Sequence record: PZ151149.1
DNA length: 64,000 nucleotides
Source of the DNA: a phage
Reading direction: 5' to 3' (one strand)
Shown here: positions 1 through 64,000 of the stretch, piece by piece
Layout: the number at the start of each line of letters is the position of its first letter
Numbering within the stretch: position 1 is the first letter of the stretch
The notes under the pieces: model-generated
What the model saw: only the letters and a program-made list of their open reading frames with translations
Told to the model about the DNA's origin: nothing
The model's database searches: none
Position numbers and translations under genes: made by a program

Positions 1-90
1 AGTAACAATTTCTCCTTTCTTTGCTGCATGTTCTACCATATACTTCAAAGTTTCTTCGGAAGCAAGTGCTGCCGCTACTGGATTAATCAT
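1..90 (-). CDS. hypothetical protein, N-terminal 30 codons only (gene continues beyond window start)
   Basis: ATG at 90..88 preceded by AAGGAGA; open frame runs to window edge; sits downstream of early promoter at 115..155. Confidence 0.4.
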   Translation of the reverse strand, partial: MINPVAAALASEETLKYMVEHAAKKGEIVT

Positions 91-114
91 TTTTGATTCT
101 CCTTTGTTGTCGAT

Positions 115-155
115 GTGTGCATTATGCTATACACTATTCCGGTTGTCAACACCTA
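115..155 (-). promoter_or_regulatory. early sigma70-type promoter (TTGACA-17-CATAAT)
   Basis: Reverse complement of 144..149 is TTGACA and of 121..126 is CATAAT, 17-nt spacer; member of repeated promoter family. Confidence 0.5.
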
Positions 156-160
156 AAAAC

Positions 161-192
161 AAAAAAGCCACCCTTTCGGATGGCTTTTGATT
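161..192 (-). terminator. intrinsic terminator (hairpin plus T-tract on minus strand)
   Basis: AGCCACCC-TTTCGG-ATGGCT inverted repeat, T6 on minus strand; near-identical hairpin recurs at 6510, 11449 and 54370. Confidence 0.55.
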
Positions 193-418
193 ATATTTTA
201 TTCACGTCCATTTGTATAGTAGTGTTTGAATCGACCTTTGCTAAACTAGTTAAACATAGTAACCAATTCACCATCCCTTTCCAATGATAACCCTTCCTCG
301 TCTTAGACGGGTCTTCCGATTCGGCAGTAATTGAACACGCGAAAGTATGAGGAAGCCAAATAGTTGTGTTAATGCTAGTATTCTTTTACTTATGGTATGC
401 ATCCCACGGTGACTAACA

Positions 419-817
419 TTAAGCCAGTCGAGTGAGTTTATAAATTGTTTTAAAGCATAGAGCTTTGATATCGTCTAAAATGCTCTGTAACGAGCTATCA
501 ACATCATTATAAATCTCACTAGCCATTTGCGTTAACTCTTGCAAATAGGCAATTTCGCTAATCTCCTTGCGGACGACCAACTTTGGCTGATAACGACCAG
601 TGATCCCAATATTGGTTTCAGTGAAATTATCAACCAATTCTTGCATTTCAAGATAGAACTCTTCTAGAGCCTTATGTTTTGCATAAGATCCAGGACCAGT
701 TACCCCAAAATGCGCAGAATGCATATAAGTAACACTCATCAGACATTCACCGATAAAGCGGTCAACTTTATTAGCCTTTCCCTCTTCGGAAGTCTTTAGA
801 AAATCACTGAATTTCAT
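419..817 (-). CDS. Dps/ferritin-like small protein
   Basis: Translation contains HSAHFGVTGPGSYAKHKALEEFY, matching the Dps motif HWNVKGPNFxxLHxKFEELY; start placed at internal Met of ORF 419..916. Confidence 0.55.
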   Translation of the reverse strand: MKFSDFLKTSEEGKANKVDRFIGECLMSVTYMHSAHFGVTGPGSYAKHKALEEFYLEMQELVDNFTETNIGITGRYQPKLVVRKEISEIAYLQELTQMASEIYNDVDSSLQSILDDIKALCFKTIYKLTRLA

Positions 818-1106
818 GTTCTCGATTCTCCATATTATGCAACAGAACAAATTGTTGTGCGGCATATCCCCCCATAATAAAACACTGCCTAGAATCCATA
901 CATTTACTACGAGCATACATCTTCATAATATGGGCATGAAATTTCTGGCTGGTTTCAATGGAAGGAGATATTTTGTTTACATATACTATCATTGCGCCGT
1001 CGAAATAATCAGTAAAGTCACCAGTTGGATCATATTGATCAGCACTGACACTTCCGACCGCAGTCAAGCATATTGCCGCTGTTAGAGTTTTACGAATAAA
1101 TGACAT
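804..1106 (-). CDS. rI: rI-like lysis-inhibition regulator (antiholin) with N-terminal signal anchor
   Basis: 100 aa, N-terminal hydrophobic signal (MSFIRKTLTAAICLTAVGSVSA), adjacent to tk as in T4; recalled similarity to T4 RI (not computed). Confidence 0.5.
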   Translation of the reverse strand: MSFIRKTLTAAICLTAVGSVSADQYDPTGDFTDYFDGAMIVYVNKISPSIETSQKFHAHIMKMYARSKCMDSRQCFIMGGYAAQQFVLLHNMENREHEIQ

Positions 1107-1174
1107 AAGTCATTCCCCCAGATTGAAAATATTCAGTTATATTTATAATCCGGGGCTTTATTTATGATTAACTC

Positions 1175-1771
1175 TTATTTGGTAGTACCATCAATAAAAT
1201 GTTTACGACACACAGAAACATATTTATCCTCTGCACCAACTTCTATTTGAGCACCATCGCGAATAACATTACCATCTTTATCTACGCGAAGGACCATAGT
1301 CGCTTTCTTGCCACAATGACAAATACCCTTCATTTCGACCAGTTTATCAGCAAATGCCATTAATGCCGCAGATCCTTCAAATAGATTGCCCTGAAAGTCA
1401 GTGCGAAGGCCATAGCACAGTACAGGGATATTAGCATCATCAACAAGCGCACACAAGCCTAAAACATGCTCTTTAGTCATAAATTGGGCTTCATCTACAA
1501 ATACAGCATCAGGACGCCAGCGATCCGTTCTACGCTTACCTAACGATTCACGATAAACCAAGTCGAAAAGATCATCCGATTTAGTGAAGGTGATCGCTGG
1601 AGCACTTAGGCCAATTCGGGAAACGACTTCACTTTCTGAATCTCGATTATCAATCGCTGGCTTAAGAATTAATACTCGCATATCACGTTCTGTATAGTTA
1701 TAAGCACTTTGTAACAGAGAAGTTGATTTGCCAGCGTTCATAGATGCATAGTAGAAATATAATTGCGCCAT
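1175..1771 (-). CDS. tk: thymidine kinase
   Basis: 198 aa; P-loop NAGKST and overall TK family pattern. Confidence 0.95.
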   Translation of the reverse strand: MAQLYFYYASMNAGKSTSLLQSAYNYTERDMRVLILKPAIDNRDSESEVVSRIGLSAPAITFTKSDDLFDLVYRESLGKRRTDRWRPDAVFVDEAQFMTKEHVLGLCALVDDANIPVLCYGLRTDFQGNLFEGSAALMAFADKLVEMKGICHCGKKATMVLRVDKDGNVIRDGAQIEVGAEDKYVSVCRKHFIDGTTK

Positions 1772-2064
1772 TAATTAATCTCCAAAAATCCAACAAGACC
1801 TAAACCGATATAAGTCCAGATACCAATAAAAAAGATGTTAATGCTCATGGCAAGGATAAACCCTTTCAGCGTTTTGGGATACCCGACCCAATATTCCCGA
1901 CCATCTTCTAACCGGATCAGTTTATTGCCTTGCGAGTCCATATCAACTACAACATGTTTATTTCGAGATTGCAATAGATATTGTTTTACAATCTCTACAC
2001 CCGCCATAATAACAATAACGAAAATAAAAGTCCACACAACAAGATTAATGATAGTCTCAAGCAT
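1771..2064 (-). CDS. small membrane protein (two predicted TM helices)
   Basis: 97 aa hydrophobic ORF, start overlaps tk stop. Confidence 0.55.
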   Translation of the reverse strand: MLETIINLVVWTFIFVIVIMAGVEIVKQYLLQSRNKHVVVDMDSQGNKLIRLEDGREYWVGYPKTLKGFILAMSINIFFIGIWTYIGLGLVGFLEIN

Positions 2065-2275
2065 TTTCTATCACCTCCACCCAATCAGGTGTTTCCTGAA
2101 AGACTCCTTCACCTTCATGATGGTCGCAACCTTTATTGCTACAATACATCCACCAATCCCACATTCCCCACGGTAAACGCTGCATATCGTCGTTACAGCA
2201 AGTGAAGATAATAGGCCAACCACATCTAACACATCGGCAGTTTTCTTTCATGTGAGCGGTATTAGGCTTCTTCAT
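2057..2275 (-). CDS. Cys/His-rich small protein (putative zinc-binding)
   Basis: CRCVRCGW...CC...C...C..HH pattern; start moved to internal Met to abut upstream gene. Confidence 0.45.
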   Translation of the reverse strand: MKKPNTAHMKENCRCVRCGWPIIFTCCNDDMQRLPWGMWDWWMYCSNKGCDHHEGEGVFQETPDWVEVIENA

Positions 2276-2466
2276 AGATGACTCCAATATAATCGACATT
2301 TACATTTAGGGCAATGCGGTTCTTTAATATAATACCCGTCTGTCTTTGGAACACTAACAGGAGCGGTTTTTATATTGTATTCAGTGAAACAACGAAAACA
2401 AGTTACGTTTTCTACAGACTGACGTTTCACCCAATCACCGGAATATAGATCATTTTTATTTGTCAT
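2272..2466 (-). CDS. zinc-ribbon small protein
   Basis: CxxC (CFRC) and CPKCKC pairs; start at internal Met MTNKND. Confidence 0.45.
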   Translation of the reverse strand: MTNKNDLYSGDWVKRQSVENVTCFRCFTEYNIKTAPVSVPKTDGYYIKEPHCPKCKCRLYWSHL

Positions 2467-2926
2467 ATTCAACCACCACAATATTGATATCTGGAGTAGC
2501 AATATTAATGATCTCTTCTACACATTCCCACTCAAGGCCACCGATACCGCAACCGATTTTAGGAATATAGAAAGGCTGTATAGCACCTTCAAAAACATCA
2601 TTGATAGTCTCAAATCCTTTCAGGATAGCACCATATTCAGCATTTGGACCCGGTCGGAATTGGGTATAGAGATTAACCCCGCACCAGTTATAACCATTAA
2701 CTTGATGCGTCCAGACACTAAACCCACCCAGCTTTTCTACCTTACCGCGAGAAGTTTGCTTGTCAATCTCTAACGCTTGTGGGAACTCTTTCGCGATCTT
2801 CGCAGCAATACCAGCGCCCATAGTATGAAAACAATTACAACCATGAATTAAATGACCGTTTCCTTGTTTAAACAGGGCGATGAGATCGCCCTTTACAGTA
2901 TCAATAATCATAATATAAACCTCCAA
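2456..2926 (-). CDS. macro-domain protein (ADP-ribose binding/processing family)
   Basis: Motifs HGCNCFHTMGAGIAAKI (cf. NAANxxLxGGGVxxAI) and IPKIGCGIGG (cf. FPAISTGIYG); GGAGG 7 nt upstream of ATG. Confidence 0.6.
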   Translation of the reverse strand: MEVYIMIIDTVKGDLIALFKQGNGHLIHGCNCFHTMGAGIAAKIAKEFPQALEIDKQTSRGKVEKLGGFSVWTHQVNGYNWCGVNLYTQFRPGPNAEYGAILKGFETINDVFEGAIQPFYIPKIGCGIGGLEWECVEEIINIATPDINIVVVEYDK

Positions 2927-3286
2927 TTAGTCACGGGAAGACAACCCAGCCATAAAACGGCTTAAAAGCGTGTCACGATAAGCAAAGCATAATTGCTTAT
3001 CAGGGGCAGTATCACACAGGTTGCGTTTTGTTTTAGCGAAACTGGCAATACTAAGATCCCATGCTCGATTTTTTCGTTTTTCATCTCGGCCTTGTTTATA
3101 GGCTTCGTCGAGTTCAAGTGCGATAAAATCGCTACACATGTTATCATCATCACAGAAGGTTTTAATGATCTTTTTGTTGATCTCAAATCCTTTGTATTCG
3201 AACTTTGGATAAGGTCGCTCATTACTAGCAAGCGCACCAGCAGAGAACATCATAGCAATCATAGCAATTATTGTCAACTTTTTCAT
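2927..3286 (-). CDS. secreted/periplasmic small protein (signal peptide)
   Basis: N-terminal MKKLTIIAMIAMMFSAGALA signal peptide, 4 Cys in mature part. Confidence 0.6.
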   Translation of the reverse strand: MKKLTIIAMIAMMFSAGALASNERPYPKFEYKGFEINKKIIKTFCDDDNMCSDFIALELDEAYKQGRDEKRKNRAWDLSIASFAKTKRNLCDTAPDKQLCFAYRDTLLSRFMAGLSSRD

Positions 3287-3293
3287 ACATTCC

Positions 3294-3884
3294 TCAATAG
3301 CGTTTAGTTTTAAGAATGCCTTTACTCTTTAGATGGTTAGCTTTTTTTAGTACGTCATCAGCATAACCTAAACCGGCTTTATAGTTCCACCCTGCATTGT
3401 AAGAAGCTAGCGCGAGTCGGATATTACCGTTTCGAACATCCAGCCAGTATGCTAACTCATCCATCGCGTAGAATGCAGAAACCTCGCGATTCATGATAAA
3501 GTTGATAGTCTGGCGATCACTCATTTTAACACCGCGCTTTGCATTTTTCGCTTTCACCGTTTTAAGGTAATTTTGAAATAATCCATAAGCATGATGATTT
3601 TTCTTTGGTGATAAGTTTGCACCCGCGCTTGATTCTTGCCATGCGATACCCGCCAAGATGTGACCTAAACCCTTTCCGTTATAGCGAATATTCGGATGGT
3701 CCTTTTTCAACTTACCGCTTTTCTCGAATTGCTCGCCGTATTGATAGGCGAAATGTAAATTATCTAGTTGGTGTGCTGTAAAGTTGTCTATCGGCGCTTT
3801 TTTGATCGGTGCGCTAGTCGATGCGTGTGTAGCACCAACGGCTAGTGACAGACTCAATACTATCGCTTTTAGAACTTTTAACAT
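3294..3884 (-). CDS. exported lytic transglycosylase (SLT-domain protein)
   Basis: Signal peptide plus SLT motifs AGIAWQESS, GLFQ, YNAGWNY. Confidence 0.75.
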   Translation of the reverse strand: MLKVLKAIVLSLSLAVGATHASTSAPIKKAPIDNFTAHQLDNLHFAYQYGEQFEKSGKLKKDHPNIRYNGKGLGHILAGIAWQESSAGANLSPKKNHHAYGLFQNYLKTVKAKNAKRGVKMSDRQTINFIMNREVSAFYAMDELAYWLDVRNGNIRLALASYNAGWNYKAGLGYADDVLKKANHLKSKGILKTKRY

Positions 3885-3969
3885 TAATTTCTCCTGTTTG
3901 GCTTAACTTTCTGATTCCATAATATAGCCCTATCACCAGAAAGTCAAGCATTAATTTAACAAATTTCCA

Positions 3970-4392
3970 TTATTGGTCTACCCTCAAAACAACAGCCGAC
4001 ATTTTACCCGCAAGTCGTTTTGGATTCTCTATAATCATTCGGCAGCATAGACCGTGATACGGTTTACCCTCTTCGATTAGATCTACTGTCATTCCGATCC
4101 ACATGTTACCGTCAGTAATTTCTAATCGATTAGGTCGGTCTTCCATTTTCAGGAAGTCGAAGATCTCCGGCAAACGAGTTTCTACCTTATTGAATAGTTC
4201 CATTGTCTTATGTTCATCGATATGACGATCGGTTAATCTGTCGATCATATGTGGACTAAAGCGAATGAAAATATACTCGCCGTAACCATCATTCAAGCAC
4301 TTTTCTTTGATCTGCGCATTGGTTTTGCGCATTTCGGTTTCGAAGAATCTGCGCAGCTTACTACGGCGAACATGTACGTTAATTGTTTCCAT
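3970..4392 (-). CDS. regB: RegB-like endoribonuclease
   Basis: Recalled similarity to T4 RegB (RRSKLRR..., RLEITDGNMWIGMTV); start at internal Met with AGGAGA RBS. Confidence 0.75.
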   Translation of the reverse strand: METINVHVRRSKLRRFFETEMRKTNAQIKEKCLNDGYGEYIFIRFSPHMIDRLTDRHIDEHKTMELFNKVETRLPEIFDFLKMEDRPNRLEITDGNMWIGMTVDLIEEGKPYHGLCCRMIIENPKRLAGKMSAVVLRVDQ

Positions 4393-4393
4393 T

Positions 4394-4732
4394 TTATTCT
4401 CCTTTCTTGAACAAATTGCGAAGCCAGTATACAAACGGGATTTCTTTAAACTTGAATTTCTCTATAGTTAATTCTTTAGTAGCAAGATGAATACCATAAG
4501 AATCATGTGTCACGATATGCCATTTTCTATAGTCCAAATGTGAACAACCATTTGAATCTAGGTTAATAATAGTTTCTCGCTCACTAGGATTGTTTTTCCA
4601 CGATTTTGTAATCGGATCGCACATAATTCGACCTAGCGTACCATGAATAATCTCGCATTTGTAAACCTTTCCGGCAGTGATATAAGCGCAACCGTCATAG
4701 TCGGTATAAACAAACACTTCTTTAACACTCAT
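4394..4732 (-). CDS. hypothetical protein, member of local 3-gene paralog family
   Basis: Shares NGCSHLDYRKW motif with next two genes; RBS AAAGGAG upstream of ATG 4732. Confidence 0.55.
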   Translation of the reverse strand: MSVKEVFVYTDYDGCAYITAGKVYKCEIIHGTLGRIMCDPITKSWKNNPSERETIINLDSNGCSHLDYRKWHIVTHDSYGIHLATKELTIEKFKFKEIPFVYWLRNLFKKGE

Positions 4733-4757
4733 TTTAATACTCCTTTGTAGTTTCGAT

Positions 4758-4798
4758 GGGGGTATATTACTACCCCCGTTTTGACGTGTCAACTACTT
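4758..4798 (-). promoter_or_regulatory. early sigma70-type promoter (TTGACA-17-TAATAT)
   Basis: -35 at 4787..4792 (rc TTGACA), -10 at 4764..4769 (rc TAATAT); -10 embedded in palindrome GGGGGTA..TACCCCC. Confidence 0.45.
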
Positions 4799-5038
4799 TT
4801 TCAAGAATTTTTTGAGTACATTCCAAAGACCTTTATTCTCGGCTTGTTTTGGTTCTTCGATCAGTGTCCATGTTCGACCGTCTAAGTGTGCACAATTTTT
4901 AAGGCAAATAAAAATCTGGTGTCCCTTATCATCACGGATATAACCACTATTCGCAAATCTTTCATGTGGTGTATATTCATACAGTGTATTCGGTGTAATA
5001 TACTTGCGGTTACTATAAGGTGTCGTTACATATTTCAT
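4793..5038 (-). CDS. hypothetical protein, paralog family
   Basis: ITPNTLYEYTP...GYIRDD...CAHLDGRTW pattern shared with 5035..5229. Confidence 0.55.
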   Translation of the reverse strand: MKYVTTPYSNRKYITPNTLYEYTPHERFANSGYIRDDKGHQIFICLKNCAHLDGRTWTLIEEPKQAENKGLWNVLKKFLKK

Positions 5039-5229
5039 GGTACTAACTCCCAACGATCACCGCGAAGATGAGAACATCCACCATCAAGAAGGATCGTAAT
5101 ACGAAACCCCGCATCATCTTCAATATACCCGATAGTCGGTGGATGTTCGTCGTCTCGTGTCGGGGTAAAATCATACATCTTTCCCGGTGTGATATCATTG
5201 CCTTTATTGCTATTGGTATAAACTTGCAT
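5035..5229 (-). CDS. hypothetical protein, paralog family
   Basis: ITPGKMYDFTP...GYIEDD...CSHLRGDRW pattern. Confidence 0.55.
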   Translation of the reverse strand: MQVYTNSNKGNDITPGKMYDFTPTRDDEHPPTIGYIEDDAGFRITILLDGGCSHLRGDRWELVP

Positions 5230-5250
5230 TTTCTTAATCTCCTACATTAA

Positions 5251-5949
5251 CTAACCACGGGTATAGTGTTCCAGAACAACGGTCAGATGAATATATTCTA
5301 ATAAATCTTTCCAAAAGTCAACATCTGGTTCTTCCGGCATACCGTTTTTCTTTGCCTCTTCACGCGCGAGTTTAACACGCTCGTAGAGATCTTTCAATTC
5401 TTCCCGCACATTATCAAAGGTTCTTTCTCCTAACTTACACGCTAAAATAGAAGAACGTCGCGCGAGAGGGAATTGTAGATCACCAGTCTGATAGATTTCA
5501 AGTAGCTGATAACCAACACGCAGAGCATGAGAAAGGTCTTTCCAGTTACTGAAATACTTTTCAGATTTGGCTACCTGCTTTTTGAGATAACCGGAGCACC
5601 CCCACATACCAACATGATAGAATTTATCGCGATGTGTTCGGATGTATTCCCATTCTCTGGAGGATTCAATCAACATGTTACTAGGCGCGTGCACCATGTC
5701 AATAGCGCCGATATCACCTTTACATGCCAGATTGATAAACCGTTTTAGACTGAACATATTAACGTCAATATCGTCTTTGGTGTTCTTGATACCTTGACCG
5801 CTAGTGCTTTGGTCATAGTGTTCTTTCATCGATCCTAAGATAATTTCTTTCGCAGTCGGAACAAAGATACCACGATAATCTTTATCGGAATTTTCAGTAT
5901 CAAGGCCGTATAAGTGAGATCCGAAGACCATTTTAACCATTGTATGCAT
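5251..5949 (-). CDS. Pol-beta-superfamily nucleotidyltransferase
   Basis: N-terminal FGSHLYGLDTENSDKDYRG (GS...DxD nucleotidyltransferase signature) followed by helical C-terminal region. Confidence 0.6.
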   Translation of the reverse strand: MHTMVKMVFGSHLYGLDTENSDKDYRGIFVPTAKEIILGSMKEHYDQSTSGQGIKNTKDDIDVNMFSLKRFINLACKGDIGAIDMVHAPSNMLIESSREWEYIRTHRDKFYHVGMWGCSGYLKKQVAKSEKYFSNWKDLSHALRVGYQLLEIYQTGDLQFPLARRSSILACKLGERTFDNVREELKDLYERVKLAREEAKKNGMPEEPDVDFWKDLLEYIHLTVVLEHYTRG

Positions 5950-5962
5950 AATTAAACCCTCA

Positions 5963-6493
5963 TTAGTATTTTACGTTACGTCGAACGCCTTTTCGAATCT
6001 GACAAATAGCAGACGGTGAAACATTATATTTTCTTGCAAGTTCTACACCCTTCATATGGGGAGAAGATAAAATCTCTTCCACTTGGTCGTCGGTAAGTTT
6101 TGCGTTTCCGTGGTTCTCTCCCCAATTGTTGTTTAATCCTTCTTCCTTCGCATGAACAAGATTTCGGGTATCTGTCGTCCATTCAAGATTATAAAGGTCA
6201 TAGTTTTGTTTGTTTCCATCCTTATGATTAACTACACGGTAGTTATTTGGATTCGGAATAAACGCAACCGCCATAGCTTTATGCATGTTCACGGTTTTTC
6301 TAAATCCATCCGGCTTATAACATACTGTAAATTTAGAATAACCAGTTTTACCATAAACACTAATATAATTTCCGGTCTCTGTATTTCTAACCCTACCATG
6401 AGAGCTAATCTCAAATTGAGTGTAGGGCAACAGCGCATCAATCACTTTCCATTCTTCGACAGGATGGTCATCACAATATCTTTTAATCATCAT
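5963..6493 (-). CDS. HNH homing endonuclease (NUMOD4-like N-term, HNH, C-terminal HTH)
   Basis: EISSHGRVRN, VNHKDGNKQNYDLYNLEW, and C-terminal helix-turn-helix LARKYNVSPSAICQIRKG. Confidence 0.8.
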   Translation of the reverse strand: MMIKRYCDDHPVEEWKVIDALLPYTQFEISSHGRVRNTETGNYISVYGKTGYSKFTVCYKPDGFRKTVNMHKAMAVAFIPNPNNYRVVNHKDGNKQNYDLYNLEWTTDTRNLVHAKEEGLNNNWGENHGNAKLTDDQVEEILSSPHMKGVELARKYNVSPSAICQIRKGVRRNVKY

Positions 6494-6509
6494 ATCACCT
6501 CATAAAAAT

Positions 6510-6540
6510 AAAGCCAACCCTTTCGGATTGGCTTAAAAAA
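6510..6540 (-). terminator. intrinsic terminator
   Basis: AGCCAACCC-TTTCGG-ATTGGCT hairpin with T-rich tail on minus strand, directly after 6541 stop. Confidence 0.5.
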
Positions 6541-6957
6541 TTACATTGCTTCCGTAAAGGTGCGCGAAATAACGTCACGTTGTTGGTCTGGAGTCAGACT
6601 ATTGAATCTTACGGCATATCCGCTAACGCGAATGGTTAGTTGCGGATACTTATCAGGATTAGCAACCGCATCAAGAAGAAGATCGCGACTCATCACATTG
6701 ATATTCGCGTGCTGACCACCTTCGACAACCGGAGCGCCATTATCTACAACAACCGGACGGAAGCTAGTTGTGTGCAGTGCCAGCGAATCGACGTCTTCGG
6801 CGGTGATCACATGTTCTTCTGCGAAAGTTTTACTAACAATTACTTTAGCGCCGATCAGTGCTTTCGGTTCGGATACCAGAATCATAGGCGCGAAGTGTCC
6901 ACCGATAATAGTACCTTTATGCTCACCTTTCATGATTTGAATTGCTTTAAATTCCAT
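6541..6957 (-). CDS. grcA: autonomous glycyl radical cofactor (GrcA/YfiD-like; T4 Y06I-type)
   Basis: C-terminus [11 protein letters not shown]...[33 protein letters not shown] is near-identical to the GrcA glycyl-radical motif. Confidence 0.85.
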
Positions 6958-7092
6958 AATTCACCTCTTATAGATCAGGACGTTCGTCATTAACTTTTCC
7001 AACCAAAACCCCATAGAGCCTATCAGGTTGGACTTTACGATTCTTTTTAATTGTAGCACGAAATCGACGAGCTACGCTATCTTTATTTTTCA

Positions 7093-7578
7093 TCAGTTGA
7101 TACCTAAGCCAATGAAAATAGGTTGGTCTTCTACATTACCCATCCCAACACTAAGTCGATTTACTTCTAAAAACTGCAATACGCTGTCAGTAAATCCTCG
7201 CATGGTAGTATCTAGGATAAAGATTGTTTTGTCAAGACTACGACCTCGCCAAGTGATCGGATTCAGGAAAGTTCGGATCGAAGTGCAATCTACATTTGAA
7301 ATGTTGATATTTTCACCGCGACCGCGTTCTCGGATCGTTTTGGCATGTTCCCGCGTTGTTGAAACGATAAAAACACTATATCCTTTTCGCGTATAATGGT
7401 CATATAACTTGATTGTAGCGTCTGTATGCCCTGTTTGACGGCCTAAATTGATTGAGACGATGGAATCTAGGTCATCAGCAAAATTACGTCGCTTACGGCG
7501 TTCTATGATGCCATCTACGGCAGATACACACGCAGCATAAATCAAATCTTTACTTTCTAATTTTACATCAATATTCAT
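7093..7578 (-). CDS. hypothetical protein
   Basis: 161 aa ORF, no confident motif (GRQTGHT is not a canonical P-loop). Confidence 0.55.
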   Translation of the reverse strand: MNIDVKLESKDLIYAACVSAVDGIIERRKRRNFADDLDSIVSINLGRQTGHTDATIKLYDHYTRKGYSVFIVSTTREHAKTIRERGRGENINISNVDCTSIRTFLNPITWRGRSLDKTIFILDTTMRGFTDSVLQFLEVNRLSVGMGNVEDQPIFIGLGIN

Positions 7579-7640
7579 GGTAAAGTCTCCAGTGAACGGG
7601 GAGAGATCCTTAGATTGTCTCCCCGTTGATGGTTAATATT

Positions 7641-8030
7641 TTATTTTGGATCTGGGTATTTGCTGTGTGGCAATTGTAGATGAGGACCATCTTTGAAACT
7701 AGACCAATCCCCACCCCATTCAACAGGAACACCCAATTCTCGACCAGCTTGTTTAAATGCATCAGCGATCATGCGGTAATATTTCATGTTCCATGTATCC
7801 TTATCTTTAGGATACGCTACAACGTCAACCGCGAAACCGTGAAGATGACGAGATTTCATAGTCTTAGATTTACCTTCCGCAACATATTTCTTTTGCGTTT
7901 CTAGACTACGCACACCTTCCGTAATACCAAAATCGACCGGAGTCAGTTCTAATGCACGATGAACGACTTTTACCAGGTCTGGATGTACACCAACAAGCCG
8001 ATCTTTGCTTCTTTGAGATAATTTAAACAT
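7641..8030 (-). CDS. endolysin, L-alanyl-D-glutamate peptidase (peptidase M15 family)
   Basis: SRHLHGFAVDV and WGGDW...GPHLQL zinc-peptidase motifs; 129 aa. Confidence 0.85.
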   Translation of the reverse strand: MFKLSQRSKDRLVGVHPDLVKVVHRALELTPVDFGITEGVRSLETQKKYVAEGKSKTMKSRHLHGFAVDVVAYPKDKDTWNMKYYRMIADAFKQAGRELGVPVEWGGDWSSFKDGPHLQLPHSKYPDPK

Positions 8031-8058
8031 TATTCACCCCCTTTGTGAGTGATAATAT

Positions 8059-8250
8059 TTAGATTCCTGTGATCCTGCATAGAGTTCTTGTATTAGCACC
8101 AATCAGGATCGCATTAACGGCAACCATTCCCCAATCAACCCACGGATTATTATAAATGCTAAATCCGTTTGCTAGGCCAAATACAAGCATTCCGGTACAC
8201 ATACTCAGAGCAATAATCAACATCACGGTAAAACCAAATGCAAATCTCAT
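8059..8250 (-). CDS. small membrane protein
   Basis: 63 aa, two hydrophobic helices. Confidence 0.45.
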   Translation of the reverse strand: MRFAFGFTVMLIIALSMCTGMLVFGLANGFSIYNNPWVDWGMVAVNAILIGANTRTLCRITGI

Positions 8251-8251
8251 A

Positions 8252-8467
8252 TTATTTTCCTTTTCTCTGTTTACGTTTATAAAAGTAATACATTACCTCA
8301 TCGCGTCCGGTGATCCAACATGCTAGGGCGGTAAACAGGTTTACAATTCCCAACACACCTACGGATGCGGCGCTGTCAACAGACATAGGAACAGTAAAGG
8401 CCATAACTAACATAGCAACGCCACAAATGACATTAAGCACCATTATAATAAGACCGAAGAAAACCAT
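8252..8467 (-). CDS. small membrane protein
   Basis: Hydrophobic ORF; start moved to internal Met to abut upstream gene. Confidence 0.45.
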   Translation of the reverse strand: MVFFGLIIMVLNVICGVAMLVMAFTVPMSVDSAASVGVLGIVNLFTALACWITGRDEVMYYFYKRKQRKGK

Positions 8468-8469
8468 TG

Positions 8470-8649
8470 TCAATCCTCCGACACAAGAAAACCAACAATC
8501 ACGCCAGTGATAAGACATGATGCACCGCTAATAAGACAACCCGCGCCAAGTGATTCCCACCATATAAGGGAAGCGACGATAACACAGAGTCCCCAGACTA
8601 CAGCAATCACAACATAGGCAATGGTCGCCCAAAACATATATTTGTTCAT
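8470..8649 (-). CDS. small membrane protein
   Basis: Hydrophobic ORF; ATGA start/stop overlap with upstream gene. Confidence 0.45.
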   Translation of the reverse strand: MNKYMFWATIAYVVIAVVWGLCVIVASLIWWESLGAGCLISGASCLITGVIVGFLVSED

Positions 8650-8834
8650 AATAAATCCCATTCACCAAACAAATAAGAAAAAAGCCATATCAACAGAAAC
8701 GAGGCGATTGATCCAGCAAGCAAAATGATATTAGAGAATCCGCCGTCTATCCAGCCAATCAAACAGAATACGCCAGTATAGAAGCACAACCCCAGCACAA
8801 AGCATACTATAATCAACCATAGATAAAACGCCAT
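8646..8834 (-). CDS. small membrane protein
   Basis: 62 aa hydrophobic ORF. Confidence 0.45.
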   Translation of the reverse strand: MAFYLWLIIVCFVLGLCFYTGVFCLIGWIDGGFSNIILLAGSIASFLLIWLFSYLFGEWDLL

Positions 8835-8895
8835 AGAAAGCCCTCCAGTTAGCTAATTTAGTGCGGGTAGTACATTCCCCTACCCGCTTTGTTAA

Positions 8896-9054
8896 TCAAC
8901 GTAGAGCTTGTTCTAAAGCGATTCCAAACCATCCGCAAACAACACCCATACAGACAGCGACAAGAAGACTCATTCTCTCTTTAGGGATCATTGCAATCAT
9001 AACAACAACCATACAGAAAGCCATTACCATTGCAGTTAACATTTGTTCAATCAT
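8896..9054 (-). CDS. small membrane protein (52 aa, below ORF-track cutoff)
   Basis: Manually translated MIEQMLTAMVMAFCMVVVMIAMIPKERMSLLVAVCMGVVCGWFGIALEQALR; fills gap between flanking genes. Confidence 0.35.
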   Translation of the reverse strand: MIEQMLTAMVMAFCMVVVMIAMIPKERMSLLVAVCMGVVCGWFGIALEQALR

Positions 9055-9056
9055 TA

Positions 9057-9377
9057 TCACACCTTCAAAGTCATAGACGCATAGACATTAATACCAGGCC
9101 AGTTAGGATCGCAATTATACTCAACATCCCATAGATAAAGCGGTTTAGATGTATCAGCCAGGTTTTTAAAATCTTCTACCCACATTTCAAGGCTATATGA
9201 AGGATAAACTAGGCTATCATACCCTCCGTAACGTTGGCCTACTGGTCGGTCAGTAAAGACTACCTCAAGATCCGGTAATTCTTTTTCTAGGATAACCGCC
9301 AGCGCATAAATCAGGCGGTCTTCCTTGTTACGCTGCCGTAGGACCGTTGTCAGTTGGTTCGTCTGGTTCACTAGCAA
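9057..9377 (-). CDS. hypothetical protein
   Basis: 106 aa ORF; 5' end overlaps 9328..9648 by 50 nt in another frame. Confidence 0.45.
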   Translation of the reverse strand: MLVNQTNQLTTVLRQRNKEDRLIYALAVILEKELPDLEVVFTDRPVGQRYGGYDSLVYPSYSLEMWVEDFKNLADTSKPLYLWDVEYNCDPNWPGINVYASMTLKV

Positions 9378-9648
9378 CTACCTCCACATTTTCACAGAAT
9401 GAAATTTTCACAGACACAATTTTACCATAAGTGAAGAATGAATATACATTATCGAGATATTCAACGTCACCTACAATCACATCAAACTGCGGATCAGCAA
9501 CTGCCGCAACATATTCTACCAGTTCATCAAGAGAATGCAACTTAATTTCATCAATTCGGCTGTATTTGGTTGCATCTTTGATCTTAAAACCACGTTCTTT
9601 CAGTTTATCGATCAGAATTTCGCGCGGAGTTTCAAACAGTTTACTCAT
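9328..9648 (-). CDS. hypothetical protein
   Basis: 106 aa ORF. Confidence 0.5.
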   Translation of the reverse strand: MSKLFETPREILIDKLKERGFKIKDATKYSRIDEIKLHSLDELVEYVAAVADPQFDVIVGDVEYLDNVYSFFTYGKIVSVKISFCENVEVVASEPDEPTDNGPTAA

Positions 9649-9666
9649 AATATAATCCTCACACAG

Positions 9667-9867
9667 TTAATCAGTATAGTCAATAATCTTGCACATTACA
9701 ATTGAAAGAACAAAGACCGCAACCCACATATAGATCCCAGCAATCAATGCTACTTCAATATCACAATATCCAAGAAGTACAACAGGAATAAAAACAAACA
9801 TACAGACCAGCGCAATGAAACTAGCATATACGCTCGAAAATATGATGGCACTATTATTAATTTTCAT
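9667..9867 (-). CDS. small membrane protein
   Basis: 66 aa, two hydrophobic helices. Confidence 0.5.
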   Translation of the reverse strand: MKINNSAIIFSSVYASFIALVCMFVFIPVVLLGYCDIEVALIAGIYMWVAVFVLSIVMCKIIDYTD

Positions 9868-9868
9868 A

Positions 9869-10051
9869 TTAACAATCCTCGCGGTTTAAGTCAACTATAA
9901 TTGCATACAGCATAATGAAAACACTAGCAGATCCTAGAATCAATGCACCGTCACATTTTGAAACGCGCTCATCAAAATGTAACATTATCCATCCGAGGAT
10001 GTTAAAGGCGCAGACCGCGCCTATGTTCGCTAACCAATTAATCTTTTTCAT
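9869..10051 (-). CDS. small membrane protein
   Basis: 60 aa hydrophobic ORF. Confidence 0.5.
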   Translation of the reverse strand: MKKINWLANIGAVCAFNILGWIMLHFDERVSKCDGALILGSASVFIMLYAIIVDLNREDC

Positions 10052-10059
10052 AATATACC

Positions 10060-10386
10060 TTAGAAAGAAACAGTTTTCAAGAAATCCAGATTTTCAGTAC
10101 CGAAAACAGAAAAGTAGTGTTTTCCTTTTTCGGTTTTAGAGAAAGCGATTGTCTTCTCTACATGGTGACGGAAGCCAGACAGACGATCACCCAGGTCAAG
10201 GCGGCAAGCGTAAGTAGTGCCGTTTTCGAAAGTAACCTCGATTTGAGTTTTGTCATATTCGCTTTCATAGGCTTTTGCTGCCGCGTCCTGTGCTTTACGC
10301 TCGAAGTCTTCGAAGTGGAATACTTCGTTTGCGTTAGCGAATACAGAAGATTCAGAGAAGATAACTTTAACAGATACTGGTTTCAT
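10060..10386 (-). CDS. hypothetical protein
   Basis: 108 aa ORF with AAGGAG RBS, directly downstream of early promoter 10422..10462. Confidence 0.6.
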   Translation of the reverse strand: MKPVSVKVIFSESSVFANANEVFHFEDFERKAQDAAAKAYESEYDKTQIEVTFENGTTYACRLDLGDRLSGFRHHVEKTIAFSKTEKGKHYFSVFGTENLDFLKTVSF

Positions 10387-10421
10387 TTTGATACTCCTTA
10401 GTAGTTCGTGTTTCGTTTCGA

Positions 10422-10462
10422 TGGGTGTATTATGATATACACCCTATCGTGTGTCAACAACT
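10422..10462 (-). promoter_or_regulatory. early sigma70-type promoter (TTGACA-17-CATAAT) with conserved leader
   Basis: -35 at 10452..10457, -10 at 10429..10434 (reverse complement); palindrome GGGTGTATA..TATACACCC over -10; leader ATCGAAACGAAACAC. Confidence 0.55.
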
Positions 10463-10465
10463 TTT

Positions 10466-10654
10466 TTAGTCTTTTTTCATAATTTCTAGGGCAGTTTCTA
10501 CCGCACCTTTCCAACCTTCCCACATAATGGACATAGTGATGAAGGTAAAGCACCCGCAGGAATCAGCCTTTTTAGAAATAAACCATTCTACAAACTCTTC
10601 GCTCATACCATGCTCTTTAGCGGATTCGCGTAATTGTTCAATTTTGTCTTCCAT
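10466..10654 (-). CDS. hypothetical protein
   Basis: 62 aa ORF. Confidence 0.5.
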   Translation of the reverse strand: MEDKIEQLRESAKEHGMSEEFVEWFISKKADSCGCFTFITMSIMWEGWKGAVETALEIMKKD

Positions 10655-10663
10655 AGTATCACC

Positions 10664-10852
10664 TCAACACTTAACGTTATTCAATCGATTTTGAAAGTAC
10701 ATATAACAAGCATAGTTCTGTTTTGGTTGTACCGTATCAGATAGACACGCTTTTACAGCCTCGCGGTCCGATGGATCTACACCCTCAGCTTTAAGTAATG
10801 CTAAAATCTGGTTATAGCGTACTCTTAGTTGTACTAATGGTTTCTCCCCCAT
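10664..10852 (-). CDS. hypothetical protein
   Basis: 62 aa ORF. Confidence 0.5.
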   Translation of the reverse strand: MGEKPLVQLRVRYNQILALLKAEGVDPSDREAVKACLSDTVQPKQNYACYMYFQNRLNNVKC

Positions 10853-10863
10853 AATATACCCTC

Positions 10864-11091
10864 TTACAGTTGATCAGCAATGTATGCGGTGCATTTGCGG
10901 AGTTTAGCCATAGCACCACCTTTCATGTCGCTTGCGCCTACAATGTTCATGATCTCTAAGCGATCAGCCGGATTCAGTCTAGTAGCCCAGATCTGGTTAG
11001 CCAGTTCCATTTTACCCATCTGCGGTTCCATCTCAAACAGTTCACGCTCAAAGTCGATAATTTCTTTTGCTGCGTCTTTAAAGTTAATCAT
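10864..11091 (-). CDS. hypothetical protein
   Basis: 75 aa ORF with GGGAGA RBS downstream of promoter 11114..11154. Confidence 0.55.
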   Translation of the reverse strand: MINFKDAAKEIIDFERELFEMEPQMGKMELANQIWATRLNPADRLEIMNIVGASDMKGGAMAKLRKCTAYIADQL

Positions 11092-11113
11092 TTTGATTCT
11101 CCCGTTTCGTTGA

Positions 11114-11154
11114 TGGTTGTATTGTAGGGGAGTTATCCTCCCCTGTCAACACTT
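11114..11154 (-). promoter_or_regulatory. early sigma70-type promoter (TTGACA-17-TACAAT)
   Basis: -35 at 11144..11149, -10 at 11121..11126; palindrome AGGGGAG..CTCCCCT adjacent. Confidence 0.45.
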
Positions 11155-11157
11155 TTA

Positions 11158-11343
11158 TCAGAAATATGCAATATAGTTTGCCAGTCCTACAGAGTCATCA
11201 TTCGGCATTGCTTTTACTGCCAGTTCAAACCCTGCTTCAACTTTCTGTTTAGCGGATTCTTCGTTATAACCCCAAATTACCAGAATAGCTACTACGTTTT
11301 CTTTGCTTACTGCTTTCAGTGCTTTAGTGATGCGACGTGCCAT
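11158..11343 (-). CDS. hypothetical protein
   Basis: 61 aa ORF downstream of promoter 11383..11423. Confidence 0.55.
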   Translation of the reverse strand: MARRITKALKAVSKENVVAILVIWGYNEESAKQKVEAGFELAVKAMPNDDSVGLANYIAYF

Positions 11344-11382
11344 AATTTGATTCTCCGTTTAAGAAAGTGTGTTTCGTTTCGA

Positions 11383-11423
11383 TGGGTGTATTATGCTATA
11401 GGCGGGGTCTGGTGTCAACAACT
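11383..11423 (-). promoter_or_regulatory. early sigma70-type promoter (TTGACA-17-CATAAT) with conserved leader
   Basis: -35 at 11413..11418, -10 at 11390..11395; leader ATCGAAACGAAACAC. Confidence 0.55.
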
Positions 11424-11448
11424 TTTTTCAAAAAAATTTAGGCAATAA

Positions 11449-11476
11449 AAAAGCCACTCCGAAGAGTGGCTTATAG
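11449..11476 (-). terminator. intrinsic terminator
   Basis: GCCACTC-TTCG-GAGTGGC hairpin followed by T6 on minus strand. Confidence 0.6.
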
Positions 11477-11621
11477 GGGAAGGTAGCGAATCTTCCTTGT
11501 CTCCAACCTGCTAGCGGCCTAGCAAGTGAATGCTTTAGCGTACCGGATCACCCCATACGCTGCAATAAATGCGGCTAGGTGACGTCCAAATCATTCTAAC
11601 CGCGCTGTCTTTAGTTCACTA

Positions 11622-11840
11622 TTATTTATATCGCTTTCTCTCGCGACGTTTTTGATCTTCTTCCTTGATAGAGTTAAATGCATCAAAAAGACACATGACA
11701 CTGATCAGGAACATAACCGTATTTTCTACGATATCCCACGGCTTCGCATCAGTACAGATCCCCCAAACGGTAAGAAATGCAAATAGTGCAGAAGAGATCA
11801 CAAGCATGATACTTGCTAAGATATAAAAAGTCATCTTCAT
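11622..11840 (-). CDS. small membrane protein
   Basis: 72 aa, hydrophobic N-half, basic C-terminus. Confidence 0.5.
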   Translation of the reverse strand: MKMTFYILASIMLVISSALFAFLTVWGICTDAKPWDIVENTVMFLISVMCLFDAFNSIKEEDQKRRERKRYK

Positions 11841-12019
11841 GGTTTTACCTCAATTCTTCGATATTCATCACACATCCACGCAGTAAGCAAGAATCCCAAC
11901 ACATAAGCAACAAAATACGTTAATGCTTCTTCTGGTTCCGTGCTATGTGTCATCAGTAAACCAGCGAGAACAGTCTTAATAATTACATTTAAAATAATTA
12001 GCCACGCAAATAGTTTCAT
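11837..12019 (-). CDS. small membrane protein
   Basis: 60 aa hydrophobic; ATGA overlap with neighbour. Confidence 0.5.
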   Translation of the reverse strand: MKLFAWLIILNVIIKTVLAGLLMTHSTEPEEALTYFVAYVLGFLLTAWMCDEYRRIEVKP

Positions 12020-12255
12020 CGTTTGCCCAATTTCGGCCGAGTCTTTTCAAACTTATACATTCCGTAACAATCTCGAATCATCCACGTAACAAGAGCACCA
12101 GTCAACACCGACAACACACAGAAGAAGTAAAACGGTCCGGTTGCATTATCAACATGAGCAAGCCATGTAAAGAAAACACATGCTAAGAATGTAAAGAACA
12201 TCATAAAGCACAAGAAAGCGAAATATTTTATACTACTCATAGAGCCACCATACAA
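12016..12255 (-). CDS. small membrane protein
   Basis: 79 aa hydrophobic; alternative start at 12240. Confidence 0.5.
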   Translation of the reverse strand: MYGGSMSSIKYFAFLCFMMFFTFLACVFFTWLAHVDNATGPFYFFCVLSVLTGALVTWMIRDCYGMYKFEKTRPKLGKR

Positions 12256-12343
12256 CAGATCATAAGAAAACCCAACGCAATAAGAATTGCATCAAATTTA
12301 GTGAACTCAGGTCCACCTATCAACATCATTCGTTCCTGTTCAG

Positions 12344-12541
12344 TCATAGATCACAGATCCATCTAACAACACCACATACAGCGATCAGGAGTGTAGGACC
12401 ACTTGAGAAGAAAACCAATGTACAAAAATCATCTAGTGTAATACCGGAATAACTACCGACTGCAATCACACCGATGATCAGACACAGAAAGAAAACAAAT
12501 GCAATCAGAAACAAAGTATTACTAAACAGTTTAGTGATCAT
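12344..12541 (-). CDS. small membrane protein
   Basis: Hydrophobic ORF, start at internal Met of ORF 12344..12586. Confidence 0.4.
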   Translation of the reverse strand: MITKLFSNTLFLIAFVFFLCLIIGVIAVGSYSGITLDDFCTLVFFSSGPTLLIAVCGVVRWICDL

Positions 12542-12734
12542 TAGACACCCCACGACGGTCAATTTCAAAAACTTTCTTATCACCAACGAAGCATGTCACA
12601 ACTGCCTCGTTGACTTCCGCAAATTGTTGTGTTACCCACTTAAGGTCAGATCGAAACAATGTTTTGTTAATAACAAATGTTTTACCGATCTTATCCTTAC
12701 CCATAAATTTTGCGTTAACCATATCCAATTCCAT
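12531..12734 (-). CDS. hypothetical protein
   Basis: 67 aa soluble ORF. Confidence 0.45.
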   Translation of the reverse strand: MELDMVNAKFMGKDKIGKTFVINKTLFRSDLKWVTQQFAEVNEAVVTCFVGDKKVFEIDRRGVSNDH

Positions 12735-12743
12735 ATTATAGCC

Positions 12744-12902
12744 TTATTTGCTAATCGCTAAACCTAATCCGAAGAGAGCACCCGACGCTACAGTATACCC
12801 GAAAGTTTCAAATGCAGTAAAGATATCTAAGCCACCAGCTAACAGAGTTGCAGTAAACAGAGTACCAGCTACGAACATAAAAGTTTTACCGATAAATTTC
12901 AT
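12744..12902 (-). CDS. small membrane protein (52 aa, below ORF-track cutoff)
   Basis: Manually translated MKFIGKTFMFVAGTLFTATLLAGGLDIFTAFETFGYTVASGALFGLGLAISK; AAAGGAGA RBS; downstream of promoter 12927..12967. Confidence 0.4.
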   Translation of the reverse strand: MKFIGKTFMFVAGTLFTATLLAGGLDIFTAFETFGYTVASGALFGLGLAISK

Positions 12903-12926
12903 CTTGATTCTCCTTTCGTTTGTTTG

Positions 12927-12967
12927 TGGGGGTATCTTACTACCCCCGTTTCATGTTGTCAACTGTT
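12927..12967 (-). promoter_or_regulatory. early sigma70-type promoter (TTGACA-17-TAAGAT)
   Basis: -35 at 12957..12962; -10 weaker; same GGGGGTA..TACCCCC palindrome as at 4761..4777. Confidence 0.4.
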
Positions 12968-12968
12968 T

Positions 12969-13346
12969 TTAAGAAAATTTTACTTCGTCTACAATGTCTT
13001 TCATGACATTGATTTCCATTCCGGTCAGAACACGTTGGAACATGTGCTGCACATACGCTTTCAGGTATTCATTTGATGGCTTACTATCGAAAGTCTTTTT
13101 AGTGTAGTAGTCATCACCGAAAGCTACTGTAATTACATTTTCGTCGTCGTTCCAAGCGATATAAGCAAATTTGCCGTTATCCCAGAAGCGAGCACTAATT
13201 GCTACTTTTGTTGAATCGAATCCTACTTCGCTGTGAGATTCAAGAACTACTTGCGTACCAGTTTCTTTATGAATGTAGTAGCGGGATACTAAGTCAAAGT
13301 TACGGGTGTAGTGACATTCGAATTTATCTTTAAACATCATCATCAT
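12969..13346 (-). CDS. hypothetical protein
   Basis: Start at MMMMFKDKF with AGGAGA RBS; upstream part of track ORF overlaps the promoter. Confidence 0.6.
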   Translation of the reverse strand: MMMMFKDKFECHYTRNFDLVSRYYIHKETGTQVVLESHSEVGFDSTKVAISARFWDNGKFAYIAWNDDENVITVAFGDDYYTKKTFDSKPSNEYLKAYVQHMFQRVLTGMEINVMKDIVDEVKFS

Positions 13347-13376
13347 TTTGATTCTCCTAAGTGTGTTTCGTTTCGA

Positions 13377-13417
13377 TATGTGCATTATGCTATAGTCGTT
13401 TATGGTTGTCAACAACT
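13377..13417 (-). promoter_or_regulatory. early sigma70-type promoter (TTGACA-17-CATAAT) with conserved leader
   Basis: -35 at 13407..13412, -10 at 13384..13389; leader ATCGAAACGAAACAC then AGGAGA and ATG. Confidence 0.55.
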
Positions 13418-13423
13418 AAAAAC

Positions 13424-13452
13424 AAAAAACCCCGAAAAATTTTCGGGGTATA
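13424..13452 (-). terminator. intrinsic terminator
   Basis: CCCCGAAAA-TTTTCGGGG hairpin followed by T6 on minus strand, right after 13456 stop. Confidence 0.6.
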
Positions 13453-13455
13453 AAA

Positions 13456-13926
13456 TTACAGTTTGGTCGTCCACTCCAGGTCTAGATCTTCGACATACTC
13501 ATGAGATCGGACAATCTCTAAATCGAACTCTAGGTCAGTGCCAAATTTACGCGCACCAACATCATAAGAAAGCGTGATATGCGGTACATATTCAGGATAA
13601 TCCCACGTCGCACCTAAAGCAGTGCCGATATCGTGTCTGAATTGCATGTAGTCGCTTTCAAATGCCAACACAAGTGCATTAGTACCGGATTGAGTTTCAA
13701 ACACTTTCAAATGGCATAGAGAGCCTAAGAACTTCTCCCCTTCTTCTGGGATAAACGGAACATAAACACGAGAATATAAGATAGTGCTATGCAGTTTATC
13801 ACGAGTAACGGCATTAGGCAGATCGTAGAACTCCTGCAATTTTTCAATGCGGTCTAGTGTATCCTCAGTGAATTTAACCGCCGCATATGTACCTTTAACG
13901 GATTCTCGAAACGGGGTCATAATCAA
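13456..13926 (-). CDS. 57B: 2H-phosphoesterase-like protein (T4 57B position)
   Basis: Two H-x-T/S motifs (HSTIL, HITLS) typical of LigT/2H phosphoesterases; gene order matches T4 57B-57A-1. Confidence 0.55.
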   Translation of the reverse strand: MIMTPFRESVKGTYAAVKFTEDTLDRIEKLQEFYDLPNAVTRDKLHSTILYSRVYVPFIPEEGEKFLGSLCHLKVFETQSGTNALVLAFESDYMQFRHDIGTALGATWDYPEYVPHITLSYDVGARKFGTDLEFDLEIVRSHEYVEDLDLEWTTKL

Positions 13927-14189
13927 GCCTCCGTGATCAGTTCTACTTCCTCTTTAGCGTCTTCTGCTGCTTCGTCTTTAGGGAGAAGTTCTTTTACTTC
14001 TTCGACAATAGCATCAAGGGAAACAGTGCCATTTTCATCTGGCTGAATACCCAGAATGCGTACCAGTTCCATCAAGACACGCTCACGATCTTTCAGTTGG
14101 CCTTCTAAGAATGCGGCTTTTTCTTGAGTGTCGAACAGACGTACTTTCAGGACATTAATCATTTGTTCATGCTGATTGGACATATTCAC
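13923..14189 (-). CDS. small acidic coiled-coil protein (T4 57A position; possible tail-fiber chaperone)
   Basis: 88 aa helical/acidic ORF; assignment is positional only. Confidence 0.4.
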   Translation of the reverse strand: MNMSNQHEQMINVLKVRLFDTQEKAAFLEGQLKDRERVLMELVRILGIQPDENGTVSLDAIVEEVKELLPKDEAAEDAKEEVELITEA

Positions 14190-14215
14190 ATCTCCTACTT
14201 GTTGATAACTTTTTA

Positions 14216-14872
14216 TTAAATGTTCGCGAGAATCGCGCTTTCAAATTCTTCTAATGTACCATTATTTATGATAATGGTTTCACCGTCAATAGGCAAAATT
14301 CCTTTTTCGGTGGAGTGAGTCGATACAATACCGGTATCACGCTGAATATGCAACACCTTAGCACGCATAGCACGCATGAGAGCAATTTCAATAGGCTGAC
14401 GCACATCAACTACTACAAAATACCCTTCTTCACTTTTGCGCTTCATAAACTCATTCACGAAGAGATTACACCAATAAAGCGGATTAATCAAGTTAACCAT
14501 TATCTCAGTACCGAGAGTGGTTAACATAAGACGAATAGACCAGACGTTATTATGTTTTTCGCCGATCTCATTAACGACCTTGTAAATCTCAGCCAGACTA
14601 TCACAAGTAAAGGAACTACCGCCATACTTCGAATCTAGCATAAGCAGACACTGAATAAACCACTTATGCGCGGTATAGGTATCAATACCTAGATCGGCTT
14701 CTCTGTCACGCCCCAACCCGTCAAAGTCAAGATAAGTCAGACCTAAGTCTGGTTGGCATTCGCATAAGATTTCTTTGATCGGTGCTGCCAGTTGATAACT
14801 GTGTCCATCAATGATTAACGCGGCAGTGTCTTTTCCTACGCGCTTTTTACCACAAAGTGCAATCAATTTCAT
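14216..14872 (-). CDS. 1: deoxynucleoside monophosphate kinase (T4 gene 1-like)
   Basis: P-loop GKKRVGKDT and recalled similarity to T4 gp1. Confidence 0.8.
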   Translation of the reverse strand: MKLIALCGKKRVGKDTAALIIDGHSYQLAAPIKEILCECQPDLGLTYLDFDGLGRDREADLGIDTYTAHKWFIQCLLMLDSKYGGSSFTCDSLAEIYKVVNEIGEKHNNVWSIRLMLTTLGTEIMVNLINPLYWCNLFVNEFMKRKSEEGYFVVVDVRQPIEIALMRAMRAKVLHIQRDTGIVSTHSTEKGILPIDGETIIINNGTLEEFESAILANI

Positions 14873-14887
14873 AATATAAGCCTCTTG

Positions 14888-15478
14888 TTACTTTCTAAAT
14901 GCAGGGTGCATAGCTTTAATACCTTCCACTCGCTGACGATCCGCCGCCTGAATTGCTGGGCGAGGAACGATCAGTTGACCATCACGTTCAATGCTCATTG
15001 TTTTAAATGGAAGAATTGCAGTACACACCAGAGATTCATGCATGTCATCGGTGTATGTTAACTCAAGTTCCCCCAATTGTGAACACCAACAACCATAAAA
15101 GTTAAAGGTGCATACAATGTTACGGCGTTCATTGTCCAGCATGTGAACTTGAACGGCTTCCGGCATTGAATCCTTCCACGCGGTGGAGTTACCGTTATTG
15201 TAGTCTACTATAGAAAGCATCCATGTGTAAAGGTTTAGATAGCTTTCCAAATGCTCATCGACAATAAACCGGACTACCAACGGGTCAAACTCTACATGAC
15301 TGGAAGGATAATCAGCGACCGCCAAACCATATTGACCAGCAACTTGTTTAGTCGGTGGAATGGTTATAGCCGGAAGTGTAACACCTTGACAGTTTAAAGT
15401 AAAGCCTTTTGTTAGTTGACCATCTGGAATGGCAATCTGCCAGTTGCTAGGGTTAGCATAGTTAAAGAGATTGGACAT
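14888..15478 (-). CDS. structural protein at T4 gene 3 position (tail completion/sheath stabiliser-like)
   Basis: 196 aa ORF; positional inference from T4 order 1-3-2-4. Confidence 0.45.
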   Translation of the reverse strand: MSNLFNYANPSNWQIAIPDGQLTKGFTLNCQGVTLPAITIPPTKQVAGQYGLAVADYPSSHVEFDPLVVRFIVDEHLESYLNLYTWMLSIVDYNNGNSTAWKDSMPEAVQVHMLDNERRNIVCTFNFYGCWCSQLGELELTYTDDMHESLVCTAILPFKTMSIERDGQLIVPRPAIQAADRQRVEGIKAMHPAFRK

Positions 15479-15508
15479 TACGATTCCTTAAATGAAAATA
15501 TTTATCAA

Positions 15509-16042
15509 CTAAAAATTTAAACTAGCATAATCTCCAAAATGTTCCTTTGCTGCTTCGTCATAAGCCTTTGCAGCATCAACTTCGTCAAGAAAGACGCCCA
15601 AATGGACCTTTCTACGATTGATTGATATCTGAGCACACCATTTGTTATTCTGTGTTCTAATCACTCCTTTATACTTACTCTTACAACCATCAAGTTTTCC
15701 GCGATTGAATGCATTTTCCTGAGAAGTGGATTCTCTCAAGTTATCCGGTGCATTATTTTCTCGGTTTCTATCTATATGGTCGATCATTTTAACTTGCGTA
15801 CCATGTTCAAGATACCAAACAACCCTATGAACTTTAATGACCAAAGAATAGCCATCACTGCGCCAAAACTTAAAACATAGATAACCTCGACTATTTTTAT
15901 AAACTTTAACCGGGTCTCCTGCCTTATACCATCGACCATTCTTTCCACTATCTTTCAAATGGTACAATATACCATTAACGTGTTTATACTTATCTCTAAT
16001 TTCTTTTTGTGTAAAATCATCCCACATCTTAAACCCAGACAT
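15509..16042 (-). CDS. HNH homing endonuclease with C-terminal AP2 DNA-binding domain
   Basis: IDHIDRNRENNAPDNL (HNH) and YKGV...KWCAQISINRRKVHLGVF...AAKAYDEAA (AP2). Confidence 0.8.
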   Translation of the reverse strand: MSGFKMWDDFTQKEIRDKYKHVNGILYHLKDSGKNGRWYKAGDPVKVYKNSRGYLCFKFWRSDGYSLVIKVHRVVWYLEHGTQVKMIDHIDRNRENNAPDNLRESTSQENAFNRGKLDGCKSKYKGVIRTQNNKWCAQISINRRKVHLGVFLDEVDAAKAYDEAAKEHFGDYASLNF

Positions 16043-16157
16043 ACATTTTCTCCTGATAATATTATTAATAACAACATCAATCTAACATATCTAGTATATA
16101 ATGTCAATTGTCGCTTTGCGACGTGCCGTAGGCACTGACTACTTTTTAACCGAAACA

Positions 16158-16192
16158 AATTTTCTATATTCTAAAGATCTTTCTTCGTTTTG
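16158..16192. repeat. intergenic repeat element, copy A (contains palindrome AAAGATCTTT)
   Basis: 35-nt near-identical match to 53111..53145; shares CGAAACAAATTTT with 52963..52975. Confidence 0.6.
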
Positions 16193-16262
16193 GTTATGTT
16201 TTAACCAATAACTATATTTTTATACAGTAATAAATAAAACTGGTACTATACGAGGACTTCTT

Positions 16263-16517
16263 ATGACAGAAGACATTTTGTTAAAACTCTATGATCGTTT
16301 GGATAACGAATTAGCAACATTGCGGGGTGAAGTTCTCTATTTGTCTAAATGCAATACAGATCTGATTAAGCAGATTGCCGAAAGGGATGACCAAATAAAA
16401 TCCCTTTCAGGCGCATTACGTGATCGCGACAAGGCATTAGAGATTTTACAGCGTGTAACCAATAAAGAAGAGTTGAAAGACTTTCTACATGGTTATGCTC
16501 ACGCCATCGATCTATAA
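16263..16517 (+). CDS. small coiled-coil protein
   Basis: 84 aa helical ORF followed by terminator. Confidence 0.55.
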   Translation: MTEDILLKLYDRLDNELATLRGEVLYLSKCNTDLIKQIAERDDQIKSLSGALRDRDKALEILQRVTNKEELKDFLHGYAHAIDL

Positions 16518-16522
16518 TAAAA

Positions 16523-16541
16523 AGCCCGTCAATGACGGGCT
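16523..16541. terminator. bidirectional intrinsic terminator between convergent genes
   Basis: GCCCGTC-AATGA-CGGGC hairpin flanked by A-run and T-run. Confidence 0.6.
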
Positions 16542-16546
16542 TAATT

Positions 16547-17575
16547 TTAATATGTATCAGCTAATTTAATTATGTTATCAAGTTCCGTGATTGGTAAAGT
16601 TTCTGTGTATCCATCTTTCAACATGGATTTATCAACAACGCCACAATGATAAGTTCTCTTTATTTCCTTTTCAAGTTCCCACGGAATCCAGCCATCAACA
16701 CTTTGTTTGACGTAAACAAGTTTGTGAACAAACTTAGATTTCTGCATATGTTGTTTCATTCTGGTTTCCGGTAATTCATTGGTTACACCAAACTTTATAA
16801 ATTTATCATCTAACGTCTGGATATAAAAATATCCCATCTCAGATGGACGATAGCCAGAAGAACTACATTTCGGACACCCTTTAGCATTTCTGTTGAACGT
16901 ACAATATCTTACAGAAAATTCGGCGTCATGTTTTGTACATTTAAGTTTTATCCATGAATTTGCAGTACCTATCCATTCACCATCGACACCTATATATTCA
17001 TACCCTAACTTTTTACATTTATCTTCTATTCTAGATAGTGCATCTTCCACGGGAACGACATATTCCGTCTTAAATTGTTCAGCCGCACATTTCTTACAAC
17101 CACATGTACCATGATTTTTAAAATCAAAGAACTTTGTATTCTTCCAAATATGGTCATGTTTCTTGCATCTAAGAATCATCTTAGTAATTTGTGATTTCCA
17201 GCCACCAACAAATCCCAAAAATTCATAATCAAGATCTTTACATTTTTCTTCAATGAATTTGGTTGCTTCATCTTCTGTCATAACTCCCCTACATTGAGGG
17301 CAACCAACAATAACCTTTTTAGCATAGAAACTATTACTGGAAACATCATAGACAGTTCCATGCTTATTGCATTGGATAACAGATCTAGTCAATTTTCCTT
17401 TCCATTCTCCAGTAAATCCTAAGAATGTATGGTCGACAAGTTTACATCTTTCAATAACTTTATCTGCAAACTCTCTAGGAGATTTTGTTACCTTGTTTAC
17501 TCTGTATTCTATTTCTTCCGGTTGACGAAGATCATAAACGTGGGGATTTCTCCCCACGGAATTAATATTAAGCAT
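16547..17575 (-). CDS. homing-endonuclease-like protein: three tandem zinc-ribbon modules plus C-terminal T5orf172/GIY-YIG-like domain
   Basis: Three repeats FLGFxGxWKxxxT...C.KH...CxxC; C-terminal GYFYIQT...KFGVT; start at 17575 with AGGAAGG RBS. Confidence 0.6.
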   Translation of the reverse strand: MLNINSVGRNPHVYDLRQPEEIEYRVNKVTKSPREFADKVIERCKLVDHTFLGFTGEWKGKLTRSVIQCNKHGTVYDVSSNSFYAKKVIVGCPQCRGVMTEDEATKFIEEKCKDLDYEFLGFVGGWKSQITKMILRCKKHDHIWKNTKFFDFKNHGTCGCKKCAAEQFKTEYVVPVEDALSRIEDKCKKLGYEYIGVDGEWIGTANSWIKLKCTKHDAEFSVRYCTFNRNAKGCPKCSSSGYRPSEMGYFYIQTLDDKFIKFGVTNELPETRMKQHMQKSKFVHKLVYVKQSVDGWIPWELEKEIKRTYHCGVVDKSMLKDGYTETLPITELDNIIKLADTY

Positions 17576-18390
17576 CTTTCCACACCTTCCTTGCATCATA
17601 GTTTTTACCTTTAGAAACAAATTTATATGTGTTAAGGTAGATAATATTGCTCCAGTCTTTCGGGCTAATCTCAACAAGTTTTGTTTTAATGTGTCCCGGT
17701 AGATATGCTTTGATCATGTGGTCACTACCACGCATACCTTTTACATCACTCCATTTAATCTTCAAGCGTGTTTTATTGCTCAAGGTAGGAGTAGATGCAT
17801 ATTGCTTTAAAAGTGCTTCCAGAAACTGCTGACGGGCTTTAGGCGTTACATAGTGTAAGTTAAGACCCAGCATTACAGTATTACCCGCCTTTGTCTTAGA
17901 ATCACCCAGACAAATGATCAGCGGGAAAACATCCCAATATGGCAAAGTATCTTTATACTTCGCATCATACATAAAGGTATAGATTCGCCCTACTTGCGGT
18001 TTTACAATCTGGTGTCCCTTTATTCCAGCTTTTATTGTTTTAGTAAACCACTCCTGTGATTTTTCTTTAGGACGACTCTTTGATACAGCACGCATAGACG
18101 CACGAAAATCATTAATCATCATCATTGCGCGTTGCTGCTTATTGAGACCCTTTGCACCTTTCCCTTTTAGTTTTTCAACTTCTATTGCTGTTTTAATTTC
18201 GCTGGCATAACGAGACATACTTTTAGTGAAAGTCGCATAGGCTATTCCCTTAGAATCTGCAAATGCTTTAGCTGTCATTCCTTTGGCTTTTGCTTTCGCA
18301 AATTCTACACCCAATTCGACCCACTGTTTAGACTTTCGCTTTTGGGGAGACGGCTTTTCGTCTTCTGTGATTATTTCAAATACGCTCATA
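17568..18390 (-). CDS. protein at T4 gene 2 position (DNA end protector-like)
   Basis: 274 aa from internal Met MSVFEII; length and position match T4 gp2; not verified. Confidence 0.45.
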
Positions 18391-18515
18391 ATATTGTCCT
18401 CTATGTTTATGTTTGTTACACACTTGACAATCCTCTTTGCTATTGCTAAAATGCAGACGAAAATAAACAGCGATACTTGTTGATAAATATCATTATAACA
18501 CAGGAGGAACATTAG

Positions 18516-19538
18516 ATGCAAGATATTAAGAACAAAATTTTGATGCAGTTTCCGAATGCAGATATCAAGTATTTAGAAAAGTATCTAGAAATTTGTGCAA
18601 ACCCAGATAAGGATGGGGAATTAGAGAGGCATCATATTCTACCAAAATCAATTTGGAAGGAATATGAAGACCTTAAAATTCATGATTTTAATGCTGTTCA
18701 CTTGAACACCGTTCGTCATATGATGGCACACTACTATTTCAGTAAAGCAACAAATTCCATTTGGAAGTCTGTTGTTATGATGTTTAATACCAGAATTGAT
18801 ATTATGAAGGAATTGCCAGAAGATATTGTGTTGAAACTTGCTGGTATATCAGAAGAGGCAAAGCGAAAACATGTATACACGGAAGAATCTAGACTGAAAA
18901 TGTCGGAATCACAAAAACGTTTCATGGCTTCTCTTGATGAAGAAGAATTAAAACGTCGCCATAAGAAAAGAACTGATTCCGTTAAAGAACATTTTAGAAA
19001 CTTGAGCGATGAAGAACGAGAAAGAAAGTATAAAGAACGTGGCAAGAAAATATCAAAGGCGTTAAGTAATAGATCAGAGGAAAAACTTAAATTACGAAGA
19101 GAAAGGCTTCTACAAACTATAAACTCAAAGTCAGACGAAGAAAAACAAAGAATCGCCAAACTACTTTCAGATTCACAAAAACCGAAAGAAACATGGGGAA
19201 AATTTGATGAGTTATATGCATTATGGATTGATCTGAATATGCCGGGTCAATATGTATTCAAGCGCGAGGCCATTAAACGTGGATACCCAGATAGGTCATA
19301 TGATTACATCGTTAAAGAAATGAAAAATAAGTACATAAAGGAGAATGGAAACGACATAATAAAATTAAATCCCAGAAAAAATTCTGGTGTCTGGGTATAT
19401 TATGACGAAATATATAAGCTGTGGAAAGAAAATGGTATGCCTAGCGATAGAAAAACAAGAAAAATAGCGGTCGAGAATGGTTATCCCGACCAATGCTATC
19501 AAACTATAGTAAAAGACTTTAAGAACTCACTTATTTAA
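18516..19538 (+). CDS. HNH homing endonuclease with two C-terminal ~45-aa tandem repeats
   Basis: ELERHHILPKS...NAVHLNTVRHMMAH (HNH); repeats WGKFDELYALW...GYPDRSYDYIVKEM and WVYYDEIYKLW...GYPDQCYQTIVKDF. Confidence 0.8.
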   Translation: MQDIKNKILMQFPNADIKYLEKYLEICANPDKDGELERHHILPKSIWKEYEDLKIHDFNAVHLNTVRHMMAHYYFSKATNSIWKSVVMMFNTRIDIMKELPEDIVLKLAGISEEAKRKHVYTEESRLKMSESQKRFMASLDEEELKRRHKKRTDSVKEHFRNLSDEERERKYKERGKKISKALSNRSEEKLKLRRERLLQTINSKSDEEKQRIAKLLSDSQKPKETWGKFDELYALWIDLNMPGQYVFKREAIKRGYPDRSYDYIVKEMKNKYIKENGNDIIKLNPRKNSGVWVYYDEIYKLWKENGMPSDRKTRKIAVENGYPDQCYQTIVKDFKNSLI

Positions 19539-20000
19539 ACCTTTAAAACCGAACACCTTTTTTAATGTGTGTTCGGTTATGATTTTAAATTCCATATTAT
19601 GTTTTTTACACAATGCTACTGCCGCTGCCCACTTTTCGGTATTTTTCGTCCACGTCCAAGCCTCCATCATATAACGCTGCTTTGTTTTAGTCGTTAATCG
19701 CTTTGGCTTTTCTGGTGGTCTAGTCTCTTTGGCTGGCTTAATTTCCCATAAATGCTCTTTTCCATCATCAAACTTAACATAAACATCAACAAAATATCTG
19801 TGACGCTTACCGTCTGTTGATGAATTGTAAGGAATTACAACGGTCTCAGATCCCCATTTAACCACATGAGGATTACGGTCACACCATTTAAAAACATGCA
19901 ATTCCCAGCTTGAACGGTATGTGATTTTCCGTATATCCCCTTTATACTTTTCCTTATTCTCAGGAACATACTTGCCCTTATAAGTGTTAGATCCTCCCAT
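19527..20000 (-). CDS. 4: head completion protein (T4 gene 4-like)
   Basis: 157 aa; recalled similarity (ITYRSSWE...FKWCD...KWxSE) and position before 53-5. Confidence 0.55.
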   Translation of the reverse strand: MGGSNTYKGKYVPENKEKYKGDIRKITYRSSWELHVFKWCDRNPHVVKWGSETVVIPYNSSTDGKRHRYFVDVYVKFDDGKEHLWEIKPAKETRPPEKPKRLTTKTKQRYMMEAWTWTKNTEKWAAAVALCKKHNMEFKIITEHTLKKVFGFKGLNK

Positions 20001-20055
20001 TTTAGCACCCTTTATTATAAATACATAATACTATTTATCAATTGAGGGTGCTAAA

Positions 20056-20610
20056 ATGCTCTTTTCTTTCTTCCCTGCCATTGAATACAACGGCAAGATG
20101 ATTACTGACATTGTGCGCAATTACCGCGCATATTTCAATGCAATAATTTCTGATTATAACATACAAACATATTACATTCAAGGTAGTCCACGACCGGAAC
20201 AGGTTGCATATGAAGTATACGGAAACCAGCAACTTTATTGGATCTTGCTGATGCTTAATGACGTATACGATCCGTTTCATGACTGGATCACCGATCAAGA
20301 GACAGCATACGAATCAGCCGAACAACGATATGCAAACGTAGGAGGAAATCAAGTATTATACCACGTTGATATTGACGGAAACAAGTATTGGAATCTTACC
20401 GAATATCCGAAAGGATCAAGCAATTGGTATGATAAAGGGGATATTCATCATCGTCATTTGCAGTTTCATGGTGCACTGTCGGCGGTAGACACACTGGAAG
20501 ATGCGATCCTCCGCAACGAGGAACGACGCAAGATCAAGATCATAGATCCTACACAAATTAAACAATTTATTAACGCATTCATTCGAGAAATGGAAAAGGC
20601 TGATGTGTAA
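20056..20610 (+). CDS. 53: baseplate wedge subunit (T4 gp53-like)
   Basis: 184 aa; YYIQGSPRPE, QLYWILLMLND motifs; precedes gene 5. Confidence 0.75.
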   Translation: MLFSFFPAIEYNGKMITDIVRNYRAYFNAIISDYNIQTYYIQGSPRPEQVAYEVYGNQQLYWILLMLNDVYDPFHDWITDQETAYESAEQRYANVGGNQVLYHVDIDGNKYWNLTEYPKGSSNWYDKGDIHHRHLQFHGALSAVDTLEDAILRNEERRKIKIIDPTQIKQFINAFIREMEKADV

Positions 20611-20621
20611 GGTGATTAATT

Positions 20622-22421
20622 ATGCTAATGTTTAATAACTCCGTTAAATGGTTTACCGGAATTGTAGAAAACAGGGAAGATCCATTAATGCTGGGGCGCG
20701 TTCAGGTTAGGATTCATGGTATACATCCTTCGCTATCCGCACACGGTGACATTCAAGGTCTCCCAACCGAAGATCTATTATGGATTACGCCAGTACAAGA
20801 CATTACAAGCGCGGCGATCTCCGGTATAGGTCAAAGTCCTACTGGTATTGTTGAAGGTTCAATGGTATTTGGATTGGCTTTAGATGAACGTTATTTAAAC
20901 TGCGTTATTCTGGGTACTATTGCCGGACAATATACAGAGAAACCACTCACTACAGAAGGTTTTTGTGACCCTTCGGGTGCATATCCTCGTTATATTGGTA
21001 ATGATGTTAATATTCTTGCCCGTGGCGGTATTAACCCAGAAACCGGACAAACAACAAAACCTGATAGTGTCTATATTCGAGATGAAAACACTGGAGTTGC
21101 AGTAAATCCAGACGACGAGCCATTAGATCAAATTCCGGTTGATGATAATCCTGATTTTACAATAGAAAAAATGCTTCGTGGCGATGAGGGATATCGTGAG
21201 AAATGGTATCTTGATTCAGAAGGATATCCGACAATAGGCATCGGGCATTTGATCATTTATAAGAAAACCAGTGATCTGGGTATTATCAATAATGAACTTT
21301 CTAAGCTGGTAGGGCGTGAAGTTACAAACGGAAGACTTACCGCCGAAGAAGTTAGTAAAGTATTTGCCGACGATATAGAAAAGACCCGTCGTGATATGCG
21401 CAAACATCCACGAATTGCACCTGTCTATAATAAATGTAATGCTTCTCGTCGTATGGCATTAGAAAATATGGCGTTTCAAATGGGCGTTGGTGGATTGGGT
21501 AAATTTAAGAATAGCCTTGCTGCAATGCTAGCAGAAGAATGGAAACAAGCCTATGATGGATTACGTCAATCGGTATGGGCTAACCAAACTCCAGGACGCG
21601 CCAACCGTGTTTCTAAAATTATTCTTACTGGTAACTTAGAATCATATGGCGTAATTGCTCCTAAGAAAGAGGAATCAATTTCTGATGATCCGAGAGCACG
21701 TTTGAGAAAAACCCGTATTGCTGCATATAAGACGCAGAGAGCAGAAGAAGACCCAGAAGCACCGTTTACCCCACAAGATACACGAATCATGTTTAAAGAG
21801 CCTAAGAGTTCGTATTCTGCAAGGTATCCATATAACCATGTGTACGAGTCAGAGAGCGGTCATATTATCGAGATTGATGATACTCCTTCTCATGAGCGAT
21901 ATCATCGTAAACATCCTTCTGGTACATTTGAAGAAACCAGACCGGACGGAACGAGGGTAGAAAAGATTGAAGGTGATGATTATCTGATCGTTAAACAAGG
22001 CCGGAAAGTAAACGTTAAGGGTAATTTGCAAGTTGTTGTTGAAGGTGACGCGCAAGTTTATTATATGGGTAATGTGATGCAAACCGTTGATGGTAACGTC
22101 ACGGAATTTATTCGTGGTAATGTTAATCAGACCGTTGAGGGTACAGCTAATATGCATGTTGTAGGTGATGTTACCGCTCAGCTTGACGCTAATTTAACGG
22201 CTAATGTCAAGGGTAATGCTGAATTAATGATCGAGGGTAACACTACCGAAACAATTAAAGGTAACTATGATTTAACCGTTGAGGGTAATTTTAATATGAC
22301 CGTCAATGGCACTAAATCAGATCAGGTTAATGGTGACTGGTCCCGTAATTGTGGTGCAAGCGTTAAAGATATTGCATCGGGTACAGTTAAAATTGATGGT
22401 AGCCGTATTGATCTTGGGTGA
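20622..22421 (+). CDS. 5: baseplate hub subunit and tail lysozyme (gp5)
   Basis: N-terminal WFTGIVE...GRVQVRIHGIHP, lysozyme domain YLDSEGYPTIGIGH, C-terminal VxGxxxxx beta-helix repeats. Confidence 0.92.
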   Translation: MLMFNNSVKWFTGIVENREDPLMLGRVQVRIHGIHPSLSAHGDIQGLPTEDLLWITPVQDITSAAISGIGQSPTGIVEGSMVFGLALDERYLNCVILGTIAGQYTEKPLTTEGFCDPSGAYPRYIGNDVNILARGGINPETGQTTKPDSVYIRDENTGVAVNPDDEPLDQIPVDDNPDFTIEKMLRGDEGYREKWYLDSEGYPTIGIGHLIIYKKTSDLGIINNELSKLVGREVTNGRLTAEEVSKVFADDIEKTRRDMRKHPRIAPVYNKCNASRRMALENMAFQMGVGGLGKFKNSLAAMLAEEWKQAYDGLRQSVWANQTPGRANRVSKIILTGNLESYGVIAPKKEESISDDPRARLRKTRIAAYKTQRAEEDPEAPFTPQDTRIMFKEPKSSYSARYPYNHVYESESGHIIEIDDTPSHERYHRKHPSGTFEETRPDGTRVEKIEGDDYLIVKQGRKVNVKGNLQVVVEGDAQVYYMGNVMQTVDGNVTEFIRGNVNQTVEGTANMHVVGDVTAQLDANLTANVKGNAELMIEGNTTETIKGNYDLTVEGNFNMTVNGTKSDQVNGDWSRNCGASVKDIASGTVKIDGSRIDLG

Positions 22422-22429
22422 GGTAATTG

Positions 22430-22996
22430 ATGGTTGAAATTCTTCCTATGAGTTCAAAATTGGAGGATATCAGCGAGCGAGAAATCTTTGAGGTGGTGTT
22501 CTCTTATAAAGCAACGCCACCGGATGCAAATACCACATACACGATTAAAGAGTTTAAGATCAGCGAGTATCGCCCTAATAAGGGCGTTACCGTTGAAGAA
22601 ACTAAAATATCTGGTGAGTATCGGGATAGTTTTTCGCTTGGCGCGGATTCTCTTAAATATATAACGAAAGATAGAATTAAAAAATCTGCCGGAAGTTTTG
22701 ACGATTTACCAGATCCAACTACAGCAGATCTATATTATTTTAACGCTCCTACACGTCTACAGGAGGTTTATACTTATAAAGTAACCCTAACCTATATCCA
22801 ATCTGTTTCAGAGTCTTCTGGCGGTTCTGGTGAAGGAAATAGTGGTGGTTCCAATAGCCGAGAGGGTGCTGGTGAAACTAATACTCCTCCGGTAGTAACC
22901 GAGCACACAATAGAGAAAGTTTATACTCAAACCGTTTTTGGAAATTGGGATGTGTGGGCGCAACAACTAAGAGATTATGTACATAGGGGTGTTTAA
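22430..22996 (+). CDS. 5.1: gp5.1-like protein
   Basis: Positional; ATG at 22430 preferred over TTG at 22427. Confidence 0.55.
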
Positions 22997-23289
22997 TGGC
23001 TGGATTATCCTACGATAAAGCTAAAACTACAGGGCATGGTAATTACGGTCCTACGGTAATTAATGCAACTCAATCTAAGGTATTTGTTGAGGGTATCCCT
23101 GTATTAGTCGAAGGAGACCCAATTACACCACACACAAAAACAACAAAGCCTTATGATACACACGGGGGAACTACGGTCGCCAGTACCCCGAAAGTATTTG
23201 TTACCGGAAAGAAAGCAATTCAAATGGCAGATCGTATTAGCTGTGGCGATACCGTCGCTATGGCATCACCGAAGGTATTCATAAAATGA
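22996..23289 (+). CDS. 5.4: PAAR-repeat spike tip protein (gp5.4)
   Basis: 97 aa, PAAR-like repeats ([20 protein letters not shown]). Confidence 0.8.
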
Positions 23290-25190
23290 CAAAGCAAAAG
23301 ATTACACAAATTCCTGATATTTTTAATGCTGCTACATTCGATGAAATTAAAAGCGCATTAACAGACTGGATGAGAAACCAGGAAGAATTTAAAGATTTTG
23401 ATTTTAATGGTGCTGGTATTAACGTATTGATGGACTTGCTCGCATATAACACTCTGTATATTCAGCAATTCGCTAACGCCGCGCTATATGAATCTTTTAT
23501 CAGAACGGCAATTAAGCGTAGTTCAGTTGTTCAAGCCGCGCAAGATTTAGGATATTTGCCAGCGAGTAAAACTAGTGCATCAACTACTATTATGTTGCAC
23601 GTATCACATCCACGAAATCCGGCAAGTATTCGAATCCCACGAGGAACTAAATTTATTGCAAGTGTGGATCGCCAGACGTCTTACCCGTTTGTGACTACAG
23701 AAGACGTCGTGAGTGTTTTAGGTTCAAATGGTTTATATACGCCTATGCTTAAAGTCGCACAAGGTCGTATTGTTCGTACAGAAATGTTATTTGATCCGAA
23801 GAAACAAATTCTGATCCGCGATCCTGATATTGACCGCGCTCAGGTTAAGTTGTGGGTAGACGGTGCTGAATGGAAAGACTGGACACGAGAAAGTATTGTT
23901 AATGCAACTGGTGCAAGCAATATTTTCTATATGCGTGAAACCGTAGACGGTCATACAGAAATCTTCTTTGGTGAAGGTGAATCAACTTTATCTGCTGCTG
24001 GCGGTGCACTGGAAGCAAATTATATTGGTGGACTTAAGCCGTCAACTGGTGCTAATATTGTTATCGAATATATCAGCACTAAAGGCGCGGAAGCAAACGG
24101 TTCAGTTAATTTCACATACGCGGATACCCTTGCATCTATCTCTATTGTTACAATTATTGAGAATCCGACAAATGACCGTGATTATGTCGGTGCAGATGGT
24201 GGCGGTGATCCTGAATCAATCGAACGTATCCGTGAACTTGCTCCGGTAATGCGTGAATCTCAGCGTCGTTGTGTTACTGCTTCCGACTATGAGGCTTTTG
24301 TGTCTAGCCGTTTTGGTAGTATTGTTCAGGCGGTACAATGTTTCACCGACCGAGAAAAACCGGGTTATGCTTTTGTTGCTGTTAAGCCGAAATCTGGCTT
24401 GCGCTTGACAACTGTTCAAAAAGAAGATATGCGTGATTATCTGGCAAAATATAACCTTGCCCCTATCACACCGAGCATCATTGACCCCAGCTATCTGTAT
24501 ATTAAACAGAATATTAAAGTTTCCTATTCGATCAATGACTTATCAGAATCAGAGCAGTGGTTGCGCGGTGCGGTTATTGATCAGATTGACGCATATTATA
24601 CCGACGAAGTGGAAATTTTTAACCAGACCTTTAGTAAGTCTAAAATGCTTGCGCGTATTGACAAAGCTGATGTATCGGTGATAGGTTCTAGTGCAGAGAT
24701 CGAGATGGTGCGAGAGATCGACAACTTCTATAAAGCGCCTATGGCTGGAATCAAGTTTTTAAACCAGTATAAGAGCGGAATCAAGTCTAGTTCATTCAAC
24801 TTCGAAAAGGACGACAAGCAATATCCGATCCATTATGTAAGTACAGAAATGAACAAAGAATCCGGTTTAGCTAAATTGCTGGTTGGACCTTTCCCTGTTG
24901 GTTCTGTAATCGCTTTACCGCACTATTCCGGCACTGATTTTGATAAAGAGGTTATCGACGGTGCGGACCTATACTTTGAGGTTGGAGAGGTTCAGCATTA
25001 TGAAGACCTTATTTCATGGGATCTGGGTAAACTGAATATCAATAGCGATCGCTTTACTGGTTCATATATTGAGTTGACAGCTAAACCGATTGCTGATAAC
25101 ATCTTTACTAAAGACGGTTCTTTGATCGTGTTTGAAAACGATCTCCGTCCTCAGTACACAACTATTAGTCTGGAGGCAATTGCTCAATGA
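23286..25190 (+). CDS. 6: baseplate wedge subunit gp6
   Basis: 634 aa, position and size as T4 gp6. Confidence 0.85.
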
Positions 25191-28100
25191 TTAAAGCGCC
25201 TAGTGTAACTAGCTTGACAATAGAAAAATTGTCTGCTAATCAGGCGTATATCACATGGGATGACGTAGGTGAAAACTTCTTTTATTTTGTGGAGTTAGCC
25301 GAAACCAGAACACGAGACGGGGAGATCATCCCCGTCGATGAGTTAAGCTGGGTAAACCTGGGATATACTGCCGAACAAAACTGGTTTGAGGATAAAAACC
25401 TTTTTCCAGAATATTATTACAAGTTTCGTGTAGCAGTAGCCGCAGAAGGATTTGAACAAAGTAAATGGGTTGAGACAGAAGAGTTTCAGACATTTAAAAC
25501 AAACGCATATAATTTTTCTATGATGCGAGAGTTCAACCTTGCAAACGAGTTTATAAAGGAAAAATTTACATACGATAATCGAGAGTATGTCAAGTTTAAT
25601 ACCGACCTTATTCAAGCATCATTGATGAAGGAAGATTTTGTCTTTAGTCCTGAATATGCAAACATGACAAATATCTCAAACTACATTGTAGTTGATGAGA
25701 ACTTTCATGAAATACAGGACCACATAGAAAAAGTTTGTACCGATATAAACCGCACCATGTTAGCGGAAATGAACGGTGTTTTGTACCTTTTCGAAAGGTT
25801 TCAGCCGATCGTGAAAGTATCAAACGATAAAGGTCAATCATGGAAAGCATACAAGGCTTTTAATGACCGTGTAGGCAATCCGGTTTCCAGTACATGCGTT
25901 TATCAGTCTAAGACTACTACTTACGTTTTAGGTTATGACCGAATCTTTTACGGACGACAAGCGAGCGATACCCGATGGAGTGCGGACGATGTTCGATTTA
26001 GTGATGATACGATCACTTTTGCAAAGGTTGGTGACGAAAACGACTTAGGGTTTGATGTTGAGGTCTTTGGTGTATTTTCCAGATTAACAGGTGATACCAC
26101 AAAATACGCCGAAGCTATGGCGTGTAGTGACGATTATTTGTGGGTTGGTGCTAAAGATGTTATTCGCCGGATTCGTCTTAAGAATACTCCTGTTGATACC
26201 GTACAGGGTTCGCCTACGTTTGGAGAAAAAATATTCGATCCTGATGTTATCCGAGTAACAGGAAATGATAAAGCTGTCATTCAGAAAATGGATGTGATCG
26301 ACGGTAAATTGCTTGTATTTGTTACTGGTGAAGTTAAACAGCGTTATCAAGATCCAACTAAACCAGAAAACGTTGTTCCGTCAGATGATGCGGGTGTATA
26401 CTTAATCGAGAGTGATGGTCTGTCTTTTCAGAGAGTATTTGGCAACACTCCGCAGGAAAGGGAATATATTCAGCATGGGTTCAGTAATATGTCAACCAAT
26501 GGTGATGAGGTGTTCATAAGCCATTATAATCATCACTTCGAAAGCATTTTACCTGATCCAGAAACTGCCGCGAAATATGAATTAAGCGAAGCTGTAAAAT
26601 ATTCTCAGGAGCCAACTTATCTAACTGATAAGAAAATACATCAAACTACTTTCAGGGCAAGTTATGATGATTTGCGTATCTGGGAGTTAGGACCGCAAGC
26701 GTATTATAATGAGGCCGATTATACATGGATGCGTCGAAACGGTGTCCGTGTGTGGATCACAAATGATAATCGCCCGTTGGTTGTTTATCCAGAGGTTATC
26801 TATACTCAAGAAGTTGATACGTCTGGCATTCTTGACCAAAATAGGGTTAACCGAGAAGTTTATGATAAAGGGACCGTGACCTGTTATCTGAACAATGTTA
26901 AATTTGAAGGATTCAAACAATATGCATCCGGCGTAATGTTCCATAAAAACACGGGAGAGATCATAGGATTCTATCAATTTAATTACCGTGTTCGTGATCA
27001 AGTTGGTGTATATTGGAAGCCAACAAATGTAGCATTTGTTGCAGAACTGCAAAATCAGGTTCGGGAGGTTCCCTGGGTTCCGGTTCACTACGATCAAGAG
27101 CAAGTTCCAGATTTACGGCCTTTATTGAATAAAATGACGCCGGACAGCTTTTTGCTTGAAAATGAAAATTTCAGAAAATTCTCTGAATATTATCTGCAAT
27201 TCTTAAGTGATGGTTCAGGAACATATTATAATAAACTAAAAAATCTGATTAAAAACAAATACCCACGCGAGCAAGATGCATATGAGTATCTTTGGTCAGA
27301 GATGAACAAACGAAACATCTATGCAGATAAAAACAAGCGAGATGCGGTAGTAAGATTCTTTGAATCCCGCAAATCAGATTTTTATTCCACTAAGGGCGTG
27401 GAGGCTTCTTATAAGTTCTTGTTTAAGTTACTTTATAATGAAGATGTGGAAATTGAGGTTGAATCACAAGCCGGACTAGAGTATGATATTGTTGTTAGTT
27501 CAACGAACATTGACGAGGATATCGTAGGTCGCACTATTTATACTCCAACCGGACGGGCTAACGTGACGTATCTTGAAAGGGAATATGAAGGTGGTCGCCT
27601 ACGCTGGCGAGTAACCATTCATAACCTGATCGGGCGGTTTGAAGAAGGTCAAGTGATCAAATCAGAGAAAACAGCGTTTGAGGGGATGATCCTTGTTGGT
27701 GTACGTGGTAAAGAGTTGTTGAGTAGTTCAATCGACTATATCAACCGCTCACGAAGCCAATACACCATGAAGATTAAAAGTGCATTGCCAGTTTCTCGCT
27801 ATGCAAATGATGTAATGCGATTCGTTCATCCTGTCGGCTTTGGGTTTATCGGTGTTACCCTGCTTACGATGTTCATTAACAGCGGGTTAAGCATGAAACA
27901 CACAGAGACGATAATTCAATCTCTAAAAAATTATAAGTTTGACAGCGGATTGCCTAGCGTGTATCCTGATCGGGTGGCAGACCTTGACGTTGACGGAAAC
28001 ATTAAGAAAGACCCGCTTACCGGAAAAGCATTATATTTGACTTCACCTTTAATTGGTGAAGAATTTCCGGTTCCCCCTGAATATGATCAGGAGAACAGCG

Positions 28101-28273
28101 AATTGTTCCACGGACTTAAAGCAAGCGAACGAAGATTTGCAATGAGTCCACTGTTTGACCAGTCGGCGGTAACATTCTCTATGTTCCGTGAACTTGTAGA
28201 TAAACGGTTGAAGGATAATATAGGGAATCCACGCGATCCGAAGAATCCGACACAGAGGAAAATTAATGGCTAA
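25187..28273 (+). CDS. 7: baseplate wedge subunit gp7
   Basis: 1028 aa, position and size as T4 gp7. Confidence 0.85.
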   Translation: MIKAPSVTSLTIEKLSANQAYITWDDVGENFFYFVELAETRTRDGEIIPVDELSWVNLGYTAEQNWFEDKNLFPEYYYKFRVAVAAEGFEQSKWVETEEFQTFKTNAYNFSMMREFNLANEFIKEKFTYDNREYVKFNTDLIQASLMKEDFVFSPEYANMTNISNYIVVDENFHEIQDHIEKVCTDINRTMLAEMNGVLYLFERFQPIVKVSNDKGQSWKAYKAFNDRVGNPVSSTCVYQSKTTTYVLGYDRIFYGRQASDTRWSADDVRFSDDTITFAKVGDENDLGFDVEVFGVFSRLTGDTTKYAEAMACSDDYLWVGAKDVIRRIRLKNTPVDTVQGSPTFGEKIFDPDVIRVTGNDKAVIQKMDVIDGKLLVFVTGEVKQRYQDPTKPENVVPSDDAGVYLIESDGLSFQRVFGNTPQEREYIQHGFSNMSTNGDEVFISHYNHHFESILPDPETAAKYELSEAVKYSQEPTYLTDKKIHQTTFRASYDDLRIWELGPQAYYNEADYTWMRRNGVRVWITNDNRPLVVYPEVIYTQEVDTSGILDQNRVNREVYDKGTVTCYLNNVKFEGFKQYASGVMFHKNTGEIIGFYQFNYRVRDQVGVYWKPTNVAFVAELQNQVREVPWVPVHYDQEQVPDLRPLLNKMTPDSFLLENENFRKFSEYYLQFLSDGSGTYYNKLKNLIKNKYPREQDAYEYLWSEMNKRNIYADKNKRDAVVRFFESRKSDFYSTKGVEASYKFLFKLLYNEDVEIEVESQAGLEYDIVVSSTNIDEDIVGRTIYTPTGRANVTYLEREYEGGRLRWRVTIHNLIGRFEEGQVIKSEKTAFEGMILVGVRGKELLSSSIDYINRSRSQYTMKIKSALPVSRYANDVMRFVHPVGFGFIGVTLLTMFINSGLSMKHTETIIQSLKNYKFDSGLPSVYPDRVADLDVDGNIKKDPLTGKALYLTSPLIGEEFPVPPEYDQENSELFHGLKASERRFAMSPLFDQSAVTFSMFRELVDKRLKDNIGNPRDPKNPTQRKING

Positions 28274-29261
28274 TGAAAATAGTGTGATCTATCGCTCAAT
28301 CATTACTAGTAAATTCAGAACGGAAAAACTTCTGAATTTCTATAATTCTGTAGGCGATGGAGCAAATCAAATTACAATTTATGGAACGTTTGGACGTTCG
28401 GAGCCGTGGTCAGAAAACGAAAAAGAGGTGGGCTTTGCCCCACCTTATCCGACCGATTCAACGGCTGGCGTTGTTGATATGTGGACCCATATGATGGGTG
28501 CGGTTAAGATTAACAAATCACTTCTTGATGCGGTCATCCCCCGTAAAGATTGGGGTGATACCGGACAGGATAACCCGCGCACGTTCTTTATCAATGACAT
28601 TGTTGTTGTAAACTCAGCACCATATAACCGTACAGATGTTGGTAGCGGCTGGATGGTGTATCGCGTAACCGATGTTCCTGATCGCGGTTACTGCTCGATT
28701 TCAAGCATTGATGCTAAAGTAGAGTGTTTGAAGTTGGGCGGAAAGTGGACCCCAACTCATGAATCAATTGCGCCACCTGTAGGAAAGGGCGATTCTATTG
28801 ATATGGGTGATGGGTATCGTTGGGAATATCTGTACACAATTCCACCTGATGCGGCGATCAACCGTTGCACCAATGAACATATTGTTGTACCGTTCCCCGA
28901 TGAACTGCGACAAGATCCGGCGCGTTGGGGCTATGACAATGTGATCACCTGGTATAATGACTATAATCTGCTTTATCGGCTGAAAGTAGTAACTTTGCGT
29001 TTTCAGGCTTATATGGACTCTGCGCAATTCCCAACTACCGCGTTAGTGGGTAATACTGGTTTCCGTCAGTTAAGCATTATCCTTAACCCATTGGAAAAGA
29101 AAGCACGCCCTAGCGATCCAGACGTTAAAGCGGTTAACGATAAGTACCGACCGCAAGACTTAGAGCCACACTCAGGAGAAATGATCTACATGGAAAACCG
29201 ACAACCTATCGTTCGTTCACTGGATCAAACAGAACTTGTTTCTGTATTATTTGAGTTCTAA
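28266..29261 (+). CDS. 8: baseplate wedge subunit gp8
   Basis: 331 aa, position and size as T4 gp8. Confidence 0.8.
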   Translation: MANENSVIYRSIITSKFRTEKLLNFYNSVGDGANQITIYGTFGRSEPWSENEKEVGFAPPYPTDSTAGVVDMWTHMMGAVKINKSLLDAVIPRKDWGDTGQDNPRTFFINDIVVVNSAPYNRTDVGSGWMVYRVTDVPDRGYCSISSIDAKVECLKLGGKWTPTHESIAPPVGKGDSIDMGDGYRWEYLYTIPPDAAINRCTNEHIVVPFPDELRQDPARWGYDNVITWYNDYNLLYRLKVVTLRFQAYMDSAQFPTTALVGNTGFRQLSIILNPLEKKARPSDPDVKAVNDKYRPQDLEPHSGEMIYMENRQPIVRSLDQTELVSVLFEF

Positions 29262-29276
29262 GTATATGATTTTAAA

Positions 29277-29300
29277 GCCAATTCGTGAGAATTGGCTTTT
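29277..29300 (+). terminator. intrinsic terminator after gene 8
   Basis: GCCAATTC-GTGA-GAATTGGC hairpin followed by TTTTTCTATTTT. Confidence 0.55.
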
Positions 29301-29313
29301 TCTATTTTGGGTG

Positions 29314-29342
29314 TTGACAATCTTGTCTGGTGAGGTATAATG
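29314..29342 (+). promoter_or_regulatory. consensus sigma70 promoter (TTGACA-17-TATAAT)
   Basis: TTGACA at 29314..29319, TATAAT at 29337..29342, exact 17-nt spacer. Confidence 0.65.
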
Positions 29343-29370
29343 CTCACATCTAAACAACGGAGGATAAATT

Positions 29371-29628
29371 ATGGCACGTCGTAAATTTACAGATAATTGT
29401 GAAGCAATTCAGGTATCCCCTTGCGGTTGGGATGTGATTGCGAACGGTGAAAAGATCGGAGAGATCATCGATCATACTCATTCATCATTAGCTGATTACA
29501 CCGATGAACTGTGGGAAGGTATCAACTTCATGAATGACACTAAGCGATTCAAGACTATTGACGAAGCTATCTATTTTGTATACAATCCAACTTTCGGTAT
29601 GTGGAGTGATAGAAAATGGCACGCGTAA
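29371..29628 (+). CDS. hypothetical protein (first gene of inserted cassette)
   Basis: 85 aa ORF with ACGGAGGA RBS. Confidence 0.6.
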   Translation: MARRKFTDNCEAIQVSPCGWDVIANGEKIGEIIDHTHSSLADYTDELWEGINFMNDTKRFKTIDEAIYFVYNPTFGMWSDRKWHA

Positions 29629-29948
29629 ATATTAAATTGCATTACACAATGAATAAAGCTAAGTTCCCAATGCAAAAGCATTACTATGGTCTACGTGCAC
29701 AAGATCCTAAACTCTATGGTACTCATTGGTTTTGTAAACATGATAACCAATGGCACACATACGAAGAAATGCACGAGATGATGAAACAGGGTATTGAATT
29801 TAGTTATTCTAATTATGACCATCGTATAACTTGCATTCGAAAATTGAAACGATGGATTCGTAAGAATCCGCAATTTAAAAACTATGTGTTCTTTATGTCT
29901 CATACTTATCTGGGGCATAGCGTTACCGTAACAGCAAAGGTTAAATAA
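29616..29948 (+). CDS. hypothetical protein (Cys/His-containing)
   Basis: 110 aa ORF, overlaps neighbours at both ends. Confidence 0.6.
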   Translation: MARVNIKLHYTMNKAKFPMQKHYYGLRAQDPKLYGTHWFCKHDNQWHTYEEMHEMMKQGIEFSYSNYDHRITCIRKLKRWIRKNPQFKNYVFFMSHTYLGHSVTVTAKVK

Positions 29949-30787
29949 TGGCACGACTTTCTAAACAAGAACAAAAATTACACGACCGAGCAATGGAGTT
30001 GATTAATTCAGATCGTCCATTGACATTTGAAGAAAAAGAATTTTGCTATAATAACTATCATGGCGATGGGCTAGGTGGTTCCGGTGCATTCTTTACCCCA
30101 GAATGGCTTGCCTGGGATTTTACCATTGACGCACACTGCACAGGAAAAGTATTGGACCTTTGTGCTGGGATCGGTCGTTTATCTTTTTGTATGTTGCATC
30201 GTTGTAAGCCAGAAAAGATCGTATGCGTCGAACTCAATCCAGAATTTGCGCGGATTGGCAAGCGACTATTACCGGAGGCAGAATGGATCACCAGCGATGT
30301 ATTCGAATTTGAGTCAAACGAGAAATTCGATGTTGTAATTAGCAATCCACCTTTCGGGAAAATCAATACTACCAACACAAAGGATGTATTTGAATATACT
30401 GGCGGTGAGTTTGAATTTAAGGTTATGACGTTAGGCCAGAAGTTTGCCGATGTAGGTTACTTTATTGTTCCTTCTAGTTCCGCTGGTTTTGCCTATTCCG
30501 GCAGACCTTATTATGATGAATCAGTGAAGTCTAATAAATATCTAAAATGGAGCAAACAAACTGGTTTGGTGACTTATGCCGGATGTGGGATCGATACATC
30601 AGTCTATCGCGATGAATGGCATAATACCAACGTTTTAACAGAAGTGGTTGAGGTTCGGTATTACGAGAAAGAAGCCGTAGAAGCGCCTAAATCGCGTCCT
30701 AACGAACAAATAGAAGAAAGTAAGGAGATTACCTTACCGAAACAGGAAAGCGAGTCTGGGACGCTCTCAGATTTGTTTGACATTTAA
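29948..30787 (+). CDS. SAM-dependent N6-adenine DNA methyltransferase
   Basis: Motif I VLDLCAGIGRLS and motif IV ISNPPFGK. Confidence 0.75.
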   Translation: MARLSKQEQKLHDRAMELINSDRPLTFEEKEFCYNNYHGDGLGGSGAFFTPEWLAWDFTIDAHCTGKVLDLCAGIGRLSFCMLHRCKPEKIVCVELNPEFARIGKRLLPEAEWITSDVFEFESNEKFDVVISNPPFGKINTTNTKDVFEYTGGEFEFKVMTLGQKFADVGYFIVPSSSAGFAYSGRPYYDESVKSNKYLKWSKQTGLVTYAGCGIDTSVYRDEWHNTNVLTEVVEVRYYEKEAVEAPKSRPNEQIEESKEITLPKQESESGTLSDLFDI

Positions 30788-30791
30788 TTAT

Positions 30792-30817
30792 AAGCCGTCC
30801 TTGTGGGCGGCTTTTTT
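30792..30817 (+). terminator. intrinsic terminator
   Basis: AGCCGTCC-TTGT-GGGCGGCT hairpin plus T6. Confidence 0.55.
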
Positions 30818-30827
30818 GTATGTATTT

Positions 30828-30835
30828 TATAAATA
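30828..30835 (+). promoter_or_regulatory. T4-type late promoter (TATAAATA)
   Basis: TATAAATA about 27 nt upstream of gene 9 ATG. Confidence 0.55.
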
Positions 30836-30862
30836 ATACATCATAACATGAGGAATTAAACA

Positions 30863-31717
30863 ATGGCACAAGTTCCAAAGAAAAGAATAGACACAGGTAC
30901 GGTCGGCAATCCATCGACTGGCGATATCTTATATGATGGCGGTAATAAAATTAACGATAACTTTGATTCAATATATGACGCATTTGCTGATCAACGGTTT
31001 AAAGACGTAGACCACGGCGTAGGAAGAATGGTTATTCATGCAACCGGATACTATCAGAAGCATCCACGTCAAAGCTACTCGGGTTCCGCTGTTGAGATTG
31101 GGAGTCTACACGATATCGATACAACTCAAGGCGCACTTATTGCTATTCTACCTAAAGCAAAGGTCGGAGAGGGTGTTGTATTCATAAATAGTAACGGTAG
31201 CCTTTCAACGACGACACCGCTCAATATTCGAACTCAAGCAGGTGATTCTATTAGCGGTTATTCCGGTGATGCTACAATAACACAACCATTTTCAAAAGTC
31301 ACTGTTTGGTGTACTGCCGTTGAAGGTAGTCGCGTAACATGGCGATTGGGTATCGAAAGTATGTTTACCGATACAACAACGCCAGTAGATAAAACTGTTA
31401 ACGTAACTGGAGTAGCAACAAACGTTGCTATTGCCGCAAAAACAGAATATGTTTCCATCAAATTATTAACTACCGCTAGCAATACATCCGGTTCAAAAAT
31501 GCGTTCAAGTGAAACGCTACTGATGATTGATTCTAAAGCCGGAAAAGTTTATGCGACGGAATATGCAGTTTTGCAGAAGACAGAAGATGAACTATACACG
31601 GTTCGTTATTTCATCGGTTCCGGCGATAAAGTATATGCAGAGTATAAGGCTACTGGCGAAAATATTCGTTTAGCAGTTAAAGCCGTAGACACTATTAAAA
31701 TCGGGGTTGCTACATGA
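30863..31717 (+). CDS. 9: baseplate wedge / long tail fiber socket gp9
   Basis: N-terminus KKRIDTGTVGNPSTGDILYDGGNKINDNFD matches recalled T4 gp9. Confidence 0.9.
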   Translation: MAQVPKKRIDTGTVGNPSTGDILYDGGNKINDNFDSIYDAFADQRFKDVDHGVGRMVIHATGYYQKHPRQSYSGSAVEIGSLHDIDTTQGALIAILPKAKVGEGVVFINSNGSLSTTTPLNIRTQAGDSISGYSGDATITQPFSKVTVWCTAVEGSRVTWRLGIESMFTDTTTPVDKTVNVTGVATNVAIAAKTEYVSIKLLTTASNTSGSKMRSSETLLMIDSKAGKVYATEYAVLQKTEDELYTVRYFIGSGDKVYAEYKATGENIRLAVKAVDTIKIGVAT

Positions 31718-33516
31718 AACAATTAATTAATATCGGTAACGTTGTTGATGACGGTACAGGTGATTATCTAAGAAAAGGCGGTCAAAAGATTAATGACAAC
31801 TTTTCTGAACTTTATACTAAGCTGGGGGATGGTGATATCCCTCACGCATCCGGTGCATGGAAAACGCACACAGATCCATTATTAAAGCCTAATTTTGGTG
31901 ATGCGTGGGCGATTAATACAACGAACAACGCTGTTTCTGTTGAATTGCCTAAAGGAAGCGCGAGTGATTACAATAAAACAATTAAACTTCGTGATGTTTG
32001 GCGCTCATGGGCTGCACATAACGTAACATTGAAGCCAGCACAAGGTGATACCATTAAGGGATCTCCAATCGACCGTGAGTTGTATAAAGATTTTATGGAT
32101 GTTGAACTGGTTTATTGTGCGCCTGGACGTTGGGAATATATCGAAAACAAGCGAGTTGACACGATCACCACGTCTGACCTAAGCACAGTTGCTAAGGAAG
32201 TTTATATTGCAACCGAAGGACAAACAGACTTCCCTAATGTATTTGGTTCTAACACATATAACATTCGAAATGTTGAAGTATATTATCGAGGAAACCTTTT
32301 ATATTATGGCAAGTCTTTTAGTGATGACTCTAACTACGGTTCAATTGGCGAGGATGGATCACTTGTTGAACTTGATGGCAAAAGTATAAAACTTCGTTTT
32401 CCTTGTTCGGCTGGGGATACCGTTCAAATCATCACATATATGGATGGAATTGCGTCTTTCCGTTCTAGTTATATCACACACACAATTAGAGTGTATGATA
32501 CCGGAATGACAGCACTAGAAACTATTCCGGGTGAAGTGTGGGTAGGTGATTTATCGACGAAAAAAGAATTTACCAATGCTGATTTGGGAGTTAGTAAACG
32601 TGATATAATTAACCCAAATTCATTTGAGTTATTAATAAATGGTACTCAAATGATTAAAGCTGGTGATGCTGATCTTCCTTCGTTTGTTTGTGAAGGTGCT
32701 GACGGAGAAACCGAAGAGAGTTGCGCACTTGCTGGCGGTCAGTGGGTACAGTCTGGAGAAGATTATTCACTGGTATTTGATGAGAATAGCATTGTAACAG
32801 GGATTAAATTAGCTAAAGCGTTGGACAATAGAGATACTATAACAATTCGTTGGTTTAATAACGATATCGGAACTCTATTAGAATGGGATGGTGTCGGCGG
32901 AATTAAAGAAAAAGCAGACAAGATTTATCTCAATAACGAAGACGAAGTTAATTTAACAAAACAAATTGAATATACCGACTTCCAGAATCCTAGCCAGAAA
33001 AACACTCGTCCGGCAGAAGAGTATTCAGGTCGAATTATGGATATATATGCACTGTTTGATATTTTCCATCCAATCGGCACGATATACGAAAACGCACATA
33101 ACCCAGCTAACCCAGCGACATATATGGGTATTGGTATCTGGGTTCGGTATGCGGAAGGAGAATTTCTTGCTGGTTGGTCTTCCGATGCCAGCGACCAGAA
33201 TTTTGCATTAAACAATAACGATCTTGATATTCATGGACAACCTACACACACCGCTGGTGGTACTGGTGGTGAAGTTGCCTATCAAATCAAGAAAGATATG
33301 ATTCCTGAATTACAATCCAGCGATCGTGTTTTGGTGAAAGACGATACAGGGTCAATTATCATTGGTGGCTGTCAAGTTGATCCTGATGCGGCAGGTCCAG
33401 CGTTTACGAAATATAGAGAGGATATCGTAAAAGTTAATTCTGGAAATGCTGATCCATCAATGATGGGTATTCTTCCTCCATATCGCACCGTTCATCGCTG
33501 GTTAAGGGTAGGTTAA
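31714..33516 (+). CDS. 10: baseplate wedge subunit and tail pin gp10
   Basis: N-terminus MKQLINIGNVVDDGTGDYLRKGG matches recalled T4 gp10. Confidence 0.9.
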   Translation: MKQLINIGNVVDDGTGDYLRKGGQKINDNFSELYTKLGDGDIPHASGAWKTHTDPLLKPNFGDAWAINTTNNAVSVELPKGSASDYNKTIKLRDVWRSWAAHNVTLKPAQGDTIKGSPIDRELYKDFMDVELVYCAPGRWEYIENKRVDTITTSDLSTVAKEVYIATEGQTDFPNVFGSNTYNIRNVEVYYRGNLLYYGKSFSDDSNYGSIGEDGSLVELDGKSIKLRFPCSAGDTVQIITYMDGIASFRSSYITHTIRVYDTGMTALETIPGEVWVGDLSTKKEFTNADLGVSKRDIINPNSFELLINGTQMIKAGDADLPSFVCEGADGETEESCALAGGQWVQSGEDYSLVFDENSIVTGIKLAKALDNRDTITIRWFNNDIGTLLEWDGVGGIKEKADKIYLNNEDEVNLTKQIEYTDFQNPSQKNTRPAEEYSGRIMDIYALFDIFHPIGTIYENAHNPANPATYMGIGIWVRYAEGEFLAGWSSDASDQNFALNNNDLDIHGQPTHTAGGTGGEVAYQIKKDMIPELQSSDRVLVKDDTGSIIIGGCQVDPDAAGPAFTKYREDIVKVNSGNADPSMMGILPPYRTVHRWLRVG

Positions 33517-33517
33517 T

Positions 33518-34162
33518 ATGATTTCTAAAACACGTTCTAAAGCAAGCGTATTTTCTAGCGACGCAGCATTCATTTCATACGATCCGGGGTCTAAAGACCC
33601 CGTTATTGGCGACATTCGCCCAATTGGTGGATTAAACGTAGACCAATCTCGCAAAGGTTCTTTTATTAACAACGTACAATCAGCCATTGATGATTTGTAT
33701 AGCATTTCTATGCTTAATGTCGGTGATGTATTGGTAACTACAAATTCAACTCCACCGGAAGCGGCGGGACAAATAGAAACTCTTTCTTTCACTGGAACGG
33801 TAACAAATAAACACGATCCAGCCGCGACAAAAGTTGTAATTGAAGTTTTGGGTTATCCATTTGTTGTTAATGTTGGAACATCGAATGTTGCATTATGCGA
33901 AATGGTCACAACAAAATTTACTGAATTGAAAGACAAAAGTATTCTGTTCTCTAAAGTTGAGAGGAAAGGTACTGGCAACGATCAAATAGAGATTCAGTAT
34001 ATTGATTCAAACGCACACGAAGCAACGGTCGTAGAAAAATATGGTATTAGCGTTCGTGGGGAAATAAATTCCCCTGCTCGTTATGGTTATGGTGCATGGT
34101 CCAGATTGGGAACGGAAGAAAAATTTGATTCAACACTATTTTATTTTAAGCGTATTGCGTAA
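33518..34162 (+). CDS. 11: baseplate wedge subunit and tail pin gp11
   Basis: 214 aa; C-terminal region resembles recalled T4 gp11. Confidence 0.88.
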   Translation: MISKTRSKASVFSSDAAFISYDPGSKDPVIGDIRPIGGLNVDQSRKGSFINNVQSAIDDLYSISMLNVGDVLVTTNSTPPEAAGQIETLSFTGTVTNKHDPAATKVVIEVLGYPFVVNVGTSNVALCEMVTTKFTELKDKSILFSKVERKGTGNDQIEIQYIDSNAHEATVVEKYGISVRGEINSPARYGYGAWSRLGTEEKFDSTLFYFKRIA

Positions 34163-34173
34163 GGTGTAAAATT

Positions 34174-35577
34174 ATGAATAACACTATTAATCACGTAAAA
34201 GACGATGCACAGTATGTTAAGTTTGACCCTACCGGAAATTGGCCTAGCAATATAAAAAACGTACAAGCGGCATTAGCCGCTATTCAGGGATTTGCTATTG
34301 CAGGTCTTCCAACGGCAACCGAAGAAACAGCGGGTATTGCTGAAATTGCTACTCAACAAGAAGTAGATGATGGGTTGGATGGAACTAAAATTGTTACCCC
34401 CAAAACATTGGCTGTTAAGCTGTCAAGACCGGACGCAACAAAACTTGCCAAAGGGATCACTCGCTATGCTAATAACGATGAAGCTATGGGCGATACTCCA
34501 AATATTGCAATTGGTCCTGATACATTAACCCATGTATTCGAGAATAAGAAAGCAACGGAAACCGTACAGGGTACAATTAAAATCTGTTCTATGGATGCTG
34601 CAAAAATTGGTAGTGATGACACTATGGCAGTAACGCCTAAAAAGATGCACGCTGCTATTGCTCAGATTGTTCCTGGGTTGATTCCAGAACAAAACACGGC
34701 GACCGAGTCCCGTGAGGGTTTAGTTAGACTGGCGACAAGCCAACAAACGCTTGCTGGTACTATCAGAGAAGGATTTGCCGTTAGTCCATATGCATTTTCC
34801 AACGCAAGAGCCAATGAAAATCAGGCGGGTACGGTTAAAATTGCCTCATCCCAACAAATGATTGACGGTAATGACAACACAGTAGTAGTATCAGCACAAA
34901 AATTTGCGAACACTAAAGCAACCACTGGACAATTCGGTGTTGTTAAGCTAACAGATAACCCAGGATCAGGCGAGGCAAACGCAGCACTGTCGGCAAATGC
35001 TCGTGTATTGCCTCTAAGTGGTGGTGTCGTTACTGGCGATGTGTATCGTCATAGTGGAGGCGACGGAAACCAGTTTATCATTAAAAATGAACTGGATGGT
35101 CTTTGTATGCCTATTGGTGGCATCATTCTTACAGCATTTAACAGTTTCGACCACGCACAATTCAAAATCTGCAACGGTCAATGGTTAAATAAACACCAAT
35201 ATCCAGTATTATTTTCACGAATCGGTTTCACTTACGGCGGAGATGGCGGAGACAACTTTGCTCTACCAGATATGCGAGGGCTTGTTGCTAGAGGATGCGA
35301 CCACGGTCGAGGACTAGACCCAGGTCGCGGATTTGGTACTTATCAAGACGACACCATGCAACATATGACAGGTAACTTCCCTGTAGCTAACCGTTGGCGC
35401 GGTTGGACTGGTGGTGTATTTGCCATCACAGGCGGTCAATGGAGCACGAACTATAAAAACGGTGGTGGTGATGATTGGGGTAGTATTGTTAACTTTGACA
35501 GCGCAAGACAGGTTAGAACGTCTGGCGAAACTCGCGTTAAAAGCCTTGCATTAAACTACATGATAAGGGTACAATAA
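34174..35577 (+). CDS. 12: short tail fiber gp12
   Basis: 467 aa, position between 11 and wac. Confidence 0.85.
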   Translation: MNNTINHVKDDAQYVKFDPTGNWPSNIKNVQAALAAIQGFAIAGLPTATEETAGIAEIATQQEVDDGLDGTKIVTPKTLAVKLSRPDATKLAKGITRYANNDEAMGDTPNIAIGPDTLTHVFENKKATETVQGTIKICSMDAAKIGSDDTMAVTPKKMHAAIAQIVPGLIPEQNTATESREGLVRLATSQQTLAGTIREGFAVSPYAFSNARANENQAGTVKIASSQQMIDGNDNTVVVSAQKFANTKATTGQFGVVKLTDNPGSGEANAALSANARVLPLSGGVVTGDVYRHSGGDGNQFIIKNELDGLCMPIGGIILTAFNSFDHAQFKICNGQWLNKHQYPVLFSRIGFTYGGDGGDNFALPDMRGLVARGCDHGRGLDPGRGFGTYQDDTMQHMTGNFPVANRWRGWTGGVFAITGGQWSTNYKNGGGDDWGSIVNFDSARQVRTSGETRVKSLALNYMIRVQ

Positions 35578-37346
35578 TGATCGAACAGTTAAACATTCGA
35601 AAGATCCCTAACGTCGATGGTGTCCCTGGAGAGGGACAGCATTCTATTAGCTGGATTAAAAATGGTGAATGTCTAAGCGCAGCAACCACAGAAACAGGAC
35701 ACGAGGGGACGCTTAACCGCGCCCCTTATGCTATTCAAGAAAATATTGTTCGTCTGGATGAAAATTCTAAGACAACGGTAACAAAAGTTAACGAAGTTGT
35801 TACCGCAGTTAATGATATTAAAACTACTTTAGGCGCGGTTTCTGATGGTAGTATTATTGATATTGTCAATCAAACTATTGCAAAGGTTGAGTCTGTAGAA
35901 GAAAATTTAGGAGAAACTTCAAGGACATTACAAACCACAGTAGATGAACTGGCGGAGACAGGAAAGAAAATTGGTGTTCGTCCGGCAGCAGATCCGAGTA
36001 CACGAACAATATATGATGATATTTCTTTCATCAAACAAGAATTGGGCGCTTTCCCTAACTTCAATATCAACGGTTATCCAGATCCAGGTAGTTCCGGTTC
36101 CGGTATCAAATATCGAGTTATCCAGAATACGGAAGCATTAAACAACCACGGTCAGCGAATCCTCCAACTAGAAAACGACTGGCAAGATTCTGACGTTGGA
36201 GAGCTAACAAAACAAGTTAACAAAATGCGAAGCGAGCTAGGCGATACATCACTAGCAACACAGGACAATGTTTATCTTCGTCTTCGCACAAATACTCGCA
36301 ATATCGCTAGTATATCAAACGAAGTTCAGGAAGTAAAGAAAGCGATTCTATTTGAATCAATTCCTGATATCGGGACTAAAGTAACTAAGCTACAATCTGA
36401 TTATACACAGCTTAATGATGAAGTCAACGGCGTTGACGCTGGTATCCGTCCTCGTTTAACTCTTCTGGAAAATACGATTGGCAGTCCTCAAGCCGCTGGA
36501 AGTATTGATTATCGATTGACTAATCAAGAACGGGAATTTGTAGATCTTAAATCTATTGTCGGTGTTAGTGGTGCTGATGGTCTACGTGGTGAGGTTGCAC
36601 GAATCTCTAACACAGTTGGTACTGATAGTGAGCGTCATACTATCGCAGGTCGTCTAAAAATTGTAGAAAACACACAGGGACGACTAGAAGCTAGCGTACA
36701 GGATATCGAGCAAATGATCGGCGATCGAGATTCCGGTCTAACCGCTGGGGTTATTAAGCTGTCAAGCGACATGTACGGCAATCCAGAAGGAAGCACGCAG
36801 CTTGAACAAGATGGGATCGTGAAAACTGTTAAGGAATTGAGCACATCAAATGCAAGCAAGGTAACAGACGTTCCTGATGATGGTTTCCATTATCTACGTA
36901 AGCACGGGGAATGGGTTCAGGTCGCATGGGCGGCTGGTGCATTTAAAAACACCGCTCAGATTGATATTACTCTCGACGGACAAGATCAATACAAAGGAAT
37001 CCCGCTAAACGATATGACCGAAGAAGTTCCTGCGCGTGGAATGGTTAAGAGCGAATCTCTTGTTACGGTTAACGACAAAGGCTTATTCCGTTGTGATTTC
37101 CGTTGTTCTGTAAATGCGGCACATAACGCTACTTTCGTAGTCGGTATTGCTAAAAATGGTCTGATTGTACATGAGGTACGAAATGGTCATTATGGACCTG
37201 ATGATTTAATTAGCTATTCTACCAGTGCTTTCCTAAATATTGAAAAGGGCGACCGGATCGATATTCGCATTAAGGGCGTATCCGAAGAAGCATTAGCGCA
37301 ACAGCTACAAATTAAAGAGTTCCTCTTTGGAATTTCTCCGGTATAA
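35577..37346 (+). CDS. wac: fibritin (whisker, wac) with additional C-terminal domain
   Basis: Coiled-coil body; foldon-like DVPDDGFHYLRKHGEWVQV followed by about 130 extra residues. Confidence 0.8.
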   Translation: MIEQLNIRKIPNVDGVPGEGQHSISWIKNGECLSAATTETGHEGTLNRAPYAIQENIVRLDENSKTTVTKVNEVVTAVNDIKTTLGAVSDGSIIDIVNQTIAKVESVEENLGETSRTLQTTVDELAETGKKIGVRPAADPSTRTIYDDISFIKQELGAFPNFNINGYPDPGSSGSGIKYRVIQNTEALNNHGQRILQLENDWQDSDVGELTKQVNKMRSELGDTSLATQDNVYLRLRTNTRNIASISNEVQEVKKAILFESIPDIGTKVTKLQSDYTQLNDEVNGVDAGIRPRLTLLENTIGSPQAAGSIDYRLTNQEREFVDLKSIVGVSGADGLRGEVARISNTVGTDSERHTIAGRLKIVENTQGRLEASVQDIEQMIGDRDSGLTAGVIKLSSDMYGNPEGSTQLEQDGIVKTVKELSTSNASKVTDVPDDGFHYLRKHGEWVQVAWAAGAFKNTAQIDITLDGQDQYKGIPLNDMTEEVPARGMVKSESLVTVNDKGLFRCDFRCSVNAAHNATFVVGIAKNGLIVHEVRNGHYGPDDLISYSTSAFLNIEKGDRIDIRIKGVSEEALAQQLQIKEFLFGISPV

Positions 37347-37353
37347 GAAATTA

Positions 37354-37374
37354 AAGGGGCGTTAAGCCCCTTTT
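37354..37374 (+). terminator. intrinsic terminator after wac
   Basis: GGGGC-GTTAA-GCCCC hairpin plus TTTT. Confidence 0.5.
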
Positions 37375-37392
37375 CCGTTTATAGGTGATATT

Positions 37393-38325
37393 ATGTCAGG
37401 ATATGTAACCAATAACCCAAGAGAATTAAAAGACGCTATTCTGCGTCGTTTAGGCGCACCAGTAATTAACGTAGAAGTCACAGAAGACCAGATTTACGAT
37501 TGTATTCAGAGAGCACTAGAACTCTATGGGGAATATCATTTCGATGGTGTGAATAAAGGATATAAAGTATTTCGTGTTAGTGCAGAGCAAGCTCAACACG
37601 GGGTATTCGATTTAAGCGATTCTGGTGTATTCGCAGTAACTAAAATAATTCGAACAAACGTAGGTAGCGCGGCTACGATGGATGGCACTGCCGTTTATCC
37701 GTGGTTTACTGACTTTCTGTTGGGTTTAGCGGGTGTAAATGGCGGTTTAGGATCTGGCTGTAGTAAATTTTATGGTCCAAATGCAATGGGCGGTGATCTG
37801 GGATATTTCGAACAGCTTATGAGCTATCGCGCAACTATGCAAAATATGCTCAATCCGCTTCCAGATTATTGGTATAATAGCGCAAACGGACAACTTAAGA
37901 TTACAGGAAACTTCCGAGAAGGTGATCTCATTGTTGTTGAATTATATGTTAAAAGCTATATAGACGTTCCTGATATGATCGGTGCGGTTGCTGGTTATGC
38001 TCATGCGGGAGGATGTTCTACCGCTGGCGGGATTAGCGCCGTTTATGATAACCCAACTGCTGGTTTAAGCGGGATTGTTGCTGGCATGGGACCGATCCGT
38101 GATAACAAGCAGGGCGCATATAATAACCGTTGGGTTAAAGACTGCGCGACCGCGTTTACTCGTGAGCTATGGGGGCAGATCTTAGCTAAACATCAAGGGT
38201 TGCAATTACCAGGTGGTGTAACAGTTGATGGTGTCAGAATCATCGAAGAAGCACGCGCCGACATTGAGAAATTGCGACAAGAACTACTTGACTTAGATCC
38301 ACCATTTGGTATACTAATGATTTGA
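37393..38325 (+). CDS. 13: neck protein gp13
   Basis: 310 aa, T4 order and size. Confidence 0.85.
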
Positions 38326-38362
38326 TTTATTGGGGGGAGTATTCCCCCATTTGGAGTAACAT

Positions 38363-39103
38363 ATGTTTAACAACACTCTTTTTGCTCGCCTTGAATCGCA
38401 AAAGGATTATGAGAATACACGACAAACCGAGATTCTTAATCCTTACGTGAACTTTCACAAATATACAAATACTCAGACGTTAGCCGACGTTATGGTCGCC
38501 GAAGCTATTCAGATGCGAGGTGTAGAATTATATTACATCCCTCGTGAATTTGTCAAACCAGACATGATCTTTGGTGAGGATGTTCAGAGCAAATTTACTA
38601 AAGCATGGAAATTTGCGGCCTATATTAATTCATTTGATGGTTATGAAGGTGTTGGTAATTTCTTCTCTAGTTTCGGTTATCAAGCCAATGATGAACTAAC
38701 TTTTACGGTTAACCCCAACCTATTCAAGCATCAAGTAGATGGAAACGAGCCGAAAGCGGGTGATTTGATTTATATTCCTATGAGTAATGATTTATTTGAA
38801 ATCAATTACTTAGAGCCATATCAGCCGTTTTTTCAGGCTGGCAAAAATGCCATGCGTAAAATCATTGCAGAGAAATTCGTGTATAGCGGTGAGGAATTGC
38901 GACCAGAATTACAACGCAACGAGGGAATCAACGTTGATGAGTTCGCGGATCTGGATCTTGCACCGATCACTAATCTGGACGGGTTAACAGATATCAACTT
39001 AGATCAGTACAAAGAAGATAAGCAATTCAGAAGCGAAGGACAAGATTTTATTGACCCGTTTGATCCTATTAATGGCAAGGGTTCACCTTTCGCCGATTTT
39101 TGA
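38363..39103 (+). CDS. 14: neck protein gp14
   Basis: 246 aa, T4 order and size. Confidence 0.85.
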
Positions 39104-39129
39104 TAAATACTCATAAACAAGGGGGTCAA

Positions 39130-39963
39130 ATGTTCGGTTGGCACTATAATTCGTCAATTAGAAGGTATATTGTATTGCTGGGTAATTTATTCTCCGGCGT
39201 ACAAATTAAAAGGGTGCGTAGTGACGGTGAGCGTTATATTAAAGTTCCAATTACCTACGCAAAGAAAGAAAAATTCATGATGAGTCTGGACAAATATAAC
39301 AATATCTCCAGTGAGGAAGACGTAGCAAAGGTAGAAACTATTTTACCGCGCATGTGTCTTTCTTTGATTGATATGACATACGCCCAGAACTTTAAAACAA
39401 ATATTGCAAATAAGACAGTACCAAAATATACGGCTGATGGAATCAGGAGTGTGACACAATATAATCCTGTACCATATAAGTTTACTTTCGAGTTAGGGAT
39501 TTATACGCGTAACGAAGATGATATGTTTCAGATAATTGAACAGATTCTTCCTTACTTCCAGCCTCATTTTAACTGTAAGATTAAAGAACTACACGGTAAT
39601 GATGTATGGATTGATCGAGATATTCAGGTCACAATTAGTTCTATTACTCCAGATGAACAGGTAGGCGAAGATAAGTTTTCTCGTCGTCGTCTTGAGTGGA
39701 CCATTATGTTTGAGTTCATCGGGTTTATCTATCCTCCAGCTACCGACGTTAAGGGGGAAATTAGAACGATTTATCTTGATTTTCATGCCAATTCTCGTGA
39801 ATTGAATCCTAGCGGTAATTTTGAATCTGTGGATCACGAGGTCGTTAAACGTGACGTCGAGCAAGAAGAATGGGACGGAACTATCAAAGAATCATATTCT
39901 AGTGATATTCCAATACCAGTTGCACCGACTCCACCAGGTCCACGTATTGTAAGAGAATTTTAA
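39130..39963 (+). CDS. 15: tail sheath stabiliser/completion protein gp15
   Basis: Start at MFGWHYNSS (AAGGGGG RBS), as recalled for T4 gp15 N-terminus. Confidence 0.85.
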   Translation: MFGWHYNSSIRRYIVLLGNLFSGVQIKRVRSDGERYIKVPITYAKKEKFMMSLDKYNNISSEEDVAKVETILPRMCLSLIDMTYAQNFKTNIANKTVPKYTADGIRSVTQYNPVPYKFTFELGIYTRNEDDMFQIIEQILPYFQPHFNCKIKELHGNDVWIDRDIQVTISSITPDEQVGEDKFSRRRLEWTIMFEFIGFIYPPATDVKGEIRTIYLDFHANSRELNPSGNFESVDHEVVKRDVEQEEWDGTIKESYSSDIPIPVAPTPPGPRIVREF

Positions 39964-39976
39964 GAGGTAATTTATT

Positions 39977-42297
<2,321 letters not shown>

Positions 42298-42328
42298 CGA
42301 TAATGCATAAAAAGATGAGGAAATTCTA

Positions 42329-44332
42329 ATGACTCTATTATCACCGGGTTTCGAAACGAAAGAAACTACTCTCTCCACTACCATTGTGCAATCTGCGACT
42401 GGTCGCGCGGCGCTGGTAGGTAAATTTCAATGGGGTCCAGCTTTCCAGATTGTTCAAGTAACTAATGAAGTTGAATTAGTTAATAAATTTGGTCAGCCGG
42501 ATAATAACACCGCAGACTATTTCATGAGCGGGGCTAACTTCCTCCAGTATGGCAATGACCTGCGTGTTGTTCGTGTACTCAATAAAGAAAAAGCAAAAAA
42601 CGCAACTGCCCTAGCTGGTAACGTCGAGTTTGAAATCACAAACGAAGGTTCAAACTATGAAGTAGGCGATACCATCAAGATTAAACATAACCGTCAAGAT
42701 ATTGAAACGGCAGGTAAAGTAACTAAAGTTGATGGTGATGGTAAAGTTAAGGGAGTATTTATCCCAACTGGTAAAATTATCGCTCACGCTAAAGCAATTG
42801 GTGTTTATCCAGAACTTGATGGCGGTTGGACGGCAGAGTTCACTTCTTCGTCAGGTAACGGTAGTGCGGCGCTGTCAGTAACTAAAATTGTTACTGATTC
42901 CGGTCTTCTGTTAACGGATCTGGAAACTTCCCGAGCCAATATCACAAATCAAACTTTCTTGACTAAACTCCAGAAGTATGATATGCCAGCGGTAAGCGCG
43001 ATCTATGCTGGTGAGATTGGCAACTCGCTGGAAGTTGAAATTCTGGCACGTAGCTCGTTCAGTGGCGCGGTAGCACCTGAATTAACTATGTATCCGTTCG
43101 GCGGAACTCGTGCCGCAGCACGCAACCTAATTCCATATGCACCGCAGAATGATAATCAATATGCGTTTATTGTTCGTCGAGATGGTGTTGTGGTAGAATC
43201 CTATGTACTGTCTACTCTGAAAGGGGATAAAGACGTATACGGCAATTCTATCTACATGGACGACTTCTTTGCTCGTGGTTCTAGCCAGTACATCTATGCA
43301 ACCGCTCAGGGCTGGGTCGATGGTTTCAGTGGCGTTATCTCTCTTGCTGGTGGCGTTTCTGCTAACGAAGCAACGACTGGTGGAGTTGGTGCTGATCCGT
43401 TCATCGGTGCGATGATGCAAGGTTGGGATCTGTTTGCTGAACGTGAATCTATTCACGTAAACCTGTTGATCGCTGGTGCATGTGCTGGCGAAGGCGATGC
43501 GTTCTCTACCGTACAGAAACATGCTGTTTCCATCGGTGATGAGCGTCAGGATTGCTTAGTAATGGTTTCTCCGCCGCGTAGCACTGTTGTTAATATTCCG
43601 GTGACTACTGCAATTGATAACCTGATTGCATGGCGCGAAGGTTCAGGAAACTATAATGAAAACAACATGAACATTAATACCACTTACGCGGTTATTGATG
43701 GTAACTACAAATATCAGTATGACAAATACAACGACGTAAACCGTTGGGTTCCGTTGGCTGCTGATATTGCTGGTTTGTGCGCTCGTACTGATGCTGTATC
43801 CCAGCCGTGGATGAGTCCGGCAGGTTATAACCGTGGTCAGATCATGAACGTGGTTAAACTGGCAATTGAGCCTCGCAAGGCGCACCGCGATCGTCTGTAT
43901 CAGGCCGCAATTAACCCGGTGATCGGTGCTGGTGGTGAAGGGTTTATCCTGATGGGTGATAAAACAGCTACGACTGTTCCTAGCCCGTTTGACCGCATTA
44001 ACGTTCGTCGTCTATTTAACATGCTGAAAAAGAATATCGGCGATTCAAGCAAATACAAACTGTTTGAAAACAACGATAACTTTACTCGCGCTTCCTTCCG
44101 TATGGAGGTTTCGCAATATCTCAGCACGATTCGCTCTCTGGGTGGCATTTATGACTTCCGAGTACAATGCGACACCACGAACAACACGCCGGATGTAATT
44201 GATCGTAATGAATTTGTTGCTAGTATGTTCATCAAACCAGCAAAATCGATCAACTATATCATGCTCAATTTCACTGCTGTTGCAACTGGTGCTGATTTTG
44301 ACGAAATTATCGGTCCAGCTAACCAGGCATAA
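42329..44332 (+). CDS. 18: tail sheath protein gp18
   Basis: 667 aa, T4 order and size. Confidence 0.95.
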   Translation: MTLLSPGFETKETTLSTTIVQSATGRAALVGKFQWGPAFQIVQVTNEVELVNKFGQPDNNTADYFMSGANFLQYGNDLRVVRVLNKEKAKNATALAGNVEFEITNEGSNYEVGDTIKIKHNRQDIETAGKVTKVDGDGKVKGVFIPTGKIIAHAKAIGVYPELDGGWTAEFTSSSGNGSAALSVTKIVTDSGLLLTDLETSRANITNQTFLTKLQKYDMPAVSAIYAGEIGNSLEVEILARSSFSGAVAPELTMYPFGGTRAAARNLIPYAPQNDNQYAFIVRRDGVVVESYVLSTLKGDKDVYGNSIYMDDFFARGSSQYIYATAQGWVDGFSGVISLAGGVSANEATTGGVGADPFIGAMMQGWDLFAERESIHVNLLIAGACAGEGDAFSTVQKHAVSIGDERQDCLVMVSPPRSTVVNIPVTTAIDNLIAWREGSGNYNENNMNINTTYAVIDGNYKYQYDKYNDVNRWVPLAADIAGLCARTDAVSQPWMSPAGYNRGQIMNVVKLAIEPRKAHRDRLYQAAINPVIGAGGEGFILMGDKTATTVPSPFDRINVRRLFNMLKKNIGDSSKYKLFENNDNFTRASFRMEVSQYLSTIRSLGGIYDFRVQCDTTNNTPDVIDRNEFVASMFIKPAKSINYIMLNFTAVATGADFDEIIGPANQA

Positions 44333-44365
44333 TCAGTAAATTAGCATAGATTAAAAGTTAAATCA

Positions 44366-44386
44366 AGCGGGGATTTTCTCCCCGCT
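44366..44386 (+). terminator. hairpin after gp18 (weak T-tract)
   Basis: AGCGGGGA-TTTTC-TCCCCGCT inverted repeat. Confidence 0.45.
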
Positions 44387-44405
44387 CTATTAAGGAATAT
44401 CAATT

Positions 44406-44900
44406 ATGGCACTCGATTTGAATGATATTACACGCGGTTTCGAGTCTGGCGATTTTGCTCGTCCTAACCTGTTTGAAGTTGAGATCCCGTATCTGGGGCA
44501 AAACTTTAAGCTGATGTGTAAGGCTGCGACTGTCCCGGCTGCAACCGTAGAAAAAATTGCTGTAGGCTATCAAAACCGTAAAATTAACATCGCTGGCGAC
44601 CGTGTATACGACGACTGGACCATCACTGTATTCAACGATGACGCACACAAGATCCGTGATGCTATCGTTGCATGGAGCGATCAGACACACGGCACTGGTT
44701 CGGCGATCACTGGTGCAACTCCTGCACAATATAAGAAACAAGCTATTGTTCGTCAACTTAACCGTAACACCGAATCAACTAGCGAAAAAACATTGTACGG
44801 TATTTTCCCGACCAACGTTGGTGAAGTAACCCTCGATTGGGAACAAAACAACGAAGTTGAAACGTTTGAAGTTACTTTTGCTATCGATTGGGTAGAATAA
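44406..44900 (+). CDS. 19: tail tube protein gp19
   Basis: 164 aa, T4 order and size. Confidence 0.92.
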   Translation: MALDLNDITRGFESGDFARPNLFEVEIPYLGQNFKLMCKAATVPAATVEKIAVGYQNRKINIAGDRVYDDWTITVFNDDAHKIRDAIVAWSDQTHGTGSAITGATPAQYKKQAIVRQLNRNTESTSEKTLYGIFPTNVGEVTLDWEQNNEVETFEVTFAIDWVE

Positions 44901-44912
44901 ATATATTATCAT

Positions 44913-44931
44913 GCGGGGAGAAGTTCCCCGC
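44913..44931 (+). terminator. hairpin after gp19
   Basis: GCGGGGA-GAAGT-TCCCCGC inverted repeat followed by TTAATTTCT. Confidence 0.45.
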
Positions 44932-44958
44932 TTAATTTCTCCCAATTCGAGGTGAATA

Positions 44959-46524
44959 ATGTTTAGTAGATTAAAAATGCTTGCGCGTTGGGCTGATTTT
45001 GACAACGACAAATACGAAGAACAAATTAAAGATAAAGCAGAGTCTATCGCCGCACCTAAAAACAATGATGGTGCTACGGAAGTAGAAATTAATGATAATT
45101 TACCTGCTAGCTCGTGGAACTCTCTTACCCAGCAATTTTACAGCACCGACCAGAAAATCAGCACAACTAAGCAATTAGTTAACACATATCGCGGTTTGAT
45201 GAATAACCATGAAGTCGAAAACGCTGTACAAAATATAGTTAACGATGCGATTGTATTTGAAGAAGGTCATGAAGTTGTTTCATTAAATCTTGAGGCGACT
45301 GGCTTTAGTGAATCTGTAAAAGAGCGCATTCATGAAGAATTTAAAGATCTTTTAAACACTATCCAGTTTGATAAGCGTGGTCAGGATATGTTCCGTCGCT
45401 GGTATGTCGATTCTCGTATTTTCTTCCATAAAATCATCGGCAAAAATCCAAAAGATGGTATCATAGAATTACGCCAGCTTGACCCACGTAATCTTGAATA
45501 CGTTCGAGAGATCATTACAGAAGACACACCGGAAGGTAAAATTTATAAAGCAACGAAAGAATATTTCATTTACACTGTAGGCAATAGCTCTTATTGCGCA
45601 GGTGGTCAAGTATTCTCTCCTAATAGTCGCGTTAAAATCCCGCGTAGTGCTATTACATACGCTCACAGCGGCTTGATGGATTGTGATGATAAATATATCA
45701 TTGGTTATTTGCATCGGGCTGTTAAGCCAGCAAACCAGCTTAAATTGTTGGAAGACGCAATGGTCGTTTATCGTATCACGCGTGCACCGGAACGCCGAGT
45801 GTTCTTTATTGATACCGGAAACATGAACAACCGCAAGGCTGCACAGCACATGAACTCAGTGGCACAGTCTTTTAAAAACCGCGTTGTTTATGATGCATCG
45901 ACTGGTAAACTTAAAAACCAGCAAGCAAATCTATCAATGACAGAGGACTACTGGTTACAGCGTCGAGATGGTAAAGCAATCACCGACGTTACTACTTTAC
46001 CGGGTGCATCCGGTATGAGTGATATCGATGATATTCGCTACTTTAACCGTAAATTGTATGAAGCGTTGCGTGTGCCATTGTCACGCAGCAATCTCTCCGA
46101 TGCTAATATGGTGATCGGTGGTGACGGTTCAGAAATTACTCGCGATGAGTTGGAATTTTCGAAATTCATTAGAACTCTGCAATCACAGTTTTCGGAAGTA
46201 TTGCGCGATCCGCTTAAATACAATCTGATTCTCAAAAATGTAATTACGGAAGACGATTGGGATCGTGAAATAAATAATATCAAGGTGGTTTTCCATCGGG
46301 ACTCTTACTATACAGAAGTTAAAGACGCGGAAATTTTAGAGCGTCGAATCGGTCTAATCGAACGTATTACACCTTACATTGGTAAATATTTCTCTAACCA
46401 GACAGTGATGCGTGACATTCTGAAATATACCGATGACCAGATGGACACCGAGAAGAAACAGATCGAAGAAGAAGCGAACGATCCGCGCTTTAAACAAACT
46501 CCCGATGAAATAGAGGATTTTTAA
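44959..46524 (+). CDS. 20: portal vertex protein gp20
   Basis: 521 aa, T4 order and size. Confidence 0.95.
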   Translation: MFSRLKMLARWADFDNDKYEEQIKDKAESIAAPKNNDGATEVEINDNLPASSWNSLTQQFYSTDQKISTTKQLVNTYRGLMNNHEVENAVQNIVNDAIVFEEGHEVVSLNLEATGFSESVKERIHEEFKDLLNTIQFDKRGQDMFRRWYVDSRIFFHKIIGKNPKDGIIELRQLDPRNLEYVREIITEDTPEGKIYKATKEYFIYTVGNSSYCAGGQVFSPNSRVKIPRSAITYAHSGLMDCDDKYIIGYLHRAVKPANQLKLLEDAMVVYRITRAPERRVFFIDTGNMNNRKAAQHMNSVAQSFKNRVVYDASTGKLKNQQANLSMTEDYWLQRRDGKAITDVTTLPGASGMSDIDDIRYFNRKLYEALRVPLSRSNLSDANMVIGGDGSEITRDELEFSKFIRTLQSQFSEVLRDPLKYNLILKNVITEDDWDREINNIKVVFHRDSYYTEVKDAEILERRIGLIERITPYIGKYFSNQTVMRDILKYTDDQMDTEKKQIEEEANDPRFKQTPDEIEDF

Positions 46525-46767
46525 ATGAAACAATTTATCGAAGCAATTAAAACTCGCGATCTAACGCTGATCGAAAAAGAATTTGATAAGATCATGGAGG
46601 CTAAAAAAGCCCAGATCATCGAATCCCAGCGTGTCGAAATCGCATCCAGTATCATGATCGAAGGTGAAGAAGAAAAAGACCGCGATGATGAAGAAGATAT
46701 GGAAGATGAGGACGACGAAGACGAAGATCGCAAAGACGATAAAAAAGACAAAGAAGACGACGAATGA
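46525..46767 (+). CDS. 67: prohead core protein gp67
   Basis: 80 aa with highly acidic C-terminus (EDMEDEDDEDEDRKDD). Confidence 0.8.
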   Translation: MKQFIEAIKTRDLTLIEKEFDKIMEAKKAQIIESQRVEIASSIMIEGEEEKDRDDEEDMEDEDDEDEDRKDDKKDKEDDE

Positions 46768-46779
46768 TAGGAAGCCAAC

Positions 46780-47187
46780 ATGATTAAAGATTTTACTCCT
46801 AAAGCTGACTTAGAAACTTTTCTGCCGGAAGCACAGGAAAAATTAGACATGTTGGCTATGTTTGAGTCAGAAGAACTATTGAAAATCGTTGAAGGTATCT
46901 CCGAGGATGAGCCGGAACTGGCGGTAGCAATGCTGTCTATCATCGACGGAATTACTGTAAATGAAGCAATGGTTAAACATGTAAACGCACGCGGGGAAGT
47001 TGCACGTAAGAAAGATCGCAAAACCCGTGAGCGTAATGCTTACATGACTACTGGCCTAAGCAAAGCTAAACGCCGTCAAATTGCCCGTCGTGCTGCAAAA
47101 ACCAAACGTGCAAATCCATCTATCGAACGTCATGCGGAACGTAAGCGCAAAAAAGCAATGCGTAAACGTAAGGCGTTAGGATTATAA
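46780..47187 (+). CDS. 68: prohead core protein gp68
   Basis: 135 aa, basic C-terminus, T4 order. Confidence 0.75.
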   Translation: MIKDFTPKADLETFLPEAQEKLDMLAMFESEELLKIVEGISEDEPELAVAMLSIIDGITVNEAMVKHVNARGEVARKKDRKTRERNAYMTTGLSKAKRRQIARRAAKTKRANPSIERHAERKRKKAMRKRKALGL

Positions 47188-47198
47188 CAGGAAACAAC

Positions 47199-47894
47199 AT
47201 GGAAAAGAACGAATTACTGATCGAACAATGGGGCGTTCCTTGTGCTCGCGGTAGTTCGTCATTGCTTGAATCATTTGATGATAAGGCTACAGGAAATCTC
47301 TATATTCAAGGGATTTTCCTGCAAGCCGAAACGGTAAACCGCAATAAACGCTGGTATCCTCGCAGTGTTCTAGAAAATGCGGTTACTAAATACATACATG
47401 AACAAGTTGAGACACATCAAGCTCTAGGCGAACTTAATCACCCAGCAAGAGCAATGCCAGATCCATCTAATGCTTGCATCATAATTGAAAAATTATGGTG
47501 GGAAGGTAATAACGTGATGGGTAAAGCCCGTGTTATTGAAGGGGATAAAGGCGCAGGTGATAAACTTGCTGCACTGATTCGCGCTGGCTGGATTCCTGGC
47601 GTTTCCTCCCGTGGGTTGGGTCGGTTGAAAGACTCTGGTCGCGGATACAATATTGTACAGGAAGGTTTTGTGTTGACGGTTGGTGTTGATGTTGTTTGGG
47701 GTCCGAGCGCACCAGATGCGTGGGTAACTCCGGTGGTTGAGTCAACGGATAGCGATTCTAGCGCGTCAGACGCACCAGAAAGCGATAAAACCGAAAAAGT
47801 GACTAACCCTACAGCCTCACAACAAAACATCGTAGAATCGAATAATAGCGCGTTTATGGCGCTCGCAGAAGCGTTATCTAAACGCTATAAATAA
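47199..47894 (+). CDS. 21: prohead core scaffold protein and protease gp21
   Basis: QALGELNHP, IRAGWIPGVSSRGLG, VWGPSAPDAWVTP match recalled T4 gp21. Confidence 0.92.
   Translation: MEKNELLIEQWGVPCARGSSSLLESFDDKATGNLYIQGIFLQAETVNRNKRWYPRSVLENAVTKYIHEQVETHQALGELNHPARAMPDPSNACIIIEKLWWEGNNVMGKARVIEGDKGAGDKLAALIRAGWIPGVSSRGLGRLKDSGRGYNIVQEGFVLTVGVDVVWGPSAPDAWVTPVVESTDSDSSASDAPESDKTEKVTNPTASQQNIVESNNSAFMALAEALSKRYK
47886..47893 (+). promoter_or_regulatory. T4-type late promoter (TATAAATA)
   Basis: TATAAATA 32 nt upstream of gp22 ATG. Confidence 0.55.
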
Positions 47895-47925
47895 TAACGT
47901 CGTTATCAACAAGAAGGTTATAACC

Positions 47926-48720
47926 ATGCTTAAAGAAATGCTGCTCGAAGAAGCAAAACAGATCACCGTAGACGTTGCTCTCGATGACCTGTTTGAATCC
48001 GTCGAACTGTCGCCGGAAGTAAAAGAAAATTTTGGTGCTATCTACGCTCAGGCGGTAAAAGCTAATGCTGTTGCACTGGCAGAAAGCCACATTGAAAAAA
48101 TCGCCGCTAAAGCCGATGAACTGGTAGAATCAAAGGTCGAAGAAGCACGCACCGAGATTGAAACCAAACTGTACGAAGATGCAGATAAATTCCTGAATCA
48201 CTTAGGCGCTAAATGGCTGGCAGAAAATAAAGAAGCCGTCACCCGTAATATTAAAGCGGATCTGTGCGAATCCCTGATTGGTTCTCTGAAAGATGTTTTC
48301 GTTACTCACAATGTTGTAGTACCGGAAGAATCTGTAGACGTTGTTGCTGAACTTGACGAAGCACTCAAAGAAGAAAAAGAAAAAACCTCTGAACTCTTTG
48401 ATGCCAAACTGCAACTTGAAAGCGAAATTCGTGGCATGAAGCGCGAACAAGCGATCAATGAAAGCACTCGTGATCTTTCCGATACTCAGAAAGAAAAAGT
48501 AACCGCGCTGATTGAAGGTCTGGAATATAGCGAAACTTTCGATAAGAAATTAACTGCAATTGTCGAAATGGTTGCTAAGAAAGAAGACAAACCAGCGAAG
48601 ATTGAAGAATCACTAAATACTGATGCTGACAAGCTGAATGTTATTGCAGAAGCTGTCGAAAAATCAGATAAAAAGGCAACTGTAGATTCCGGCGTATCCC
48701 GCTACCTGAATTTCATCTAA
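47926..48720 (+). CDS. 22: prohead core scaffold protein gp22
   Basis: 264 aa acidic helical protein, T4 order. Confidence 0.85.
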   Translation: MLKEMLLEEAKQITVDVALDDLFESVELSPEVKENFGAIYAQAVKANAVALAESHIEKIAAKADELVESKVEEARTEIETKLYEDADKFLNHLGAKWLAENKEAVTRNIKADLCESLIGSLKDVFVTHNVVVPEESVDVVAELDEALKEEKEKTSELFDAKLQLESEIRGMKREQAINESTRDLSDTQKEKVTALIEGLEYSETFDKKLTAIVEMVAKKEDKPAKIEESLNTDADKLNVIAEAVEKSDKKATVDSGVSRYLNFI

Positions 48721-48738
48721 TGTAATTCAAATCTACTT

Positions 48739-48746
48739 TATAAATA
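48739..48746 (+). promoter_or_regulatory. T4-type late promoter (TATAAATA)
   Basis: TATAAATA 33 nt upstream of gp23 ATG. Confidence 0.6.
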
Positions 48747-48779
48747 CTTTAGGTTAACAACAAACAAGGTTTAAAGAAC

Positions 48780-50366
48780 ATGAAAACTACCAAAGAACTG
48801 ATGGAAAAATGGTCCCCGCTGCTGGAGAACGAAAAACTGCCGGAAATCGCAACTGCGTCTAAGCAGAAACTGGTTGCTAAAATTCTGGAATCTCAGGAAG
48901 CGGACTTTGCTGTAGACCCGATCTATAAGGATGAAAAAGTTGTTGAAGCATTCGGTGGCTTTATCGCAGAAGCCGAAGTTGCTGGCGACCACGGTTATGA
49001 TGCATCTCAGATCGCGGCTGGTCAGACTACTGGTGCAATCACCAACGTAGGTCCGGCTGTTATCGGTATGGTTCGCCGTGCTATCCCTAACCTGATCGCA
49101 TTTGATATTTGTGGCGTTCAGCCGATGAGCACCCCGACTAGCCAGATCTTTGCAATCCGTTCTGTATACGGTCCTAACCCGCTGGCATCTCAGGCTAAAG
49201 AAGCATTCCATCCGATGTATGCTCCTGATGTGTTCCATAGCTCTCTGGCTGCTAAAGGTGCAACCACTGGTTCCCCGACTGGTACTCCGTTTGCTAAACT
49301 GGCAATCGGTACTCAGATTGCAGCGGGTGATATTGTTCACCACACCTTCGCAGAAACTGGTATTGCATATCTGCAAAACGTTACCGCAGACGCAGTAACC
49401 CCTACCAAAGCAGGTCAAGAAACCGCAGACGAAACTGTTATGAAGCTGATGGAAGAAGGTAAGCTGGCTGAAATCGCTTATGGTATGGCTACTTCCATCG
49501 CGGAAATTCAGGAAGGCTTTAACGGTTCTCAGAATAACCCGTGGGCTGAAATGTCAATGCGTATTGACAAACAGGTTGTTGAAGCGAAATCTCGCCAACT
49601 GAAAGCCCGTTACTCTATCGAAGTTGCACAGGATCTGCGTGCTGTACATGGTATGGACGCTGACGCTGAACTGAATGCGATCCTGGCTAACGAAGTTCTG
49701 CTGGAAATCAACCGTGAAATCGTTGATGTAATCAACTTTACCGCTCAGGTTGGTAAAACTGGTATGACTCAGACCGTTGGTTCTAAAGCTGGTGTATTTG
49801 ACCTGCAAGACCCGATCGATACTCGCGGTGCTCGTTGGGCTGGTGAATCCTTCAAATCTCTGATCTACCAGATCGACAAAGAAGCTGCTGAAATCGCTCG
49901 TCAGACTGGTCGCGGTGCTGGTAACTTTGTTATCGCTTCCCGTAACGTTGTAAACATTCTGGCTTCTGCTGATCAGGGTATCAGTCTTGCTATGCAGGGT
50001 GCTGCAAAAGGTCTGAATACCGACACCACTAAAGCTGTTTTCGCTGGTGTTCTGGCTGGTAAGTACAAAGTATTCATCGACCAGTATGCTCGTCAGGACT
50101 ACTTCACCGTAGGTTACAAAGGCGACAACGAAATGGATGCTGGTATCTACTATGCTCCGTATGTTGCTCTGACTCCGCTGCGTGCAACTGATCCGCAGTC
50201 TTTCCACCCGGTTCTGGGCTTCAAGACTCGCTACGGCATCGGTATTAACCCGTTTGCAGACAGCAAATCCCAGGCACCGTCCGCTCGCATCACCTCCGGT
50301 ATGTTGAGCAAAGACAGCGTAGGTAAAAACGCATACTTCCGTCGTGTATGGGTTAAAGGTTGCTAA
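48780..50366 (+). CDS. 23: major capsid protein gp23
   Basis: 528 aa, T4 order; strongly codon-optimised. Confidence 0.97.
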   Translation: MKTTKELMEKWSPLLENEKLPEIATASKQKLVAKILESQEADFAVDPIYKDEKVVEAFGGFIAEAEVAGDHGYDASQIAAGQTTGAITNVGPAVIGMVRRAIPNLIAFDICGVQPMSTPTSQIFAIRSVYGPNPLASQAKEAFHPMYAPDVFHSSLAAKGATTGSPTGTPFAKLAIGTQIAAGDIVHHTFAETGIAYLQNVTADAVTPTKAGQETADETVMKLMEEGKLAEIAYGMATSIAEIQEGFNGSQNNPWAEMSMRIDKQVVEAKSRQLKARYSIEVAQDLRAVHGMDADAELNAILANEVLLEINREIVDVINFTAQVGKTGMTQTVGSKAGVFDLQDPIDTRGARWAGESFKSLIYQIDKEAAEIARQTGRGAGNFVIASRNVVNILASADQGISLAMQGAAKGLNTDTTKAVFAGVLAGKYKVFIDQYARQDYFTVGYKGDNEMDAGIYYAPYVALTPLRATDPQSFHPVLGFKTRYGIGINPFADSKSQAPSARITSGMLSKDSVGKNAYFRRVWVKGC

Positions 50367-50450
50367 TATAAGCCATTCCTGAAAACTCCTGTCGGGTGCA
50401 ATGCCCGACTTATCATAAACCTTATGACAGTGTAAAGTGTTAATTCCAAA

Positions 50451-50479
50451 GGGAAGACTCGAAAGGGTCTTCCCTTTTT
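50451..50479 (+). terminator. intrinsic terminator after gp23
   Basis: GGGAAGAC-TCGAAAGG-GTCTTCCC hairpin plus TTTTTG; weaker hairpin at 50392..50410 precedes it. Confidence 0.6.
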
Positions 50480-50495
50480 GCGTATCATACCCCGT

Positions 50496-50503
50496 TATAA
50501 ATA
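50496..50503 (+). promoter_or_regulatory. possible late promoter (TATAAATA)
   Basis: TATAAATA motif in 23-24 intergenic region, about 265 nt upstream of small ORF. Confidence 0.4.
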
Positions 50504-50768
50504 AGGTTGCAAGCCTATATTCTATTGGGAGCGAAAATAGATACACACAACAAACAATTCCACCAATTTTCGTAGTAACTGCATGGCAAAGGGACCAATG
50601 AATGAAATGAGCGTTCATGTTGATATTGGGTCGGATAGATTTGGTAGATATACAAATCTGGTGTATGCCGACCTTGTTATGACACTCCAGCGTGACGCTA
50701 GCGGTAATTTTTGGTTTTGGTACGCTGTTCCCTGAATTAACCACAAATTCTCCATAAGGAGGAAATGC

Positions 50769-50921
50769 ATGAGTAAGAAAGAAAACAGCTATGTTATGAC
50801 TCGTAAGGAATACAACGAATTGATGTTAGCATTAGCTTATGCAATTATTCGTTCTGATCATGCAATTAATCTGGTAAACAAAGTTAACCGTAGCGTTGAT
50901 AATGTTTCTAGGAAGAAGTAA
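50769..50921 (+). CDS. small hypothetical protein (50 aa) in the T4 segC slot
   Basis: Strong RBS TAAGGAGG then ATG; MSKKENSYVMTRKEYNELMLALAYAIIRSDHAINLVNKVNRSVDNVSRKK. Confidence 0.45.
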   Translation: MSKKENSYVMTRKEYNELMLALAYAIIRSDHAINLVNKVNRSVDNVSRKK

Positions 50922-50930
50922 GTTTATTTT

Positions 50931-50955
50931 GGAATCCTTCGGATTCCTTTTTCTT
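50931..50955 (+). terminator. intrinsic terminator
   Basis: GGAATCC-TTC-GGATTCC hairpin plus TTTTTCTTTTT. Confidence 0.5.
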
Positions 50956-50959
50956 TTTG

Positions 50960-50967
50960 TATAAATA
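50960..50967 (+). promoter_or_regulatory. T4-type late promoter (TATAAATA)
   Basis: TATAAATA 37 nt upstream of gp24 ATG at 51005. Confidence 0.55.
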
Positions 50968-51004
50968 TGATATATCCATTAAGGCAAATACAGGATTCAT
51001 AAAC

Positions 51005-52246
51005 ATGACTCATATTTTTACTGAACTGTTGCGGGAATCTACTTCCTCAGTAGCTAACCAGACAGCGCGACCGCAACTATTATCATTAACTCGCGCGGTA
51101 AACAACCTGATTTTCTCTGATCTGGTAGCAATCCAGCCAACGGATCAACCAGTATCTGCATTGTACGGCCTACGTTATCTTAACCGTGATGGTCAGATGA
51201 CTTTCCGAACTGCTACAACCTATGGTGGCGCGGCTGGTGATCGCACAGAGATTGAAGAGTTTTCAAAAGAAAAATCTTATAACGAAGGCGCACTATTCAA
51301 ATCAGACGATGTTGTATACGAAGTTGTGACCGCTGGTACAGTCGGTGAAGATGCCGAAACTCCAGAAGCTGCAATCTTTAAAGGCATAATGACAAACAAA
51401 ATTCGTTTCTATAGCGATTGTGCATCGGTAGAATACTTTGAAGATAAAAACACCGAAATTTCGTCTACCTCTATGCAGTTTGATAAATGGCAGGTTAATG
51501 TAGGTTCTCGTAAACTGAAAACCTCATTCACGACCGAATTGATGCAGGATCTTGAGGCAAGCCAAATCAACTCTGAAAACTCTGTAATTGATCTTCTGGC
51601 TACTGTTGCTTCCGAAGAGATCAACAAAGATATTATTCAGAAGTTGATCACTGTATCATCTCGCTATAAAATTAAAGGGATCACCCCTGATGGCGTACTT
51701 TCTCTCGTTAGCGTTCAGGATGCACCAACACAAGCGCGTGAACTTTACCGCTATGCTTGCGAAATGAGCAATCAAATGTTGCGGACTTCCTCCTTTGCTG
51801 GTACATACGTTTTGGCGTCTTCTCGCGTGGTTGGCCTCCTGCAATCTACCGGATGGATGGAAGAAACCGACAATGCTCTAAGCGAAGGTCGTCTACGTTG
51901 CGGTCTGGAAGTGTACGCAGACACGACAACACCTTTCGATTATATGCTCGTTGGTTGTAAGCACATGATCGGTGATATGGAGAGTGTAGGTTCTCTGTTC
52001 TACTCCCCATATACAGAAGCCGACGGCGCTGGCGCGTATAAGAGTGTAATTGACCCTAATAGCTTCCAGCATCATGTAGCTATTATGAATCGTTATTCAC
52101 TCTCTGTCAACCCATATACATCAAAAGTTGATCAGGAAGAACACCAGGTCATCAAGGGTGACGATTGGGGTAAAATGGCTGGACGTTCAGAAATGTCCTA
52201 CATTTTAGGAATCGAACTGCCACCGCTTGAGATTGACAACGCTTAA
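51005..52246 (+). CDS. 24: capsid vertex protein gp24
   Basis: ELLRESTSS...RPQLLSLTRAVNNLIFSDLVAIQPTDQPV matches recalled T4 gp24; ATG 51005 preferred over TTG 50957. Confidence 0.9.
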   Translation: MTHIFTELLRESTSSVANQTARPQLLSLTRAVNNLIFSDLVAIQPTDQPVSALYGLRYLNRDGQMTFRTATTYGGAAGDRTEIEEFSKEKSYNEGALFKSDDVVYEVVTAGTVGEDAETPEAAIFKGIMTNKIRFYSDCASVEYFEDKNTEISSTSMQFDKWQVNVGSRKLKTSFTTELMQDLEASQINSENSVIDLLATVASEEINKDIIQKLITVSSRYKIKGITPDGVLSLVSVQDAPTQARELYRYACEMSNQMLRTSSFAGTYVLASSRVVGLLQSTGWMEETDNALSEGRLRCGLEVYADTTTPFDYMLVGCKHMIGDMESVGSLFYSPYTEADGAGAYKSVIDPNSFQHHVAIMNRYSLSVNPYTSKVDQEEHQVIKGDDWGKMAGRSEMSYILGIELPPLEIDNA

Positions 52247-52567
52247 CTAAATATCTAACCAAGACAAGTCAGATCCGCCCAAGATTTTTTCGACGGCGGA
52301 TCTATTTTCTTGATGATATAAGTTAAAACATGGTATCCCATGTCTACGGGCAACATAAACAGCAATTCTAGTTCCTCCCGAAACGATTCCATTAACTTCT
52401 TTCGCCCAAAATAACACACAATCTACAGGATCATCAAGTGTCTCACCTAAGACTTGAGCAACATTTCTAGAAAACAGATTTTGCATGTATAACGGTATAG
52501 AACGAGGATTATCATAAACGTGTTCTAATTCATCCATCGCCAGATTTTTTGTTCTAAGGTTTGCCAT
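52247..52567 (-). CDS. DprA/SLOG-like Rossmann-fold protein, C-terminal segment
   Basis: SRN...SGGTRIAVYVARRHGIPCF resembles the C-terminal DprA/Smf motifs. Confidence 0.55.
   Translation of the reverse strand: MANLRTKNLAMDELEHVYDNPRSIPLYMQNLFSRNVAQVLGETLDDPVDCVLFWAKEVNGIVSGGTRIAVYVARRHGIPCFNLYHQENRSAVEKILGGSDLSWLDI
52270..52304. terminator. hairpin between convergent genes (possible bidirectional terminator)
   Basis: AGATCCGCC...GGCGGATCT 9-bp stem with 15-nt loop, T-rich after. Confidence 0.4.
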
Positions 52568-52833
52568 GCAATAACATCATGACCGTTATGCTTGTGGTCA
52601 TAAAACTTCCAATTTGGAATGAAAATTTTTCTATAATCTGGATCGTAATACTTCATGAAAGCATTGTCCATACCGTAAGCCCCTCCAGAATGCGCTACAA
52701 CGCGATTTTCTGACAATACCCTCCCAATGGTACTAGCCATTATCAAAATGTCGCTAGGCGCTTTTCTAGAGCCTATTAAAGCACATCTACGAAGTGGTTT
52801 TACTCCAAATAGATCTTGTAACTGGTCAAACAT
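52525..52833 (-). CDS. DprA/SLOG-like Rossmann-fold protein, N-terminal segment
   Basis: ALIGSRKAP and VVAHSGGAYGMD resemble DprA GSR and SGxAxGxD motifs; GGAGG RBS. Confidence 0.55.
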   Translation of the reverse strand: MFDQLQDLFGVKPLRRCALIGSRKAPSDILIMASTIGRVLSENRVVAHSGGAYGMDNAFMKYYDPDYRKIFIPNWKFYDHKHNGHDVIAWQTLEQKIWRWMN

Positions 52834-52959
52834 AATATTTCCTCCATAGAAAGCAATATCATACTACAAGTTAATAACAAATACAAGTATCCGCGTAGCG
52901 GAAGCGAGCACAGCGAGCAATAAAACACTTCCAGTAATTGATTAATAAATGTTCGAAAC

Positions 52960-53011
52960 AAATTTTTATTATTCTATAAGATAAGTCTTCGTTTTGATCA
53001 TAATTTAATCA
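52960..53011. repeat. intergenic repeat element, copy C
   Basis: CGAAACAAATTTT plus TCTTCGTTTTGATCATAATTTAATCA shared with copies at 16151 and 53135. Confidence 0.5.
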
Positions 53012-53110
53012 TACATGTAAAAACTACACAAAAGGATATCGCTTCGCGAACTCCTACGGAGTATAACATTTGTGTTACAATATGTAGTGAGTAATAATTA
53101 ACCAAAGATA

Positions 53111-53160
53111 CATTTTCTATGTTCTAAAGATCTTTCTTCGTTTTGATCATAATTTAATCA
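53111..53160. repeat. intergenic repeat element, copy B (contains palindrome AAAGATCTTT)
   Basis: 35 nt near-identical to 16158..16192, then 26 nt identical to 52986..53011. Confidence 0.6.
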
Positions 53161-53246
53161 AACAGTATTAATATTGTGCACATGTAAACTAAAATTATGT
53201 TAATAACATATACAAAAAAGCCGCCCAGAAGGACGGCTAATGTTAA

Positions 53247-53684
53247 TTATTTGTTGATAACGATCTGATTTCGGCGAATGGTAACATTACTCTTAGAGAT
53301 GATCAGATCATCCGGCACGACGTTAGTTTTGTATGGTTGGAAGCGAACAAGCATCTGATTGCGTTTAGACCCTTCCTTAATCTTGATCTCCATCTGGATA
53401 TTGTTGCCTACGTGAGCAACCGCAATTTCACCTTTATTCTCATAGACCCACTTGATGGTAACGTCTCCAGCAAAAGCCTTAATAACTTGCAATGCTTCGT
53501 CGTATGCGGTAGAGCTGTGAACTTTCAGAAGTCCAGCCGTAGCAAGACGGGAGCAGGTGATCGCCGGAGATTGCCAAACATCAACATTAATTTGCTCAAT
53601 CAGAGTAACACCGCCCTGATCAACTGCTTTGAATGCTTCGAACATTGCCTTTTTCATTGCTACGTGGTTTTTACGGAATTTCAT
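53247..53684 (-). CDS. hypothetical protein
   Basis: 145 aa ORF, no recognised motif. Confidence 0.55.
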   Translation of the reverse strand: MKFRKNHVAMKKAMFEAFKAVDQGGVTLIEQINVDVWQSPAITCSRLATAGLLKVHSSTAYDEALQVIKAFAGDVTIKWVYENKGEIAVAHVGNNIQMEIKIKEGSKRNQMLVRFQPYKTNVVPDDLIISKSNVTIRRNQIVINK

Positions 53685-53730
53685 AATTAGTCACCTCTAT
53701 TGATTAGTTATTCAGAATATTAATTACAAA

Positions 53731-54006
53731 TCAGGACATTGCCCGTTTGAATGCGTCCATTATAACAGTGTTATTTGGCTTGTCAACACGTTTTTGAACT
53801 TTATTTTTAAATTTTTTGTTGATGTGGTGTTTACGATAAACAACCTTTTCACGGCTGGCGTAAGCCTCGCGTGCATCTTTTACCATCAACCATGCCTTAG
53901 CCGCATCTTGTCCGCTGATCCCGCCAATCTTTTTAGCAATATCAACAAAATTAAGACCGTGGTCTTCGCGTAGCATGTAAACCATTAACGCTGTTTTCTT
54001 GTCCAT
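53731..54006 (-). CDS. putative helix-turn-helix DNA-binding protein
   Basis: Start at internal Met MDKK; HTH-like segment NFVDIAKKIGGISGQDAAKAW; ATGA overlap with upstream membrane gene. Confidence 0.45.
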   Translation of the reverse strand: MDKKTALMVYMLREDHGLNFVDIAKKIGGISGQDAAKAWLMVKDAREAYASREKVVYRKHHINKKFKNKVQKRVDKPNNTVIMDAFKRAMS

Positions 54007-54203
54007 CACTTCGCCCCATTGACGATTAACAGGATAGTGATCAGTACCGGAAACTGGATCATGACAGTACCAAAAAACCGGATAAACGCATTTTCTGATT
54101 TCCATACATGACATGCGACTAGCTGATAGACCATTGTTGCAACCAAAGCCAGAAAATACATCTCGATTGGTGTTTCTTTGATCAATCGTACAATCTCATT
54201 CAT
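54006..54203 (-). CDS. small membrane protein
   Basis: 65 aa, two hydrophobic helices, GAGGTG RBS. Confidence 0.5.
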   Translation of the reverse strand: MNEIVRLIKETPIEMYFLALVATMVYQLVACHVWKSENAFIRFFGTVMIQFPVLITILLIVNGAK

Positions 54204-54322
54204 ACTTCACCTCATACATTCATAAACACAACAACGAATAATACAGTAACAGTTATCAACGCCATTTTCAACCCCACATTCATAATATTTTCTTCGCCTC
54301 ACTATGACAGTAGCATGTCGAT

Positions 54323-54363
54323 GCGTGCCATTATAGGCATCTAAATAGCTCTGTCAAGCACTA
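54323..54363 (-). promoter_or_regulatory. sigma70-type promoter (TTGACA-17-TATAAT)
   Basis: -35 at 54353..54358 and -10 at 54330..54335 on minus strand. Confidence 0.5.
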
Positions 54364-54369
54364 AAAACA

Positions 54370-54392
54370 AAAAAGCCACCCCGAAGGATGGC
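54370..54392 (-). terminator. intrinsic terminator after hoc
   Basis: AGCCACCCCGAAGGATGGCT hairpin with T6 on minus strand. Confidence 0.5.
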
Positions 54393-54404
54393 TGATAGAT
54401 TTCA

Positions 54405-55619
54405 TTAAGCAGGATGCGTTTCACGAATGCATAGAACTCGCTCTAACGTATCTCGGTCCAGTTTATGTAAATCTTTGGAATGATACATGAAACCATTGCG
54501 AGATTCCATGCAAGTGCAATCACTATATTTTTCTTCCGCTGCCGCGATTGTCTCCAGATCTTTGGCGTACTTGCTGGTAGAATAAACTTCTCGGTCACGC
54601 CACTCTAACCCAGCCTCATTGAATTTAACAATCTCGTCAAATACCCACCATCCAATGTAGATAAATGAAGTTTTGCGCCACGGGATCGGGTGTACGTAAC
54701 GAAACATTTTAACAACTTCAATGGAACATTTTCTGCTTGTACTTGCTGCAACTTCTACTGTTTCATTTTCGATCTGTTGATATAGTTTAGCAACACACCA
54801 GAATTTGGCTGTGTCATCGTAAGTAGCACTCTCTTTGAACAGATGACCGTCTGGAGTGATAGAAAATCCTTCCAGTTCTTCGCCGTCCTCACTACCGATT
54901 AGAGTCGGTGACAGTTGCCCTTCGCGCTGCAAATACCAGTTATGTTTGATCGTCAATTCAGGCATACCGCTAGAATCGCCTACAATGTCCTCTGACACAA
55001 CATAATTAAGTAAGATCTCATTACCTAGTGCCACGGTCTTTGATTCCACCACATCCTGATCTACGTTCATTGTTGCCAGCATGATTTTAGTCGATGCGCT
55101 ATTGGCTGAATTTTCCGACTCACCCCACACTTTTACAGTATACACGCCGTTTTTATCTGCTGTAAATTTTTGGATTGTAGTATTCTGTTTTGTGTCTATA
55201 ACTTCTTCGCCCTTACTCCAACTATAATGTAGTTCATAGTTGTCTGCTGGAGTCTTCCCACCCGAAAATTTTACTGTTGCATGTAATTCTACGTCTTTTT
55301 GTGATGATACGTAGAAATGCGGCGGTTCGGTGATATTTACGATTAATTCCGCTTCTTCCATGAGGAAAACTTCAGATTCTACTGATTCCGTCGTATCGGT
55401 ATCTTGTACCGTTACTTTATAGCTACCCGCATTTTCACTTGTTGCGCCTTCTACAGTTAGCGTAGCTGTGCTATTTTCATGCGGTTTGTCGTCTTTTGTC
55501 CATGTATATGTCAAATTGCTGGGTAATGGTTCGTCACCCTCTACAGTCGCCGTTAAGGTGAAACCATCGCCAGCAAGAAAACATCTTTTGTCAGATTTAA
55601 TTGATACTGTGAAAGCCAT
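54405..55619 (-). CDS. hoc: Hoc-like outer capsid decoration protein with Ig-like domains
   Basis: 404 aa; repeated Ig-like segments (YTWTK...SYKVTVQD, YSWSK...VYTVKVWG) and position after gene 24. Confidence 0.75.
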   Translation of the reverse strand: MAFTVSIKSDKRCFLAGDGFTLTATVEGDEPLPSNLTYTWTKDDKPHENSTATLTVEGATSENAGSYKVTVQDTDTTESVESEVFLMEEAELIVNITEPPHFYVSSQKDVELHATVKFSGGKTPADNYELHYSWSKGEEVIDTKQNTTIQKFTADKNGVYTVKVWGESENSANSASTKIMLATMNVDQDVVESKTVALGNEILLNYVVSEDIVGDSSGMPELTIKHNWYLQREGQLSPTLIGSEDGEELEGFSITPDGHLFKESATYDDTAKFWCVAKLYQQIENETVEVAASTSRKCSIEVVKMFRYVHPIPWRKTSFIYIGWWVFDEIVKFNEAGLEWRDREVYSTSKYAKDLETIAAAEEKYSDCTCMESRNGFMYHSKDLHKLDRDTLERVLCIRETHPA

Positions 55620-55714
55620 ATAAAGCCACTCCCATAGAAAATCCGAATTTAATTAATTGAAATAGTTGATTGCCATCAACCAGATAACCATTGCGAGATT
55701 CTAATACATGAGTA

Positions 55715-55879
55715 TTAGAATAGTGATGCAACGAGGCCGAAATAGTATCGATCTCGTCTGGGTATTTGTTCTGCTATAAAGTCTGCTGTACTCACAACAA
55801 TCTTTAACAGAAGTGGATGACCAACGGAGCCATAAACCGGACCTTCTGTTTGATGCAATACATTGATTTTGTTAGACAT
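55715..55879 (-). CDS. small hypothetical protein
   Basis: AGAGGA RBS then ATG (MSNKINV); 54 aa. Confidence 0.35.
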   Translation of the reverse strand: MSNKINVLHQTEGPVYGSVGHPLLLKIVVSTADFIAEQIPRRDRYYFGLVASLF

Positions 55880-55958
55880 GTAGTATCCTCTTTTTAATTG
55901 CATAACGGAACTACAATTAAAATTATAACAAATATTTCACAACTTTTATCACCCAAAA

Positions 55959-56684
55959 TTACTTGAGTGTGTGGAATTGGCTATGTTTAGTCTCTCGCAC
56001 CTTGACAGACCCATCGCGTTTGATATAATAGATCAGTGACTTGAGGGTGTCGTGTACATACGCGTGCGGGAAACGCTCTGGATACTTCTTCCAATCTGGA
56101 GTATTAACGATCCAGTCGAAGATCCACCACGGGCAGGAGTAGTAACCACGACCGCCACCGATCAAGCAAATGGTCGGACGGAAGCCAGTAAGATCGCAAA
56201 ATGAATCAGTGTCATGTGCGGGGGGACGATGTTCTGCTTCGTCAGAGAAAATGTTTGCTACCGGAGATTCCACTTTAACTTCCGGTGCTTCTTCAACATC
56301 TGACTTAACTTCTTCAACCACTGGTTCAACTGTTGGAGATTCTTCTTTTGTTTCTTCAATGACGATCTCAGGTTCTTTCATTGCTTCAACCAGAGACGGG
56401 TCAACTTCGTCGAATACCACTTTATCATCTGCGGTGTCTGTTGCCAGAATAAGATCGTTAATACTGGTTCCTTCTGCCGGAGTTTCTTCTTCCATTTCGG
56501 AAGCCAGTTTAGTTAATTCGGTTTCTACGAACTCGATCATGTTCTCTAGTGATAAAGTCTTTTTGACCTTAATATCAAATTGTTTTGCGTAGTCCGCTAA
56601 TTCTGTTTTAGCTGTTTTCTGTGCTTCTTTGTCGTCGGACGCCGCAATAGCGCGGAGTTCTTCGAAATATTCTTTATCAAACAT
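55959..56684 (-). CDS. protein at T4 inh position (acidic middle, conserved-looking C-terminal domain)
   Basis: 241 aa between hoc and uvsW; positional assignment only. Confidence 0.4.
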   Translation of the reverse strand: MFDKEYFEELRAIAASDDKEAQKTAKTELADYAKQFDIKVKKTLSLENMIEFVETELTKLASEMEEETPAEGTSINDLILATDTADDKVVFDEVDPSLVEAMKEPEIVIEETKEESPTVEPVVEEVKSDVEEAPEVKVESPVANIFSDEAEHRPPAHDTDSFCDLTGFRPTICLIGGGRGYYSCPWWIFDWIVNTPDWKKYPERFPHAYVHDTLKSLIYYIKRDGSVKVRETKHSQFHTLK

Positions 56685-56710
56685 GTTATTCTCCTGATTG
56701 GGGGTGTTTG

Positions 56711-56718
56711 TATAAATA
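56711..56718 (+). promoter_or_regulatory. T4-type late promoter (TATAAATA)
   Basis: TATAAATA 36 nt upstream of uvsW ATG at 56755. Confidence 0.5.
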
Positions 56719-56754
56719 TTTGTATACTGTATTTATTGAGTGAGGCTATTCGCT

Positions 56755-58257
56755 ATGCAAGATATTAAAATTCACTTTCTGAACTATTCCCATGTTCAAA
56801 TTGAATGTAGCGATTCAATTTTATTAGAAATGCGAGATTATTTTAGTTTTGAAGTCGAGGGAGCAAGATTTCAAAAACGAGTAAAATACGGCGGCTGGGA
56901 TGGGCGTATTCGTCTTTTAGACTACAACGGAAAGTTGCCAATCGGCCTAACTAAAACCGTTGGCATCTTCGCTAAAAATATGGGTTATTCTGTATGGGTA
57001 GATCCTCGCTTATTCGAAAAAGAACAGGTTACAGAAGAAGAGATCACAAAATGGTGTAACGACTTGGAATTATATTCCGGTGCTAACAGGATCACCCCGC
57101 ACTGGTATCAATCAAAGGCTGTCTTTGAAGGTATTCATCATAAACGCCGTATGTTAGTTTTGCCTACGTCCGCTGGTAAATCTGCAATTGCTTGTATGTT
57201 GTCTCGCTGGTACTTAGAGAACTACGAAGGGAAAGTGCTGATCATCGTTCCTACCACGTCGCTAGTGCTGCAAATGCGTGATGATTTTGTTGATTATCGC
57301 CAGTTTCCGTATGAAGCAATTCATACTATCATGAGCGGTACTAGTAAACACGTAGGTGATCGCCTGATCGTTGTTAGTACGTGGCAATCAGCATGTAAAC
57401 AGCCGAGTGAATGGTTCCAGCAATTTGGGATGGTTATTGTTGATGAATGTCACAAGGCCACTGCTAAAAACCTGCTAAACATCGTTACTGATATGGATCA
57501 TTGCCAGTTTAAGATCGGTATGACTGGTTCCCCTCGTGACGGGAAAGCTAACATGATGCAGTATGTCGGTCTTTTCGGTGATATTTCTAAGATCGTGAGT
57601 ATTGACCGCCTGATGGAAGAAGGTCAAGTGACGAAACTGAAAATCAACTGTCTTTTCCTTCGTTATACCGATGAGGAATGTAGCTCGGTTAAGGGTAAAG
57701 AATATGCGGAAGAGATCAAGTATATTACGTCTAACCCACGACGTAATAAGTTTGCTTGTAATTTGGCGCTAAAACTCGCTAAGAAGGGCGAAAACGTATT
57801 CCTGATGTTCCGCAATACTAAGCACGGAAAACTTATGTATGACGCGTTACAGAAGGTACACGACAAGGTTTATTATATTGACGGTGGAGTTAAGACAGAA
57901 GAACGTGATGAATTTAAGAAATTAGCGGAAGGGGAAACAGGGATCATTTGCGTTGCATCCTATGGTGTGTTCTCTACTGGTGTTTCAATTAAGAATTTGC
58001 ACCATGTTATTTTCGGTCATCCAGTGAAGGAATCAACTATCGTTCGTCAGAGTATCGGTCGTGCATTGCGTAAACATGGTTCTAAGGATATTGCAACGGT
58101 CTGGGATCTTATCGATCATTTGGCGGTTAAGACAAAGAGCAAGAATGCTAAGAAACAGTTTAGCCACCTTAATTATGCTCTTAAACATGCCCTTGAAAGA
58201 ATAAAAATTTACAACACAGATCGATTCGAATATGTCACGAAAACAATCGAGATTTAA
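56755..58257 (+). CDS. uvsW: UvsW RNA-DNA and DNA-DNA helicase
   Basis: SF2 helicase motifs (LPTSAGKS, VDECH, TGSP), about 500 aa; ATG 56755 preferred over GTG 56740. Confidence 0.92.
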   Translation: MQDIKIHFLNYSHVQIECSDSILLEMRDYFSFEVEGARFQKRVKYGGWDGRIRLLDYNGKLPIGLTKTVGIFAKNMGYSVWVDPRLFEKEQVTEEEITKWCNDLELYSGANRITPHWYQSKAVFEGIHHKRRMLVLPTSAGKSAIACMLSRWYLENYEGKVLIIVPTTSLVLQMRDDFVDYRQFPYEAIHTIMSGTSKHVGDRLIVVSTWQSACKQPSEWFQQFGMVIVDECHKATAKNLLNIVTDMDHCQFKIGMTGSPRDGKANMMQYVGLFGDISKIVSIDRLMEEGQVTKLKINCLFLRYTDEECSSVKGKEYAEEIKYITSNPRRNKFACNLALKLAKKGENVFLMFRNTKHGKLMYDALQKVHDKVYYIDGGVKTEERDEFKKLAEGETGIICVASYGVFSTGVSIKNLHHVIFGHPVKESTIVRQSIGRALRKHGSKDIATVWDLIDHLAVKTKSKNAKKQFSHLNYALKHALERIKIYNTDRFEYVTKTIEI

Positions 58258-58262
58258 TAAAT

Positions 58263-58280
58263 AGGGGCTTTAATGCCCCT
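58263..58280 (+). terminator. hairpin after uvsW
   Basis: GGGGC-TTTAAT-GCCCC plus TTTATT. Confidence 0.45.
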
Positions 58281-58300
58281 TTATTCTACGGAGATTAAAA

Positions 58301-58537
58301 ATGATTAGCTTTAAACGTTTTTTGGTTGAGGCCGCTATTGACGGTTTTATGAGTAAGATTTATTCTTGTAATACTATCGAGGGATTAAATGAACTTGAGG
58401 CATATTATGAGAAGCGCAAGAAAGAAACAGAATTGAAACCTGCTGATGATATTTCGATCCGTGATGCCATCGCTGGACGCCGTAAGCAACTGGAAGCGGA
58501 CAACGAGCCAGAAGAGGAGCCGGAAGAGGATTTTTAA
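58301..58537 (+). CDS. uvsW.1: UvsW.1-like small protein
   Basis: 78 aa with acidic tail, directly after uvsW. Confidence 0.7.
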   Translation: MISFKRFLVEAAIDGFMSKIYSCNTIEGLNELEAYYEKRKKETELKPADDISIRDAIAGRRKQLEADNEPEEEPEEDF

Positions 58538-58548
58538 GATATAAAAAA

Positions 58549-58567
58549 GCCCCATCAATGATGGGGC
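58549..58567 (-). terminator. intrinsic terminator (T-tract on minus strand)
   Basis: GCCCCATCA-TTGATGGGGC hairpin with T6 on minus strand. Confidence 0.5.
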
Positions 58568-58600
58568 AAAATAAACCAATTAAAATCGGTTATCAACAAA

Positions 58601-58777
58601 TTACATTAACAGCATTGTTTGCTCTACGAGTTGTTCTTGTTCTTCGCCGTTCGCATCTTCACTAATCGAACGTTCTGTTACTAGCTGTAAGCAGTAGCCA
58701 GTGTGAACAACGCCGTTTTCTGTCTGGACGGCTAACGCATCCTCGACAGGTTGTTTACAACAAATACAGATTTTCAT
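58601..58777 (-). CDS. UvsY.-2-like Cys-rich small protein (58 aa, below ORF-track cutoff)
   Basis: Manually translated MKICICCKQPVEDALAVQTENGVVHTGYCLQ...; AGGAGG RBS. Confidence 0.5.
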   Translation of the reverse strand: MKICICCKQPVEDALAVQTENGVVHTGYCLQLVTERSISEDANGEEQEQLVEQTMLLM

Positions 58778-58798
58778 AAAAATTCCTCCTGCATGTAT

Positions 58799-59206
58799 TT
58801 AGCGACCAGATTCCAGCATACGCAATTCTATAGCATTCTTGATCGCAAAGCCACGAGATTTAACGATATCAAGTGCGCGACCAGCAAAGTCCATTACCAT
58901 CTGGTAATATGCAATTTTCGTATCAAGCGGTAAGATCTCGTCGTCTGCTGCCATGACAACTTTCAATTCTGATTTCTCATATTCAGCGCGACACCAGTCA
59001 TCACTACGGTTAGTGTAAAAGTCAAGACGATTTTTCATAGCCTTTTTCTTTTTAGCCTCAAGAGCAATCGTCTCTCTTTTCGCCTCGCTGTAAATCCTTA
59101 ACCACTTTGAGTATACTACCGGATTATTCAGCGCCTCCCATTGCAACTTAGTTGCATCGATCTTCATGTCAGCTTCTAATTGTTCTTTCAAATCGTTTAG
59201 GTCCAT
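58799..59206 (-). CDS. uvsY: UvsY recombination mediator
   Basis: 135 aa; KLQWEALNN, KSELKVV, IVKSRGFAIKNAIELR match recalled T4 UvsY. Confidence 0.92.
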   Translation of the reverse strand: MDLNDLKEQLEADMKIDATKLQWEALNNPVVYSKWLRIYSEAKRETIALEAKKKKAMKNRLDFYTNRSDDWCRAEYEKSELKVVMAADDEILPLDTKIAYYQMVMDFAGRALDIVKSRGFAIKNAIELRMLESGR

Positions 59207-59253
59207 AATATCCCCTTATTCACACTAAGACCTATATCATATCACACACAAAA

Positions 59254-59652
59254 TCACTTTGCAAGTCTTATGCGTAGTTGTTCAAGATCATCTGGGTTAT
59301 CTATTACTGAAAAGTAGATTGATACTATGATTGAGTTATCGTCGTACTGCGGAGTTACTTCTACTGTCAGGTTTCGGACCCGTGGTTCATAGTTTCGGAT
59401 CGCCTCATTAATGTTTTTTGATAAGGTATCCACTGTCAGTGGGTTCATGTTCTCAAACAGTGATTTATTGAGATCGCATCCAAACAGTGGATCAAATGGA
59501 CGAGATCCCTTGCGAGTAGTCACGATCAGTAGAATAGAATCCTTAACCGCTTTAATACCTATGTTCTTTTTAACGTCGTTATTCCACGATCTGGATATAT
59601 TGAGATCCAAATCAGTATACATCTGATTAATAGTTGCCATGTTATACCTCAA
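59254..59652 (-). CDS. 25: baseplate wedge subunit gp25
   Basis: 132 aa, same size as T4 gp25, T4 order. Confidence 0.9.
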   Translation of the reverse strand: MRYNMATINQMYTDLDLNISRSWNNDVKKNIGIKAVKDSILLIVTTRKGSRPFDPLFGCDLNKSLFENMNPLTVDTLSKNINEAIRNYEPRVRNLTVEVTPQYDDNSIIVSIYFSVIDNPDDLEQLRIRLAK

Positions 59653-60278
59653 AGAATTTTAAGGAAACTGGATAGACCTGATAATGAATATACACCAGAT
59701 TCCCCGCATTCGCACTTGATCGGTACTGCCAGCGTGATTTGATTTCTTGTTAGCTCGTCGATCACTTCTTCCACTTTATCCGTGGTAAGCATATCCAGCA
59801 CGCGGTCAAAGTCCTGTGCGTTCAGGTCGTCTATATTGAATTGCTGATCGCCGATCACGATATATTCGATACATGCAATTACCATCTGCATAATATCAAC
59901 ATCTTCTGTAAACTTAGGTTGACGAAATTTGATTTTTACTTGTCCTAAGTCCAGAATATACGGTTCAACTTCTGGTATCTGTGTGCGTGAAACATCAAGA
60001 GAGTATACTTTCTCTTTATTGCATACACCACACACCCAAGTAGCATCAATTTTCATCTTATTGAGGCTGTGACACCATAAGAGAAGAAAAATATATTCTG
60101 CTTCGCATTTCTCTAGCTCTAATGCATTGATCCCCGTACATTCATGTATGATCTTTATAACAACCTCTGACAGCTTGCCAGTCTCTTTTGCTGCTACCAG
60201 TTTTTGAAATTCGCCGAAGGTGAAAGCACGGGCGTGTATCAACTTTTCGCCTAATTGGATCTTGAAAAAGTATTGCAT
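59649..60278 (-). CDS. 26: baseplate hub subunit gp26
   Basis: 209 aa, T4 order and size. Confidence 0.85.
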   Translation of the reverse strand: MQYFFKIQLGEKLIHARAFTFGEFQKLVAAKETGKLSEVVIKIIHECTGINALELEKCEAEYIFLLLWCHSLNKMKIDATWVCGVCNKEKVYSLDVSRTQIPEVEPYILDLGQVKIKFRQPKFTEDVDIMQMVIACIEYIVIGDQQFNIDDLNAQDFDRVLDMLTTDKVEEVIDELTRNQITLAVPIKCECGESGVYSLSGLSSFLKIL

Positions 60279-60320
60279 AATAAAACACCCTTTATAAACA
60301 CATAGAATTATTTAGTATTT

Positions 60321-60328
60321 TATAAATA
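60321..60328 (+). promoter_or_regulatory. T4-type late promoter (TATAAATA)
   Basis: TATAAATA 21 nt upstream of gp51 ATG, in divergent 26/51 intergenic region. Confidence 0.55.
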
Positions 60329-60348
60329 CCCGAAAGGGGGATTATACC

Positions 60349-61119
60349 ATGAATATTATCCGAATAAAACTACCGGAAGGTGTGCAGAGATTTAAACCAT
60401 TCACGGTAAAAGATTATAGAGATTTCCTTCTGGTGTCAACTGAAATTAAGATGAATCCAGAAGAAGAACAAACGATTCTGGATGAGCTATTAGAAGAAAT
60501 ATATCCAGACGTAGATCCGGCATTTCGTGAATATATTTTCCTGAATGTCTTTACTAGTTCAATTGGTAAAACTAAGATACCGCTTTGTTTTACTTGCCCG
60601 ACTTGCAACAAAGAAAGAAAAATGTTGCTTAACTTACAGGTTGAAGCACTAAAACCAATCGTTCTAGAGGCCGCAGGGCTTAAAATAACTTTCCGGTATG
60701 TTAAACCATCAACCGACTATGCAAAAACGTTTCTGGATGCGATAGAGCGTGTATCTGATGGTGTTAATGATTATCTATGGACTGAATTACCGGAAGAAGT
60801 TAGAGAACAGGTTATAGATTCAATCTCATTTGCTGAATTTGAAGAAGTTGTTAAGCAGATGCACACAATCAAGATCGAACAAAAGATATCTTGTTGTGAA
60901 AGTCATGACCTGAAATACATAGGTCTTCTTCCATTATTCAAATTGTTGTTGAATCCAGATGAGTTATTCATCTTTTATCGAATAAACCATCTATTGGCAA
61001 AATCAAATTATTCTATCAGTGATCTTATGGACATGTTACCCGTCGAGAGAAACATTGCACTGACACTGGTCGAGAAAGACGTAAAAGAGGCAAACAATGC
61101 AAAGAACGGGGTTTCCTAA
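60349..61119 (+). CDS. 51: baseplate hub assembly catalyst gp51
   Basis: 256 aa, T4 order and size. Confidence 0.8.
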   Translation: MNIIRIKLPEGVQRFKPFTVKDYRDFLLVSTEIKMNPEEEQTILDELLEEIYPDVDPAFREYIFLNVFTSSIGKTKIPLCFTCPTCNKERKMLLNLQVEALKPIVLEAAGLKITFRYVKPSTDYAKTFLDAIERVSDGVNDYLWTELPEEVREQVIDSISFAEFEEVVKQMHTIKIEQKISCCESHDLKYIGLLPLFKLLLNPDELFIFYRINHLLAKSNYSISDLMDMLPVERNIALTLVEKDVKEANNAKNGVS

Positions 61120-62206
61120 TGTCTCAATAAAACTTTATCAGGATTATGAGGCATTTCTAAATCATCGCTTTATAGAATTGGGTGCTACCTTTGTTACAAT
61201 GACTCTGCGTGATTCGATTCGTGGGGTGAACGAAGGATTGTTGCAATTCTATGATAATAAGGCGATGCATACAAAATTAAATGGACGAGAGATCATTCAG
61301 ATTTCGCTATCCACTGCTAATACAGATGAAGTGTTTAACCGAATCTATGGGATCTCTCATAGTAATGTAACGATTGACCAAAAATCTGACAACATTTTAA
61401 CATTCCAGTTAAAGAGCTATCACGAAACACTAAACCTTAAATTTTCTCGCTCATTAACAAATAACGCTGTTAATAACGTAACTAGCATGATCGATGCCAT
61501 CTATAAGGAAGTTCCTTTATGGAAACCTACTATAAAGGGTGATAACGTTGTTATTCCTCGTTGTCCGTGGGTTAGTACCATAAATGACTATATGGATTTT
61601 GTTAGGGCATACGGGCAAAGCGTAGAAACCGAGTCTTTCGTGTATTGCTGGGAAGATTTTGATGGTATAACGATCGCTGGACACGATACAATATTAAAAA
61701 ATGAGCCAATACCAGCTATAATCTGTGAGCCTAGACTCATGGGGCAATTTATTGATATGTCGCCTAATCTGATGGTTTTTAATTTCGAGTGGCAGACTAA
61801 GAGCAATGCTAAAGTTAAAAATTCATTTAGCAATGTGACATACACAACTATTGATTTTGTTACTAAGCAGTATAATAAAATTGTTGTTGGTAATGGGGAT
61901 AATATTGCACACTTTGCTCATGGTGGCGCTTATGGTAATTTAACTTATAAGAATGCGTTTTTGGAAGGTTCTAAACTTGCCACAATAGAACAATATGATT
62001 CATATGCTACCGCAGTGTGTCACGGTAATTTTTCGTTGCGACCCGGTATTGTTATTCGATTCTTTGATGAGAAGCAACAAGCACGCAATGATTTTATTGT
62101 TGACGAAGTGGTGCATGAAATTAGCCGAGAGCAATCATTAACTCACCTGTATATGATCGGTAACAGCGAAGAATTACAGGAAGTCAAATTTGAAGGTAAG
62201 ATATAA
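61097..62206 (+). CDS. 27: baseplate hub subunit gp27
   Basis: N-terminus MQRTGFPNVSIKLYQDY...LQFYDNK matches recalled T4 gp27. Confidence 0.9.
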   Translation: MQRTGFPNVSIKLYQDYEAFLNHRFIELGATFVTMTLRDSIRGVNEGLLQFYDNKAMHTKLNGREIIQISLSTANTDEVFNRIYGISHSNVTIDQKSDNILTFQLKSYHETLNLKFSRSLTNNAVNNVTSMIDAIYKEVPLWKPTIKGDNVVIPRCPWVSTINDYMDFVRAYGQSVETESFVYCWEDFDGITIAGHDTILKNEPIPAIICEPRLMGQFIDMSPNLMVFNFEWQTKSNAKVKNSFSNVTYTTIDFVTKQYNKIVVGNGDNIAHFAHGGAYGNLTYKNAFLEGSKLATIEQYDSYATAVCHGNFSLRPGIVIRFFDEKQQARNDFIVDEVVHEISREQSLTHLYMIGNSEELQEVKFEGKI

Positions 62207-62724
62207 TGACAGAAACTAAACCTATGTTAAAATTTGTTGTTCCTGTAAAAAAATTAGAGATAAACGGGAAACATATCAAGATCCCAAAAATGGGGATTAA
62301 GCAACATCGATTATTAAAAGATGTTCGTAGCTGTGATGAAACATTAAAGATTCTTCTTGATTCAATCTGTCCTGGGTTAAACGCTGCCGAGTCTGAATTG
62401 GTTATGCTTAACCTTTGTGCGTTTAATGGTAAGTGTCTGGAAGAAAAAGATGGTCTTAAGCTGTCTGATGTGTATATTTGTACAGAGACTGAATTTACTT
62501 TAAATGGTAAAGTCTTTAAATTTAAAAATCCAATGTATACTTCTGACCCCATTATCGATGACGCTGATTTCTTGAGTCATCATTATCACGGTCCTAGCGT
62601 AGACTTCCATGATTTCCCAGCTTTTATTATGGATTGGGCTACAGGATTAAGAAAAACTATTGCACTGGATACACCGGAAGGTACTATCTATGGTGGAATT
62701 AACATATTGGATCGCCTATCATGA
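62206..62724 (+). CDS. 28: baseplate hub distal subunit gp28
   Basis: 172 aa, T4 order and size. Confidence 0.8.
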   Translation: MTETKPMLKFVVPVKKLEINGKHIKIPKMGIKQHRLLKDVRSCDETLKILLDSICPGLNAAESELVMLNLCAFNGKCLEEKDGLKLSDVYICTETEFTLNGKVFKFKNPMYTSDPIIDDADFLSHHYHGPSVDFHDFPAFIMDWATGLRKTIALDTPEGTIYGGINILDRLS

Positions 62725-64000
62725 ATGACGCATTAACATCATTTCGCGGGATGCGCAAGGAAGCGGAAGAAAACCCGATTGATAAACTTAACAAATTAGA
62801 TAAACTTGATTCTATTGATAATTTGCAAGCCGCTACCGAATTGGTAGCGGAGACAGTAGAACAAAAATCTAATGAAGTTGTTGGAGCGGTAGAGGATAAC
62901 ACCGCAGCCAATGAATTGACGGCAGAAAATACACAATCTACCGCTGGCAATACCCAAAAAACTTATGAAGAATTGCAAAAACTCAATAATTTCTCTTCTC
63001 AGATGAATGAGAAATTACGTGGTTTTGGTGTTATGATGGAACGTAGATTTGGTGTTGTCAGTAAAATGGCTAGCGGTATTGGTGCGATTGAAGAAGCACT
63101 GAAAAAACCGGAACAACCGCAAACAATGCCATCACCTCAGCCAGTTTTGCCTACTGTACCGGAACAGCCTAATAATGACAACTATCAAGGTCTTCCAAAG
63201 AAAAAACCAGATGTTGATGACCGAAAGAAAAAGAACGCCACAGATAAGCGTAATGCGGATTCTATGGAAAATCTTCTTAAAGTTGTTCGTGGAGGATTTA
63301 AAGAAACCATAAGTATCTCTAATAAGGTCTTAGGGATGTTATTTAAGATCACTTTGACCGCTATGGCAGAAGCCGCAAAATGGGGTGCTATTTTGATGGG
63401 TATTGTTTTTGTCATTGATACCCTGATGGTTCATTTCAGATATTGGAGTGATTTATTCGAAACAAAATTCAATGAATTTATGGATAAGGCTGGAGGATGG
63501 GCTGGTCCTATTAGCGATATTTTAACTACTGTTCGTCAGGTTCGAGATTATTGGTCTAAAGGCGAATATGGAGAGTTAATTAAATCTCTTGTTATGGGTA
63601 TTGGTGATGCATTCTATAAAACCTTTATCCAACTTGATCGAATTATCACTACGGGTATTGCTAAAATTCTTCGTATGATCCCTGGTATGGGTGATTATGC
63701 CGATAAGTTAGAATATGGTGCTTTAAAATCTGCTGTCGCTCAAGGCTATACGCCAAATGAAAGAGAACTCGAATTAATGGATAAGGTCGAGTCTGAACAC
63801 GAAGAAGACAAATATGGAGAGCGTACTGGTTGGACCGGAAAAGCCCGTGATATTGGCGAAGCTATTGGGGATTCTATTAAGGATAAAGTTAACGAAGGTC
63901 TTGTTAGTCTGGGTTGGCGAGATCAAAAGGATGTTGACGCAGAGAAACGACAAGAAGAATTAAAACGCGGGGAATACAAGTCTGTTTCTGCTGAACAACG
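62721..64000 (+). CDS. 29: baseplate hub subunit / tail length determinator gp29 (partial, continues past window end)
   Basis: ATG at 62721 overlapping gp28 stop; open frame to window end; T4 order. Confidence 0.8.
   Translation, partial: MNDALTSFRGMRKEAEENPIDKLNKLDKLDSIDNLQAATELVAETVEQKSNEVVGAVEDNTAANELTAENTQSTAGNTQKTYEELQKLNNFSSQMNEKLRGFGVMMERRFGVVSKMASGIGAIEEALKKPEQPQTMPSPQPVLPTVPEQPNNDNYQGLPKKKPDVDDRKKKNATDKRNADSMENLLKVVRGGFKETISISNKVLGMLFKITLTAMAEAAKWGAILMGIVFVIDTLMVHFRYWSDLFETKFNEFMDKAGGWAGPISDILTTVRQVRDYWSKGEYGELIKSLVMGIGDAFYKTFIQLDRIITTGIAKILRMIPGMGDYADKLEYGALKSAVAQGYTPNERELELMDKVESEHEEDKYGERTGWTGKARDIGEAIGDSIKDKVNEGLVSLGWRDQKDVDAEKRQEELKRGEYKSVSAEQ

Follow-up and report, generated by a model that had tools for sequence, protein, structure and literature searches.

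The stretch of DNA analysed here in full (the window; 64,000 nt of sequence record PZ151149.1) belongs to a Krischvirus, that is to an RB49-like (T4-type) coliphage, and its positions 52400-53700 match 59 phage records at 95-99% identity. Within this region an AT-rich intergenic gap separates a homologue of RB49p165 from a DprA-like gene, the counterpart in RB49 being positions 97435-97847 between RB49p164 (DprA-like) and RB49p165. The features of the locus are as follows:

52247-52833, minus strand: DprA-like gene (195 aa; weak match to PF02481, below the Pfam cut-off)
52834-53246, no strand: ORF-free AT-rich intergenic gap (413 nt) flanked by the p165 homologue and the DprA-like gene
52858-52886, minus strand: candidate promoter of the DprA-like gene, with -35 TTGTAT (52886-52881), a 17-nt spacer and -10 TATGAT (52863-52858)
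52890-52902, minus strand: hairpin of repeat copy B, TCCGC-TAC-GCGGA, with a GTA loop on the plus strand
52938-53012, minus strand: core of copy B (nhmmer E=5e-15, aligned at 53011-52938), a diverged tandem duplicate of copy C with a 149-nt period
53039-53062, minus strand: twin mini-hairpins of copy C, ACTCC-GTA-GGAGT (53062-53050) and TCGC-GAA-GCGA (53049-53039)
53086-53161, minus strand: core of copy C (nhmmer E=1e-17, aligned at 53160-53086), the 75-nt AT-rich imperfect palindrome TTGATTAAATTATGATCAAAACGAAGAAAGATCTTTAGAACATAGAAAATGTATCTTTGGTTAATTATTACTCAC
53219-53238, minus strand: intrinsic terminator of the p165 homologue, AGCCGTCC-TTCT-GGGCGGCT followed by TTTTTTG
53247-53684, minus strand: p165 homologue, upstream of the gap

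That the gap is strongly AT-rich, as had been read from the letters alone, is borne out by a GC content of 29.8% versus 40.4% for the window, with a lower value in just 54 of 63,588 windows of equal size. It is also the longest interval of the window without an ORF of at least 60 aa, and the earlier claim that it holds no ORF on either strand is accurate at that length, although it is overlapped by two short TTG-start ORFs (52800-52961, 53 aa, and 52998-53105, 35 aa). Both of these are interrupted by single-base indels in other Krischvirus genomes (at 52837, 52921 and 52933 in the 53-aa ORF, and at 53019 and 53029 in the 35-aa ORF), so neither is conserved as a coding sequence. Searches of the gap for tRNA, tmRNA and Rfam families (Rfam 15) gave no match, with sub-threshold noise over the terminator. 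A conserved small ORF or non-coding RNA that could account for the region, which the sequence-only reading had named as the finding that would overturn it, was looked for in the gap and not found. Some GenBank records annotate 'hypothetical protein' features within the gap.

The gap lies upstream of the DprA-like gene (the RB49p164 homologue), as had been stated. In the window this gene is frameshifted by a T missing at 52544 relative to 13 other Krischvirus genomes, which splits it into ORFs of 106 and 102 aa and could reflect either a real pseudogene or a sequencing error. On the other side, the terminator of the p165 homologue lies about 57 nt upstream of the copy C core, and it is annotated as a terminator in the GEC-3S, G2248 and Makalu records. 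Near-identical intrinsic terminators of the form AAAAAAGCC(A/G)CCC-loop-GG..GGCT are reused across the window, at 144-185, 30793-30821, 53219-53238 and 54352-54393.

The gap holds two tandem copies of a composite cis-acting DNA element that occurs in four copies at three loci in RB49-like phages. Positions 52978-53015 and 53127-53164 are 89% identical with a start-to-start spacing of 149 nt, and copies B and C have an exact 26-mer in common, for which 0 matches are expected in 100 shuffles even when up to 3 mismatches are allowed. The two repeat copies about 150 bp apart that had been noticed by eye are therefore real, but they are part of something larger, as a core of approximately 75 nt per copy together with adjacent GC-rich mini-hairpins makes up a unit of approximately 150 nt (sense on the minus strand), and a profile search (nhmmer) found exactly four copies in RB49, three of which are in the window. 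The two further copies are these:

16134-16208, minus strand: core of copy A (nhmmer E=5e-21), the least stable 100-nt stretch of the window
16110-16135, minus strand: twin mini-hairpins of copy A, GTGCC-TAC-GGCAC (16135-16123) and GTCGC-AAA-GCGAC (16122-16110)
16107-16079, minus strand: copy A promoter TTGACA-17-TAGATT, 2 nt past the hairpins and flagged by the scan
RB49 150000-150100, outside the window: copy D, between genes 35 and 36

The core is an imperfect palindrome, exemplified by TTGGTTAAAACATAACCAAAACGAAGAAAGATCTTTAGAATATAGAAAATTTGTTTCGGTTAAAAAGTAGTCAG, with an outer stem TGGTTAA / TTAGTCA, an inner stem TAACCAAAACGAA / TTTGTTTCGGTTA and the centre AAAGATCTTT, this central palindrome being degenerate in copy B. 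Three blocks of the core are invariant, namely CAAAACGAAGA, ATCTT and TAGAA. Copies A and D are 95% identical across 99 nt and their flanks are unrelated; terminal inverted repeats and target-site duplications are absent at the boundaries of this similarity, and on these grounds a MITE or IS-derived element was rejected. Iteron-like families are absent from the gap, where the sole repeat is the 149-nt B/C duplication. Among other candidates considered, IHF and DnaA boxes do not fit (by eye), an element-encoded peptide of 8-10 aa is possible in copies B and C only (by eye), and a retron-like or CRISPR-repeat-like decoy RNA had no supporting feature. At window position 53091 a G stands in place of the T found in all 13 other genomes, giving an outer-stem mismatch in core C (sense TTAATCA to TTACTCA).

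Comparison with related phages, which had been proposed as a check, places the loci of A, B/C and D at the same sites in all 59 Krischvirus records. The stretch containing the copy C hairpins (53030-53072) has no variable column among 14 genomes. Compared with the spacers, the element shows greater conservation within the genus when changes are counted per column (p=2e-5), but the difference is not significant per event, with adjacent changes taken as single events (p=0.36).

Copy A lies in a divergent intergenic region between either an HNH gene or gene 3 (minus) and the p130 homologue (plus, 16263-16517). The HNH gene (window 15509-16042, minus) encodes a 177-aa homing endonuclease with HNH_3 and AP2 domains and is inserted between gene 3 and copy A; it has the TTGACA-17-TAGATT promoter as its own, is found in 2 of the 59 records (AV108 and phiS), and its junction with RB49-type sequence lies 5 nt after the copy A hairpin. 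Between p130 and gene 2 the window additionally carries a gene for a 376-aa protein with CapR homology domains (16547-17677, minus), which is absent from RB49 and lies in a stretch labelled 'endonuclease' or 'GIY-YIG nuclease' in some relatives. The CapR-protein and HNH genes being optional, copy A is therefore flanked by two optional nuclease-like genes. We also observed that the GenBank records of Skers, pEJ01 and kvi all start their numbering at approximately window 16227, some 19 nt to the right of the copy A core, which could stem from an assembly that broke at the 99-nt A/D inverted repeat or from a common re-orientation convention.

Each core is followed, 0-35 nt past its end, by one or two GC-rich hairpins with stems of 4-5 bp and loops of 3 nt. 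Tandem pairs of such GC triloop hairpins occur just three times in the whole RB49 genome, at copies A, C and D; in copy B a GCGAGCA direct repeat (two units, 52905-52920) adjoins the single hairpin at the place where a second would be expected. The hairpin is kept between copies though the stems vary (GTGCC, ACTCC and TCCGC), and in copy C both hairpins have C(GNA)G triloops on the sense strand. A census of GC-rich hairpins (4-bp stem, 3-nt loop) returned 65 in RB49, seven of them in the elements, and a C-GNA-G loop (on either strand) was present in 6 of these 7 versus 3 of the 58 elsewhere in RB49 (Fisher p=7e-6). The longer GC-rich hairpins of RB49, terminators included, mostly have tetraloops. 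Mini-hairpins of the GCGNAGC and CCGAAGG types are extraordinarily stable as DNA, are located at the primase-dependent complementary-strand origins of G4, St-1 and alpha3, at RSF1010 ssiA and at the hairpin promoters of N4, and when two of them are consecutive they are poorly bound by SSB (review, PMC13037366). In T4 (NC_000866, position 155814) a hairpin ACCC-TTC-GGGT occupies the gene 35/36 spacer, the same position as copy D in RB49, and is one of two GC triloop hairpins of the C-GNA-G type in the 119 kb of T4 analysed.

When 100-bp stretches are ranked by nearest-neighbour duplex energy, the three lowest places for stability go to copies A, B and C, both in the 164-kb RB49 genome and in the window; copy D is in the top 0.8% least stable of RB49, and the gap is the least stable 400-bp window. 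In the control, the annotated oriE, oriF and oriG of T4 were unremarkable in duplex stability, and the analysed 119 kb of T4 had no tandem mini-hairpins. Because this control failed, helix instability is not validated as a predictor of origins.

The elements are set into their surroundings in a recurring manner. All four copies are oriented in the same way as the downstream gene, intrinsic terminators precede copies C and D, divergent genes flank copy A, and the last hairpin of copies A, B and D is followed at 2-16 nt by a promoter-like site. For copy B this is TTGTAT-17-TATGAT, which starts 3 nt past the hairpin and was read by eye, as it falls below the 9-of-12 threshold of the promoter scan; it is a plausible but weak candidate promoter of the DprA-like gene. 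Past the copy D hairpins lies a late promoter, TATAAATA, with gene 36 downstream, and no promoter follows the hairpins of copy C. The scan also flagged a plus-strand promoter-like site, TTAATA-16-TAAAAT, at 53168-53195. The sequence-only reading had suggested that the gap may be the regulatory region of the DprA-like gene, and the weak sigma-70 promoter after the copy B hairpin keeps this plausible for the gap itself; the element, however, is not DprA-specific, being found also upstream of gene 3 (or the inserted HNH gene) and of gene 36. Neither the promoter scans nor the layout of terminators and genes revealed a promoter directed into any core, and the element spacers probably lie outside the main transcripts. 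A promoter inside the core itself was considered (plus strand, TTGGTT or TTGATC, 16-17 nt, then TATATT, TATAAA or TATTAA); it scored 8 of 12 only, and as a conserved function it was rejected because the -10 hexamers lie outside the unit conserved between copies and two are without the final T. Matches to a late promoter within or before the core were partial and inconsistent. Our literature search found no Krischvirus transcriptome paper.

Outside the genus the element recurs in a single other setting. A blastn search of the gap against phages, set for distant matches, returned Krischvirus only, and a scan of species-representative genomes for the element gave 0 matches. A looser pattern built from the invariant blocks (CAAAACGAAGA NNN ATCTT N0-1 TAGAA) matched approximately 22 viral contigs of 17-45 kb besides Krischvirus, with one copy each, and a metagenome scan and a third viral scan found the element in the same two families only, Krischvirus and an E. 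coli prophage family. The prophage homologue matches the Krischvirus core profile over its full length (nhmmer E about 1e-11) and is then followed by twin hairpins, GCAACC-GAA-GGTTGC and ATCCC-GAA-GGGAT. This uncharacterised prophage of approximately 36 kb is carried by 58 of the 5,426 complete genomes of E. coli; in strain PE15 it sits in hicB, integrated by a serine recombinase. It is without a close isolated relative, the terminase of the nearest isolated phage being 43% identical, and megablast of the region of its element against the collections of phages and plasmids gave no match.

In the prophage the element opens an ORF-free region of 1.2-1.4 kb between divergent genes, in which C(GNA)G hairpins are followed in order by 7-9 iterons (350-450 bp from the element), a conserved AT-rich tract and a strong promoter that leads to a small ORF and a protein of 313-331 aa. 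Further C(GNA)G hairpins of this region lie on both strands and are arranged as an inverted repeat. The iteron type differs between prophage variants, being AGTGTAGGTTT, TTTCAGGGGCAAAAAT or CCTTGTACATC, and the element is constant; the variant iterons occupy the same position in the contigs L036 (9860-9985), L051 (about 21550-21750) and L032. The 331-aa protein is common only to two prophage variants with GTGTAGG-type iterons. The downstream protein of 313-331 aa thus appears to vary together with the iterons, which suggests a swappable pair of iterons and binding protein that is without database annotation. The layout of the region is that of an iteron-type origin. Pfam and PHROGs gave the flanking proteins no replication or DNA-binding assignment, and the candidate initiator of 313-331 aa has no recognisable domain; the region could instead serve regulation, packaging or partition.

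Several genes are common to the Krischviruses and the prophage family, namely a tail fibre (42% identity), an inh-like fragment (87%) and a p262-like gene (58%). The prophage tail-fibre genes (L051 6312-10923 versus RB49 151341-154650) are 30-43% identical to gp36/gp37-like proteins, and in RB49 the gp36/gp37-like genes begin immediately past copy D. Another prophage protein, of 147 aa, has 87% identity to part of RB49 Inh and 74% to that of the window (L052 6287-6730 versus 56127-56453). In PE15 the prophage (L051 23947-28600) carries an ISApl1-mcr-1-PAP2-ISApl1 composite transposon, conferring colistin resistance, just downstream of the gene for the 313-aa protein.

Every paralogue, like the prophage copy, can fold on its sense strand into the same long imperfect hairpin. 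In an alignment of 20 distinct related sequences, 86.5% of cells are paired under the named structure; the figure is 85.0% in shuffles and no more than 49% when the structure is slid along the alignment. Against column shuffles the consensus fold reaches -5.2 kcal/mol (z=-9.5) on the sense strand versus -1.7 kcal/mol (z=-3.0) on the antisense strand. The base pair of columns 16 and 60 appears as U-G, C-G or U-A in both phage groups, and polymorphisms also break pairs of the fold, such as the C-A found in the contigs L032 and L040. As these sequences are related, AT-rich and few, a conserved single-strand fold is suggestive only.

What might such an element do? Our preferred reading, held tentatively and with well under even confidence, is that it may be a module acting at the level of DNA in unwinding and priming, of the origin type or the single-strand-initiation (ssi) type. 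The AT-rich core would be the easiest site of the genome to melt; once it was opened, its arms and the adjacent mini-hairpins would fold in the exposed strand, which could thereby become a structured landing or priming site for replication proteins, for example a primase or a helicase loader. We infer the unwinding in vivo, the formation of the hairpins and any role in priming or replication from the features set out above. On this view a T4-like phage that does without MotA-dependent origins would have in the element a site of the origin or single-strand-initiation type. No motA is present in the RB49 annotation, and because of this T4 origins of the oriF/oriG type cannot apply to RB49 (PMC3016281). 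The origin-type reading fits the insulation from transcription, the extreme composition, the DNA-specific type of hairpin, the prophage context and the absence of motA. Several points stand against it: no promoter feeds the core, which leaves the R-loop scheme of T4 without its transcript; the phage itself is without iterons, and in the prophage they are 350-450 bp away from the element; the blocks that are invariant in all copies and in the prophage argue for sequence-specific recognition, for which pure unwinding has no need; and, counted per mutational event, the excess of conservation over the spacers within the genus is not significant. The suggestion that the gap may be origin-like is accordingly compatible with the helix instability, the C(GNA)G mini-hairpins and a prophage homologue next to iterons, but low duplex stability alone misses the known origins of T4.

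Comparison with characterized systems gives a similarly mixed picture. The ssi signals of the G4, St-1 and alpha3 origins and of RSF1010 oriV (ssiA and ssiB) contain mini-hairpins of the GCGNAGC/CCGAAGG type, as the element does (PMC13037366), and in RSF1010 these signals lie on both strands near iterons and an AT-rich tract, an arrangement also seen in the homologous prophage region. Measured against the GCGNAGC/CCGNAGG mini-hairpin that marks ssi signals, 6 of the 7 element hairpins are of the C-GNA-G kind, from which priming itself is at most predicted. The hairpins of the element differ from ssi signals in being shorter and in being paired with a conserved AT-rich palindrome, and sequence homology to them is not established; when the RB49 annotation and the examined prophage genes were read, without a dedicated search, no RepB'-like primase was noted. 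T4 origins, like the element, comprise several sites per genome in late-gene regions with an A+T-rich unwinding segment, and the three loci in RB49 map to within about 3-6 kb of the gene contexts that hold oriE, oriF and oriG in T4. The T4 origins have no common sequence motif (PMC3016281), whereas the RB49 element copies are homologous. As at oriF and oriG, an A+T-rich unwinding element is present, though the T4 control shows that this is not specific to origins; the promoter transcript that enters the unwinding element at oriF and oriG has no equivalent here, as terminators or divergent genes lie upstream of the cores. Nor does the gap contain the evenly spaced short direct repeats of iteron-type origins (lambda, plasmids and the T4 oriE region). 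Finally, the N4 virion RNA polymerase recognises promoters in which a hairpin with a 5-bp stem and a 3-nt G-purine-A loop is extruded from supercoiled DNA (PMC13037366), a form similar to that of the element; with no N4-like virion RNA polymerase in the RB49 annotation, the likeness is one of hairpin form alone.

Taking the origin-type reading a step further, and with less confidence still, we consider it possible but doubtful that the four elements are the sites at which RB49-type phages start replication independently of MotA, and that they represent a portable module which virulent T4-like phages have traded with the iteron-type origin region of temperate coliphages. Such a module would combine a sequence-specific AT-rich unwinding palindrome with C(GNA)G mini-hairpins that act as priming or loading signals.

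The closest rival to DNA-level unwinding, which we likewise rate as doubtful, is a promoter-proximal cassette with a regulatory or insulating role. It would be the late-region counterpart of the early promoter plus stem-loop (PeSL) cassettes known from RB49 and phi1 (Arbiol et al. 2010, PMC2839356), and in the gap it would be the control region of the DprA-like gene. It is an equally uncertain proposal that, in such a cassette, the A-tract-rich core would be bent or protein-bound upstream DNA and the GC hairpins would block read-through before the next promoter. The promoter-like sites 2-16 nt past the last hairpin in A, B and D would be expected of this arrangement, the invariant blocks suit a protein-binding site, and the copy B hairpin was flagged as terminator-like by the scan. 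However, 30-130 nt separate the core from the -35 box downstream, too great a distance for an UP element; as intrinsic terminators, hairpins with stems of 4-5 bp would be short, and strong terminators already precede C and D; the copy C hairpins have no promoter after them; and the downstream promoters differ in class (early sigma-70-like versus the late TATAAATA), which implies no single regulator. The bias towards GNA triloops also has no obvious role in an insulator. PeSL and the element are both repeated intergenic motifs of the same phages that bring together an AT-rich tract, a stem-loop and a promoter, and both may be sites of modular exchange. They differ in that PeSL contains a sigma-70 consensus (TTGACA / TATAAT) within the motif, whereas no promoter was flagged in the core; in that the PeSL stem-loop is usually polyG...polyC (GGGG...CCCC), whereas the element has mixed GC stems of 4-5 bp with GNA triloops; and in that PeSL loci are hyperplastic regions upstream of ORFans, whereas the element sits in conserved late modules (gene 3/2, 24/hoc and 35/36). 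Separate repeats of the PeSL type, with TTGACA...TATAAT and a stem-loop on the minus strand, are found in the window at 100-159, 4743-4802, 10408-10467, 11369-11428, 12899-12981 and 13363-13422.

It is unlikely, in our view, that the element acts as a structured RNA in sense read-through or polycistronic transcripts, its AU-rich hairpin of approximately 20-25 bp being a processing site, for instance for RNase III. Just as unlikely is the corollary that processing would leave the twin GC hairpins as protection at a 5' or 3' end. An RNA would account for the shared orientation of the four copies with their downstream genes, for the same long sense-strand hairpin in all paralogues and the prophage homologue, for the better consensus fold on the sense than on the antisense strand, and for the U-G, C-G and U-A states of pair 16:60 in both phage groups. 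Yet the covariation is modest (86.5% versus 85.0% when shuffled) among related sequences whose polymorphisms break pairs, no Rfam match was obtained, and no promoter was found in front of the core, while the terminators before C and D and the gene 36 late promoter downstream make the main transcripts exclude the element. GNA triloops, moreover, are notable for the stability they lend to DNA and not to RNA, and the long GC-rich hairpins of this phage mostly have tetraloops. The intergenic RNase III sites of T7 are dispersed, mutually similar imperfect hairpins about two helical turns long that lie inside transcripts, whereas the element is apparently excluded from the main transcripts by terminators and promoters.

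We regard as similarly improbable a selfish or passively spread recombination module without a function of its own, a short patch of homology that would move from one coliphage to another with neighbouring genes and mediate mosaic exchange. The 95% identity of A and D over 99 nt between unrelated flanks, the tandem duplication of B and C, the genes common to Krischviruses and the prophage family, and the HNH cassette (2 of 59 records) that begins 5 nt from the copy A hairpin are all in keeping with such a history. On the other hand, the four copies occupy fixed loci in 59 of 59 genomes, their architecture is kept despite differing hairpin sequences, terminal inverted repeats and target duplications are absent, and neither the extreme composition nor the bias in hairpin type is expected of a neutral patch. 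Of the earlier suggestion that the gap may be a recombination site, what survives is the homing-endonuclease junction beside the copy A hairpin and the evidence of gene flow. That a small protein, or a small RNA gene with transcription of its own, is encoded in the gap, as the 'hypothetical protein' features of some records and the plus-strand TTAATA-16-TAAAAT at 53168-53195 might suggest, is very improbable given the indels that disrupt both small ORFs in relatives, the lack of a tRNA, tmRNA or Rfam match, and the lack of a consistent promoter-terminator pair across the four copies.

The PeSL literature on these phages covers other repeats, and we found no description of this element in the literature searched. 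Current annotation omits it, and in some records it appears wrongly as hypothetical proteins. Were it to prove an insulator or an RNA element instead of an unwinding and priming site, it would still be a conserved non-coding module common to virulent and temperate phage groups. Homologous at three loci, defined at nucleotide resolution, built of hyperstable DNA hairpins and recurring in an iteron-bearing region of a prophage, the element offers a sharply defined, testable candidate for the replication or priming sites of MotA-less T4-like phages.
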